A DNA stretch of 64,000 nt. Source: Mobula hypostoma (lineage: Eukaryota). The stretch covers positions 73,286,001-73,350,000 of the forward strand of contig NC_086097.1 of assembly GCF_963921235.1 (NCBI RefSeq). Direction: 5' to 3'. Below, piece after piece: positions 1-64,000 of this stretch. The position numbers and the translations under genes are program-made. The notes under the pieces were generated by a model. The model was not told the DNA's origin, did no database searches, and saw only the letters and a program-made list of their open reading frames with translations. Within the stretch, counting starts at the first letter, position 1; each line of letters starts with the position of its first letter.

Positions 1-64
1 GAAAAAAAACTCTGAAGTACCAAGAAGGCTGTGCAGTATTGTGGTTAAAAACAACTGTTTATTT

Positions 65-470
65 TGAGCACGAGTGGGTCTGCAGATGTTGGAATTTCGC
101 AACAACACACAAAATGCTGGAGGAACTCAGCAGGTCAGGCATCACCTAAGGAACTGAAAAAAAGTTCAACATTTCGGGCCAAGGCCTTTCTCCAGGACTG
201 AAAAGGAAGGGGGAAGACAGCAGAATAAAAAAGCGGAGAAAGGGGAAGAAGGATAGCTGGAAGGTGATGGATGAAGCCAGTTGGGTTGAAAAGATAAAAG
301 GGCTGGAGAAGAAAGGGTCTGATAGAAGAGGAGAGTGGACCAAAGGAGAAGGGGAAGGAGAAGTGGACCCAGAGGGAAGTGTCTCAGAAAAGGTGCATGG
401 TGTGGTAGCAAGTCTGGGTGAGTACATGGCCAAAGAGTCAGAGGGCAGCAGAGATCATGGGGAGCAGTGA
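65..470 (-). mobile_element. Penelope-like element 3' terminal fragment with degenerate hammerhead motif
   Basis: tctgcagatgttgg...acacacaaaatgctggaggaactcagcaggtcaggc followed by a purine-rich tract. The same terminus is attached to GIY-YIG coding sequence at 24000-24950 and 47030-47592. Confidence 0.7.
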
Positions 471-942
471 GAGAGGGTCTCACTGAGCTCCCGTCAAAGA
501 GAAAATATACACTTCAGGGAAGACACCCCTTGAACGGACTTCGCAGCGGAGTAGCAAAACGTAAACATGAGCAAGTCTGCAGTTGTTGGAAATGTTTTTC
601 ATGTTAATGATGGTAGATGCAGACAGATGTACTGAATGCTTACCACTGTTTTAGTTTTTGTTAAAAGGTTTATGTTACTGTATTTTATCCTTCAGCTGTA
701 ATTTGATAGAAAGGTAGTTTGTAACTAGATAGAAAGTTTTGACGGCAATGGGAATTTCACAGCAAGTGCATTTTGTTGTTATTGAAACAGTCATTTAGTA
801 TCAAAGTGACTGAGTATCAAGATGCTGCAGACCAGTCAACATCTATGGAAAAAATGCATGATTTTTTTTCTTTGAACAGATACTGCCTGACCTGCTGAGA
901 ATTTTCATCTTTAATTTCAAATTACCAGTAAGTTACCTTTTG

Positions 943-2996
943 ATGTCAAAGACAGCATAAAAGCAAAAGAGAGGGCATATAATATAGCAAAAATTAGTGG
1001 GAAGTTAGAGGATTGGGAAGCTTTTAAAAACTGACAGAAGGCAACTAAAAAGCCACAAGTAGAAAAGAGATGAAATAGGAAGATAAGCTAGCCAATAATA
1101 TAAAAGAGGATAGCAGAAGTTTTTTTTCAGATATATAAAGAATAAAAGAAACGGATAGTTGTATCAATCTGCTGGTAAGTGATGCTAGAGAGGCAGTAAT
1201 CAGGGACAAAGAAATGGCAGATGAACATGAAGTATTTGCACTGTGGAAGGCACTAGCAGCATAGCAGAAATTTGAGTGTGTCAGGGGCCAGAAGTGAGTG
1301 TCGTTGACTTCCCCTTCTAAGGGGAATAGTGTTTGGGAAGCTGAAATGTCTAAAGGTAGATAAGTCAACGTGGACCAGATGGACTATACCCCAGGGTTCT
1401 AAAAAAAAAGGTAGCTGAAGAGATTGTGGAAGCATTAGTAATGATCTTTCAAGAATCACTAGATTCTCGAATGGTTCCGGAAGACCGCAAAATTACAAAT
1501 GTCACTCCACTCTTTAAGAAGGGAAGGAAGCAGAAGAAAGAAAATTGTAGGCCAGTTAACCTGCCTTCAGTGATTGGAAAGATGTAGGAGTCCATTATTA
1601 AGGATGAGATTTTGCGATACATGAGGCACATGACAAAATAGGCCAAAGTCAGCATGGTTTCCTTAAGGAGAAATATTGCCTAACAATTCTGTTGGAATTC
1701 TTTGAAGAAATAACAGGTAGGTTAGACAAAGGTGGATGTTGTTTACTTAGATTTTCAGAAGTCCTTTCCAAAGGTGCCATGCATGAAGCTGCTTAACAAC
1801 GTAAGGGCCCATGGGATTAAAGGAAAGATGCTGACATGTACAGAAGTTTGACTGACTGGCAGGAAACAAAGATTGTGAATAGAGGGTTCCTTCTTTGGTT
1901 GGCTGCCAATGGCTAGTGGTCTTCTACATGGGTTGATTTTGGGACTGCTTCTCTTCGCATTTAGTAGTAATGATCTGAACGATGGAATTAATGACTTTGT
2001 GGCCAAGTTTACAGGTGATACAAAGATAGGTGGAGGGGCAGGTAGTGTCAAGGAAGCAAAAAATTTGCAAGACGTCTTGGACAGATTGGGAGAATGGTAA
2101 AAGAAGTGGCAGATAGAATATAGTGAAGGGTAGTGTATGATCATGCACTTTGGCAGAAGGAATAAAGGTGTAGACTATTTTCTAGATAGGGAGAAAATTC
2201 AGAAATAAGACGTACAGGGGTCTTGAGAGTCCTCGTGCAGGACTCCATAAAGGTTAACTTGCAGGTTGTGTCGGTGTTAAGGAAGGCAAATTGATTTCAA
2301 GAGGGCTAGAATATAAGAACAAGGATATGATGCTGAGGCTTTATCAGGAACTTGTCAGACCGCACTTAGGGCATTGTGAGCAGTTTTTGGCCCCATATCT
2401 AAGAAAGGATGTTTTGGCATTAGAGAGGGTCCAGAGGAACTTCATGAGAATGATTCTGGGCATGAGGGTGTTAACTTATGAGGAGCATTTGGCTCTGGAC
2501 CTGTACTCACTGGAGTGAGGGGGGTGTCATTGATTATGATATGATCTTGTGTGTGCTTACCGTGTGTAACTGTTGGTAATGTGTCTTTGCACCTTGACCC
2601 TGGAGTAACGCTGTCACGTTTGGCTGTATTCACGAGTATTCCTGTATGGTTAAATGACAATTGAACTTGAGTTGAATTGAAACCTATTGAATATTGAAAT
2701 ACCTAGATAGAGTGGATTTGGAAAGGATGTTTCCTATTGTCGGGGGAGTCTAGGACCAGATGGCACAGCCTCAGAAGAGAAGGATGTTCATTCAGAACAC
2801 GGATGAGGATGAATTTCTTCAGACAGAGGGTGGTGAAACTGTGGAACTTGTTGCCACAGATGGCTGTGGAGACCAAGTCACTGTGTATATTTAAGATGGG
2901 ATTGAAAGGATAATAAATCAGCAATGATGTAATGGTGGAGCAGACCTCATGGGCTGAATGGCCTAATTCTGCTCCTGTGTCTTATAATCCTATGAT
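943..2996 (+). mobile_element. 5'-truncated, decayed CR1 LINE (RT half), with a ~145-bp LINE/SINE tail inserted at ~2531-2674
   Basis: ORF remnants NDLNDGINDFVAKFTGDTKIGG and LVRPHLGHCEQFLAPYLRKDVLALERVQR. 3' end gggctgaatggcct...cttataatcctatg. Many stops and frameshifts. Confidence 0.85.
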
Positions 2997-4674
2997 AAAC
3001 AATCTACTTTCATGAAGGTTCAGGCCATAAGGTGCAACAAATTTTTCTTTCTTTTCATGTGTCATTGCTTATGAATAAATATTCTCAACAGGGATCATTA
3101 AATTAACTTTAAATGGCTTTCAAAGATGTTCAGATTTTCAATTTCAATTTAATCAAAATTATTCAAGCCAAGGGGCGTGACGTATTGGATAATTATAGAA
3201 TTTAGAATAATTTGTTTGGCTTGTACTTCCATAAGCATCACAACAGGGATTTTGCAATTTCATTAAATTTGTGTCTGCTTTGGAATTGTTGCAAGGCAGA
3301 GGATGACTTTACATTCTAAGATTTTTTTTTCTTCTCATGTATTTAGTTGGACAAATTCCTGACTGGGGACCAATAATGGATCATTATATAGACCTAAATG
3401 TGAAGTTATGGATCCTTGAATCTGTGTTTTGTAATCTTTTGGGAAAGGAATTGGAGATTTTGAAAGAATAGTAGTATATCTGAATGTGTCACATTAAGGT
3501 GCAGTGTGATTTGTGACAGTGTAGCTTTGCTCTTGAATAAATGTCTTCTATTTGATTTATTTGTTTCTTTCATTGCATATCAGAGGTAGTACACAGCAGT
3601 CATAGTACAGTAGTAGGAGGGAGGACTGCATATTTAAGGTGGGGGAAGAACTACTTTTACTCATGTTGCGTTCTTGTTTCTGGATTGCAACTCTGTCCAT
3701 TCTGAGTAGCTGTCTTCGACTCTGTTGCGTACAGATTCTCTGGGGCTGTGAGTACAGTTTCTAATTTTATCCTCATGCTGCTGTGGTCAAAAGTTGACAG
3801 CGGTTCATTCATTGTCACAATGCATTGAAGGTGTGAAAGGAGATGCGCAAGGCACATTTACGCAGAGTGGTGGGCTGCCAGGGGTGGTAATGGAGGCAAA
3901 TACTACAGAGGTGTTGAAGAGGCACTTGGGTAGGTGCATGAATGTGCAGAAAATGGAGGCGTAAGGACTTTTGTAGGTGGGAGGGACTAGCAATGTCAGT
4001 TTTTAATTACTAGTTTAATTAGTTTGGCATGACATCGTGGGCAGAAGGGCCTGTTCCTGTGCTGGAGGAACAGTGAACTTACTGAAATGAGGATTCATCA
4101 GTGCAAAGTGCAGATGTGCTTGTAATAGCAGTAATTTTCTTTTCACTTTCTCAAAACTTGTTGGTATGTTATTTACATAAATTATTAATTCTTGTGCTTT
4201 TAAGTCTCAACTAGGATGCTGGTATCCAGCCTAGTGCTCTGCTGTATGGCACAGATTTGCTTGAGCAACCTTGTTCCAAGTACACACGTATTTTAAAGAA
4301 GGTGTTTTGTTCAGCTGCATCTGTGGTGCAAGGAACCTGATAACCTCTTGCTTTCGCTGGTGCTGCTGCAGCAGAGGACTGTCTGTGAGGAAGCTGGAAG
4401 CTGCCTGTGAGGGCTCGTGTTGGGTGGGCTGGAGTAGCACCTCAGAGCTGAGGGCAGCATCCAGGCAGGCAGAGTGAGTGTTGCCCATCGCTGGGGGCTG
4501 GCATAGAATGTTTCGTGTTGACTGCTCACTCTGATCCTCTAATTTCACTTGTCACCTCTTGTTGGTTGGGATTTAGAGGTTGCTGTCTCCACCCCTTTGG
4601 CTCTGCAACTCTCCCCAGCCTAGATATTTCTCCAGGGTATCAAGCTCAACAGCCAGTGATCAGCATTCCAGTGT

Positions 4675-5090
4675 CATTGGAGTCATAGGAAGTACAGCAC
4701 AGAAACAGGACCCTTGGCTCATCTAGTCCATGCTGAAACCATTTCAACTGCCTACTCCCACTGAGCTGCACTGAGACCATATCCCTCCATACCCCTACCA
4801 TCCATGTATCTATCCAAACTGCCCCTAAACATTGAAATTGAACTTGCAATGCCCACTTGTCGTGGCAGCTCATTTCACACTCTCGCAACTCTCTGAGTGA
4901 AGAAATTTCCCTTCATTTTCCCCTTAAACTGCTCATCTTTCACCCTTAACCCATGACCTCTGGCTGTAGCCCCACCCAACCTCAGTGGAAAAAGCCTGCT
5001 TGCATTTACCCTATCTATACCCCTCATAGTTTTGTATACCTCGACAAAACTCCTCTCAATCTTCTACATTCTAAAGAATGCAGTCCTGAA
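4675..5090 (-). mobile_element. CR1 3' end fragment
   Basis: Reverse complement of the CR1 C-terminus and 3' UTR (cttaacccatgacctctgg; gtcataggaagtacagcacagaaacaggaccc). Confidence 0.7.
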
Positions 5091-5374
5091 ACTTGAGGTT
5101 CATTGAACACTTCATTCTTTAATTTTATTTAATGTCATTCAATAATACACATATATACAGCTAAATGAAACATCATTCCTCTGGGGCCAAGGTGCAAAAC
5201 ACATGAGAGTCACACACAGCATGTATAGTTACAGTCCAGCACATAAAGTCACATAATATTAGCACAGTCTTTGACTGGCGTGGCCTGTAGATTGACATAA
5301 AGTGCGACATTTATGATTATACGTACAAGGCAGTGAGTGCAAGGTTATAACACCAGCAATAAAAGATGGAAAGT

Positions 5375-5510
5375 GACCTGCCGAAGGGTCTCGGCCGGAA
5401 ACGTTGACTCTACTTTTTTCCTTAGATGCTGCCTGGCCTGCTGAGTTCCTCCAGCACCTTGTGTATGTTGCCTGGATTTCCAGTACCTGCAGATTTTCTC
5501 TTGTTTGTGA
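5375..5510 (+). mobile_element. Short Penelope-derived terminal repeat with hammerhead-like motif
   Basis: cctgccgaagggtctcggccggaaacgttgact...gctgcctggcctgctgagttcctccagc...ctgcagattttctcttgttt. Confidence 0.75.
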
Positions 5511-5769
5511 AAAGTGACCAGTGCAGGATGAGAGTGTGTTGGTGAGTTAAGGAAAAGGGTGGGGGGGGGCAACAGAACATTAAACAAGGTGTACGTGTGT
5601 GCTGGATGGCAGCGGGGTATTAAGAAGTCTAAAAGCCTGGGGTGTTACCCAGCCTGACAGTTCTGGTTCCTACCGAGGTAAACCCCAGCTTTTAATCTAC
5701 TCAAGGTGAAGAAATGGATCACTTGTATATTGAAATACAGACAGACTTCAGGTAACAGTCAAACAGAGC

Positions 5770-6450
5770 GTTCAGGGAATATAGATCCATAATTCTTTGA
5801 AAGTAGTATCACAGGTAGATAGGGATATAAAGAAAGCTTTTGGCACATTGGCCTTACTCAAGTATTGAATACAGGCTTTGAGATGTTATGTTGAAGCTGT
5901 ATAAGACATCAGAGAGGCCTACTTTGGAGTATTATGTGCAGTTTTAGTCACCTAACGACAGGAAAGGTGTCAATAAGATTGAAAGACTACACTGAAAATT
6001 TGCAAGGGTGTTACCAGGACTGAGAACCCGAGTTAGGTGGTAAGGTTGAATACGTTAGCACTTTACTCCCTAGAGTGTAGAAGAATGAGGGGAGATTTGA
6101 AAGAGGTATACAAAATTGAAAGGTATAGACTGGGTAAATGCAAGCAGACTTTTTTTCCACTGATGTTGGGTGAGGCTAGAACTAGAGGTCATGGGTTAAG
6201 GGTGAAAGGTGGAATGTTTGAGAACATGAGAAAGAACTTCACTCAAAGGGTGGCGAGAGTGTGGAAGTGGTGGACCTGGGTTCGATTTCAACATTTAAGA
6301 GGAATTTAGATAGGTACATGAATGGGAGGGATATAAAGTGCTGTGGTCCAGCTGCAGGTCAATGGGACTAGGCAGATTAATGGTTTGGCATGGACTATAT
6401 GAGCAAAGGGCCTTTTTCTATGCTGTAGTGTTCTGTGGTTCTATGACTCT
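5770..6450 (+). mobile_element. CR1 3' fragment
   Basis: LYSLECRRMRGDLKEVYKI and EARTRGHGLRVKG motifs; ends ctgtggttctatgactct. Confidence 0.8.
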
Positions 6451-8010
6451 GTAACTTCATTACTCTGTATTAGTTGCCAATCTGTGATATTGGCTCGGCT
6501 TGCTTATTTCTTTACACTGGAAGCCTAACCTATGAGGCGTGAATTGTGCATTCACCAAGTCCCACACTGTTTTGACTGTTTAGTTAATGTTCTCAACTTT
6601 TGACTGCTCCCATTGACCACATAAACTTTTTTTTATATCTTGTTTTATTGTATCTGAAAAATCCCTGGGCCCCCACCCTTGCCTGTAGTTTTTTTTTTGT
6701 CTTCTCCGTAGTTCAGATAAAGGATCTTTGACCTGAAATATTAACTCTTCCTGTAGATGTGGCCTGACTTGCTGAATACTTCCAGGATTTTCTGTTGCTC
6801 ATATGTTACTCTGTGATCATGTGTTACTTGCTTTTGTCACTAGCGTTTTAGCACCTGAGCATCCAGGATTGCCAAAGACAGGTGATGAACCTGCTTATTT
6901 TCTCATCAGTAAAATATACTGGTTGTTTTGAAACTTGCACAATCAACCAAAATGGAGAAATATCGTAATTTCTCTGAAGTCTGACAAAAGAAAATGTCTA
7001 GTATAGAATCTATTTTTAGTAAGCACTGATCACGTGTACCCAAAATCTATAGTGTATAATGCCAATTAAAATACTTTATCATCAGTTCTAATGTTTTCCA
7101 AGAAGTTACTGTCTCATTATTGCTGAAAGTTGTTCTCCTGTGTGTTATCCAATTTTGTTAGGATATAAGTAAGGCTGTTTTCCATTTCTTAAAAAATTGT
7201 TCTTCTCTTTCAGATGGCTCTCTTAGGTGCATTGCTTGATGCCGTAATCCATATTAGCTCATAATAGATAAAATTGCCTGGAAACCCAGGGCTCCAGGAG
7301 ATTTGAACAAAAGCAGACAATTGCAGTTTAGAGCCTTGACCTCAAGTTAATCCTGCTTGGTAGAGGAGGTATTATCAAATGGAGATGTTTTGGGAAAAGC
7401 TTTCTATACTGTTTGTTTAAGTGGTTTAAAGAAAAGCAGATGCTGTGGGAAGCACTCAAGATGGGAAAATTAGGCATAATGTGACCGGATATTTTGGAGA
7501 TTGTTAATTACACATGTGGTTGGCTATCAATTTATTCCACAGATGTTTGGCAGTAACGTTCACTAAGAATCAGTGAACTAATTAAAAGGCTTAAAAATAA
7601 ACTGCTGGAGGAACTCAATAGGTCAGACAGCATCGATATAGACAGAGGTCAGCATCTATGCAGGTCAAGGGATGGGTCTGGATCAAGATCCTGCATTGAG
7701 GCGTAATACATCAACATCATCTGCTGTACCTACTTGCCATTGCAAAAGTTTAGTGTTAAGATATTTTCAATCAGAATGCACTTTCAATTTGCTCTATTTT
7801 GTACTTTTGCCACCAATAATACCACAGCTGTATTTTGACTTGTATCCAATTAATAAAGTTAAATTTTCTGTACAAATTTGCAGCTCAGAATCATAAGACC
7901 ATGAGACATAGGGGCAGAGTTAACTCCTCAGCTCATCGAGTCTGCTCTGCCATTCCATGATGGCTGATTTATTATCCTTCTCAACCCCATTCTCCTGCCT
8001 TCTCCCATAA

Positions 8011-8892
8011 TTATTTTTTCTTATAGAAACATCTGCATGATGCTAAGCTAGGGCACATCATCAGTGATGTTGCCTGGGGTCGTCAGGTGTTTCGGGTCTT
8101 TCAACATCATACACCCTTGCCCAGGCAACCTGACCATGGTTGATCAGACCCCAGCCTGTGCCCTAGCAGCAATCCACAGATCTGCCCTCTTTATCCAGAG
8201 CCATCTTGATGTTTTCTCTGCTGCATTTGTGGTGGTAGAAATGGTTCTCCTCCTTCTCACTCCCATGATTCCAAGTGCAGTGTATACTTTGCAGAGCGAC
8301 TGGCCTGCAAAGCCACGGCACCTGACCTCCACGGGCCAACACTTCGCTCTCCAGCCTCTTCTTTGGCAGTTGTTCTTCAGATCTTCATAGTTGGCTCTTT
8401 TCCGCTGGTGGGCCTCCTCCATGCGTTCTTCCCACAGCTCAGTAAGCTGAAGTTTAAGAACGTGCTTCGGTGAGTTGGACTACAACACAGTGTCGAGCCA
8501 CAGTGTGGTCTCTGTGATGTGGGGAAGAAACTGCAGCTGTTTTCCCAGGTCTGCTTTTAGCTTCCAGTCCTGCGCAGTGGAGAACGACCCGATTGCTTTC
8601 TGGTGTTCTGTTGGTCTTTCTCCCCCTTTGACGAAGCAGATGGTATTCTTGACCAGACCTGTTTTCCGGCAGATGTTGAGGGTGCTGCAGATTGTCTCAG
8701 CAATTGTCCAGAGGACCTGGTCATGCCGCCACCGATAACGGCCATCGGCAAGAGCTCTGGGGCAGCAGCTCAGGATGTGCTCTAGTGTACCGGACTTCTC
8801 ACAGAGGGAGCAAGCTGGTCGTTCTGCAACGCCCCAGAAGTGCAGGTTGGATGGGCTGGGAAGGACGTCATAAACAGCCTGGATAAGGATTT
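8011..8892 (-). mobile_element. 5'-truncated HERO-like (restriction-like endonuclease) non-LTR retrotransposon, inserted into a CR1 3' fragment (~7893-8010 and ~8893-9110)
   Basis: The minus strand translates to ILIQAVYDVLPSPSNLHFWG..CSLCEKSGTLEHILSCC..DGRYRWRHDQVL (CCHC knuckle plus RHD motif) and WEERMEEAHQRKRANYEDL..CWPVEVRCRGF (PD-(D/E)xK RLE region). Stop at 8144, followed by a structured 3' UTR. Confidence 0.85.
8051..8130 (-). ncRNA. Candidate non-circularly permuted hammerhead ribozyme
   Basis: Minus strand reads GGUG-UA-UGAUGUUG aaa GACCC-GAAA-CACC ugacgaccccagg CAACAUCA-CUGAUGA-u-GUGCC. All core nucleotides are present. Stems I (8 bp) and III are perfect; stem II is weak. Confidence 0.55.
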
Positions 8893-9248
8893 AGGGCACC
8901 CTGACTAATCAAGAACCTTTCAGCTTCCGCTTAAAATATATCCAAAGACTTGGCCTCCACAGCTGTCTGTGACAATAAATTCCACAGATTAACCACTCTC
9001 TGGCTAAAGAAATTCCTTTTCATCTCTGTTCTAAATGGGTGTCCTTCTATTCTAAGTCTGTGCCATCTGGTTTTAGAGTCCCCCACTATAGGAAACATCC
9101 TCTCAGATTTATTACCACTGAGAAATTAGCTGAAATTAGTTGATTTGTGGCAGTATCTATACATTACAAAAAATACCAAAATATGGCTTTCATGCACTGT
9201 TCAGAAGTGCAGTGGCGAAGGAACCAAAGCTGTTCCTAAATCACTGAG

Positions 9249-9831
9249 AAACAAGAAAATCTGCAGATGCTGGAAATTCGAGCGACACACACACAATGCT
9301 GGAGGAACTCAGCAGGCCAGGCAGCATCTGTGGAAAAGAGTTCAGTCCATGTTTTGGGCTGAGACCCTTTGGCAAAACTGGGGGGGAAAGCTGAGGAGTA
9401 GATTTAAAAGGTGGGGGAGGGGAGAGAGAAACACAGGGTGATAGGTAAAACCAGAAAGTGAACGAGTGAGGTAAAGAGCTGGGGAAATTGATTGTTGAAA
9501 GAGACAGAAGGCTGTGGGAGAAAGAAAAGGGGGGAGGGAGGTGATGGACGGGCAAGGAGATAAGCTGAGGGAGGGAAAAAGGGATGGGAAATGGTGAAGC
9601 AGAGGGGGTGTGGGGGCCATTACAGGAAGTTTGAGAAATCGATGTTCATGCCATCAGGCTGGAGGCTACCCAAACAGAATATAAGGTGTTGTTCCTCCAA
9701 CCACGGGGTTGTTCCTCCAACCTAAGTGTAGCCTCATCATGGATGGACATGTCAGAATGGGAATGGGAACTGGAATTAAAATGTGTGGCCACTGGGAGGT
9801 CCCGCTTATTCTGGCAGATGGAGCGTAGGTA
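9249..9831 (-). mobile_element. Penelope-like 3' fragment inserted into a minus-strand Rex1/Babar LINE remnant (~9110-9248 and ~9832-10450)
   Basis: Penelope terminus plus purine tract plus GIY-YIG C-terminal sequence. Imperfect 12-bp TSD taaatcactgag (9237-9248) / taaatgattgag (9832-9843). Confidence 0.75.
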
Positions 9832-12637
9832 TAAATGATTGAGTTTTAGTCTTTAGGTTCCTGTAGCTCCGACCATCTCAATAGTGAGAAAAGGGCACGT
9901 GGTAGATGGTGGAAGTTCTTATTGACTGATACTGCCTTCTTGAGGCATTGCCTCTTGAAGATGTCCTCAATGGTAGGGAGAATTGTGACTGTAATGGAAC
10001 CTAATTGTCTTATAATCCTCTGCAGCCTGTTGTGATTCTGTGCAATGGAGGCTCCACACGAATCTGTGATGTAACCAGTTAGAATGCTCTTCAACGTACA
10101 TCTTTAGGAAATTTCTAGAGTCTGTGGTAACATATCATATCTCAAGTCCCTGGTGAAGTAGAGTGCTGGCATGCTGCTTTCATGATTGCATCAATATGTT
10201 GAGCTTAGGATAGATCTTCTGAGATGTTGACGTCTGGGAGCTAGAAGCTGTTCATCCTTTCTACTGTTGACCCCTCAATGTGTTCTCCTGACTCTTCCCT
10301 TCCTAAAGTCTGTTCCTTGGTCTGGTTGACGTTAGCATGAGGTTGTTGTTGTGACACCACTCAACCAGACAATCTTTCTGGCTCCTCTAAGCCACCTCAT
10401 CGTCACCTGAGATTGTGAGTGTCATCGATGAATGTATAGATGGTGCTTGAGTGTTGAATTTATAGCATTTTTTTAAAAAATGACATTTTTTTAGTATAAT
10501 GTAGCCATCTCAATAAGCTATTGAAATGGGTTACAGAGATTGTGTATTACAAATATTTTCAACCAAGTATAACCTATTGTATTTTACCTGTTGTATTTAT
10601 AATCATTTACAGTATGCATTTAAAAGAAAATACATATATCAGTGTATTGGCTTATTACTGTCACAGATGCTGAGATTCAGTGAAAAGTTTGTCTTGCATA
10701 CTGTTCATACAGATCAAATCAGTACACAGTGCATTGAGGTAGAACAAGGTAAAATAATCCATATGTGCTTGTGTGTGTGTCCTTTATTTCATGGAATCCT
10801 GGTTAACCTCTTCTGTACAGGATGCAGCGATTCAGATCGACAGGTTTACTATACGCCATCAGGATAGATCTATACAGTCCCTCAAAAGCAGAGTGGAAGA
10901 GTATGCCTCATGATCAACTCCTCTTGGTGTACAGGTGTATCAGTGCTGTCCCAATTCTGACCTGGAATATCTCACAACTAAGTGTCGTCCATTTTGCCTA
11001 CCATGCGAGATTTCCATGATCATTTTGGTAGCGGTGTACATTCCACCTCAGGCCAATGTCAGTCAGGCTTTGGATGATCTGAGAAACGGGATCAACATGC
11101 ACGAAATAGCGCACCCTAATGCCTTCACCATTGGGGATTTTAACCAGGCCAGTCGGAAAAAATCACTTAGCAATTACCGTCAACAGATCACTTGCAATAC
11201 CAGAGGAAACAACACACTGGACTATTGTTACACCACCATCAAGAATGCCTGCCGTGATCTTCCGTGCCCTAACTTTGGGAAGTCTGATCATCTGGCTGTA
11301 CTTCTACTCCCTGAGTATCGGCAGAGACTAAAGACTGGAGCAGCAGTAGTGAGAGCCAAGAAGTTATGGACAAGGGAAGCACAGGAGCACTTACAGATCT
11401 GCTTTATATCAGTGGTCTGGTCCATATTCAGGGATCTATCTTTGAATCTGGATGAGTATGCTGCAGTTGTTCCCGACTTCAGTAAAACCTGTGTGGATGA
11501 ATGTGTGCCTACAATGACTTGCTGTACATTCCCAAACCAAAAGCCGTGGATAAGCCAGGAGGTACTTCATCTGCTGAAGGCTAGACCTGTGGCATTCAAG
11601 TCTGGCGACCCAGGTCTGTAGCAGAAAACTAGGTATTTCAAGGGCGAAAAGACAATTTAGAACGAGGTTGGAGGCAACATCGGATGTACAACAACTCTGG
11701 CAGGGTTTGCAAGACATTACTTCCTACGAAGTGAAACCCAATAGCACGAATGGCAGCAATGCTTCACTACCAGATGAACTAAACACCTTCTATGCCTGCC
11801 TTGAAAGGCAGAATATAACTGCAGTTGTGAAGATCCCTGCTGCACCTGGTGACCCTGTGATCTCTGTCTCAGAGGACGATGTTAGACTGTCTTTAAAGGG
11901 GGCGAACCCTTCCAAAATGGAAGGCCCCGACAGAGTACCTGGTAGGATTCTGAAAACTTGTGCCAACCAACTGGCGGGAGTATTCAAGGACAGTTTAAAC
12001 TCTTCACTGCTTTGGGCAGAAGTTCCCACTTGGCCAGATATGTCCCATTCAGCATTTAACACCATCATTCCCACAACCCTTATTGATAAGTTACAGAACC
12101 TGGGCCTCTGTACCTCCCTCTGCAATTGGATCCTTGACTTCCTAGCTAGGAGATCGTATTCTGTGTGGATTGGTGATAATATCGCCTCCTCGCTGACTGT
12201 CAGCATTGGTGCACCTCAGGGATGTGTGCTTAGGCCACTGCTCTACTCTTTCTATGTCTATGACCATGTGGCTAGGCATAGCTCAAATACCATCTAAAAA
12301 TTTGCTGACGATACATCAATTATTGGTGGAATCTCAGCTGGAGATGTGAGTGCGTACAGGAGCAAGGTATATCAACTAGTGGAGTGGTGTCGCAGCAACA
12401 ACCTGGCACTCAGCGTCAGTAGGACGAAAGAGTTGATCATGGACTTCAGGAAGGGTAAGATGAAGGAACATGTACCAACCCTCATAGGGGGATCAGAAGT
12501 GGAGGGAGAGAGCAGTTTCAAATTCCTGGGTGTCAAGATCTCCGAGGAACAAACCTGGTCCCAACATATCGATGCAGTTATAAAGAAGGCAAGACAGCGA
12601 CTATACTTCATTAGGAGTTTGAAGAGATTTGGTATGT

Positions 12638-15600
12638 ATTTGGTATAATGTAGTGGCCATTACAGAGACTTGGCTGGCACCAGGGCAGGAATGGATTCTC
12701 AATAGTCCTGGATTTCAGTGCTTTAAAAGGGATAGAGAGGGCGGAAAAAGGGGAGGAGGGGTGGCATTACTGGTCAGGGATACTATTACAGCTACAGAAA
12801 GGGTGGGTAATGTAGTAGGATCCTCTTTTGAGTCAATATGGGTGTTAGTCAGGAACAGGAAGGGAGCAGTTACTCTACTGGGGGTATTCTATAGGCCCCC
12901 TGGTAGCAGCAGAGATACAGAGGAGCAGATTGGGAGGTAGATTTTGGAAAGGCGCAAAAATAATAGGGTTGTTATCATGGGTGACTTTAACTTCCCTAAT
13001 ATTGATTGGCACCTGATTAGTTCCAAGGGTTTAGATGGGGCAGAATTTGTTAAGTGTGTCTAGGATGGATTCCTGTCACAGTATGTGGATAGGCCGACCA
13101 GGGGGAATGCCATACTAGATCCAGTACTAGGTAATGAACTGGGTCAGATCACAGATCTCTCAGTGAGTGAGCATCTGGGGGACAATGACCACCGCTCCCT
13201 GGCCTTTATAATTATCATGGAAAAGGATAGAATCAAAGAGGACAGGAAAATTTTTAATTGGGGAAGGGCAAATTATGAGGCTATAAGGCTAGATCTTGCG
13301 GGTGTGAATTGGGATGATGTTTTTGCAGGGAAATGTACTATGGACATGTGGTCGATGTTTAGAGATCTCTTGCGGGATGTAAGGGATAAATTTGTCCCGG
13401 TGAGGAAGATAAAGAATGGTAGGGTGAAGGAACCATGGGTGACAAGTGAGGTGGAAAATCTAGTCAGGTGGAAGAAGGCAGCATACATGAGGTTTAGGAA
13501 GCAAGGATCAGATGGGTCTATTGAGGAATATAGGGAAGCAAGAAAGGAGCTTAAGAAGGGGCTGAGAAGAGCAAGAAGGGGACATGAGAAGGCCTTGGCG
13601 AGTAGGGTAAAGGAAAATCCCAAGGCATTCTTCAGTTATGTGAAGAAAAAAAGGATGGCATAGAAACATAGAAAATAGGTGCAGGAGTAGGCCATTCGGC
13701 CCTTCGAGCCTGCACCGCCATTTATTATGATCATGGCTGATCATCCAACTCAGAACCCCGCCCCAGCCTTCCTTCCATACCCCCTGATTCCCATAGCCAC
13801 AAGGGCCATATCTAACTCCCTCTTAAATATAACCAATGAACTGGCCTCAACTGTTTCCTGTGGAAGAGAATTCCACAGATTCACCACTCTCTGTGTGAAG
13901 AAGTTTTTCCTAATCTCGGTCCTAAAAGGCTTCCCCTTTATCCTCAAACTGTGACCCCTTGTTCTGGACATCCCCAACATCGGGAACAATCTTCCTGCAT
14001 CTAGCCTGTCCAATCCCTTTAGGATTTTATACGTTTCAATCAGAACCCCCCTCAATCTTCTAAATTCCAATGAGTATAAGCCCAGTTCATCCAGTCTTCC
14101 TTCGTATGAAAGTCGTGCCATCCCAGGAATCAATCTGGTGAACCTTCTTTGTACTCCCTCTATGGCAAGGATGTCTTTCCTCAGATTAGGGGACCAAAAC
14201 TGCACACAATACTCCAGGTGTGGTCTCACCAAGGCCTTGTACAACTGCAGTAGTACCTCCCTGCTCCAGTACTCGAATCCTCTCGCTATAAATGCCAGCA
14301 TACCATTTGCCTTTTTCACCACCTGCTGTACCTGCATGCCCACTTTCAATGACTGGTGTATAATGACACCCAGGTCTCGTTGCACCTCCCCTTTTCCTAA
14401 TCGGCCACCATTCAGATAATAATCTTGTTTTCCTATTTTTGCCACCAAAGTGGATAACTTCACATTTATCCACATTAAATTGCATCTGCCATGAATTTGC
14501 CCACTCACCCAACCTATCCAAGTCACTCTGCATCCTCTTAGCATCCTCCTCACAGCTAACACTGCCACCCAGCTTCATGTCATCTGCAAACTTGGAGATG
14601 CTGCATTTAGTTCCCTAATCCAAGTCATTAATATATATTGTAAACAACTGGGGTCCCAGCACTGAGCCTTGCGGTACCCCACTAGTCACCGCCTGCCATT
14701 CTGAAAAGGTCCCGTTTATTCCCACTCTTTGCTTTCCTGTCTGCTAACCAATTCTCCATCCACATCAATACCTTATCCCCAATACCGTGTGCTTTAAGTT
14801 TGCACACTAATCTCCTGTGTGGGACCTTGTCAAAAGCCTTTTGAAAATCCAAATATACCACATCCACTGGTTCTCCCCTATCCACTCTACTGGTTACATC
14901 CTCAAAAAATTCTATGAGATTCATCAGACATGATTTTCCTTTCACAAATCCATGCTGACTTTGTCCGATGATTTCACCGCTTTCCAAATGTGCTGTTATC
15001 ACATCTTTGATAACTGACTCCAGCAGTTTCCCCACCACCGACGTTAGGCTAACCGGTCTATAATTCCCCGGTTTCTCGCTCCCTCCTTTTTTAAAAAGTG
15101 GGGTTACATTAGCCACCCTCCAATCCTCAGGAACTAGTCCAGAATCTAATGAGTTTTGAAAAATTATCACTAATGCATCCACTATTTCTTGGGCTACTTC
15201 CTTAAGCACTCTGGGATGCAGACCGTCTGGCCCTGGGGATTTATCTGCCTTCAATCCCTTCAATTTACCTAACACCACTTCCCTACTAACAAGTATTTCG
15301 CTCAGGTCCTCCATCTCACTGGACCCTCTGTCCCCTACTATTTCTGGAAGATTATTTATGTCCTCCTTAGTGAAGACAGAACCAAAGTAATTATTCAATT
15401 GGTCTGCCATGTCCTTGCTCCCCATAATCAATTCACCTGTTTCTGTCTGTAGGGGATCTACATCCGTCTTTACCAGTCTTTTCCTTTTTACATATCTATA
15501 AAAGCTTTTACAGTCAGTTTTTATGTTCCCTGCCAGTTTTCTCTCATAATCTTTTTTCCCCTTCCTAATTAAGCCCTTTGTCCTCCTCTGCTGAACTCTG

Positions 15601-17946
15601 AATTTCTCCCAGTCCTCAGGTGAGCCACTTTCTCTGGCTAATTTGTATGCTTCTTCTTTGGAATTGATACTATCCCTAATTTCTCTTGTCAGCCACGGGT
15701 GCACTACCTTCCTTGATTTATTCTTTTGCCAAACTGGGATGAAGAATTGTTGTAGTTCATCCATGCAACCTTTAAATGCTTGCCATTGCATATCCATCGT
15801 CAATCCTTTAAGTGTCATTTGCCAGTCTATCTTAGCTAATTCACGTCTCATACCTTCAAAGTTACCCCTCTTTAAGTTCAGAACCTTTGTTTCTGAATTA
15901 ACTATGTCACTCTCCATCTTAATGAAGAATTCCACTATATTATGGTCACTCTTACCCAAGGGGCCTCTCACGACAAGATTGCCAATTAACCCTTCCTCAT
16001 TGCTCAAAACCCAGTCCAGAATAGCCTACTCTCTAGTTGGTTCCTCGACATGTTGGTTCAAAAAACCATCCCGCCTACATTCCAAGAAATCCTCTTTCTC
16101 AGCACCTTTACCAATTTGGTTCACCCAATCTACATGTAGATTGAAGTCACCCATTATAACTGCTGTTCCTTTATTGCACACATTTCTAATTTTGACAGGA
16201 GTGAAGGTAGGACTGATTAGAGATAAAGGTGGGAAGATGTGCCTGGAGGCTGTGGAAGTGAGCGAGGTCCTCAATGAATACTTCTGTTGGGTATTCACCA
16301 ATGAGAGGGAACTTGATGATGGTGAGGACAATATGAGTGAGGTTGATGTTCTGGAGCATGTTGATATTAAGGGAGAGGTGGTGTTGGAGTTGTCAAAATA
16401 CATTAGGACAGATAAGTCCCCGGGGCCTGACGGAATATTCCCCAGGCTGCTCCACGAGGCGAGAGAAGAGATTGCTGAGCCTCTGGCTAGGATCTTTATG
16501 TTGTCCACGGGAATGGTACCGGAGGATTGGAGGGAGGCGAATGTTGTTCCCTTGTTCAAAAAAGGTAGTAGGGATAGTCTGGGTAATTATAGACCAGTGA
16601 GCCTTACGTCTGTGGTAGGAAAGCTGTTGGAAAAGATTCTTAGAGATAGGATCTATAGGCATTTAGAGAATCATGGTCTGATCAGGGACAGTCAGCATGG
16701 CTTTGTGAAGGGCAGATCGTGACTAACAAGCATGATAGAGTTCTTTGAGGAGGTGACCAGGCATATAGATGAGGGTAGTGCAGTGGATGTGATCTATATG
16801 AATTTTAGTAAAGCATTTGACAAGGTTCCACATGGTAGGCTTATTCAGAAAGTCAGAAGGCATGGGATCCAGGGAAGTTTGGCCAGGTGGATTCAGAATT
16901 GGCTTGCCTCCAGAAGGCAGAGAGTGGTTGTGGAGGGAGTACATTCAGATTGGAGGATTGTGACTAGTGGTGTCCCACAAGGATCTGTTCTGGGACCTCT
17001 ACTTTTTGTGATTTTTATTAACGACCTGGATGTGGGGGTAGAAGGGTGTGTTGGCAAGTTTGCAGACGACACAAAGGTTGGTGGTGTTGTAGATAGTGTA
17101 GAGGATTGTCAAAGATTGCAGAGAGACATTGATAGGATGCAGAAGTGGGCTGAGAAGTGGCAGATGGAGTTCAACCCGGAGAAGTGTGAGGTGGTACACT
17201 TTGGAAGGACAAACTCCAAGGCAGAGTACAAAGTAAATGGCAGGATACTTGGTAGTGTGGAGAAGCAGAAGGATCTGGGGGTACATGTCCACAGATCCCT
17301 GAAAGTTGCCTCACAGGTGGATAGGGTAGTTAAGAAAGCTTATGGGGTGTTAGCTTTCATAAGTCGAGGGATAGAGTTTAAGAGTCGCGATGTAATGATG
17401 CAGCTCTATAAAACTCTGCTTAGGCCACACTTGGAGTACTGTGTCCAGTTCTGGTCACCTCACTATAGGAAGGATGTGGAAGCATTGGAAAGGGTACAGA
17501 GGAGATTTACCAGGATGCTGCCTGGTTTAGAAAGTATGCATTATGATCAGAGATTAAGGGAGCTAGGGCTTTACTCTTTGGAGAGAAGGAGGATGAGAGG
17601 AGACATGATAGAGGTGTACAAGATAATAAGAGAAATAGATGGAGTGGATAGCCAGTGCCTCTTCCCCAGGGCACCACTGCTCAATACAAGAGGAAATGGT
17701 TTTAAGGTAAGGGGTGGGAAGTTCAAGGGGGATATTAGAGGAAGGTTTTTTACTCAGAGTGGTTGGTGTGTGGAGTGCACTGCCTGAGTCAGTGGTGGAG
17801 GCAGATACACTAGTGAAGTTTAAGAGACTACTTGATAGGTATATGGAGGAATCTAAGGTGGGAGCTTATATGGGCAGGGTTTGAGGGTCGGCACAACATT
17901 GTGGGCTGAAGCGCCTGTACTGTGCTGTACTATTCTATCTATCTAT
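12638..17946 (+). mobile_element. CR1 LINE ORF2 (APE + RT), 5'-truncated, interrupted at 13659-16192
   Basis: VVAITETWL, GVFYRPP and LGDNDH in the first part. KAFFSYVKKKRM continues as TGVKVGLIRD after the insertion. RT motifs [26 protein letters not shown]. Tail tattctatctatctatg. Confidence 0.9.
13659..16192 (-). mobile_element. Young 5'-truncated CR1 (same family as 47969-52307) nested in reverse orientation
   Basis: ORFs 14682-16007 and 13750-14568 are almost identical in translation to 49210-52238. (catagaaa)n tail at 13659-13674. Short tggca/tgaca duplication at the junctions. Confidence 0.92.
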
Positions 17947-18977
17947 GTCAAAACTTATATAGGTGTGTCGTGGAGAACATTCTGACAGGCAGCATCACTG
18001 TCTGGAATGGAGGGGCTACTGCACAGGACCAAAAGAAGCTACAGAAGGTCGTAGATGTACTCGGCTCCATCTTGAGTACTAGCCTACAAAGTACCCAGGA
18101 CATCTTCAAGGAGCGGTGTCTCAGAAAGGCAGCATCTATTATTGCGGACCCCCAGCACCCAGGGCATGCCCTTTTCTCACTGTTACTGTCAGGTTGGAGG
18201 TATAGAAGCCTGGAGGCACACACTCAGCCATTCAGGAACAGCTACTTCCCCTCTGCCATCTGATTCCCAAATGGACATTGAACCCATGAACACTGACTCA
18301 CTTTTTAAATATATATATTAGTGTTGTTTTTGCATGATTTTTTATCTATTCAATATACATATAATGTAATTGATTTACTTATTTATTTAGTTTCTTCAAT
18401 ATTATGTATTGCAATGAACTGCTGCTGCTAAGTTTACAAATTTCACGACACATGCCGGTGATAATAAACCTGATTCTAATAGTGTTACTCATTATTACTT
18501 GATTGGTCCCTGCAATATTTCTCACAGTTTCGTTTTCTTAGATTCAGTTATAAGTATAGTTTTACTGATGTCCACTTTCCACTTCCTCTTCTTGGTCTTG
18601 CAGATCTAATGATAAATTGGTATGGGAATGGGGCAGCAGCAAACTGCACAAGTGTGAAGTGAGAATGTTAGGTGTACTAGGGACCAAAGCAACTTAGGCT
18701 GCATATTAACCTTTTTTTGTCTATGTGGTGGCATTTCTCTTTCTATAAATGCATGTAAACAGAATGTCTCAACAATATGAAATATTGCTACCTTATCATA
18801 GTTGTTTCAGATGAGTGGTAGAAGCTATTTCTTGCAAATTGTGAGGCTTAATAAGTTTTTCATTTGAGCTAAGAGGTTGACTCCGCTACCAAACATTGCA
18901 TTCATATCTGGTATGGCAACTGCTCTGCTGTGGACTCTCAGAATATAAAGTGTGTTTTTGGAATTATAGTGGCAAAC

Positions 18978-19453
18978 CCTAACAAACAAATGCCACTGCC
19001 AGTAACCACAACGGATAGTTATCCTTGTATGACATACCGTACAATCCATCCAAAGATAGTGTTCCACAAAGTTGAAGAAATGTATTTGATCCTTTCCTAG
19101 CAACTAACAAAACTTGCAATCTTGAATTGATGAAACTTATGAAACTAAGATTAGCGGTATTAAACAAACTTAAGTGGACTTAATTGCAGTTAAGTAGAGT
19201 TAAGTGATATAATTAAATGAAATGAACTGATGTAATTAGCGAAATTAAGTGAAGTTAAATATAATTAAGCGGTCAACAAAAGATATGATGTTTGTCGGTC
19301 CCCAGTGCTAAAACTAAATTGCAGAGAACCAAGCACAAATATGTAACAAAACCCTTCGCTTTTACCACGCCCCCACCCACATGACTAACTACCATAATAA
19401 ACGTGCAACACAGATTACAATGCAGATAGAGCACAGAATACGTGACTCCTACA
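18978..19453 (-). repeat. 3' LTR of the BEL/Pao element
   Basis: Homologous to 25170-25590 (ttatccttgtatgac, gttccacaaagt, cagttaagtagagttaagtgat, ctaaaactaaa). Right edge ...cctaca next to the PPT. Left edge uncertain. Confidence 0.8.
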
Positions 19454-22400
19454 TCCCAGCCCCCTAATTATTATATTTTGATAATTATAACTGCATACTA
19501 CCAAAGCACAGGAGACATGAAATATTAATGTTCACACAAATGGCCTCTTTCTTCTTCCAAACAAATCATGCAATACTCATCTAGACCAGAGATTACCAGT
19601 GCTTAGCCCAGACTGAAACCTATAGAAAACAAATCTTGGTTATTGGTTGATCCAAGCAGCTGGCCTGGGTCCTGATGCGTAGCTGTCACACTAATCTGTT
19701 TCTGTCTGAAAAAACTTTAATAACTTTTCCCATAACCTATGAGTTTCGAGGTCATTATCTATAAGCATAATAATGCACGGAAGGAAATTTTATCTTATAC
19801 TCGACCATATTGACATTCTTGTAGCTGGGGTAAATGTTCTTTGATCCACCGTTTCCCAAACAAGTTTGACGGGTATTGACTTGCTTCTATCCATAACAAG
19901 AATAAACATCCTCCTTTCAGAACTCTCCTGGTGGTAAGCATGGTGAGGTCTTAAGAAGCAACAGATGATTGGGTGTTGATCACAAAAATCATTGGGATTG
20001 GATGATCCTTTGTAATCGGACAACCATTCATAATAGCCTGTACTTCACAAAAAGCTGTGTGAAGCCCCTCTTCAATATTCTGCACCTTCATGATGGAATT
20101 GAGAACCTTCCTTACCGACCTAGTCAATCTCTCCCATGCTCCTTCATGATGCATGCCAGCTGAGAGACTAAAACTCCACTTAATTTCTTTCTGAGGAAGT
20201 ACATCACTGATCTGTGAAAGATCCTGCTTCTCAATGGCGTCTGTCAACACATGCTCAGCTCCAAAGATTTTGTCTCCGATTCAGTCTACGTGGCATTCAT
20301 TATGACAATCTCCTTGACTTCTGGATCATCTAGTGAAAGTTCTTCAGAACAATCAGGATTCATAGGCCATTCACTTTCAGGCTGAAGGATGTATTCAGGT
20401 CCTGACACCCAAGTCTTATTCTGCGGAAACGCCTTCACCTTCATCCCTCTGGAGGTTACATTTGTAGGGTTGATTGAAGTATTCACATACCATTGAAATA
20501 CCTGTGAGATCTAAGAACTTCTGAAACGCTGTTAGTGACGAAGGTTCGAAACCAGGAAACTTCATTCTTAATGTACTTCAGCACAGAAATACTATCAGTC
20601 CAAAAAACTGAGGCCTGAAGCTACAAATGCAACTCCTTCTTCCACAATATGTCCCTGCGGCTTGCCGTTGTAGCAGCAATGAACTCCATACGATGGTTGG
20701 AAACCAACTTCAATGGAGCTACCCTAGATTTTCTCATTATAAGAGCACTGTGTACCTGTGAATACGTGTCATGCAACAACAGGTAAAGTCACTAATCTGT
20801 AGCCATCTTTATTCACATCTATAAAATGGTGTAACTGTGCAATAGTAACTTATTTCAAAATCCAAGTGTTACAAACACCTAGCTCCCCTAAAGTCTTCCA
20901 ATTGGCAAAGTTCTTCCAGCCACCTTATCCACTTGTGAGCAACTGATATTTGTATAGCGTCATCCCAACACAGCCCTCTCTTGCATGGGGGTCTTGTAGA
21001 ATCTTCCTAGCAGATAAGACTCAAGATTCCTAAAGTGTCATAGATGTAACTAACTGTGGAAAGGATTCCCCCTTCTAGTAAGTGATTTATCCTGGGTCGT
21101 GATCTTAAACTTGAATATATCACACTGGACAAACAATCGCACAACTAGTACTCTCTCCACTGAAGGATTTATCTTGATCCCAATCCAAATCCTCATTGTC
21201 TTTCGCTCTTTGTTCTTCCAGTATAGCAGATAGCATACTATGTCTGTTGCATATCCATTTTGTGAGTCAAAAACTGCCTTTAGCACAAATGGATACAAGG
21301 TCATGATGCTAGGCTATCATCAACATAGAAGCAATGTAAAACCTTATCCACCGTCTTGCGGCTTAACTGTTCTTCATTATCTTCTGCACACTTCCTAAGA
21401 GTGAAATTGGCACAACTCGGTGATGAAGTTGCTCCAAAGAGATATACCACCATTGTAAAGTCTTGGCTGAGGTCATCATCAGTCCACCAGAGAAACTTGA
21501 GTGGGTTTACAACTCTGGCTGTAACAACTCAGCATTAAGTGATATTCCCTGAGAAGTTACTCCACAGTCGAGCACAACACGAAGTTTCCCTTTCTTGGGG
21601 TGATAAACAGTGTGATGTGGAATATACCAGACTTTCCCATCACTGCCTTCCAGATCCTCTGCTGGCATTCTTTCAGCATAACCTTTGGAGATGACATCCT
21701 TCAAGAATGCTGTGTAGGTAGTGTGAAATGACAAATCCTTATTGAAACTCTTCTTTAGATTCAGAGCACACTGCTCAGCAATATTCCTGTTATTGCATAT
21801 TTTAACATTCCTCTTCCTCAGAGGTAAACTATCTGGTAGTGACCATCGATCATTTTTGCAGAACTTTCCACCAGCTCCATGAATTTGTAATCTTGTCTTG
21901 ACAAACCAGGTTGTTCCTTCTGATTGCATTCAGGAAAATCTGTCTTGAATTGCTGTTACAAAAGCTCAACCAAGCTCAAAACTGAAATCCTGTTAACTGT
22001 CAGCTCTGACTGAACATAGTCTCTTCCACCAGAGGGGTGTCTTTTCAATAGTCTATTAACAATCCAATTGATCTGATTGCATAGGGTCTGTCATTAACAC
22101 TGTGAATCTCTTGCAATGGCTCAAATGCTTCAGACACGTTCATCCCTATTAGCAGCTCAATTTTTGAATCAATTTCTAGCAAATGAATAAGTTTCAGGTG
22201 AAACCATTCCTGAAGCTTCCTCTGATGAGAAATGTTCCCTTTGAGGACATGTATACTGTTCCTGTCTACAGATGTTAGGCAGTTCCCAATAGTTCACACT
22301 ATCTAAACCATCCACTTCCAATCCTGAAATGACGTAGCTACTCATGACCTTCTCTTGACCCATGTTGTGTAAGAGAATGCATCTTCCTTCACTTGTTAAG

Positions 22401-22876
22401 TTGAGCTTGTTCTTGAGGCTCACTGCTATAATTCCTCGATCTAGGAAAACATAAGTAACCACTGTCTTGTTACCCTTCTTAGACTTCGCCTAAACTGGAC
22501 TTATAGCAAGTTTACAATCATGATCAGCAGGGATACCAGTTGGATACCAGCGAGTAACTCACTGCTGTGTTTGATTTTTCCATGGCTTGTTTCAAATGTG
22601 CACCCTTTTCTTCAGAGTGAGTATGAAGTATATTGGATGCTTTCCACTGCATACTTTGCATGAAAGATTCTTCCTGCAATCCTGTACACGAACAACCAAT
22701 GCAGACACCATTTTCATTTAGGAGGGCAATCTTCTCATTATGAACTATTTTCTCCAACTGAGGGCATGAATTCAAAGTATGCTCACCCTGGCAGAACAGA
22801 TAAACCCTTCCGTCTGACGAGACCACTTCCCTTTCGTTAGTTCTGTGCTCAGTTTTAGCTATAGTAGTGGTAAAGC

Positions 22877-23077
22877 AGCCATCTGGTGGTGTAGTGGCAT
22901 CAGCACTGGACTTCGATGTACATGGTCCCAAGTTTGAATCTGGCCTTCTCTTTGCACACCTTCCATTCGTGCTGGGTTGAGCACTGAGCTAACAACTCAG
23001 CCTAATTTTAAAAAGACAGTCAAATACTATGGAAATGGCAAAACGCTGCCTGATGCTCCAAAAGTAACAACGCCAAC
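22877..23077 (+). mobile_element. tRNA-derived SINE with (CAA)n-like tail inserted into BEL gag
   Basis: A-box tggtgtagtgg, B-box-like aagtttgaatc, tail aacaacgccaac. TSD agtagtggtaaagc (22863-22876) / agtagtggcaaagc (23078-23091). Confidence 0.75.
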
Positions 23078-23997
23078 AGTAGTGGCAAAGCTGCTTTTAG
23101 CTTTAGAACAAATTTGTGCCTTAGTTTTGTTCACACCTTTGCTTACTGCCAATGATGTAGCATCATATAAATTCCCAAACACTGGGTGTGTAGCAATCTT
23201 TCCTTGCCTTTCAATAAAATCACCAAAGTCAGTGAAAATAATCTTATGGTTATGCTTTTCTTGCAGTTTACAGACCACTGATCTCCATTTTTCCCTAAAC
23301 TTATGGAGCAATTTCTTTACGACAGTTGTCATATTAGCAGGGGTGTCCAGCGCACACATATCCTGCACTTCTTCCATGACCTTGCAAACCCTCTAAGAAA
23401 AGACTGTAGTCTTAAAGAGCGTTCACGTCAGGATGTACATCATCCTGAAAATCATCAGTCTTATACATAGTCACAGCAAACATTTTCTTCCAGCAATTTG
23501 ACCTTCAACATCACGTGTTTGTTTCAACCATTGTTCAGCCTCTGCTGTGACTGTATTAATAAGAGTATCAATATTTGCATAACTTTTGGTTTGTCTATCT
23601 TGCTCTGAGATGGGTATTAAAGACGACAGCAAGTTATGTTGTTTAGCAACATCACAAAGATTTTTCAAATCATCTGAATGAGACTGTACTTGCAAGACAT
23701 TTTGTTCTGCTTGTAGAAAGCTTTGAATTAACAATATTAAGTCATTAATCTTAATTTTAATATAGTCCTTTCGAACACTGTCAATTCTTGTTGCCAAAGC
23801 TTTCCCTGCAGGTTTAATTTCTCTTTTAGTCCTAACTTCAAGGTCATTGCTTCCAGTTGTACGCGAACCAGACGGAACAACGGCTTTCAATTCAGATGTT
23901 GGCAATCAAAGTATTTCAGCATTTCAACAGAACCAAGTGCCGAACTCTTAGGCAAGCACCAAACTGTAGAGCTTACCTTCAGCAATGACCGTTCCAA

Positions 23998-25007
23998 GCA
24001 ACACACATCAAAGTTGCTGGTGAACACAGCAGGCCAGGCAGCAGCTCTAGGAAGAGGTACAATCGACGTTTCAGGCAGAGACCCTTCATCAGGACTAACT
24101 GAAGGAAGAGTTAGGAAGAGATTTGAGAGGGGGAGGGGGAGATCCAAAATGATAGGAGAAGACAGGAGGGGGAGTGATGGAGCCAAGAGCTGGACAGGTG
24201 ATTGGCAAAAGGGATACGAGAGGATCATGGGACAGGAAGTCCGGGGAGAAAGACAGGGGGTGGGGAACCAGAGGATGGGCAAGGGGTATAGTCAGAGGGA
24301 CAGAGGGAGAAAAAGGAGAGTGAGAGAAAGAATGTGTGTATAAAAATAAATAACGGATGGGGTACGAGGGGGAGCTGGGGCATTAGCGGAAGTTAGAGAA
24401 GTGGATGTTCATGTCATCAGGTTGCAGGCTACCCAGACGGAATATAAGGTGTTGTTCCTCCAACCTTCATCTTTACAGCAGAGGAGGCCGTGGATAGAGA
24501 TGTCAGAATGGGATGTGGAATTAAAATCTGTGGCCACTGGGAGATCCTGCTTTCTCTGGTGGACAGAGCGTAGGTGTTCAGCAAAGCAGTCTCCCAGTCT
24601 GTGTTGGGTCTCACCAATATATAGAAGGCCACATTGAGAGCACCGGACGCAGTATATCAACCCAGCCGACTCACAGGTGAAGTGTCGCCTCACCTGGAAG
24701 GACTGTCTGGGGCCTTGAATGGTGGTGAGGGAGGAAGTGTAAGGATATGTGTAGCACTTGTTCTGCTTACAAGGATAGGTGCCAGGCGGGAGATCGGAGG
24801 GGGGGGTGGGGGGACAACGAATGGACAAGGGAGTCGCGTAGGGAGCGATCCTAGCGGAAAGCAGAGAGAGGGTGGAGGGAAAGATGTGCTTAGTGGTGGG
24901 ATCCCGCTGGAGGTGGCGGAAGTTGCGGAGAATAATAAATTGGACCCGCACCAGCAACTTTGATGTGTGTTGCTTGAATTTCCAGCATCTGCAGAATTCC
25001 AGTTGTT
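23998..25007 (-). mobile_element. Penelope-like element 3' part (GIY-YIG endonuclease) with short inverted terminal copy, inserted into BEL
   Basis: ORF 24409-24957 has RHFTCESAGLIYCVRCSQCGLLYIGETQHRLGDCFAEH. Hammerhead at 24061-24097. TSD aatgaccgttccaa (23984-23997) / aacgaccgttccaa (25008-25021). Confidence 0.9.
24061..24097 (-). ncRNA. Minimal type I hammerhead ribozyme motif
   Basis: Minus strand uaguc-CUGAUGA-agggucucugccu-GAAA-cGUC-gauu. Confidence 0.7.
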
Positions 25008-25169
25008 AACGACCGTTCCAAACTATGTTCCAACCCCATCGCACAGCGTGAATCAACAAAAGGTCCTTGCTTGCCACAAGCTGCTCCTGATTTCACTGAC
25101 ACGTCCGAACGCTGATGCTTCTTTGATATAACTGTCAAAATCTTGGTTGACAAAAGTGGAGCAGCAAAT

Positions 25170-25590
25170 TGTAACAAGCCAATGTTGCTGCTAGCGACCC
25201 CAGTGGAGAATTATCCTTGTATGACGTGCCCTCCAATTGATCCAATAGTAAAGTTCCACAAAGTCGGAGAAATGTATTCAGTCCTTGATTAGTAACTAGC
25301 AAAACATATAATCTTGAAGAGATGAAACTTATGGAACTAAGACTAGCGATATTAAATGTACCTAAACGGCCTTGATGACAGTTAAGTAGAGTTAAGTGAT
25401 GTAATTAAGTGAGGTTAAGCATAATTACGTGGTCAGCAAAAGATATGACATCCGTCAGTCCACAGTACTAAAACTAAACTGCTGAGAGCTAAACACGAAT
25501 ATGTAACAAAACTTTTCACTTTTACCACAACCCCAACCACGTGACTAGCTACCATCAGTGCAGACAGAGAACAGATGCATGACTGTTACA
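25170..25590 (-). repeat. 5' LTR of the BEL/Pao element
   Basis: TGTAAC...GTTACA termini. The left boundary could extend to tgtcaaaa at ~25133. Confidence 0.8.
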
Positions 25591-26339
25591 GAATGCTGCA
25601 GTTCCTAGAGTCTGAAATTTCAACAGAAAACAATGAAAGTTCTAAACATGTCAGATAACATCTGCAGAGAATGGAGCAGAACTCCCATTTCTGATCCATC
25701 TCCAATCATTCGAACTAGTAAAAACTGGAAATAAAACAAGTTAATAGTTGCAAAGTCTCAAGCCTTATTGTTTTTCATTTCCTTTTTGCAGTTATAATGA
25801 AAAGGTAAGAATTTGAAATGATGAACTGGTATGAGAGAGAGGGTGATATGGACAGCACAACTCAGGATGCCCATATAAAACAAGCAAGATCCCTACTGTC
25901 ACATTTCAAATTGACAGAAACATTGTAAGACTGATTTTGTATTGGGGTCTCTGAAAAGGAACAAAGCTTCTTTCTGCACCAGCAAAGCACTTTTAGTTGC
26001 CTCAGTGATAAACTAAGTTTGAGGAAGATGCCAAATTTGCCTCATTTTCGGAGTGGTGATGAAAGATGATGTCAAAGTGCAAGAAAAATGTTCTGATATT
26101 AAAGCAGCAGCATCTTCATTGTCAAAATGACTTAAAATTTAGCTTTATTTATCTCACAGCATTGAAGTTTGGTGACCAAGAAAGTTACAAGAGGTCCGGT
26201 GGCAATTCCAGGCTAAAATTGAATCAACAGAGGATTCTCGATATTAGTAGCAGGGCTTGAATACTTTCACCTCTTATAAAGTTAAATCAAGTGACTTAGG
26301 TGACAACAGGCTTTACTTCCAGATGAATTCAATACCCTC

Positions 26340-27950
26340 TATGCTCGCTATGACCGTCAAAACATTGGGGAACCATCACAAACTCCCAAAGACCCCTATG
26401 ATTCTGTGATTTCAGTCCCTGAGGCCAGTGTGTGAGCTGCCTTCACGAAAAGCATCCAGTCCAGACGGGGTACCTGGCCAAGTTCTAGAGAGCTGTACTG
26501 ATGAACTGACTGAGTTTTCACTGAGATCTTTAACCCCTCATTTCCACAGTCTGAGGTACCCAGCTGCATCAAGTAGGTTTCAATTATAGTAGTGCAGTAG
26601 AAGATTGTGGTAACCTGCATCAATGACTATCATCCAGCAGCGCGTAGATCCACAGTGACTAAGTGTTCTGAGGGGTTGGTGACGAAACATATCAACTCAT
26701 GGCTGAGAAACAATTTAGATCCACTCCAATTTGCCTACTAAATCAACAGGCCCACAACAAAGGCCGTCTTCCTGGCTCTTCACTCGATCCTGGAACACCT
26801 GGATGCTTGTTATCGACTACAGCTCAGCATTCAATACCATCACATCCCTCAAATCTAATCAATAAGCTTCATGACCTTGGCCTCAGTACCTCCTGTGCAA
26901 TTGGATCCTTAATTTCAGCCCCCAGTCAGTTCGGATAGGCAACAACATCACGTCTCCGCAGTACAGTTGCACCACAAAGCTCTGTGCTTAGCCATCTGCT
27001 GTACTTGCTTTGCACTTATGACTGTACGACAAAGCACAGCTCCAATGCCGTATTCAGGTTTGCTGATGACTTCATTGTCATAGGTGGTAACGAAACAGCA
27101 TTTGCATCCAATTAAATTAATGAAGGGTTTTGACCAGAACTATCAAATGTTTACTATTTTCCATGAATGCTGCATGGCCTGCTTAGTTCCTCCAGTAGCT
27201 TGTGTGTATTGCTTTGATTTCCAGCATCTGTAGGTTTTCTCTTGTTTGTGATTTGAATACTACACTGCAAAGTCTCATCCAGGGTTGCCTACCCTGAAAA
27301 AGAGTTTAAATCTTCCCTTTGATGGGAGTTTGTTGAAACCCTCTCTCACTGCTTCTCCCCCCCCCCCACCCCCGTGATCTCTGATGCCCTCTGACTTTTG
27401 AATCCCCACGAAGGGCTGAGAGATAATAAGTATTCATCCTGAATGGAACAGCAAGAAAACAGCATGTCCTGGGTGGTAGTTGCCCCTGATGATGGATGCT
27501 GCTTTTCTACAGCAACATTTCATGCAGATGTACTCTGTGGTGGGGAGGGCTTTACAAGTGATGGACCAGACAGTATCCACTACTGTTTGTAGGATTTTAC
27601 ATTCAAGGGCATGGTGCTTCCATACCAGGTTGTGATGCAGTCAGTCAATGTACTCACAACACAACTATAGAAATTTGTCAAAGTTTTATATGTCATGTCA
27701 AATCTTTTCGAAGCTCTAAGAAAGTAGAGGCATTGCCGTGCTTTCTTCGCAATTGCACTTGCATGCTGGGCCCAGGACAGACCCTCCAACATAATAACAC
27801 TGAGGAATTTAAATTTGCTGACCTGCCCCACCTCTGATCCTCCAATGAGGAATCGCTCAAAGACCTATGATTTCCTCCTCCTGAAGTCAATAATCAGCTC
27901 CTTGATCTTGCTGACATTGAGTAAGAGGTTGTTGTAATGATGCTTTGTAG
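26340..27950. mobile_element. Decayed Rex1/Babar fragments (+ ~26340-27090; - ~27400-27945) with a Penelope terminal fragment at ~27115-27250
   Basis: DYSSAFNTI-like DNA (gactacagctcagcattcaatacc), ttcaggtttgctgatgac, and KFKFLSV..AKKARQCLYFLR. Confidence 0.7.
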
Positions 27951-29059
27951 TACAAAGGATATTTAAGGATAACTTTAAAAACTTCCAGTCACGATGGCTC
28001 CAAGCTGCGGTCTCCATCAAGGTTGCAGCTCAAACTGGTCTGTCTTTTTTTAGGTTAATAGGGATGGTTTTGGGGACAGAGAAGTGGTTTAGCAGTCAGG
28101 TTACAGTTCAGGGAAATGGATGCGGGAATTAGAAGTCAGGCTGGAATCTAAGCCTCTGCTCTGCATTCAAAGTCCAGCAACTACGTGGATGAAAGACAGC
28201 TGTGGATAAATATCAGGCTGGGAAGCACAGTGGACAAAGACCAGTGAGGTTGATGGCTGGCTCCCGAGGCACGAACACTGGTCACCCTGAGGTATGAGAG
28301 TCAGCGAGCCTAGAGTTCAAAGCCTAGGTTTCGGGATCCCGTAATTGACAAGGTGGAGTTTGATGCTGGGAGTCGGGGTCCCTTCATTGGTGTGTCAGTA
28401 CTAAAGATCAAAGTCCAAAGGATAATTGGAAGTCCAGAAGTACAGGCTCAATGGCTGAAGCCGGGAGATTCTGACTTCCTCTGGGGACTTTTTTTTTGCC
28501 CATGTTGTTTTGTTGCTGTTCTGCTGAATGTTGTGGGTATGCTGTGTTGGTGTCAGAACGTGTGGTTTTCCTTGAGCGCTGCCTCAGCAAATTCTTAGGT
28601 TATTTTGGTTGTTAGCGCAAACGCTATGTTTCACTATCTGTTTCAATACACATGTGATAAATAAATTCAGCTGTCTTTGATCTGAATCTAACAGCCAGAA
28701 TATGTATTTAAAAATTTATTAATGTTTTCAGTTTGACATGTATATGTGAGTCCTTGACAGATAGTAACACTTGTATGCACTAAATATAAATATGTGGGAA
28801 ATTGCAGTGTTTCACATTGCAAGGAGCAAACTCACCTTAATAGGGAACAAGTTGACGTGTTATCTGCAGGTGGTAGAGTTAAATGACTGTGATAAGTGTA
28901 GGGAAGCAATTGAATGTGAAGCATGCCTTGTGATCCAATCTTCAAGAAAGATTAATATTTTGATGTGAGAGGGAGCTAATCTAGAACTTCAGCTATAATT
29001 TCTTGACTGAGGTATAATAGTTTGTTATCTTGGTTTGAAGGAATGGAGACAGGCTAACC

Positions 29060-29725
29060 CCTATTGACATCAATGGATCTGGGGTTGAGAGGGTAAACCG
29101 CTTCAAATTCCTCAGCATCCACATCACCAAAGACCTCACGTGGTCTGTACATACCAGCTGTGTTGCGAAAAAGGCACAACAGTACCTCTTTCATCTCAGA
29201 TGGTTGAGGAAGTTTGATATGGGCCCCCAAATCCTAAGAAGTTTCTGCAGGGCACAACTGAGAGCATCCTGACTGGCTGTATCACTGCCTGGTATGGGAA
29301 CTGTACTTCCCTCAGTCGCAGGACTTTGTAGAGAGTGGTGCGGACAGCCTAGCGTATCTGTAGTTGTGAACTTCCCATGATTCAGGACATTTACAAGGAC
29401 AGGTGTGAAAAAAGGGCCCAAAGGATCATTGGGGACCCAAGTCATTCCAACCACAATCTATTCCAGCTGCTACCATCTGGAAAACGATACCTCAGCATAA
29501 GAACCAGGAGCAACAGGCTCCAGAACAGCTTCTTCCACCAGGCCATCAGACTGATGAACTCATGCTGATTTGAGTGTACTCTATATTACATTGACTGTTC
29601 TATTTATTATAAAAATTATTATAAATTACTATGATTGCTCATGGCACATCTAGATGGAGATGTAATATAAAGATTTTTACTCCTCATGTATGTGAAGGAT
29701 GTAAGAAATAAAGTCAATTCAATTC
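29060..29725 (+). mobile_element. Rex1/Babar LINE 3' fragment
   Basis: FKFLSIHITKDLTWS and RAQRIIGDPSHSNHNLFQLLPSGKRY..SFFHQAIRLMN; tail aataaagtcaattcaattca. Confidence 0.8.
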
Positions 29726-31286
29726 ATGTGTGTCTGCTAGAAGACTCCTCATTGGAAGAACTTTGCTGTGGAATTCCTTTCTCTGCTACAGGTCCTTCAA
29801 ATTCATGAACGTAACAGATCATATTTTCATAAGTTCTTCCTCTTTCTTGATTTGCTCTGCCACCTAATTTGGGGAAGTAAGCAAGTCAACAATCACCAAG
29901 CTCTGCCATCATCAGCAACGCCTTCATAAAGAAAGCAGCAGCAAATTTTTTGGTTCAATCCCGTTCTTAAGAAATATACTTCTAGAACAGCCAGAGGTGA
30001 GGGAAAACAGGACAGAAACAAAGGTCATCAAGACAGTTTGAAGAAGAAGATAGTGTTGCAAGGAGATGATAGTTAATTATATCACAAGCTGATAGCAAGT
30101 AAAATCAATAAGATTACCTTGCAATGGTGGAGATAAGGAAGTCGGGCTATCCTGTGCTTGGATAAAGGAAATCTGCTTCTCAGCTATTTTCATGTATTTT
30201 AACCCCTGTTAATTAAGCACTTCTGTCTTTCCACATCTTTTTTTCACAACTATTGTGGAGCCTAGTGATGAAAGGAAATGTCCGTTTCCATTTGTACTTC
30301 CTATTACAAAAGGCATGTTTGCTACAATAAATAACCCTGCCCAAATGAGCCAATTGCTATAGGTGTGATAATTTTCCTTCTCTTCTGTCAAACATTAGAA
30401 GTTATATGAAAGCATGGTGCAAAGGCCTTGGGTATTCGGAAACATCTTCAACAGAAAATGAATCCCGAATGACAACTTATACTGTGTTAATCCTGGTCAT
30501 AGTGGTCAGGATGTAATTCTGTTTAATAAGCAAGGATAAACTCCAAAGGTAGTGCTTTTCAAAATCGCAGGGATGCATTTTAGTACTTAAGCAATTAATA
30601 TTTTTATACATCCTAAATGGCAAATGCTTTACAGCTGACCGTTATGAAATGGTTTGCAGATAGATTTAACTTGCGCACAAATTTTATGTTCCACAGACTC
30701 CAATTGAGTATCATCGTCTCTGTATTACAAATTTGCACTGTACTGCAGTGACTGTGCACTGTGCTGGAACAAATGAAATTGGAAAAAGTGCCAGCAGAAA
30801 ATAGATTGTTTTATTATATTCCCAGAGCTTCTGTTTTAGGATTTACAACACTGGAGATACTTTTCTGTGTTTTTTTTTACCCCGTAGCATCGTTATTTCT
30901 TACAGTTTGCAGAAGGGATTGCTACTTTAAAAGCCAAAAGCACATTGAGCAAATTGAGCTTGAAATTTACTGATTAATGAGATGTCTCATAGAATATCCA
31001 GCACCAAATAGATGACTTCAATAAATGACTAGTAATTTGGATTCACAATACCTTATAATGTCAGACTTCTGTTTTAAGGGAAAGTTTACATTGATTTGGT
31101 GCCATTATGTACTGAAAATTAGGACTTTAGAGCAATAGAACACTATATCACAGAAATAGCCCCTTTGGCTCATTTAGTCTGTGCTGAATAATTAATCTGC
31201 CTAGTCCATTCGACCTGCGCCTGGACTATAACCCTCCATACCCCTATCCAAATTTCTCTTAAATGTTGAAATTGACCTAGCATACA

Positions 31287-33740
31287 TTAGATTAGATTAG
31301 ATTCAACTTTATTGTCATTGTACCGAGTACAGATACAAAGCCAATGAAATACAGTTAGCATCTGACCAGAATTGCAAAGAATAGTGTTATTTATAAAATA
31401 ACTGTGAATAAAAAGTAAGTGCTACAGCACACAAATATAAAAGTACTGAGACAGTACAATATGGGTGCAATACTGCTTAGCGCTGTGATGTGAGGTTCAG
31501 CAGGGTCACAGCCTCAGGGAAAAAGCTCTTCCTGTGCCTGCTGGTGCGGGAGCGGAGCCTCCTGTAGCACCTACCGGATGGGAGGAGAGTAAAAAGTCCA
31601 TGGTTAGAGTGAGTTTAGATTAGATTAGATTAGATTATGAGGACACTCAGTCCTCGTTTATTGTCATTTAGAAATGCATGCATTAAAAAATGATACAACA
31701 TTCCTCCAGAATGATATCACAAGAAAACACAGGACAAACCAAGACTAAAACTGACAAAACCACGTAATTATAACATATAGTTACAACAGTGCAAAGCAAT
31801 ACCATAACTTGATAAAGAGCAGACCATGGGCACGGTTAAAAAAAAGTCTCAAAGTTCTGATAGACTCATCATCTCACGCAGGCGGCAGAAGGGAGAAACT
31901 CTCCCTGCCATGAACCTCCAAGCGCCACCAGCTTGCCAATGCAGCACCATTGGAAGCACCCGACCGCAACGGACTCTGAGACCATCCGAAAACTTCGAGC
32001 CTCTGACCAGCCCCTCCGACACAGCCTCTCCGAGCACCATCCTTTGCCAAGCGCTTTGATCCCACCCTGGCCGCCGAGCAACAAGCAAAGCCAAGGACTC
32101 GGGGCCTTCTCCTCCAGAGATTCTGAACCACACAGTAGCAGCAGCAGTGAAGCAGGCATCCCAGAAGTTTCACCAGATGTTCCTTCGTGCTCTCATGTCC
32201 ATCTCCACCAAATCAGGACTGTGCATGGCACCCTACTTGACAAATAACAGAGATGCATCCTCGATAATGCTTTTCACCCTGCCCAGGAGGCATTTATGGT
32301 AGATATTCTCAATGGTGGGCAATTGGGTGCCGATAATCCGCTGGGCAGTTTTCACCACATGCTGGAGTGCTTTGCGGTCCGATACAGGACAATTGCCATA
32401 CCACACTGAGATGCAGTTGCTGAGTATGCTCTCAGTGGTACAGCAGTAAAAGTCCGTCGTATCCTGGGATAGAGGTGAGCTTTGTTGATGCTCTGCAGGA
32501 AATAAAGGCACTATTGTGCCTTTTTGATCAGGATGGAGGAGTTCAGGAACCAGGTGAGATCTTTGAAAATGTGGCACCAAGGAATTTGAAGCTTGATACA
32601 CACTCCACTACAGCTCCGTTGATGTCGATGGGGATGTGAGTGTGTCTCCTAGCATGCCTGAAGTCCACAATGACCTCTTTGGTCTTCTGGGTGTTAAGGG
32701 CTGGGTTGTTGTCGGCACACCACGTGGCCAGGTGCTGGACCTCGTCCCTGTAGGTCATCTCGTCATCCCCTCTGATCAGGCCAACCGCCGTAATGTCGTC
32801 TGTGAACTTGATTATGGAATTAGAACCATGTACAGGAATGCAGTCATAGGCGAAAAGGGAGTACAGAAGAGGGCTCAGCATACAGCCTTGAGGTACGCCG
32901 GTGTTCAGGGTGAGAGTGGAGGAGGAGAGGTTGTCTAACTTAACTGATTGGGGTCTGTTAGTCAGAAAGTCCAAGGTCCAATTGCAGAGGGATGAGCTGA
33001 TACCAAGCTGGCGAAGTTTAGCGATCAGCTTGGAGGGGATCAGAGTATTGAATGCCGAACTAAAGTCAATGAACAGCATTCTGACATAAGAGTTGGGTCA
33101 GGGCAGAGTGAAGTGCTGTGGAGATGGCGTCCTCTGTTGACCTGTTGGTGCAATAGGCAAATTGATGGGGGTCCAGGGTAGTGGTCAGACAGGATTTCAG
33201 ATGTGATAGATCCAGTCTCTCAAAGAACTTTGCAATGATCGGGGTGAGTGCAACTGGACGGAAGTCATTCAGGCCCGTGGCAGTGGAATGCTTCGGCACT
33301 GACATGATGGTGGCGATCTTGAAGCTTGTGGGGACAACTGCCTGTGCCAGGGACAGATTAAAAATGTCCAGGAAGAACCCGGCCAACTGCCCTACACAGA
33401 CTCTGAGCACATGGCCAGGTATTCCATCTGGATCAGTACATTCACCCTGCTCAGGGTGGCGCAAACATCGGAGGTGGAAAGTGAGAGAGGCAGTTCACCA
33501 GTGGGAGATCCGCTTTGAAGGTGACCTCCTTGCTCTCTCGGTCAAAGCGAACGTAGAAGTAATTGAGCTCATCAGAGAGGGAAGCAGAGCTGGAAGGGGC
33601 CACAGTACTAGGTGGTTTGAAGTCTGTAATGACCTGTATGCTATGCCACATGCACCGGGGGTCCAAGGAGTTGAAATGCTCCTCGATTCTCTGTATATGT
33701 GTTTAGCCTGAGAGATTCCCCTGCCCAGGTTGCTTTCACT
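31287..33740 (-). mobile_element. Rex1/Babar LINE (RT region) with (TCTAA)n tail, inserted into a CR1 3' fragment (~31130-31286 and ~33745-34240)
   Basis: ORFs 33066-33464 and 32543-33079 contain [37 protein letters not shown] and IKFTDD. Confidence 0.88.
31615..32249 (-). mobile_element. Non-autonomous retroposon with (TCTAA)n tail nested in the Rex1 copy
   Basis: The host sequence tggttagagtgag|agatgcatcc is split by ~635 bp whose + strand begins (ttaga)n..tttattgtcatt. GC-rich body with no recognisable protein motif. Confidence 0.7.
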
Positions 33741-36162
33741 GACAGTTTGTTCCACACACTCACCACCCTCTGAATGAAGAGGCTCCCCATAAACATTTCA
33801 CCTTTCACCATTAACCCATGAAGTCTAGTTGTAGTCTCACACAGCCTAGATGGACAAAGCCTGCTTGCGCTTTCCCTATCTCTACTCCTTTTAATTTCTT
33901 TAGATCTAATTTGCCTTCAATCTTCTACATTCTGGGAAATAAAGTCCTAACCTATTCAACATTTCCCTGTAACTCAGGTCTTCAATTCCTGGCAAAATCC
34001 TTGTTAATTTTCTCTGCACTCTTTCAATCTTATTTACATCTTTCCAGAAGGTAGGTGAATGACCAATACTTCACACAATGCTCCAAATAAGGCCCCACCA
34101 GTGTCTTAAAAAAATTTCAACATAACCTGCCAACTCCTGTACTCAATGCAATGGTTTATGAAGGTCAATGAGCCAAAAGCTTTCTTCCCTAGCCACCTGT
34201 GATGCCACTTTCAAGGAATTATAGATCTGTATTCTCTGATCCCAGATGATCCTGGATGACACCAAATGATCAGATTTCCCAAAATGCGAATTAGAGATGA
34301 AATGTTAGGCATTCCTAATTGTAGTAAAACAGTGGTCAAGCATGTTGGGATCGTTTAAGGATGATATGTTAATAATAATTGGGCAGCAATTTTTTTTCAA
34401 ACAAGCCTGATTAAGTCCCTGAAAGGCTTTGGGTTAGGCTTTTTCTTGTATGGTAATTGCTGCATTCAATACCTTGAGAGTTTGCTTTCCATTGGCCTTT
34501 GGTGGTATGTGAATTGCTGTCAGGATCGTGAAGGAGAACACTCTTGGTAGGTAGAATGGTCGTTACTTAATTATTAAATGTACCATGTCAGGGGAATAAG
34601 AGTGTGAGAAGACCACTATCCCCGAGCACCCTGAAGAGTCTACCATGAACAGAGACTATCACCTTTTGCCTTTTTCAAATCTGAAATTTGGTCTATCCGG
34701 TGTATCACGAAGCCCTCTGATCTTACTGACACATCTGGCTTATCCACGGTGAGCTCAGTAATCCCTTCTTTCCCTCCAATACGGCAACCTTGCTCTTGGG
34801 TCCTCAGTCTTCTTCTCTAGTGACTGTACATTTGCTATCAAGATACTGGGTAGAGGAACATGCGGCTGTTTTGGTCTGATTTGGAGTCATCCCCTGCATT
34901 CCCGAGGGTTAAGTCCACCCAGTCCTTCAGAAGATCGAAAAATCACAACTTTGTTAAGATGGATCAAAAGTACTTTGCATAAAATGAAATTACAGGCTGC
35001 AGATTGCAGTGAGAGTATTTCAGAAGAATTATGTTTGGATGTTTTGTAAGTTGCCCGTAAAGCATCACCATATGCCACCAGTGCCATCTTAGGAACAGAA
35101 ACAGTAATATTGATGGGTGTAAGTCCATAACGTGGTACCAGCCCAACCTTGTCAGTTGCAAAAACACCAAGAATTAGAGCTGATAAAATTAGTTGATTTC
35201 TCTAGTGGCCGAATAACTGGATTGGCATTGGTAATACTAAGCAACAAGAAATATGCAAGAGTAACATGCAGCATGGTCATAAGAATTTCATTAGAATTCT
35301 TAAACCTGTAACGAATTACTATTGGAAGTATATCTTCCCTTAAGCAGTTGAGTATTTTGCAGGAACCTTGCAAAAAAAAAGGATTTGAAAATTAAGGATG
35401 AGTTTTCATCCTTAAAACTGCGCTGGATTGGAATTTTTTTTTTTTGAGGGGCAAATCAGGAATTGAACAACATAAGACTCTTTAAAAAAAGGAATTCCAG
35501 GAAGGGGCAAGGGAAGAAATTAAAAGATTGGTTCATGTCAAGTGTCTCCTGATCTACAAGTGTGCAGTTTAAAATAATTTGTATAAGGCAAGATTGGGAT
35601 ACTGTATGATATATAAAATTCAACAGATTGGAACTTAAAAGGTTCCAGACTAAGTTTGATCATTTCTGAATTTCTTCCCATCATACAAGATGAACAGCTA
35701 AAGGCTATACTTTGCTCTGGGATGAGAGCATTTCTGGAACGTTTGAGTGAGTTTTGAAGCAAGGAAGTACCATGGTGAAAGGGGTGGGATTCTCTTCTTA
35801 ACTGGTATTACCAAAGGATCCTTAGAGGAGAATAGATCATGGGGAGCAGATGGAATCAATATGGCAGAGATAGGGAATATGCAGATTTCAAAAAGAAAGG
35901 GAATAGCAGGATCAATTGGAATAGAAGCAGATATCTTAACTGAAAATTAACGGCATAAAATAGTTTTGAGTTAAAAGGAAAGAAGTAGGCAATGAGCTAG
36001 TGAGGGTCAAACACTACGATGAATATAAAGATGAAACTCAATGAAGTATTGAGGAACAGAAGGATCTTAGTGTCCAAGAACTTCTGAAAATGGCTGAGTA
36101 GGTATATAAGGTGTTGAAGAAGAGATATGGATGCTTGTGTTCATTATCTGGAGCATGGAATA

Positions 36163-36732
36163 TGTAACACGCTATAAGGTTTCACTGCTCATGTAATGGC
36201 TTCTCTGTAATGTTCCGCTGCTGAGGTAATGGTTTCTCTGTAGCAGCAAAGTTTGTGTTATGACTAGAGACAACAGGCCATGCTAGTCAATGCGCAAGAT
36301 GTTGTTCTTTCTTGTGTGCCTGGGAGCCGGGAATTCGCGGTCTTTTGCCGGAGAGAGATGAGGAGAGAAGACGCGAATGGAGAGAGTTTGTAGACCTCGG
36401 ACGGAGTGGACTTGGAGCGAGGGTCAGAGGATCAGCGACAATCAGAGGAGGTTGGTGGTGGACGAACAGACTTATCAGTGAGCTCCAACGTTGTGTATGA
36501 GACTGTTTCATGAGAATGAGAATTTCTTTTTTTGTTTTCTTTGCTAACCATATAGTCAAATTAGGAATTATAAGGCTCAATCGTTTAACTGCATATTGTG
36601 TATTGTTTGTTATTTTGTGGTACTGATTTGTAACAGGGGACACATTGCACAGCATCCACCCAAACGAGATTTCTTAAGTTTGGCCGAGCTTTCATCCCCT
36701 ATGTTAAGCTGCTAGCCGAAGTGAGAGTTATA
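36163..36732. mobile_element. Solo LTR (570 bp) inserted into an old CR1 fragment
   Basis: Termini TGTAAC...GTTATA. 4-bp TSD aata (36159-36162 / 36733-36736). The flanks rejoin as CR1 sequence ggaata|ttagatcaagga. Confidence 0.75.
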
Positions 36733-37121
36733 AATATTAGATCAAGGAGCTCATTGTTTAACTTTGTGATTAGGCTACAGCTGAAGTATTGTGTACAGTT
36801 ATGGTCAGCACCCAGTAGAAAGAAGGTGATTACGTTGGAGAAGTACACGGATGATGCACCATAGGTTTCCTGGGATGGAGTGTTTTCCCCTATGAGAAAG
36901 TTAGACTTATTTTCCTTGGAGAGGTGAAGGTTGAAAGTGGGGGGACCTGATTGAGGTATATAAAATTGAGAGGGTCTGTGCAAAATGGGAAAGTTTCCCC
37001 ATGGTGGGAGTCAAAAACTAAAGAGCCTAGGTTTAGGGAGAGGAGCGGAAGGGTGGGTGGGTTGGGGTGGTAAGTGGGAAGGGGAGATTTGCAGAAACAG
37101 CTTTAAAACTAGAAGGTGATT

Positions 37122-37463
37122 TAAAACAGCTTTAAAACCTTTCAGAGATGGATAGCTGACATGATCTCAGTCATACAGATGGAGAAACTTAGGTTCTTGA
37201 GAACCAATTCAATTAAAAAATTTTCGGCTATCTGGGATCCATTTCTTGCCTACCTGGATGAGGCCGGGGGCGGGTGAGCAATTTCCCCTCAGCTGATTTC
37301 TCACGGCCCTCATTTGAGAGTTAATGTTTAGTATTTTTGAGCACATTGTACAATAGGCATCCCTCTAATGCTTGTCTTATTTTGCTTATTTTTTTTATAT
37401 ACATGTCTGAGCTGGTATGTTTTTGTTGATTTCATTGTTATTTTGAAAATAAAGTATTGAAAA
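37122..37463 (+). mobile_element. 5'-truncated L1-clade insertion
   Basis: MEKLRFLRTNSIKKFSAIWDPFLAYLD resembles the L1 ORF2 C-terminus. T-rich UTR, aataaa and A-tail. TSD aaaactagaaggtgatt (37105-37121) / aaaaccagaaggtgatt (37464-37480) at a ttt|aaaa site. Confidence 0.8.
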
Positions 37464-38055
37464 AAAACCAGAAGGTGATTGAAATCTGGTATGGAATCCT
37501 AAGTGGTTGTAGAAGGTGAATGCTCTCAGAACATTTAAGAAGTTTGAAGGTAAGCATGTGAATTGCCAAGCAATGAAAGATGATGGACCATGCACTGACA
37601 ATAGGATTAGCATAGATAGGTAATTCATGGTCAATGTGGATATTGAGAGTTGAAGGTCCTGTTTCTGTTTTGCAAAACCTAAGTTTCTGTACACGGACTA
37701 CCCTCCAGGGGAGATGGTGCAAGCAGTTACAACAGCAACCTTTATATGATATGGCTATTCAGCAAAGGCAATATTGTTGAATGTCAAGGAAAGATGGTTA
37801 TTTTTCAGCATGTCTCACATAAACACTGCTGCTTTTCAGTTGAGGTTTACATTTTAATTACATCTTGCTGCACGGAGGTGGAGATTGCTTCATTACTTAA
37901 GTTATCAGGCGGACTCTTGGGTACAAGTTCATAGTTCCTTGAAACTGGCAACACCAGTAGATAAGGTGCTGAAGACATGTACATATTTGCCTTCATCAGT
38001 TGAGGTGCAAATGTAAATGCCGGGATGTCATGTTGCAGCTGTATAAAACTTTGGT

Positions 38056-38835
38056 TTCAATAGGTACATTTAATGTCAGAGAAATGTATACAATATACTT
38101 GTACATCCTGAATTTTTTTTTCCTCGCAAACATCCACAAAAACAGAGGAGTGCCCCAGCTCCCCCCTCCCACACATAAGCAACAGCAAAGCAACAACCCT
38201 CTTTCCCTCACCAGCAAAAAAGCATCGGCACCCCCCACCAAGCACTCAAGTGTGCAGCAATGCATCAGTAAAGACACAGACTTGCAGTACCCGAAAGGCT
38301 ACTCGTTCACCTGGTATTTGACGTACCACAGACTGTCCCTCTCCTCCTCGCCCTCTCTAAAAAGGGAAAAAGAGATGTCCCCGTTTCACAGCAAGAAGGG
38401 AGATATAACAAAGCAACTCGCTGATTTATGGTGTTAAAAGTCTGTTGCATCGCTTTTTCTGTGCTCTGTGCCCAAAGAACTTGGGTCTCTTGGCACACAG
38501 CCAGCAGCTAGCTTGCTGCTTACGATCTTCGGTCTCCCACGACGCATCAGGCGGTGGCACCGGCCTCGAGTCTGCCCGCCTCCAGAGCTGCGAAAATCCA
38601 GCACCCTGAGGGTGCGCTGGCCTTCCAGGCCACTTCCTTGACGTATCGGAAAGTGGCTGGTCTTGAGGCCCCGAGAGCAGACCCCATTTTCGCAAAGAGC
38701 CAAAGACAGTGTGTAATTCCAAGTCAGGGTCTTTAAAAGAACCTTGAAAAGTAAAAAAAAAGAGGTATCAGAGATAGAAATAGAGCTGTTTGTGAAGATA
38801 CAAGCAAAGGAGTCGCCATTACGCACCGTTGTCCT
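38056..38835 (-). mobile_element. Non-autonomous retroposon inserted into a CR1 fragment
   Basis: Splits CR1 aaaactttggtt|..ccgcatttggagtatt. The minus-strand 3' end ctgacattaaatgtacctattgaaa resembles LINE tails. No coding motif. Confidence 0.6.
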
Positions 38836-41400
38836 AAGCTCCGCATTTGGAGTATTGGAGATCTGATCTGATCTCCACACTACTGGGAGCATGTGGAGAG
38901 GTTCATCAGGATGTTGTCTGGATTAGTTAGGAGAAGTTAGACAAATTTGGATTGCTTTGTCTGAAGATTTGGAGGTTGAGGGGTGGCTTGATAGAAGTAT
39001 ATAAAATTAGGAGAGGCAGCAATAGGTTAGATGTTCCATCTTTTCCCCAGTTTAAAAATGTTATTACTAGGGGATATAGGTTTAAGGTGAGAGGAAGAAA
39101 CTTTTAAGGAGATTTCGAAGCAAGTTTTCTTTCTACACAGAACTCTGGAGCACACTTTCAGGGGAGATGTAGCAATATTATTGTGACATTTAGACAGGCA
39201 TATGAATAGGCAGGAAGTGAGTGTCAACTGCGTGCAGGCAGATATGCAGTTTAAATTGGTAAATAGTTTGCACAGACATCATGAGCTGAAGGTTTTTTTT
39301 TGCTTTGTTTTACTCTTTTATGAGACAACATTGCATAGTCAATAGAAAGCAAACAAGGATAGTTAAACTAATATTACCTCCCCCAAACCCCCACCTCTAT
39401 GCATGTTATGGAGGCTAATCCCATTTCCCAGCACTTGGTCCACATCATTCTAAACTCCTGTTATCCATTTCCCTGTACACATCTTACTAAAATATATACA
39501 TGTATCAACTTGCTGTTGTAGCTGGTTCCATATACCTACTACCTGCTGTATGTTAAAATATATTTAAAAATGTCCCCCAGGTTCTTAATTAAATCTTTCT
39601 TTTCGAACCTTAAATCTATGTCTTCTAGTTTTTGATTTCCTAGCCCTGGAAAAAAAGACCAGTCATCCCATCTATGCATCTTGCAATTGTATATGTACCT
39701 AATTGAGATAATCTCCTCAGTCTCCTATGCTCCAATGACTAAGACCAAGTCTGTCTAATCTCTCCCAATAACTGAATCCCTCTGGTCCTGGCAACATCCA
39801 CGTAATTCCTTTTTGCACTTTTTCCAGTTAATTTATTTTCTCCCTAGAAAAGGGTGGCCAAAACTGAATGCTCGTTCCTTTCAAATTCTTATCCAGTGCC
39901 CTTTGAAGACCAACCACAATTAAATCTCCCTCTACTACTATCCCCAACATTGCTTAAACTTTCTGCCAGCAGGAACTGCTTTTTAACTACACTTGTTTTT
40001 GATTTTAAATACCTTCATTCGACCTTCTGACTGCAACCTCTGTTGCAAGGAGAACAACCTCTTCCTCTTCATTCTTTCCACTTAACAGTAAGTATTTATC
40101 CCTGGAACCATTCTAATAAACCAATAAGTTCTTTACATCGTTCCTAAAATGTGTTACCCAGGCCTCGAAATGATACTCTTACTGTCCCTATCCAACCTAT
40201 GTTCTCACGATCTTACTCTAGTACTCTAGAATTTCAGGATTCTGAATAGCTTTTTTAGCCACATTCTCAACTCTTTCAATAACTTGTTCCCCAGATCTCT
40301 TCCTGTTTTCCTGGATTATATCCTCATGCTTATATTTCCTGTCCTTGTGTTTTAATTGCCATGTGGGAGCCTATTCCACAAATGACTGTATAGCTTTTTG
40401 AAGTGTATTGTTGTCTTCTGCATAGTTCACTATTTTATGTTTTATATCATGGTGATCTTCTGAGTATTAAATTTAGGATTCTTTCATTCCTCTTCTTAAG
40501 AAGTCTGGCCCTGATATTTCTGATGCTGCCGAAATGTAACGTGGACTTCTGACTCATGGAATCTCCAAAATAAGTTTCCTTCATAGAATAATACTTATCA
40601 ATTTGTCTACCATGGTGTTTTAAACAAAATCTTAAATTAGTTTTTCCTCCCGAGTGCACAGCATCTGTGGTGTAATGATGTCATTTCTTTCACCCAAATT
40701 TTACTTTTCCTTGTTTTCTGTTGTTTATTCCACATCTTTCTCAGTGCCGACAATTTCACCTTGATTATAATATGTCCAAGCGCAGTGTTAAGATGTGCAG
40801 TATTAAAAGGTTTTCTTAAGTCATAATGCTATAAATATAGTGGGGTTCCACCAAACAAATCAGTGAAAATAGTACCGCTCAATATCAACATGAAACCAGG
40901 GTTTCTTGCAGTATTTTGTAGTCAATGCAGGAATCAATTCTGAAGTCAGGCTGAGGAGATAATATTGCAGTATTTCCCCCTTAAGTTATTAATGAGTTGA
41001 TATATTAAAATGTCACATTGCAGAAATAAAAAGCATCCAGGCACTGGGAAATGGAGAAACACTATGGTGAGTGACCAAATTTCAAGGAGACATTGGAAAA
41101 AAATGATCTAGTAACTTGAAAGAGCTTAAATTGAATGTGCTCTGCCCTGCGAGCTAGCCATTTGCTATGTTCTGCTGTTCAGCCAGAATAAAAATGAAGT
41201 AGGAGAAGAGAGAATAGTAAAGGGGCTACAGTCGGGAGATTTGGAATCTTGTTCATGACATCCACTATTGGATTCACAGTGACATGGAAAATGATAATCG
41301 GATGGATAAAGAACTAGTCACGATTGAGAAGTACAATTTGATAAGATACAGTGGAAGTGAGTTTGAGTTCTGATTCCTTAAAAGCTCGAGAGTACATTTC

Positions 41401-41720
41401 AGGCGGCACAGTAGTGTAATAGGTAACTTTGTTGTCTCATAGCTCCAGTGACCAGGTTTGACATTGCCTCCCTGTGCAGTCTGGGTGGTGTTAGCACATC
41501 TTTATCTTTGGCTGCATAGATTTCCCATAGGTATTCCAGCTTGTCCTTACATCCCAAAGACATTGGTAGCTTCATAGGCTGCTGTAAATTATCCCAAATA
41601 CAGGTGCATGAAACTGGTGGGAATGACAGATGAGTAAGTTACAGGGAAATAAGTCAAGGAAAGGGATTGATGCCATTGATCTGTGACCCAGCATAGCCAA
41701 TGATCAAATGACTCTATCCT
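41401..41720 (+). mobile_element. Degenerate HE1-like (tRNA-derived V-SINE) element
   Basis: ggcggcacagtagtgtaataggt..ctcatagctccagtgaccaggtttga..gtctgggtggtgttagcacatc..cttacatcccaaagac resembles the elasmobranch HE1 SINE as I remember it. Confidence 0.6.
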
Positions 41721-42918
41721 ACTTAGTGATAAATATTTAAAGACCACAAGTCTGTTACTGGAATAAACTAATGAAAGATGATCAAGTCTTAATGGATGTA
41801 TTTCCAGTTCATTGGCAGGTAAAAGCATGGAATGTGATATTACTCATTTTGGTAGTGTAGGCGCAAAGAGCACTCAGAGGATACTTCCTGCTGTGATTAT
41901 CTCAAGGATATGGCCACAATATTGAGGTGCCCATATGAAAGGGGAACTGAAAAAGATCAGTTATCAGTGGAGCACAGAGACTTGGAGGGAGTGATTGAGG
42001 CGAATATCATGCCAGCGCATGGTTTAGAGTTAACATTCAGGAAGGAGAGGGTAGAGCATTAATTTGGCCTGCTGGAGGGGTGCTGAAGCTAGCTAAATCT
42101 TCTTCATGTTGAATTAAAGAAAATTATAATAAAGATATAAGAGCAGAATTAGGCCATTTGGCCCATTGAGTCTGCTCCCTCATTTTATCACAGCTGATCC
42201 AATTTTCCTCTCAGCCCCAATCTCCTGCCTTCTCCCATTATCCCTTAATGCTTTGACCAATCAACAATTATCCTTTGTGGTGGAATGTTACCAGCTGAGT
42301 AGTCAGCCTATATCGTTATTGACTATTAGAACATTGAGCACAAAAAGTTTAGCAAAGTGATGGCAGCATACTGTGAAGATGTATCCCATGTACAGTGGAA
42401 TGAAAGGAGGCTTGTTGACACCTGAAATAATTGGATGAGGTAGGAACACAATGAAAAAGTGATGCAAGTTGATTCTATTGAGGCAGCCTGGTCTGTGCCA
42501 TAACGAAAGGCTTATGGCACAAAGTTGAAAAAGGTGGAAGAGCTGACTTTGAAGTCCTACTAAGAGATTCAGAATCAAGCTTATTACTGCTGACCTACAT
42601 CGATAATTGTTGTTTTATGGCAAGAATGCACTGCAAGACATTTAAAAAAATTAATATGATTTACACCATATTAAAAAGCTGTTCCTAATATACATAGAGT
42701 CATCAGGCTCCTTATCTGCATCCAACTGGCCCTGTGGCCCATAATGCAATGAACATGATAAAGTCATCATTTGCTTACATGTTATTGAATATAACTTTGA
42801 TGCTATGTATTACTGCAATCAATCAATTTGTCATTTACTTAATTAGGCATGTTATCTGCAGGCTTTCTGTATTGCTGCCAATATGTGACTGACCAGTGTC
42901 TTTTCTATTTTATTGTAG

Positions 42919-43049
42919 TGACCAATAAGAAACCTACATTGGTTTCTATTACTAAGGTCAAGCATTTTGAAGGATCATCATCCTTTGTGCGAAGATCACA
43001 GTGGACACTGGAGCAGCTTCGACAAGTGAATGGTATAGATCCCAACAAG
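42919..43049 (+). CDS. STXBP6: STXBP6 (amisyn) internal coding exon, 131 nt, PH-like domain
   Basis: Acceptor ttttctattttattgtag|tg and donor aag|gtgagt. Encodes (V)TNKKPTLVSITKVKHFEGSSSFVRRSQWTLEQLRQVNGIDPNK, which I recognise as matching vertebrate amisyn VTNKKPTQASITKVKQFEGSTSFVRRSQWMLEQLRQVNGIDPN. Starts in phase 1, ends in phase 0. Confidence 0.95.
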
Positions 43050-43204
43050 GTGAGTCTAGTGAAGGAATAGTGCATTTGAATCCGCATTTGGTTCACCAAT
43101 TTCATGTTTGTTTAAAATCAACTTTTTGTAACTTTCCTACTAAGTTGTAAAATATATCTCTATCTATTTCATTGTTATCGATTTGCCTGGACTCTGAATC
43201 GGTA

Positions 43205-44810
43205 TAGAAAGTGGAAATCTACGGTACATTACAGGCCCTTCAGCCCACAATGTTGTGCCAACCATGTAACCTACTCTAGAAACTGCCTAGAATTACCCTA
43301 CCACATAGCTCTCTATTTTTCTAAGCTCCATGTACCTATCTAAGAATCTCTTAAGACACCCTACTGTATCCGCGTCCACCACTGTCACTGGCAGTGCATT
43401 CCACTCACTCACCAGTCTCAGTGTGAAAAGCTTACCTCTGACATCCCCCTTGTACCTACTTCCAAGTACCTTAAAACTATGCCCCCTTATGTTAGCCATT
43501 TCAGCCTCTGGCTATCCACATGATCAATGCCTCTCCTCATTTTATACACCTCTATCAGGTCACCTCTCATCCTCCATCACTCCAAGAAGTAAGGACAAGT
43601 TCACTCAACCTATTCTCATAAGGCATGCTCTCCAATCCAAGCTACATACTTGAATATCTCTTCTGCACTCTCTCTATAGTATCTACATCCTTCCTGTAGT
43701 GAGGTGACCAGAACTGAACACAGTGCTCTAATTGGGGTCTGACCAAGGTCTTACATAGCTGTAACATTACTTCACAGCTCTTGAACTCAATCCCACGGTC
43801 AATGAATGCCAACACACCATACAACTTATTAACAACACCATCATCCTACACAGCAGCTTTGAGTGTCCTATGGACACGGACCCCAAGATCTCTCTGATCC
43901 TCCACACTGCCAAGAATCTTACCATTAATACTATATTCTGTCTTCAAATTTGACCCACCAAAATAAATCACTTCACACTTACCTGAGTTGATCTCGATCT
44001 GCCACTTCCCAGTTCATTTCTGCATCCTACTGATGTCCCTCTGTAACCTCTGACACCCCTCCAAACTATCCACAACTTGCCCAACATTTGTGTCATCCGC
44101 AAACTTACTAACCCACCCTTCTACTTCTTTATCCAGGTCATTTATAAACATCACAAAGAGGAGGGGTCCCAGAACAGATCCCTGCAGAGCACCAATGGTC
44201 ACCAACCTCCATGCAGAATACGAATCATCTACAATCACCCTTTGCCTTCTGTGGGCAAGCCAATTCTGGATCCACAAAGTAAGGTCTCCTTGGATCCCAT
44301 GCCTCCTTACTTTCTGAATGAGCCTCGCACGGGGAACTTTATCAATTGCCTTACTGAAATCCAAATACACTACATCCACTGCTTTACCTTCATCGATGTG
44401 TTTTGTTACATCGTCAAAGAATTCAATCAGGCTCATAAGGTGCAACCTGCCCTTGACAAAGCTATGCTGACTGTCCCTAATCAGCTTATGTCTCTCCAAA
44501 TGCTTATAAATCCTGCCTCTAAGAATCTTCTCCAACAACTTGCCCACCACTGAAATAAGACTGCACTGGTCTATAATTTCCTGGGTTATCCCTATTCCCT
44601 TTCTTGAACAAGGGGAGAACATTTGCAATCCTCCATTCTGCCAGTACTTCTCGTGTCCCTATTGATGATGCAAAGGCCAGAGGCTCAGCAATCTCCTCCC
44701 TCACTTCCCAGAGTAGCCTAGGGTATATCTCGTCCAGTCCCAGCGGCTTATCTAACTTAATTCTTTTCAAAAGTTCCAGCACATCCTCTTTCTTAATGCT
44801 ATACATTTTT
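43205..44810 (-). mobile_element. CR1 RT-region fragment starting ~155 nt after the STXBP6 exon
   Basis: YLDFSKAIDKVP, GALQGSVLGP, SKFADD, LVRPQLEHCVQFWSP. Confidence 0.88.
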
Positions 44811-46647
44811 CCCCCTGCAATCACTATCCCACCCTCCACACTCTGTGATAACTGACATAGGATAACTGACTGGTAACTTTCGGTGGAGCGAATGTGAGAA
44901 TTTGAATGTTGGTCCAATGTCATAGACACTCCATGATCCTTAGCATGCATAGAAAGCAAAGGATTCCACTGTCCCTTTTATCCCTGACCATCTTTGTTAC
45001 TAATGTTTCACTGCATATGACATTAAAAAACAACTGAATGCAACACTTTTACTGTAGTGTCAAATGTGTATCAGATCTGTGGTGTTAGATTGAATCCAAA
45101 GGGCTCCAATATCCAAGCAGGCAGGTTTAATAGAGCTGGTGGCAGGGTTTAAACTAATATGCAGGGGGATGGGAACCAGACAAATAGGGCTGAGGAAAGG
45201 GAAAACAGAAATAAATCAGAGATTACATGCAACAGAGATAATAGAAAGGACAGGCAGGAGGTGAGCCACAATCACAGCCAGTGGGATGAGTTACAAGGCA
45301 ATACAGGTGTGGTGCAGTTAAAACAGAAAGCAATAAATACTGGACTGAAAGTGTTGTATTTGAATGCATGCAGCATAAGAAGTAAAACGGACGATCTTGA
45401 AATTCAGCTACAGATTGGCAAGTATGACGTTGTAGCCATCTCTGAAACTTGGCTAAAGGATGGCAGCCATTGGGAGCTGAACATCCAAGGATATACGATG
45501 TATCAGAAAGATAGGTTAGTAGGCATAGGGGGTGGTATGGCCCTGTGTATAAGAAATAATATTAAATCATTTGAAAGGGATGACATAGGATCAGAAGGTG
45601 TAGAGTCTCTATGGGCTGAGTTAAGAAATGGCAAGGGTGAAAGGACCCTAATGGCAGTTGTATACAGGCCTCCAAACAGCAGCTGGGATGTGGATTACAA
45701 ATTACAGCAGGAGATAGAAAAGGCATGTCATAAGTGCAATGTCATGGTAATCGTTAGGGATCTTAACATGAAAGTGGATTGGGAAAACCAGGCCAGTACT
45801 GGACCTCAAGAGAGAATTTGTAGAATGCCTAAGGGATGTCTTTTTAGAACAGCTTGTTGTTTAGCCCACTAGGGGATTGGCTGTGCTGGATTGGGTGTTG
45901 TGCAGTGATCCAGAGGTGATAAGCGAGCTTAAGGTTAAGGAAACCTTAGGGAACAATGATCGCAATATGATCGAGTTCACTTTGAAATTTGGAAAGGAGA
46001 AACTAAATTCCAATATCTCGGTATCTTAGTGGAATAAAGGAAATTACAATGGCATGAGAGGGGAACTGGCCAAGGTTGACTGGAAAGGGACACTAGCAGG
46101 AAGGACAGCAGAGCAGCAATGGCTGGAGTTTCTGTGAAAAATGAGAGAAGTGCCAGACAGACATATTCTAAATAGGAAGAAATTTTCAAATGGAAGAAGG
46201 ACATTACTGTGGCTGACAAGTGAAGTCAGAGCCAAAGTAAAAGCACAAGAAAGGGCATAGAAGGAAGCTAAAGCCAGTGGGAAGATAGAAGATTGGGAAG
46301 CTTATAAAAACTTGCAGAAGGAAACTAAGTAGGTCATTAGGAAGGAAAAGATGAATTGTGAAAGGAAGCTGGTGACTAATATCAAAGAAGATACTAAAAA
46401 CTTCTAAGTATATAAAGGGTAAATGAGAGTTGAGGGTAGATATAGGACCAATAGAAAATGACATTAGAGATATTGTAATGAGAGACGCAGAGATGGTAGA
46501 GGAACTGAATGCATATTTTGCATCAGTCTTTACAGTGGAAGACATCTGCAGTATAACACAAAATAATCTGCAGATTCTGTTGTCAAAGGAACACTCACAA
46601 TGCGCTGGAGGAACTCAGCATGTCAGTCAGCATCAGTTGAAAAGATT

Positions 46648-46683
46648 AGTCGACGTTTCAGGCCGAAACCCTTCATCAGGACT
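46648..46683 (-). ncRNA. Minimal type I hammerhead ribozyme motif
   Basis: aguc-CUGAUGA-aggguuucggccu-GAAA-cGUC-gacu; stem I aguc/gacu is perfect. Confidence 0.75.
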
Positions 46684-47501
46684 GAAGGAAGAACTTTGGG
46701 GAGGGTTTGAAGAATGCTGGTAGTTGAAAAAAACAGTAATTTGAAAGACAAGGGGGTGGGAGAGGGGAAGCAGGGAGGTGATTGTTAGGAGAACAATGCA
46801 CAGTAGTAGAAGGAGGTGGAACTATGAGGGAGGTGATGTGAAATAGGGATAGAGGAAGGGAGGGGGAGGGAATTACCGGAAGTTGGAGAATTCTGTGTTC
46901 ATACCAAGGGGCTGGAGACTAGCTAGACGGTACATGAGGTGTTGCTCCTCCAACCTGAGTTTAGCCTCATTATGGCAGTAGAGGAGGCCATGTATGGACG
47001 TATCTGAATGGGAATGGGAGGCAGGGTTGCACCCGGTGCTCCCGGTGTGGCCTCCTCTACATCGGTGAAACCCGACGCAGATTGGGGGACCACTTCGTCA
47101 AGAACCTCCACTCCATCCGCCACAACAGGCAGGATCTCCCGGTAGCCACCCACTTCAACTCTGCTTCCCATTCCCATTCAGATATGTCCATACATGGCCT
47201 CCTCCACTGCCATGATGAGACTAAACGCAGGTTGGAGGAGCAACACCTCATATACCATCTAGGTAGTCTCCAGCCCCTTGGTATGAACATAGAATTCTCC
47301 AACTTCCGGTAATTCCCTCCCCCTCCCTTCCTCTATCCCTATTTCACATCACCTCCCTCATAGTTCTGCCTCCTTCTACTACTGCGCATTGTTCTCCTGC
47401 CAATCACCTCCCTGCTTCCCCTCCCCCACCCCTTTGTCTTTCAAATTACTGTTTTTTTCAACTACTAGCATTCTTCAAACCCTCCCCAAAGTTCTTCCTT
47501 C

Positions 47502-47537
47502 AATCCTGACGAAGGGTTTTGGCCCGAAACGTCGACT
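47502..47537 (+). ncRNA. Minimal type I hammerhead ribozyme motif, sense to STXBP6
   Basis: aauc-CUGACGA-a-ggguuuuggccc-GAAA-cGUC-gacu. Predicted cut after 47533. One mismatch in stem I. Confidence 0.7.
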
Positions 47538-48277
47538 AATCTTTTCAACTGATGCTGACTGACCTGCTGAGTTCCTCCAGTGCATTGTGAGTGACATCTG
47601 CAGTATACCGGACATTCAAGAGTGTCAAGGAAGTGAAGTATGTGGAATGAAAATTATGACTGAGAAGGTGCTCAGGCAGCTTAATGATCTGAGGGTGGAT
47701 AAATCTCCTGGACCTGATGGAATGCACCGTCAGATTCTGAAGGATGTAGCTGGAGAGATTACGGAGGCATTAACAATATCTTTCAAGAATCGATAGATTC
47801 TGGCATTGTACTGGATGACTGGAAAATTGCAGATGTTACTCCACGATTTAAGAAGGGTGGGAGGCAGCAGGAAGGAAACTATAGGCCTGTTAGCCTGACA
47901 TCAGTGGTTGGGAAGTTGTTGGAATCAATTGTCAGGGATGAGATCACGGATACCTGGAGCCACATGACTCGAAGAAGGAAGTCTGAGAATTGGAGCGGGA
48001 GTGTGGAGGAAGCCATTTTTGAATTTTTCGGTTTTTTTTCCATCAGCGTTCAGAGAGGCAGGACTGCGCAGGCGTGTGACGTCGGGCAGTGAAGCGCGGA
48101 AGATTTAAAAGGAACAGAGCCTCATACAGCGGGCAGCGTAGTTTGCGGGCTGTGGAGTGAGCCGGGAGAGTGAAGGCTTAAGGGCTTCGGCTCACCGGGC
48201 TTAGGCGGAAACGGGCGAGGCGAGGAAGGTTTGGTATTCATTTTTTTTTCTTGTTGTTATTTGAGGAGAGGGGCAGT

Positions 48278-49204
48278 ATGAGTGTGAGGGCAGTTTGTTG
48301 TTCTCTGTGCCAGATATGGGAGGCCCTGGAGTCTCCAAGCCTCCCGGACGTCCGCATCTGCATCAGGTGCGCCGAGATGCAGCTCCTAAGGGACCGCGTT
48401 AGGGAACTGGAGCTGCAGCTCGATGACCTTTGTCTGGTCAGGGACAGTGAGGAGTTGATAGAGAGGAATTACAGGCAGGTGGTCACACCGGGGCCATGGG
48501 TGGCAGACCAGTGGGTCATGGTTAGGAGGGGGAAGGGGAAGAGCCAGGTAATAGAGAGTACCCCAGTGGCTGTGCCCCTTGACAATAGTCTGAGTACTGT
48601 TGGGGGGGACAGCTTACCTGGGGGAAGCAACAGTGGCCGTGCCTCCGACACAGAGTCCGGCCCTGTAGCTCAGAAGGGTAGGGAAAGGAAGAGGAGGGCA
48701 GTTGTAATAGGGGACTGGATAGTAAGGGGGTCAGATAGGCGATTCTGTGGATGCAGTCCAGAGACCTGGATGGTAGTTTGCCTCCCTGGTGCCAGGGTCT
48801 GGGATATTTCTGATCGTGTCCAAGATATCCTGAAGTGGGAGGGTGAGGAGCCAGAGGTCATGGTACATCTAGGCACCAATGACATAGGTAGGAAAAGGGA
48901 AGAGGTCCTGAAAGGAGAATATAGGGAGCTAGGAAGGGAGTTGAGAAAAAGGACCGCAAAGGTAGTAATCTCACGATTACTGCCTGTGCCAAGCGACAGT
49001 GAGAGTAGGAATGCGATGAGGTGGAGGATAAATGCGTGGGTGAGGGATAGGAGCAGGAGGCAGGGATTCAAGTTTTTGGATCATTGGGACCTCTTTTGGC
49101 GCAGGCGTGACCTGTACAAAAAGGACAGGTTACACTTGACTCCTAGGGGGACCAATATCCTGGCAAGGAGATTAACGAGGGCTACTGAGGTGACTTCAAA
49201 CTAG
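48278..49204 (+). CDS. CR1 ORF1: zinc finger/leucine zipper plus SGNH (GDSL-like) esterase domain, open frame
   Basis: CCSLCQIW..CIRC, LRDRVRELELQLDDL, VVIGDWIVRG, CLPGARV, VHLGTNDI, DRLHL. Confidence 0.85.
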   Translation: MSVRAVCCSLCQIWEALESPSLPDVRICIRCAEMQLLRDRVRELELQLDDLCLVRDSEELIERNYRQVVTPGPWVADQWVMVRRGKGKSQVIESTPVAVPLDNSLSTVGGDSLPGGSNSGRASDTESGPVAQKGRERKRRAVVIGDWIVRGSDRRFCGCSPETWMVVCLPGARVWDISDRVQDILKWEGEEPEVMVHLGTNDIGRKREEVLKGEYRELGRELRKRTAKVVISRLLPVPSDSESRNAMRWRINAWVRDRSRRQGFKFLDHWDLFWRRRDLYKKDRLHLTPRGTNILARRLTRATEVTSN

Positions 49205-49209
49205 AATGG

Positions 49210-52200
49210 TTGGGGGGTGGGAATCAAATTAAAGAGGCTAGGCGTGAGGAGGTTAGTTCACAACAGGGGGATGGGAACCAGTGCAGAGAGACAGAGGGGT
49301 GTAAAATGAGGGTAGAAGCAAAAAGTAGTAAGGTGAAAAGTAAAAGTGGCAGGCCGACAAATCCAGGGCAAGCATCCAAAAGGGCCACTTTTCAACATAA
49401 TTGTATAAGGGCTAAGAGAGTTGTAAAAGCGTGCCTGAAGGCTTTGTGTGTCAATGCAAGGAGCATTCGTAACAAGGTGGATGAATTAAAAGTGCAGATT
49501 GTTATTAATGAATATGATATAGTTGGGATCACAGAGACATGGCTCCAGGGTGACCAAGGATGGGAGCTCAACATTCAGGGATATTCAATATTCAGGAGGG
49601 AGAGACATGAAAGAAAAGGAGGTGGGGTGGCGTTGCTGGTTGGAGAGGAGATTAACGCAATAGAAAGGAAGGACATAAGCCGGGAGGATGTGGAATCGAT
49701 ATGGGTAGAGCTGCATAACACTAAGGGACAGAAAACGCTGGTGGGAGTTGTGTACAGGCCACTTAACAGTAGTACTGAGGTTCGGGATGGTATTAAACAG
49801 GAAATTAGAAATGTGTGCAATAAAGGAACAGCAGTTATTACGGGTGACTTCAATCTACATGTAGATTGGGTGAACCAAATTGGTAAGGGTGCTGAGGAAG
49901 AGGATTTCTTGGAATGTATGCGGGATGGTTTTTTGAACCAACATGTCGAGGAAACAACTAGAGAGCAGGCTATTCTAGACTGGGTATTGAGCAATGAGGA
50001 AGGGTTAATTAGCAATCTTGTCGTGAGAGGCCCCTTGGGTAAGAGTGACCATAATATGGTGGAATTCTTCATTAAGATGGAGAGTGACATAGTTAATTCA
50101 GAAACAAAGGTTCTGAACTTAAAGAAGGGTAACTTTGAAGGTATGAGACGTGAATTAGCTAAGATAGACTGGCAAATGACACTTAAAGGGTTGAAGGTGG
50201 ATATGCAATGGCAAGCATTTAAAGATCGCATGGATGAACTACAACAATTGTTCATCCCAGTTTGGCAAAAGAATAAATCAAGGAAGGTAGTGCACCTGTG
50301 GCCGACAAGGGAAATTAGGGATAGTATCAATTCCAAAGAAGAAGCATACAAATTAGCCAGAAAAAGTGGCTCACCTGAGGACTGGGAGAAATTCAGAGTT
50401 CAGCAGAGGAGGACAAAGGGCTTAATTACGAAGGGGAAAAAAGATTATGAGAGAAAACTGGCAGGGAACATAAAAACTGACTGTAAAAGCTTTTATAGAT
50501 ATATGAAAAGAAAAAGATTGGTTAAGACAAATATAGGTCCCCTACAGACAGAAACAGGTGAATTGATTATGGGGAGCAAGGACATGGCAGACCAATTGAA
50601 TAATTACTTTGGTTCTGTCTTCACTAAGGAGGACATAAATAATCTTCCGGAAATAGTAGGGGGCAGAGGGTCCAGTGAGATGGAGGAACTGAGGGAAATA
50701 CGTGTTAGTAGGGAAGTGGTGTTAGGTAAATTGAAGGGATTAAAGGCAGATAAATCCCCAGGGCCGGATGGTCTGCATCCCAGAGTGCTTAAGGAAATAG
50801 CCCAAGAAATAGTGGATGCGTTAGTGATAATTTTTCAAAACTCGTTAGATTCTGGACTAGTTCCGAGAATTGGAGGGTGGCTAATGTAACCCCACTTTTT
50901 TAAAAAGGAGGGAGAGAGAAACCAGGGAATTATAGACCAGTTAGCCTAACATCGGTGGTGGGGAAACTGCTAGAGTCAGTTATCAAAGATGTGATAACAG
51001 CACATTTGGAAAGCGGTGAAATCATCGGACAAAGTCAGCATGGATTTGTGAAAGGAAAATCATGTCTGACGAATCTCATAGAATTTTTTGAGGATGTAAC
51101 TAGTAGAGTGGATAGGGGAGAACCAGTGGATGTGGTATATTTGGATTTTCAAAAGGCTTTTGACAAGGTCCCACACAGGAGGTTAGTGTGCAAACTTAAA
51201 GCACACGGTATTGGGGGTAAGGTATTGATGTGGATAGAGAATTGGTTAGCAGACAGGAAGCAAAGAGTGGGAATAAACGGGACCACTAGCGGGGTACTGC
51301 AAGGCTCAGTGCTGGGACCCCAGTTGTTTACAATATATATTAATGACTTGGATGAGGGAATTACATGCAGCATCTCCAAGTTTGCGGATGACACGAAGCT
51401 GGGCGGCAGTGTTAGCTGTGAGGAGGATGCTAAGAGGATGCAGGGTGACTTGGATAGGTTAGGTGAGTGGGCAAATTCATGGCAGATGCAATTTAATGTG
51501 GATAAATGTGAAGTTATCCACTTTCGTGGCAAAAACAGGAAAACAGATTATTATCTGAATGGTGGCTGATTAGGAAAAGGGGAGGTGCAACGAGACCTGG
51601 GTGTCATTATACACCAGTCATTGAAAGTGGGCATGCAGGTACAGCAGGCGGTGAAAAAGGTGAATGGTATGCTGGCATTTATAGCAAGAGGATTCGAGTA
51701 CAGGAGCAGGGAGGTACTACTGCAGTTGTACAAGGCCTTGGTGAGACCACACCTGGAGTATTGTGTGCGGTTTTGGTCCCCTAATCTGAGGAAAGACATC
51801 CTTGCCATAGAGGGAGTACAAAGAAGATTCACCAGGTTGATTCCAGGGATGGCAGGACTTTCATATGATGAAAGACTGGATGAACTAGGCTTCTACTCGT
51901 TGGAATTTAGAAGATTGAGGGGGGATCTGATTGAAACATATAAAATCCTAAAGGGATTGGACAGGCTAGATGCAGGAAGATTGTTCCCGATGTTGGGGAA
52001 GTCCAGAACGAGAGGTCACAGTTTGAGGATAAAGGGGAAGCCTTTTAGGACTGAGATTAGGAAAAACTTCTTCACACAGAGAGTGGTGAATCTGTGGAAT
52101 TCTCTGCCACAGGAAACAGTTGAGGCCAGTTCATTGGCTATATTTAAGAGGGAGTTAGATATGGCCCTTGTGGCTAAAGGGATCAGGGGAATGGAGGGAA

Positions 52201-52238
52201 GGCTGGTACAGGGTTCTGAGTTGGATGATCAGCCATGA
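49210..52238 (+). pseudogene. CR1 ORF2 (APE endonuclease + RT), disrupted
   Basis: NARSIRNK, GITETWL, GDFN, GKSDH, YLDFQKAFDKVPH, KFADD. Frameshift(s) near 50865-50910, a 21-bp in-frame deletion near 51284 relative to the 13659-16192 copy, and a stop at 51567-51569. Confidence 0.9.
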
Positions 52239-53659
52239 TCATTCTGAATGGCGGTGCAGGCTCGAAGGGCCGAATGGCCTACTCCTGCACCTATTTTCTA
52301 TGTTTCTATGACAAGATAGGCCAAAGTCAGCATGATTTCCTGAAAGGAAAATCATGCCTGCCTAACCTACTGCAATTTTTTGAGGAAATTGCAAGCAGGA
52401 GATACAGTAGATGTAGTGTACTTAGATTCTCAGAAGTCCTTTGAGAAGGTGCCACACATGAGGCTGCTTAGCAAGATAAGAGCCCATGGAATTACAGGGA
52501 AGTTACTAGCATGGGTGGAGCATTGGCTGATTGGCAGAAAACAAAGAGTGGACCAGTGGAGTTCCACAGGGGTCGATGTTAGGACCACTGCTTTTTACGA
52601 TGTATGTGAATGATTTGGACTATGGGATTAATGGATTTGTGGCTAAATTTGCCAATGATACAAAGATAGCTGAAGGAGTGGGTAGTGTTGAGGAAACAAA
52701 GAGACTTACATAGTTTAGGAAAATGGGCAAAGAAGTGGCAAGTGAAATACAACATTGGAAAGTGTATGGTCATGCACTCTGGTGGAAGAAATAAACGGGC
52801 AGTCTATTATTTAGATGGGGAGAGAATTCAAAATGCAGAGATGCAAAGGGACTTGGGAGTCCTTGTGCAGAATACCCTAATAGTTAACCTCCAGCTTGAG
52901 TCAGTGGTGAAGAAGGCGAATGTAATGTTGGCATTCATTTCTAGAGGTATAGAATATAAGAGCAGGGATTTGATGTTGAGGCTCTATAAAGGCACTCTTG
53001 AGACCATACTTGGAGTATTGTGTACAGTTTTGGGTTCCTTATTTTAGAAAGGATATACTGACATTGGAGAGGGTTCACAGAAGATTCACGAGAATGATTC
53101 CGGGAATGAAAGTGTTACTGTAAGAGGAATGTCTGGCAGCTCTTGGACTGTATTCCCTGGAGTTTAGGAGAATGAGGGGAAATCTCATAGAAACATTCCG
53201 AATGATAAAAGGCCTGAACAGATTAGATACAACAAAGTTATTTCTCATGGTAGGGGAGTCTAGGACAAGAGGGCATGACTTCAGGATCGAAGGACATCCA
53301 TTTAGAACAGAGATGCGGAGAAATTACTTTAGTCAGAGGGTGGTAAATCTGTGTAATTTGTTGCCATGAGCGGCTAAGGAGGTCATGTCATTGGGTGCAT
53401 TTAAGGCAGAGATAGATAGGTTCTTGATTAGACAGGGCATCAGAGGGTATGGAGAGAAGGCAGGGGAGTAGTGATGACTGGAAGAATTGGACCAGCCCAT
53501 GATTGAATGGTGGAGCAGACTCGATGGGCCGAATGGCCTTCTCCTGCTCCTATATCTTATGGTCTTATGGTACCAGTGCCATGAGTGTCTTTAATTTAAA
53601 CTGTAATCCTGAATGTGATTAACATCAAATCCATTGCACATAATTCAAATACCAAGAAA

Positions 53660-54365
53660 CCATAAGACATAGAAGCAGAATTAGGCCATTTGGCTCATCG
53701 AGTCTACTCCATCATTCAATCATGGTTGATTCTTTTTTCCCCTCCTCAGCTCCACTCCCCAACCTTATACCCATAACCATTGCCTTGGCCTTTCGAGAAC
53801 CTATCAATCTCCACCTTAAATACACCCGGTGACCTGGCCTACACAACTGCCTAAGGTAATAAATTCCACAAGTTCACCACCCTCTAGCTAAAGAAATTTC
53901 TCCACAACTCTATTTTAAATGGACCCCTCTGTCCTGATGCTGTGCCCTCTTGTTCTGCACTCTCCCATCATGGGATACATCTTTTCCACATCTACTCTGT
54001 CTAGGCCTTTCAACCTTCGAAAGGTTTCAATGAGATTCCACCCCCCCCACCAAGTCCTAAATTCCAGCGACTACAGGCCCAGAGCCATTAAACGTTCCTC
54101 ATATGTTAACCTTTTCATCTCTGGAATTATCCTTCTGAACTTCATCTGATCCCTCTCCAGCACATCTTTTCTTCAATGAGGAGCCCAGACCTATTCACAA
54201 TACTCAAAGTGAAGCCTCACCAGTGCCTTATAAAGCCTCAGCATCACATTGTTGCTCTTATATTCGAGACTTCTTGAAATGAATGCTAACATTGCATTTG
54301 CCTTCCTCATAACAGACTCAACCTGCAAGTTAACAATTAGGGTGTTTGGCACAAGAATTTGCAAA
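53660..54365 (-). mobile_element. CR1 3' fragment
   Basis: ccataagacatagaagcagaattaggccatttgg tail followed by the reverse-complement CR1 C-terminus. Confidence 0.8.
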
Positions 54366-54519
54366 TGTTCTGTACATCCCAGAGTACTACAGGAAGTGCC
54401 CCTGGAAATAGTGAATGCATTTGTGGTTGCCTTCTAAAAGTCTTTAGAACCTGGAGCAGTTCTTACATTTGGAGGATAGCAAATTTAATCCCATAATTAA
54501 CACATTGTAAGAAGACTAT

Positions 54520-55596
54520 GCTTTGTGGATCCAGAATTGGCTTGGCCTCAGAAGGCAAAGAGTGGTTGTAGATGGGTCATACTCTGCATGGAGGTTGGTG
54601 ACCAGTGGTGTGCCTCAGGAATCTGTTCTGGGACCTGTTCTCTTCATAATTTTTATAAATGACCTGGTTGAAGAAGTGGAGGGGTGGGTTAGTAAATTTG
54701 CAGATGACACAAAGGTTGGGGCTGTGATGGATAGTGTGGCGAGCTGTCAGAGGTTACAGCAGGACATCGATAGGATGCAGAACTGGGCTGAGAAGTGGCA
54801 GATGGAGTTCAATCTAGATAAGTGTGAGGTAGTTCATTTTGGTAGGTCAAATATGATGACAGAATATAGTATTAATGGTAAGACTCTTGGCAGTGTGGAG
54901 GATCAGAGGGATCTTGGGGTCTGAATCCATAGGACACTCAAAGCTGCTTTGCAGGTTGACTGTGTGGTCAAGAAGGCATATCATGTATTCGCCTTCATCA
55001 TTCGTGGGGTTGAGTTCAAGTGCCAAAAGGTAATGTTACAGCTATATAGGACCTGGTCAGACCCCACTTGGAGTACTCTGCTCAGTTCTGGTCACCTCAC
55101 TACAGGCAGGATATAGAAACCATAGAAAGGGTGCAGAGGAGATTTACAAGGATGTTGATTGGATTGGGGAGCATGCCTTATGAGAATAGGTTGAGTGAAT
55201 TTGGCCTTTTCTCCTTGGAGCAACAGAGGATGAGAGGTGACCTGATAGAGGTGTATAAGATGTTGAGGGGCTTTGAGCGTGTGGATAGTCAAAGGCTTTT
55301 TCCCAGGGCTGAAGTGGCTAACACAAGAGGGCAGAGTTTGAAGGTGCTTGGAAGTAGGTACATAGAGGTAAGTTTTTTTTTTGCAGAGAGTGGCGAGTGC
55401 GTGAGATGGGCTGCGGCAACGGTGGTGGAGGCGGATACGATAGGGTCTTTTAAGCAACTCCTGAACCGGTACATGGTGCTTTACAAAAATAGAGTGCTAT
55501 GGGTAGCCCTAGGTAATTTCTAAAGTAAGTACATGTTGGGCACAGCATTGTGGGCCAAAGGGTCTGTATTGTGCTGTAGGTTTTCTATGTTTCTAT
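54520..55596 (+). mobile_element. CR1 RT/3' fragment (same subfamily as 43205-44810, opposite orientation)
   Basis: WIQNWL..SGVPQESVLGP..SKFADD; 3' UTR ctaggtaatttcta..ttttctatgtttcta is shared with the 43205 copy. Confidence 0.88.
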
Positions 55597-58500
55597 TAAG
55601 TAACTAGGATGCAAGGTGAGTGTTTAGACTTCAGTATTTCTCAATACTGTATATCTCAATGGTTTGCATGAAGGAAGGAAATATAACCACCAAGTTTGCG
55701 AAAGATACGGTGCTGAGAGGGACTATTAGCTGTAACAAGAAAATGCAGAGAGGCTACAGCTTGATTTTTGGTATATTGTGTTAGTGAGCAAATGTATGAG
55801 ATAATGAAGTTTAATGTGGATAATTGTGGAATTGTTTTAAAAACAGAAAGACAGATTATTATCTGAATATTTGGAAAAGTGCACTGTCACTGAGTTGTCC
55901 ATGTACACCAAGTTGCTGAAACTAAGCAGTTAGGGTCACCTTCCGTTGCAAGAGCTTTTAAGGCAAGGAACAAGGATGCTTTCCTGCAGCTCGACAGTGC
56001 TTTGGTGAGACCCCATCCAGGTATCAGAATGCAATTTCGGTCTTTCCAGCTGAGAAAAGGTGCTCTTGACACAGAAGGAATGGAACAAAGATATTCTCAA
56101 CTTATTCCTGGAATGATGGGGCTAAGGCATGAAGATTGGATCTATGTTCACTGGAGGATAGAAGAATGAGAGAAGAACTCAATGAAAACTATTACATTCT
56201 AATAGGACTAGACAAACTAAATGTAGGACAGATTCTCCCAGTGGCAGCAGAATCCCGAATTTTGGGGTCAAAGCCTCTAGATTAGTGCTATGCCATTTAG
56301 AACTGAAATGATTTTTTACTAAGAGTGTGATGAAATCCTGGAATTCTCTGTACCAAAAGGCACTGGAGGCCAGGTCGTTAAGTTCATGAAGATGGATACA
56401 ATTTAATACCAGAGGGTCCAGGGGATTAAGGCAAGAAGGCAGGGACAAGGTAATGAAGAGAAAGATTATATTCAGTAGAGGAGCAGCCCAGAACAATTGA
56501 ACAATCTACTCTTACTGTCCACGTTCTTCTCATCTTTCTACTAGTTACTTTAAACCTATGCCTCCAAAGTCACACTACTGTGTTCTTACCATTTACACTC
56601 TAGGCCTCTCGACCCCAGTTAAATCTTCGCAAAGCCATTGTTGTAAACCTGCTAGTCCTAGAAATGTCCTCATAAAAAACTCTGCACTTACTGTACAGGA
56701 ATCACATTGTTTCTCTTATGTGGTAACCAGAACAATATGCGGAACCGTTTTGTGGGCCAGTCATTTCAAGCTTTCCTTCTCTAAAATACTGTATTGAGTC
56801 AGGTGGTTTTACACTGCAGCCTGTAAGTATCGTAGTCACCACTGATAAACCAGATGTTATTAAAAATTCTCAGCTGCAGTGGTTGGTTTTGAACTTGCCT
56901 CTAGATTCCCAATTTGCTCTTTCAGTAACATCATCGCTACAAAGCTGGGAATTAATTTTTGCACTTCATTGCCCAATCAGTATCTTGGAATTCTCCAACT
57001 CACCCTAATTTTATAAGTTATGGAGAAAAATCAGGGCACTTGTTTGGACAACTCTTTCCAACGTTTGGCATGAAGATAATGGGCTAGCGAGCCTGGTTTT
57101 GTATGTACTTGTAACTACAGGCAGAAGGAATTAACAGCACAGGAAGAGGCTGTTTGACTGCTCAAATCCTCATGGGCTCTCTGCAGGCGTATTGCAGCTC
57201 ATTTCATTGTTTGCCCTTTTCCTGAAGCCATTGATATTTTGTTTCTTACAAATACTGATCCGGTTCTGTTCTGAAGATCACAGTTGAGCCATCTCCCTCT
57301 GTCTGTCAGTCAAAGCATTCCAGATTGTAAACTCTCACTGCATTTAAAAAAAACAATAAATCAGCAGGTATTGTCTTTGGTTTTAGTTCACCTCACAGTC
57401 TGCAGTATTTTGAAAAGTAACATGAGAAGCAGTGGTCTGAGTTGATCAGATAATCCCTTGCGCACTCTTCACTAATCAAAATCAAAGCTGAATCAGCCTT
57501 CCTTTCTGACCCTGTGCCATGTTCCTTCATTTCCCTCAGTACATAACTGTCTCTCAGCCTCAGTATTGTTTATATTCTCCAATTGAACTCTACATCTGTT
57601 GCAATTGCCAGATTTTCTTTGTCCGCCGTGCTTCTTATGACCTTAAAAAAGAACTGTAAAAATTGTCTTTATTGTAAACAGTAGATTTGACTGAATCATA
57701 TTGAATTGAATATTCTGTTGTCAAATCTAAATATGATTTCAGTGGGGACAAAGGAAAAGGATTGTACAATTATATTGTCTCTATATCTCTTAACACTATT
57801 TTTGTGTAAATTTATCAATTTCCTTTTGTCCCCAGAAATGTATGCTGTAATCAGATATTGTGCACAACTTCCAAACATTTATAGTTTCTATTTTCTTCAA
57901 ATCAAAATTTTCATCCTTTAATCTTTTGAATTATTTATTGCTTCATTATGACTACAATGAAGCAATAATATATATTTGATGCTCTAATCTTTGAGTTTCA
58001 CTGCTTCCAGTTTTTCTTTGTAAATTTCATATTCAAATCAATTTTTTTTTTTGCTCTCATGCTTGGCTCCAGCGGATGAAGCTGCTGCTTATTTATTCAA
58101 TCAATGTCACTTTATAATTTTAGGCTTCTGTTTACAGAACCCAGCATGTCACAACTGTTTATCTTCAATAAACTTTGATATATCCATCTCTGTGATTCAT
58201 TTTATTGAATATAATCTGGATTTTCCATGAAAATCTCAGTGAGAACTCAAGAGTGTCCGTGAGAAATTAAGTTGCATTGGTGTGGAATCTCATTATCTCA
58301 TTGAGAATGCAATCCTACAGAACTATGGGGAAATGTCAGTAATGACTTGCAATGTACTTTCAGAGGGCCAGCAGGGGTTTGAGGGCCAAATGGCCTCCTG
58401 AGCTGTTGCAGACATATAAACTATTTTATTTGCTTCTTCCTCTGTAATTCTGTATCTGTATCCCAAAATTTAGTTTCTTTGGCATTTTTAATTCCTGCTT

Positions 58501-59150
58501 CTTCTGTGTGGTAGTCTGTATGTCTCCCTGAGGAATCTTTAATCTGATTTGGTTGGAGTGGCTCCCTACTGTGTACCTGCTCACAGATGTCACAGACACC
58601 AGATGCTAAATTTAATCAGATGGAAGGAGGCCAGTGCTCTTTGCAAATAAGCCCAATGAAGGTCTGTGAGCAATTGTACGAAACTATGTTTATGCCACTC
58701 ACGGTAGAATCTGGGCTGAGGTGAATCAATTTGGGCTTGCCAGCGATATCCCCATGTGATACCATTGTCCATAATTTCTAATTTGAATACTTGCCATTTT
58801 CTCAATTCAGTTTATTTTTAAAGTCAAATTGGCTTTTCTGACCAGGTCAATAATTTGCTTTCAGCTCCGTTAACTTGAATTTCATATAAATGTCCTCTGT
58901 GGCACCTTCATGAAGGCCTGAAATTTTTTCCCAATTTCACAGATTTGTAACACAATCAACATTAAAAGGTTATTGTACTACAGGCTCTGCACACATAGGG
59001 AACTTATCATTTCAAAGATAATGTCATTAACGATGCTTGTATGTTATAAACTAATCAAATGAAAGTAATTATTTTCCTCCGTCTGGACGAATGTAGGCAT
59101 TGTCATTATTTCAACACAAAAGCAATTTGTTAATTATTATTGTCTTCTAG

Positions 59151-59316
59151 GATTGTCCTGAATTTGACCTTGTGTTTGAGAACGCCTTTGACCAGTGGGT
59201 TGCCAGCACAGCCTCCGAGAAATGTACCTTCTTTCAAATCCTTCACAATATTTCTCAGCGACACCTTTCAGACAGGAAGCCGGAGTTCATTAATTGCCAA
59301 TCTAGATGGTTGGGTG
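59151..59316 (+). CDS. STXBP6: STXBP6 (amisyn) next coding exon, 166 nt
   Basis: Acceptor tgtcttctag|gat and donor ggtg|gtaagt. Encodes DCPEFDLVFENAFDQWVASTASEKCTFFQILHNISQRHLSDRKPEFINCQSRWLG, matching amisyn DSAEFDLLFENAFDQWVASTASEKCTFFQILH. Its phase 0 start joins the previous exon in frame across a 16.1-kb GT-AG intron (43050-59150). Confidence 0.95.
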
Positions 59317-59959
59317 GTAAGTCTGCATTTGCTATATTGCGATTGTCTTCAAATCTGTGACTTATAACCTGATTTATATCCTAACTTAATTGTAATTATG
59401 GAAGAAGATACCATCTGAAAATGTCACTGACAACTAAAAATTCCAAAGTGATTCTGGTGCACAGCAGGAAAAGTGATTTGCTTGACTCGCTGTCTGAGGA
59501 GGAGAAAAGTAGATTTTCTCTTGCATTGCCGAATTCACTCTCACTCACAAGCATCCAACTTTCCATTGTATAAACCTGTTGCATGCTTTTTGTGGTATGA
59601 AAAATAGAGTTTCAACTGACTAATAACAACCACGAAAATTTAGAAACAAGTATGTTTTAAGTTGTTTCCATCTCTTGCCTCTCCTCAACTTAAAGCGCTT
59701 TGTTTGACCCATAACTTTCCTTGTTCTGACGAAAAGCCATTTACCAGAAATGTTAACTCTGTTTCTCTTTACAGTTAATAAGTTTAGCATTTTGTTCTTG
59801 TTTCAAGTTTTCACCAATTGCAGATTTTTGTTTTTACTTTAAATTCCCATTAGTCTTGCTTCATAGCCTAGTAATAGATTAATTGAATATTGTAAGATTC
59901 AAGATTGCTTAATGTCATTTCCTGTACATAAGCGTAAAGGAGAACATAATAATTGTTAG

Positions 59960-62900
59960 CACAAGAGGTTCTTCAGCTGCTAGAAATCCAGAGCAACACA
60001 CACAAAATGCTATGGGAGTGAATAATCGGTCAACATTTTGAGACAAGACCCTTCATCAGGACTGTAAAAAAGTGGGAAGACGCCTGAATAAGAAGGTAGG
60101 GGAAGAGGAAGGAGGACAAACTAGAAGGTGATAGGTGGCCAGGTGGTGGGTAGTGGGTGATAAAATAAGAAACTGGAAGGTGATAAATGGAAAAGGCAAG
60201 GGGCTAGAGAAGAAGGAATCTGATAGGAGGAGGGAATGAATGATCAGGGGAGGGGGTTGAGCACCAGGGGGAGGTGATAGGCAGGTGAGGAGAAGAGGTA
60301 GAGGCCAGAATGGAGAAATGTAAAAGAGGGAAGGGGAAGGGTAGAAGAATTGCTGGAAGTTGGAGAAATCGATGTCCATGCCACCAGGTTAGATGCCACT
60401 TAGACAGAACATGAGGTGTTGCTCCACCAACCTGAGAGTGGCCTCATTGTGGCAGAAGAGAAGGCAGTGAACCAAAAAGTCAGAACAGGAATGGGGATAG
60501 GAATTGAAATGGTTGGCCATTGGAAAATACTGCTTTTTGTGGATGTGTTCGACAAAGTACCCCAATCTACATCGGGTCTCACCAATGTCAGAGCGGCCAC
60601 TCCAAGAGCACCAGATACAGTAGATGGCCCCCAACAGATTTACATATAAAGTAACATGCAAAATGCTGAAGAAACTCAACAGGTCAGGCAGCATTTATGG
60701 AAAAGAGTAAACAGTTGATGTTTCAAGCCAAGACCTTCCTTTGGGACTTGAATGGAAAGTGAGAAGCCAGAGTAAAGAAGGGGGGAGGTGAGGAAGAAGT
60801 CAAAGGTGGCAGCTTTTAAGTGAAAACTGGGTCAAGGGGAGGGGAGTGAAGTAAAGAGCTGAAAAGTTGATTGGCGAAAGAGATAAAGGGCTGGAGAAGG
60901 GGAAATCTGATAGGAGAGGGTAGAAGACCGTGTAAGAAAGAGAAGAGGGAGGAGCACCAGAGGGAGGTGATGGGCAGGTCAAGAGATATGGTGAGAGAGG
61001 GAAACAGGAATGGGGAATGCTGAGGGGTAGGGGTCATTGCCAGAAGTTCAAAAGATTGATGTTCATGCCATCAGTTGGAGGCTGCCCAGACAGAACCGAA
61101 GAATCTCTTCCAACCTGTTTGTAGCCTCATCGGAACAGTAGAGGAGGACATGGACTGAAATGTTAGAATGGAAAGTAGAAGTGAAATAGGTGGCCACCAA
61201 GAGATCCCACTTTTTCTGGCGGATGGAGCGAAGGTGCTCGGTGAAGTGGTCTCCAAATTTACGTCAGGTCTCATGGACATACAGGGAGCACCAGATACAG
61301 CAGATGACCCCAATAGACTTGCAGGTGAAGTGCCTCCTCAAAGGAATGTTTGGGGCCTTGAATGGTAGTAAGGGAGGAGGTGCAGGGGTAGGTGTGGTAC
61401 TTGTTCCACTTGCAAGGTTAAGTACCAGGTGGAAGATCAGTGGGGAGGGACGAGTGGACACAGGAGTCACATAGGGTGCAATCCCTGTGGAAAGTTGGGG
61501 GAGGGAAAGATGTGGGATCCCATTGATGGCAGAAGTTACTGAGAATTATGTGCTAGATGCAGAGGCTAGTGGGGTGGTAGGTAAGGACAAGAGGAACCCT
61601 ATCCCTAGTGGGTTGGCGGGAGGATGGGGTGAGGGCAGATATGCATGAAATGGAAGAGATGCAGGTAAGGGTAAAGGAAAGGAAGCCCCTTTCTTTGAAG
61701 GAAAAGGGCACCTCAGTAGTTCTGCAATGTAAAGCCTCATCCTGAGAGCAGATGCAGGAGAGATAGAGGAAGAGAGAGAAGGGGGTGGCATTTTTACAAG
61801 TGACAGGGTGGGAACAGATAGCTGAGAGAGTCAGTGGGTTTATAAAAGATGTCAGTAGATAGACTGTCTCCAGAGACGAGGGAGGGAAGGGAGGTGTTGG
61901 AAATGGACCAAGTAAATTTTGAGGGCAGGGTGGAAGTTGGAGGCAAAGTTGATGAAGTCGATTACCTCAGTATAGGTGCAGGAAGCAGCACCAATGCAGT
62001 TATCAATGAGGCATAGGAAGAGTTGCGGAGCAATGCCAGTGTAGGCTTGGAACATGGACTGTTCCACATAGCAAACAAAAAGGCAAACATAGCTGGGACC
62101 CACACGAATGCCCATGGCTGCTCCTTTGGTTTGAAGGAAGTGGGAGGAGCTGAAGGAGTAATTATTGAGAGTGAGGACCAGTTCTGCCAACGGAAGAGAG
62201 TGGTGGTGAAGGGGAACTGGTTGGATCTGCTGTCCAGAAAGAAGCAGAGAGCTTTAAGGCCCTCATGATGGGCGATGGAAGTGTATAGGGACTGGACGTA
62301 GCATGTTTGTGTTACATGTGAAGTGTGGCTTCAACAGGAAGGACTGTTTAGGGCCCTGAATGAAGGTGAGGGAGGATGTGAATGGGCAGGTGTAACACTC
62401 CTCCCACTTGCAAGAATAAATGCCAGGAGGGAGATTAGTGGGAAGGGATGAATGGGCAAGAGAATCACAGAGGCTGCTATTCCTGTGGAAGACAGAGAAT
62501 TGGGGGAGGAGGTAGTAAAGATGTGTTTGGTGTAGGGTCCCCTTGAAGATGGCGGATATTGCAGAGGATGATGTGTTGGAAGAGAATCATAGGGTAGTAG
62601 ATGAAGAACAGAGGAACTCTGTCCTTATTAAGGCAGCAGGAAGATGGGCTGAGGATAGATGTCAAGGAAATGGAGGAGATACAGGTGAGGACAGCATCAA
62701 TGGTGGAGAAAGGGAAACTTTGTTCTTTGAAAAAGGAAGACATCAGAGATGGCCTGGATAGGAAAGCCTCAACCTAGGAACAGATGCGGCAGAGACAAAG
62801 GAACTGTGAAAAGGTAATGGCACTTTTATAGGAGACAGGTTGGAAAAGGTATAGTCAAGACCATAAGACGTAGGAGCAGAATTAGGCCATTCAGCCCATT

Positions 62901-64000
62901 CTGAATGGCTCTACCATTTCATCATGGCTGATCCCAGATTACACTCAACCCCATACACCTGCCTTCTTGCCATATCCTTTGATACCATGACCAATCAGGA
63001 AACGATGGACCTCCGCCGTAAATATAGGCACGGACTTGGCATCCACTGCAGTCTGTGGCAGAGTATTCCACAGAGTTGCTACTCTCTGACTAAAAATGTT
63101 CCTCCTTACCTCTGTTCTAAAAGGTCGACCCTCATCTTTGAGGCTGTGCCCTCTAATTCTGGATATCCTCACCATAGGAAATATCCTCTCCACATCCACC
63201 CTGTCTAGACGTTTCAACATTCGGTAGGTTTCAATGAGATCCTCCCGCATTCTTCTAAATTCCAATGAGTACAGGCCCAAAGCTGCCAAGTGCTCCTCAT
63301 GTGTTAATCCATTCATTCTCAGAATGAGGACATGAGTCAACGTTCACTGGGGCAGGAGCAGGCAGAAACAGTCGGCATAACTGAACAGTTAAGCTAGTGG
63401 ATATTGGCTAGGAGGTAGAAATGAGCACTGAGGGGTAAATGAACTGTGAGATTGGTGTCTGTGGTTAGGAGATCACCAGAATGGATGAAGTTGGTGATGG
63501 TTTCGGAGACAAATTTCTGACGTTCCTGAGTGTGGTCCTTTACAAAGGGTAAGTAACAGGAGGTGTCTAGAGTTTCTGTCTGGCTTCAGCAAAGTAGAGG
63601 TCAGTCCACCACACTATAACAGCACCCCTTTTTTCTGTGGCTTTCATGGTGAGGTTGTGATTGGTGCCGAGAGAGTGGATGGAAGTGAGTTCAAAAGGGA
63701 TAATGCTTGAAGAGGAAAGAGGAGTGCTGAAGTCGAGCCAGTTGATGTCTGCAATTAGGGATGAAAAGATTTAGAGCAGGCAGAGAACCAGAGAGGAGTG
63801 TTCATGAGGAAGAGGAAGGTTAGAGACAGGAGAAAGAGGTCATCGGTGTGGGGTGGTGAATTCTTGCCAAAGAAGTGGGCTCGGAGATAGAAGTAAAGTT
63901 TGACGCTGTGATGGGCGCAGAACCCACTGAGGTGCGGGCGAAGGGGGACAAAGATAAGGCCCTTGCCAAGGACAGAACATTCCACCTCAGAGAAGGGAAG
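59960..64000 (-). mobile_element. Cluster of decayed Penelope-like elements (RT + GIY-YIG), with a CR1 3' fragment inserted at ~62860-63325
   Basis: AELVLTLNNYSFSSSHFLQTKGAAMGIRVGPSYVCLF..LIDNCIG (Penelope RT), RRHFTCKSIGVICCIWCSLY (GIY-YIG) and SVLGKGLIFVPL. Termini at ~59960 and ~60650. Confidence 0.85.

What the first reader, a model, noticed from the sequence alone, without database searches (positions are those of the whole stretch)
8051..8130. Hammerhead core in a non-circularly permuted, triple-crossing strand order in the 3' UTR of a HERO-like LINE
Seen: about 30 nt after the ORF stop, the minus strand reads GGUG-UA-UGAUGUUG-aaa-GACCC-GAAA-CACC-ugacgaccccagg-CAACAUCA-CUGAUGA-u-GUGCCC. 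The hammerhead elements CUGAUGA, GAAA and GUH are all present. Stem III is GGUGU/ACACC and stem I is UGAUGUUG/CAACAUCA (8 bp). Stem II, GUGCC/GACCC, makes only 3 of 5 pairs in this copy. Known: hammerhead types I, II and III are cyclic permutations of the order [I'-CUGANGA-II][II'-GAAA-III][III'-UH-I]. Here the three strands occur in the reverse order, so all three helices cross and none has a closing loop. An upstream GUUGCCUGGG can also pair with CCCAGGCAAC, extending stem III or competing with stem I. Inference: a self-cleaving or switchable RNA at the 3' end of an RLE retrotransposon, cutting between 8110 and 8109 and acting as a monomer or dimer. Ribozymes of R2-like elements are normally 5' HDV-like. 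I recall that natural non-circular hammerhead permutations have been reported, but I cannot confirm whether this family is among them.
Basis: partly seen in the sequence, partly recalled or inferred. Interest (0 to 1): 0.8.

Follow-up and report, generated by a model that had tools for sequence, protein, structure and literature searches.

The report
Split-core hammerhead ribozyme in HERO-like retrotransposons
The tail of a widespread family of jumping genes carries a conserved hammerhead-ribozyme fold whose strands are wired in an order not found in the papers searched, and the longest copies repeat their own end at their start, so the element likely cuts its RNA and rejoins it into a circle that its reverse transcriptase would copy more than once around.

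Summary
In relatives only 35-60% alike in protein, the core is conserved with a ribozyme's signature (position 7 free, position 17 almost never G) and six helices covary. Stem II's partner lies upstream (93% paired, 41 families), not after CUGAnGA (49%). The strand after A9 instead closes a helix stacked on a hairpin, splitting the core between A9 and G10.1. That order falls outside the six permutations of Eckert et al. 2023, who found crossed forms almost only in environmental sequence. Of 68 copies of a sister subfamily that hold the unit start, 59 run on upstream into a copy of their own 3' end; none of the copies checked begins or ends at the cut. Best reading: two ribozymes release a unit-length RNA, its ends re-pair and join, and reverse transcription rolls past the join, as proposed for Penelope elements. 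Cleavage and circles are untested. The window's copy is a decayed fragment. Two earlier scan notes on this genome saw the motif and judged it non-catalytic; the upstream stem II removes their objection.

The parts
8157..8167 (-). Pc 5' strand (closing helix), overlapping the last codons of the ORF
   Evidence: 11 of 11 pairs with 8057-8047; 7 significant covarying pairs
8132..8156 (-). Ph hairpin, directly between Pc and G10.1; loop holds the palindrome UGAUCA (8146-8141), whose first three bases are this subfamily's stop codon
   Evidence: 7 of 8 pairs here, weakened by G-U pairs; 87% paired in 41 families
8127..8131 (-). true stem II 5' strand (10.1-10.5); this copy has A at 10.1 where the family has G
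   Evidence: G at 10.1 in 25 of 30 copies of this subfamily
8120..8126 (-). P0 5' strand, the helix joining the outer ends of stems I and II
   Evidence: 7 of 7 pairs; 96% paired in 40 families
8111..8116 (-). stem III 5' strand ending in G16.2-U16.1
   Evidence: 6 of 6 pairs
8109..8110 (-). position 17 (A, 8110) and the predicted cut between 8110 and 8109
   Evidence: by analogy with hammerheads; position 17 is G in 1 of 42 relatives when left free
8103..8109 (-). stem I 5' strand
   Evidence: 7 of 7 pairs; 91% paired in 41 families
8094..8098 (-). stem II 3' strand (11.5-11.1, GACCC)
8085..8093 (-). G12-A13-A14-A15.1 and stem III 3' strand
   Evidence: GAAA in 38 of 41 families
8072..8078 (-). 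P0 3' strand
8058..8071 (-). stem I 3' strand and C3-U4-G5-A6-N7-G8-A9
   Evidence: CUGAnGA in 38 of 41 families, N7 takes all four bases
8047..8057 (-). Pc 3' strand, starting at the base right after A9
   Evidence: the pair next to A9 forms in 40 of 41 families
8018..8890 (-). 5'-truncated, frame-broken copy of a HERO-like LINE (zinc knuckle and restriction-like endonuclease end, tail); fixed 3' end near 8018
   Evidence: about 780 nt of element upstream of the cut

Best explanation
The element's tail holds a conserved, covarying hammerhead fold with its core split between A9 and G10.1, and it likely cuts the element's RNA at two repeated copies so that the released unit-length RNA would rejoin into a circle that is the template for reverse transcription. 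SHOWN: six helices in the order Pc5'-Ph-II5'-P0-III5'-UH-I5'-II3'-GAAA-III3'-P0'-I3'-CUGAnGA-Pc3'; copies end at a fixed point about 86 nt after the predicted cut; the longest copies are longer than one unit, have no fixed 5' end and cross the tail-to-start junction and the cut site without a seam. INFERRED: (1) Pc and Ph stack into one helix that swaps strands with the core at A9/G10.1, leaving the active site intact; (2) a copy with a whole ribozyme at each end, read through from host DNA, is cut at both; (3) the two ends of the monomer are the two halves of one ribozyme and re-pair through Pc, II, P0 and III (about 29 base pairs), which favours ligation by the ribozyme or a host ligase, or an end-to-end jump by the RT; (4) target-primed reverse transcription starts inside this closed template, 86 nt from the join, and when it completes a round it runs on and rebuilds the terminal repeat. 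Odds by step: fold 0.9, cleavage 0.75, closed-template cycle 0.55.
For: Descriptor 42 of 63 loci against 0 of 1260 shuffles. A search by pairing alone, with no core letters asked, lands on a perfect core in all 10 distinct loci with the top score. In 41 families under 80% alike (median 46%): stems I 91%, II 93%, III 94%, P0 96%, Pc 90%, Ph 87% paired, each above all 2000 strand swaps. In a tree-aware test 20 of 21 significant column pairs are proposed pairs, 3 each in stems I and II, which the alignment model did not contain. Core: CUGAnGA 38 of 41, GAAA 38 of 41, G10.1-C11.1 33 of 41 plus 5 G-U; position 17 G in 1 of 42 against 29.5% G background. One extra base between A9 and G10.1 is tolerated in a viroid hammerhead (PMC3705267, passages), and the type-SGC search pattern allows a U there (PMC10085705 supplement, part 8). 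Architecture in subfamily B: 59 of 68 copies holding the unit start continue upstream into the 3' end, 40 past the cut, 34 with a whole second ribozyme, longest 1041 nt of a 3637-nt unit. The upstream repeat shares minority variants with its own 3' end 42 times, null mean 18.2, maximum 33 in 5000 permutations, 29 copies. No two of 68 share 5' flank. Copies thin out at 1 per about 1200 and 760 nt inside the unit, and the extra length beyond one unit averages 265 nt, as expected if the RT meets its own cDNA. The same tail-to-start join is seen in 2 of 30 copies of the window's subfamily and in 10 of 36 metagenome loci with at least 500 nt downstream.
Against: No cleavage, ligation or circular RNA was observed. 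No hammerhead with a helix inserted at A9/G10.1 turned up in my searches, so activity of this wiring has no precedent I could read. U at position 17 (11 of 41) and weak pairs occur. No copies begin at the cut (2 pattern hits against 1747 intact, both one-base deletions) and none ends there: this fits a closed template but equally an RNA that is never cut. The drop in length beyond one unit rests on exact-match counts of different 26-mers and could also come from source transcripts of limited upstream reach. An AUG after the ribozyme is not conserved. Four loci with long downstream sequence (L060, L072, L082, L084) gave no match. Metagenome joins may be assembly collapses of repeats.
Confidence: 0.55

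Rival explanations
1. Active ribozyme, no closed template: only the upstream copy matters, cutting the element out of a host read-through transcript and perhaps helping cap-independent translation (as R2's 5' HDV-like ribozyme does), while the terminal repeat is rebuilt by template switching between RNA molecules, possibly paired through the palindromic loop.
For: In two-ribozyme copies the motif sits just before the ORF. Hammerhead cleavage was needed for translation initiation in a chrysovirus UTR (PMC13725137, passages). No conserved AUG. A 6-nt palindrome sits at the hairpin apex in 27 of 41 families against 8.6% by shuffle, with five alternative palindromes.
Against: A linear RNA starting at the cut should give copies that start at the cut; 2 of 68 end within 3 nt of it and 40 pass it. 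The 3' copy is identical and should also be cut. Shared variants between the two ends favour one template.
Confidence: 0.22
2. Non-catalytic docking structure: the fold is the site where the element's protein binds to start reverse transcription, the hammerhead-like core no longer cuts, and greater-than-unit copies come from uncut read-through of tandem source copies.
For: Every genomic copy examined is continuous across the site. The fixed 3' end lies a short, constant distance from the fold. Two earlier scan notes reached this reading (unchecked AI notes).
Against: Their stated objection, that the strand needed for stem II is held in another helix, falls once stem II is taken from upstream. 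A binding site gives no reason for G to be avoided at 17 while N7 is free. Uncut read-through should leave shared 5' ends or flanks (0 shared among 68) and cannot regenerate a repeat that shortens each round; no copy with two full units was found among 69.
Confidence: 0.15
3. Self-limiting switch: the ribozyme destroys element RNA unless a ribosome finishing the ORF, or the new protein, unfolds or shields it, enforcing cis preference.
For: Pc and Ph overlap or closely follow the stop codon in many families (stop 31-83 nt before the cut in 29 of 41 loci); some fish proteins read through the 5' half up to the cut (P0017, P0030, P0037, P0067, P0070, P0079).
Against: In 12 of 41 loci the stop lies 102-432 nt away. 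It does not explain the terminal repeat. It could be a side role of the best explanation.
Confidence: 0.06
4. One reading: a plain type-SGC hammerhead with stem II formed by the strand after CUGAnGA.
For: The order of the three core pieces, the short I-II linker and the U after A9 resemble type SGC (PMC10085705, results and supplement).
Against: That stem pairs in 49% of cells, reaches 4 pairs in 2 of 41 loci and has no significant pair; its strand is used by Pc.
Confidence: 0.02

Closest known systems
Non-circularly permuted hammerheads, types SGC, CSG, GCS (Eckert et al. 2023, PMC10085705; read parts 2-6 of 8 of the main text and supplement parts 1, 8 and search hits)
   Same: Full core; the three core pieces follow the crossed S-G-C cycle; short linker from stem I to stem II; a helix (here P0) joining the outer ends of stems I and II.
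   Different: That paper assumes CUGAnGA and its stem II strand cannot be separated and counts six orders; here they are separated by two helices and the RNA opens there. [quoted passage not shown] Its SGC pattern needs a stem II strand after CUGAUGA(U)G and so would not match this fold (my reading of the pattern).
Penelope-like elements with hammerheads in their terminal repeats (Cervera and de la Pena 2014, PMC4209133, passages) and metazoan retrozymes (PMC7229834, abstract and passages)
   Same: Hammerhead in a direct terminal repeat; head-to-tail, more-than-unit copies; proposed cut, circularise, reverse-transcribe past the join.
   Different: Those are type I or minimal hammerheads with telomerase-like RT and GIY-YIG nuclease, or non-coding elements; this is an R2-group LINE with a restriction-like nuclease and a different ribozyme wiring.
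R2 and related RLE LINEs with 5' HDV-like ribozymes (PMC13580325 and PMC7650587, passages; Ruminski 2011 seen only as a citation)
   Same: Single ORF with RT, zinc knuckle and RLE; closest solved structures are R2 proteins; a ribozyme placed to free the element from a host transcript.
   Different: R2 has a distinct 5' ribozyme of another class and defined ends; here one hammerhead sits in a repeated end, no fixed 5' end exists, and Rfam finds no HDV-like motif in a full-length copy.
Viroid hammerhead with an extra base between A9 and G10.1 (CChMVd; PMC3705267, passages of a review)
   Same: The same backbone position carries an insertion.
   Different: One base there, against a two-helix insertion of about 45-55 nt that includes the RNA's ends; C or G at that position was harmful in the viroid.

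Membership tests
Hammerhead ribozyme | Core C3-U4-G5-A6-N7-G8-A9, G12-A13-A14, A15.1-U16.1 | tested here: met
   38 of 41 families each for CUGAnGA and GAAA, U-A 39 of 41; N7 free
Hammerhead ribozyme | NUH site (position 17 not G) | tested here: met
   G in 1 of 42 with the position left free
Hammerhead ribozyme | Stems I, II, III abutting the core, with G10.1-C11.1 | tested here: met
   this window's copy has A at 10.1
Hammerhead ribozyme | Interaction between the outer parts of stems I and II | tested here: met
   P0 follows the stem II 5' strand and precedes the stem I 3' strand; 4 significant pairs
Hammerhead ribozyme | Site-specific self-cleavage lost in a core mutant | not testable with these tools
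   only contigs were available
Type-SGC hammerhead (Eckert 2023) | Order S, G, C of the core pieces | tested here: met
Type-SGC hammerhead (Eckert 2023) | Block C unbroken: stem II strand within 1-2 nt after A9 | tested here: not met
   so it works like, but is not filed as, type SGC
Hammerhead types I, II, III | Nested three-way junction without crossing helices | tested here: not met
   stems I, II, III cross; no Rfam match
R2 group of non-LTR retrotransposons | Single ORF, RT followed by PD-(D/E)xK-like nuclease (PMC3636483, passage) | tested here: met
   1166-aa ORF in a sister copy with RVT_1 and zf-RVT, best PDB matches R2; nuclease motif read by eye from the sequence
HERO clade | No specific target site (PMC3636483, passage) | tested here: met
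   unrelated flanks in 30 and 68 copies
HERO clade | RT tree groups with named HERO elements | not tested
Elements that replicate through ribozyme-made circles (retrozymes; proposed for Penelope) | More-than-unit copies with a ribozyme in each repeat | tested here: met
   34 of 68 copies hold a whole upstream ribozyme
Elements that replicate through ribozyme-made circles (retrozymes; proposed for Penelope) | Unit-length circular RNA in cells | not testable with these tools
   searches were uninformative

The most novel reading that the evidence does not exclude
An ancient, autonomous R2-group LINE clade replicates through a ribozyme-made circular RNA: a seventh hammerhead wiring, opened at A9/G10.1 by a helix that swaps strands with the core, acts as both cutter and clasp, and the apparent 3' end of the element is an internal start site for reverse transcription on a closed template; a palindromic loop may pair two such RNAs.
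Probability: 0.45. Interest if true: 0.95.

Novelty: new variant of a known kind. Interest (0 to 1): 0.87.

Why it matters
It would extend the hammerhead fold beyond the six orders thought possible and give crossed hammerheads their first clear genomic home and job, with dozens of natural variants ready for assay. It would also overturn the picture of R2-group LINEs as linear elements primed at an RNA 3' end, and make a long-standing proposal (cut, circularise, copy more than once around) directly testable in an element with a simple one-protein system. R2-type proteins are in use for gene insertion, so a relative that primes internally on a circular RNA, and a self-closing RNA clasp, would be of practical use.

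Tried and rejected
Rfam: no relevant match. Viral contigs: pattern 0 hits, protein relatives 0 of 21 candidates. The tool for contigs of named proteins was closed, so the motif was not read in named species; only protein tails that translate its 5' half point to carps. Idea that the cut-off 3' piece or 5' piece is copied alone: rejected (0 of 29 and 0 of 30 copies start at the cut; genome-wide). Idea that an AUG in the tail starts the ORF in all families: true for one subfamily, rejected as general. Public runs: contigs only, of uncertain RNA origin; depth follows the genomic copy profile and shows no ends, so no evidence either way. Single-sequence folding recovers Pc and mostly Ph, P0 and III (z -3.6 to -4.5 in 6 of 6) but cannot show crossing helices. 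Best-of-16-registers search for stem II alone is a weak test (null reaches 4 pairs in about 39%), so fixed-register tests were used. The pairing-only search is unreliable below its top score. The protein tree was unfinished and used only to pick diverse rows. L049 and L050, two different families head to tail on one contig, were not resolved.

Full report
Observation. The element is a 5'-truncated piece of an RT retrotransposon, about 8018-8890, with 1554 first-look candidates in the genome and a younger sister subfamily, B. A near-full-length B copy has one 1166-aa ORF with RT and zinc knuckle whose best solved relatives are R2 proteins. Rfam has nothing for the motif.

Prior art. Eckert et al. 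2023 (PMC10085705; main text parts 2-6 of 8, supplement parts 1 and 8 and term searches) split the hammerhead into blocks S, G and C, assumed the blocks cannot be interrupted, and so counted six orders. They report none in genomes of known organisms but one weak GCS case, and their main text has no mention of HERO or fish. Paper searches for HERO with hammerhead or ribozyme, for later SGC work, for LINE hammerheads and for helices inserted at A9/G10.1 found no description of this motif; the library lacks most subscription papers and Repbase reports, and bioRxiv supplements were closed. A 2026 preprint on new ribozymes has no mention of HERO in its main text.

Conservation. A protein alignment of 40 relatives fetched the best 80 of 436 metagenome loci, mostly 35-60% identical in protein. 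A covariance model built from 38 sequences found 61 of 71 loci given, 24 of them outside its training set. Of the 10 misses, five have about 200 nt or less after the ORF, L097 has the motif farther off and four are unexplained.

The strand after A9 pairs with a strand farther upstream (Pc), and a hairpin (Ph) fills the space between Pc and G10.1 with no spare base. The helix P0 joins what follows the stem II strand to what precedes the stem I strand, the position of the stem I-II interaction helix in types SGC and CSG. Pc, Ph, P0 and III were in the model that aligned the rows, so their counts lean my way; stems I and II were not. Two structure strings were typed one column off for stem II; only the corrected register is used.

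The core behaves like a catalyst's. CUGAnGA and GAAA are each kept in 38 of 41 families, N7 takes all four bases, G10.1 pairs with C or U in 38 of 41, and position 17 is G in 1 of 42 when left free. A search by pairing alone lands on a perfect core in all 10 distinct top-scoring loci, though it is unreliable at lower scores. The backbone between A9 and G10.1 tolerates one extra base in a viroid (PMC3705267, passages). By inference, Pc and Ph stack as one helix with a nick whose two ends connect to A9 and G10.1, a strand swap that needs no distortion of the core; this is reasoning, not a model. The window's own copy has A at 10.1 and a weakened Ph and is probably impaired.

What the cut would do. 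Neither product is copied alone: 0 of 29 and 0 of 30 copies start at the cut; genome-wide there are 1747 intact matches and 2 without the three upstream letters, both one-base deletions; none ends at the cut. The clue came from full-length copies: L202 and L203 carry 216 and about 600 nt of their own 3' end in front of the ORF. A pattern just inside the unit start has 69 matches; of 68 analysed (L203 is the other), 59 continue upstream into the 3' end, 40 pass the cut, 34 hold a whole second ribozyme, 4 stop within 3 nt of the junction and 2 within 3 nt of the cut; the longest repeat is 1041 nt. So the element has a fixed 3' end 86 nt after the cut and no fixed 5' end. In 29 testable copies the upstream repeat shares minority variants with its own 3' end far more than with others (42 against 18.2, maximum 33), which argues against later insertion of a second copy. 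No two share 5' flank, which argues against read-through of a few finite sources. Copy numbers fall from 1897 to 241 to 69 along the unit, one loss per about 1200 and 760 nt, while the excess beyond one unit averages 265 nt; these are rough exact-match counts. The same join appears in 2 of 30 copies of the window's subfamily and 10 of 36 metagenome loci with enough sequence, with the caveat of collapsed assemblies.

Mechanism. A template that is continuous across the element's ends, comes from one molecule and is rebuilt each round is most simply a circle, or a linear monomer whose ends are held together for an RT jump. The ribozyme cut is the only candidate join. After cutting at two repeats, the monomer's ends are the two halves of one ribozyme and can re-pair through four helices. 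This is the cycle proposed for Penelope elements (PMC4209133, passages) and shown in part for retrozymes, where a protein ligase did far better than self-ligation (PMC7229834, passages). All steps from cleavage onward are inferred. Public runs were contigs of uncertain RNA origin and add nothing.

Earlier scan notes. Two notes on other copies in this genome called the motif a look-alike because a strand needed for stem II is held in another helix. That is right about the downstream strand, but stem II forms with the upstream strand, which I had found before reading them and then tested.

Verdict. A real, deeply conserved hammerhead-type fold in a wiring outside the published six, in an R2-group LINE with more-than-unit copies. 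New variant of a known kind; interest 0.87; cleavage and circles await a simple bench test.

Noticed in passing
window 8141-8146 and related loci: The hairpin apex is a 6-nt palindrome in 27 of 41 families (UGAUCA 17, UGGCCA 5, GACGUC 2, three others once each); possible kissing-loop dimer site. The GACGUC cases may only reflect stem pairing.
   Followed up: partly
proteins P0017, P0030, P0037, P0067, P0070, P0079: These fish ORFs read through the 5' half of the ribozyme and end at or next to the predicted cut; in the matching frame of L034 the stop codon is the first three bases after the cut, so cleavage would remove the stop.
   Followed up: partly
L200, L201: Two genomic copies lack exactly the base at position 17; could be scars of imprecise rejoining, but there is no control for one-base deletions elsewhere.
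   Followed up: no
L049 and L050 (one contig): Two different families lie head to tail one unit apart, both with the UGGCCA loop; hybrid template or assembly chimera.
   Followed up: no
L097, about 600 nt after the ORF: A full motif with all helices, read by eye, that the covariance model missed; L074 has it 432 nt after the stop.
   Followed up: partly
L070, L071, L073, L080, L105, just after the ORF: tRNA-like sequences by eye between the stop codon and the ribozyme position in several distant relatives; not scanned.
   Followed up: no
L060:1148-1750: A relative whose ORF is followed about 600 nt later by the start of the next unit with no motif match in between; may use another ribozyme.
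   Followed up: no
window 10900-16700: Fragments of other LINEs with endonuclease and RT reading frames on both strands.
   Followed up: no
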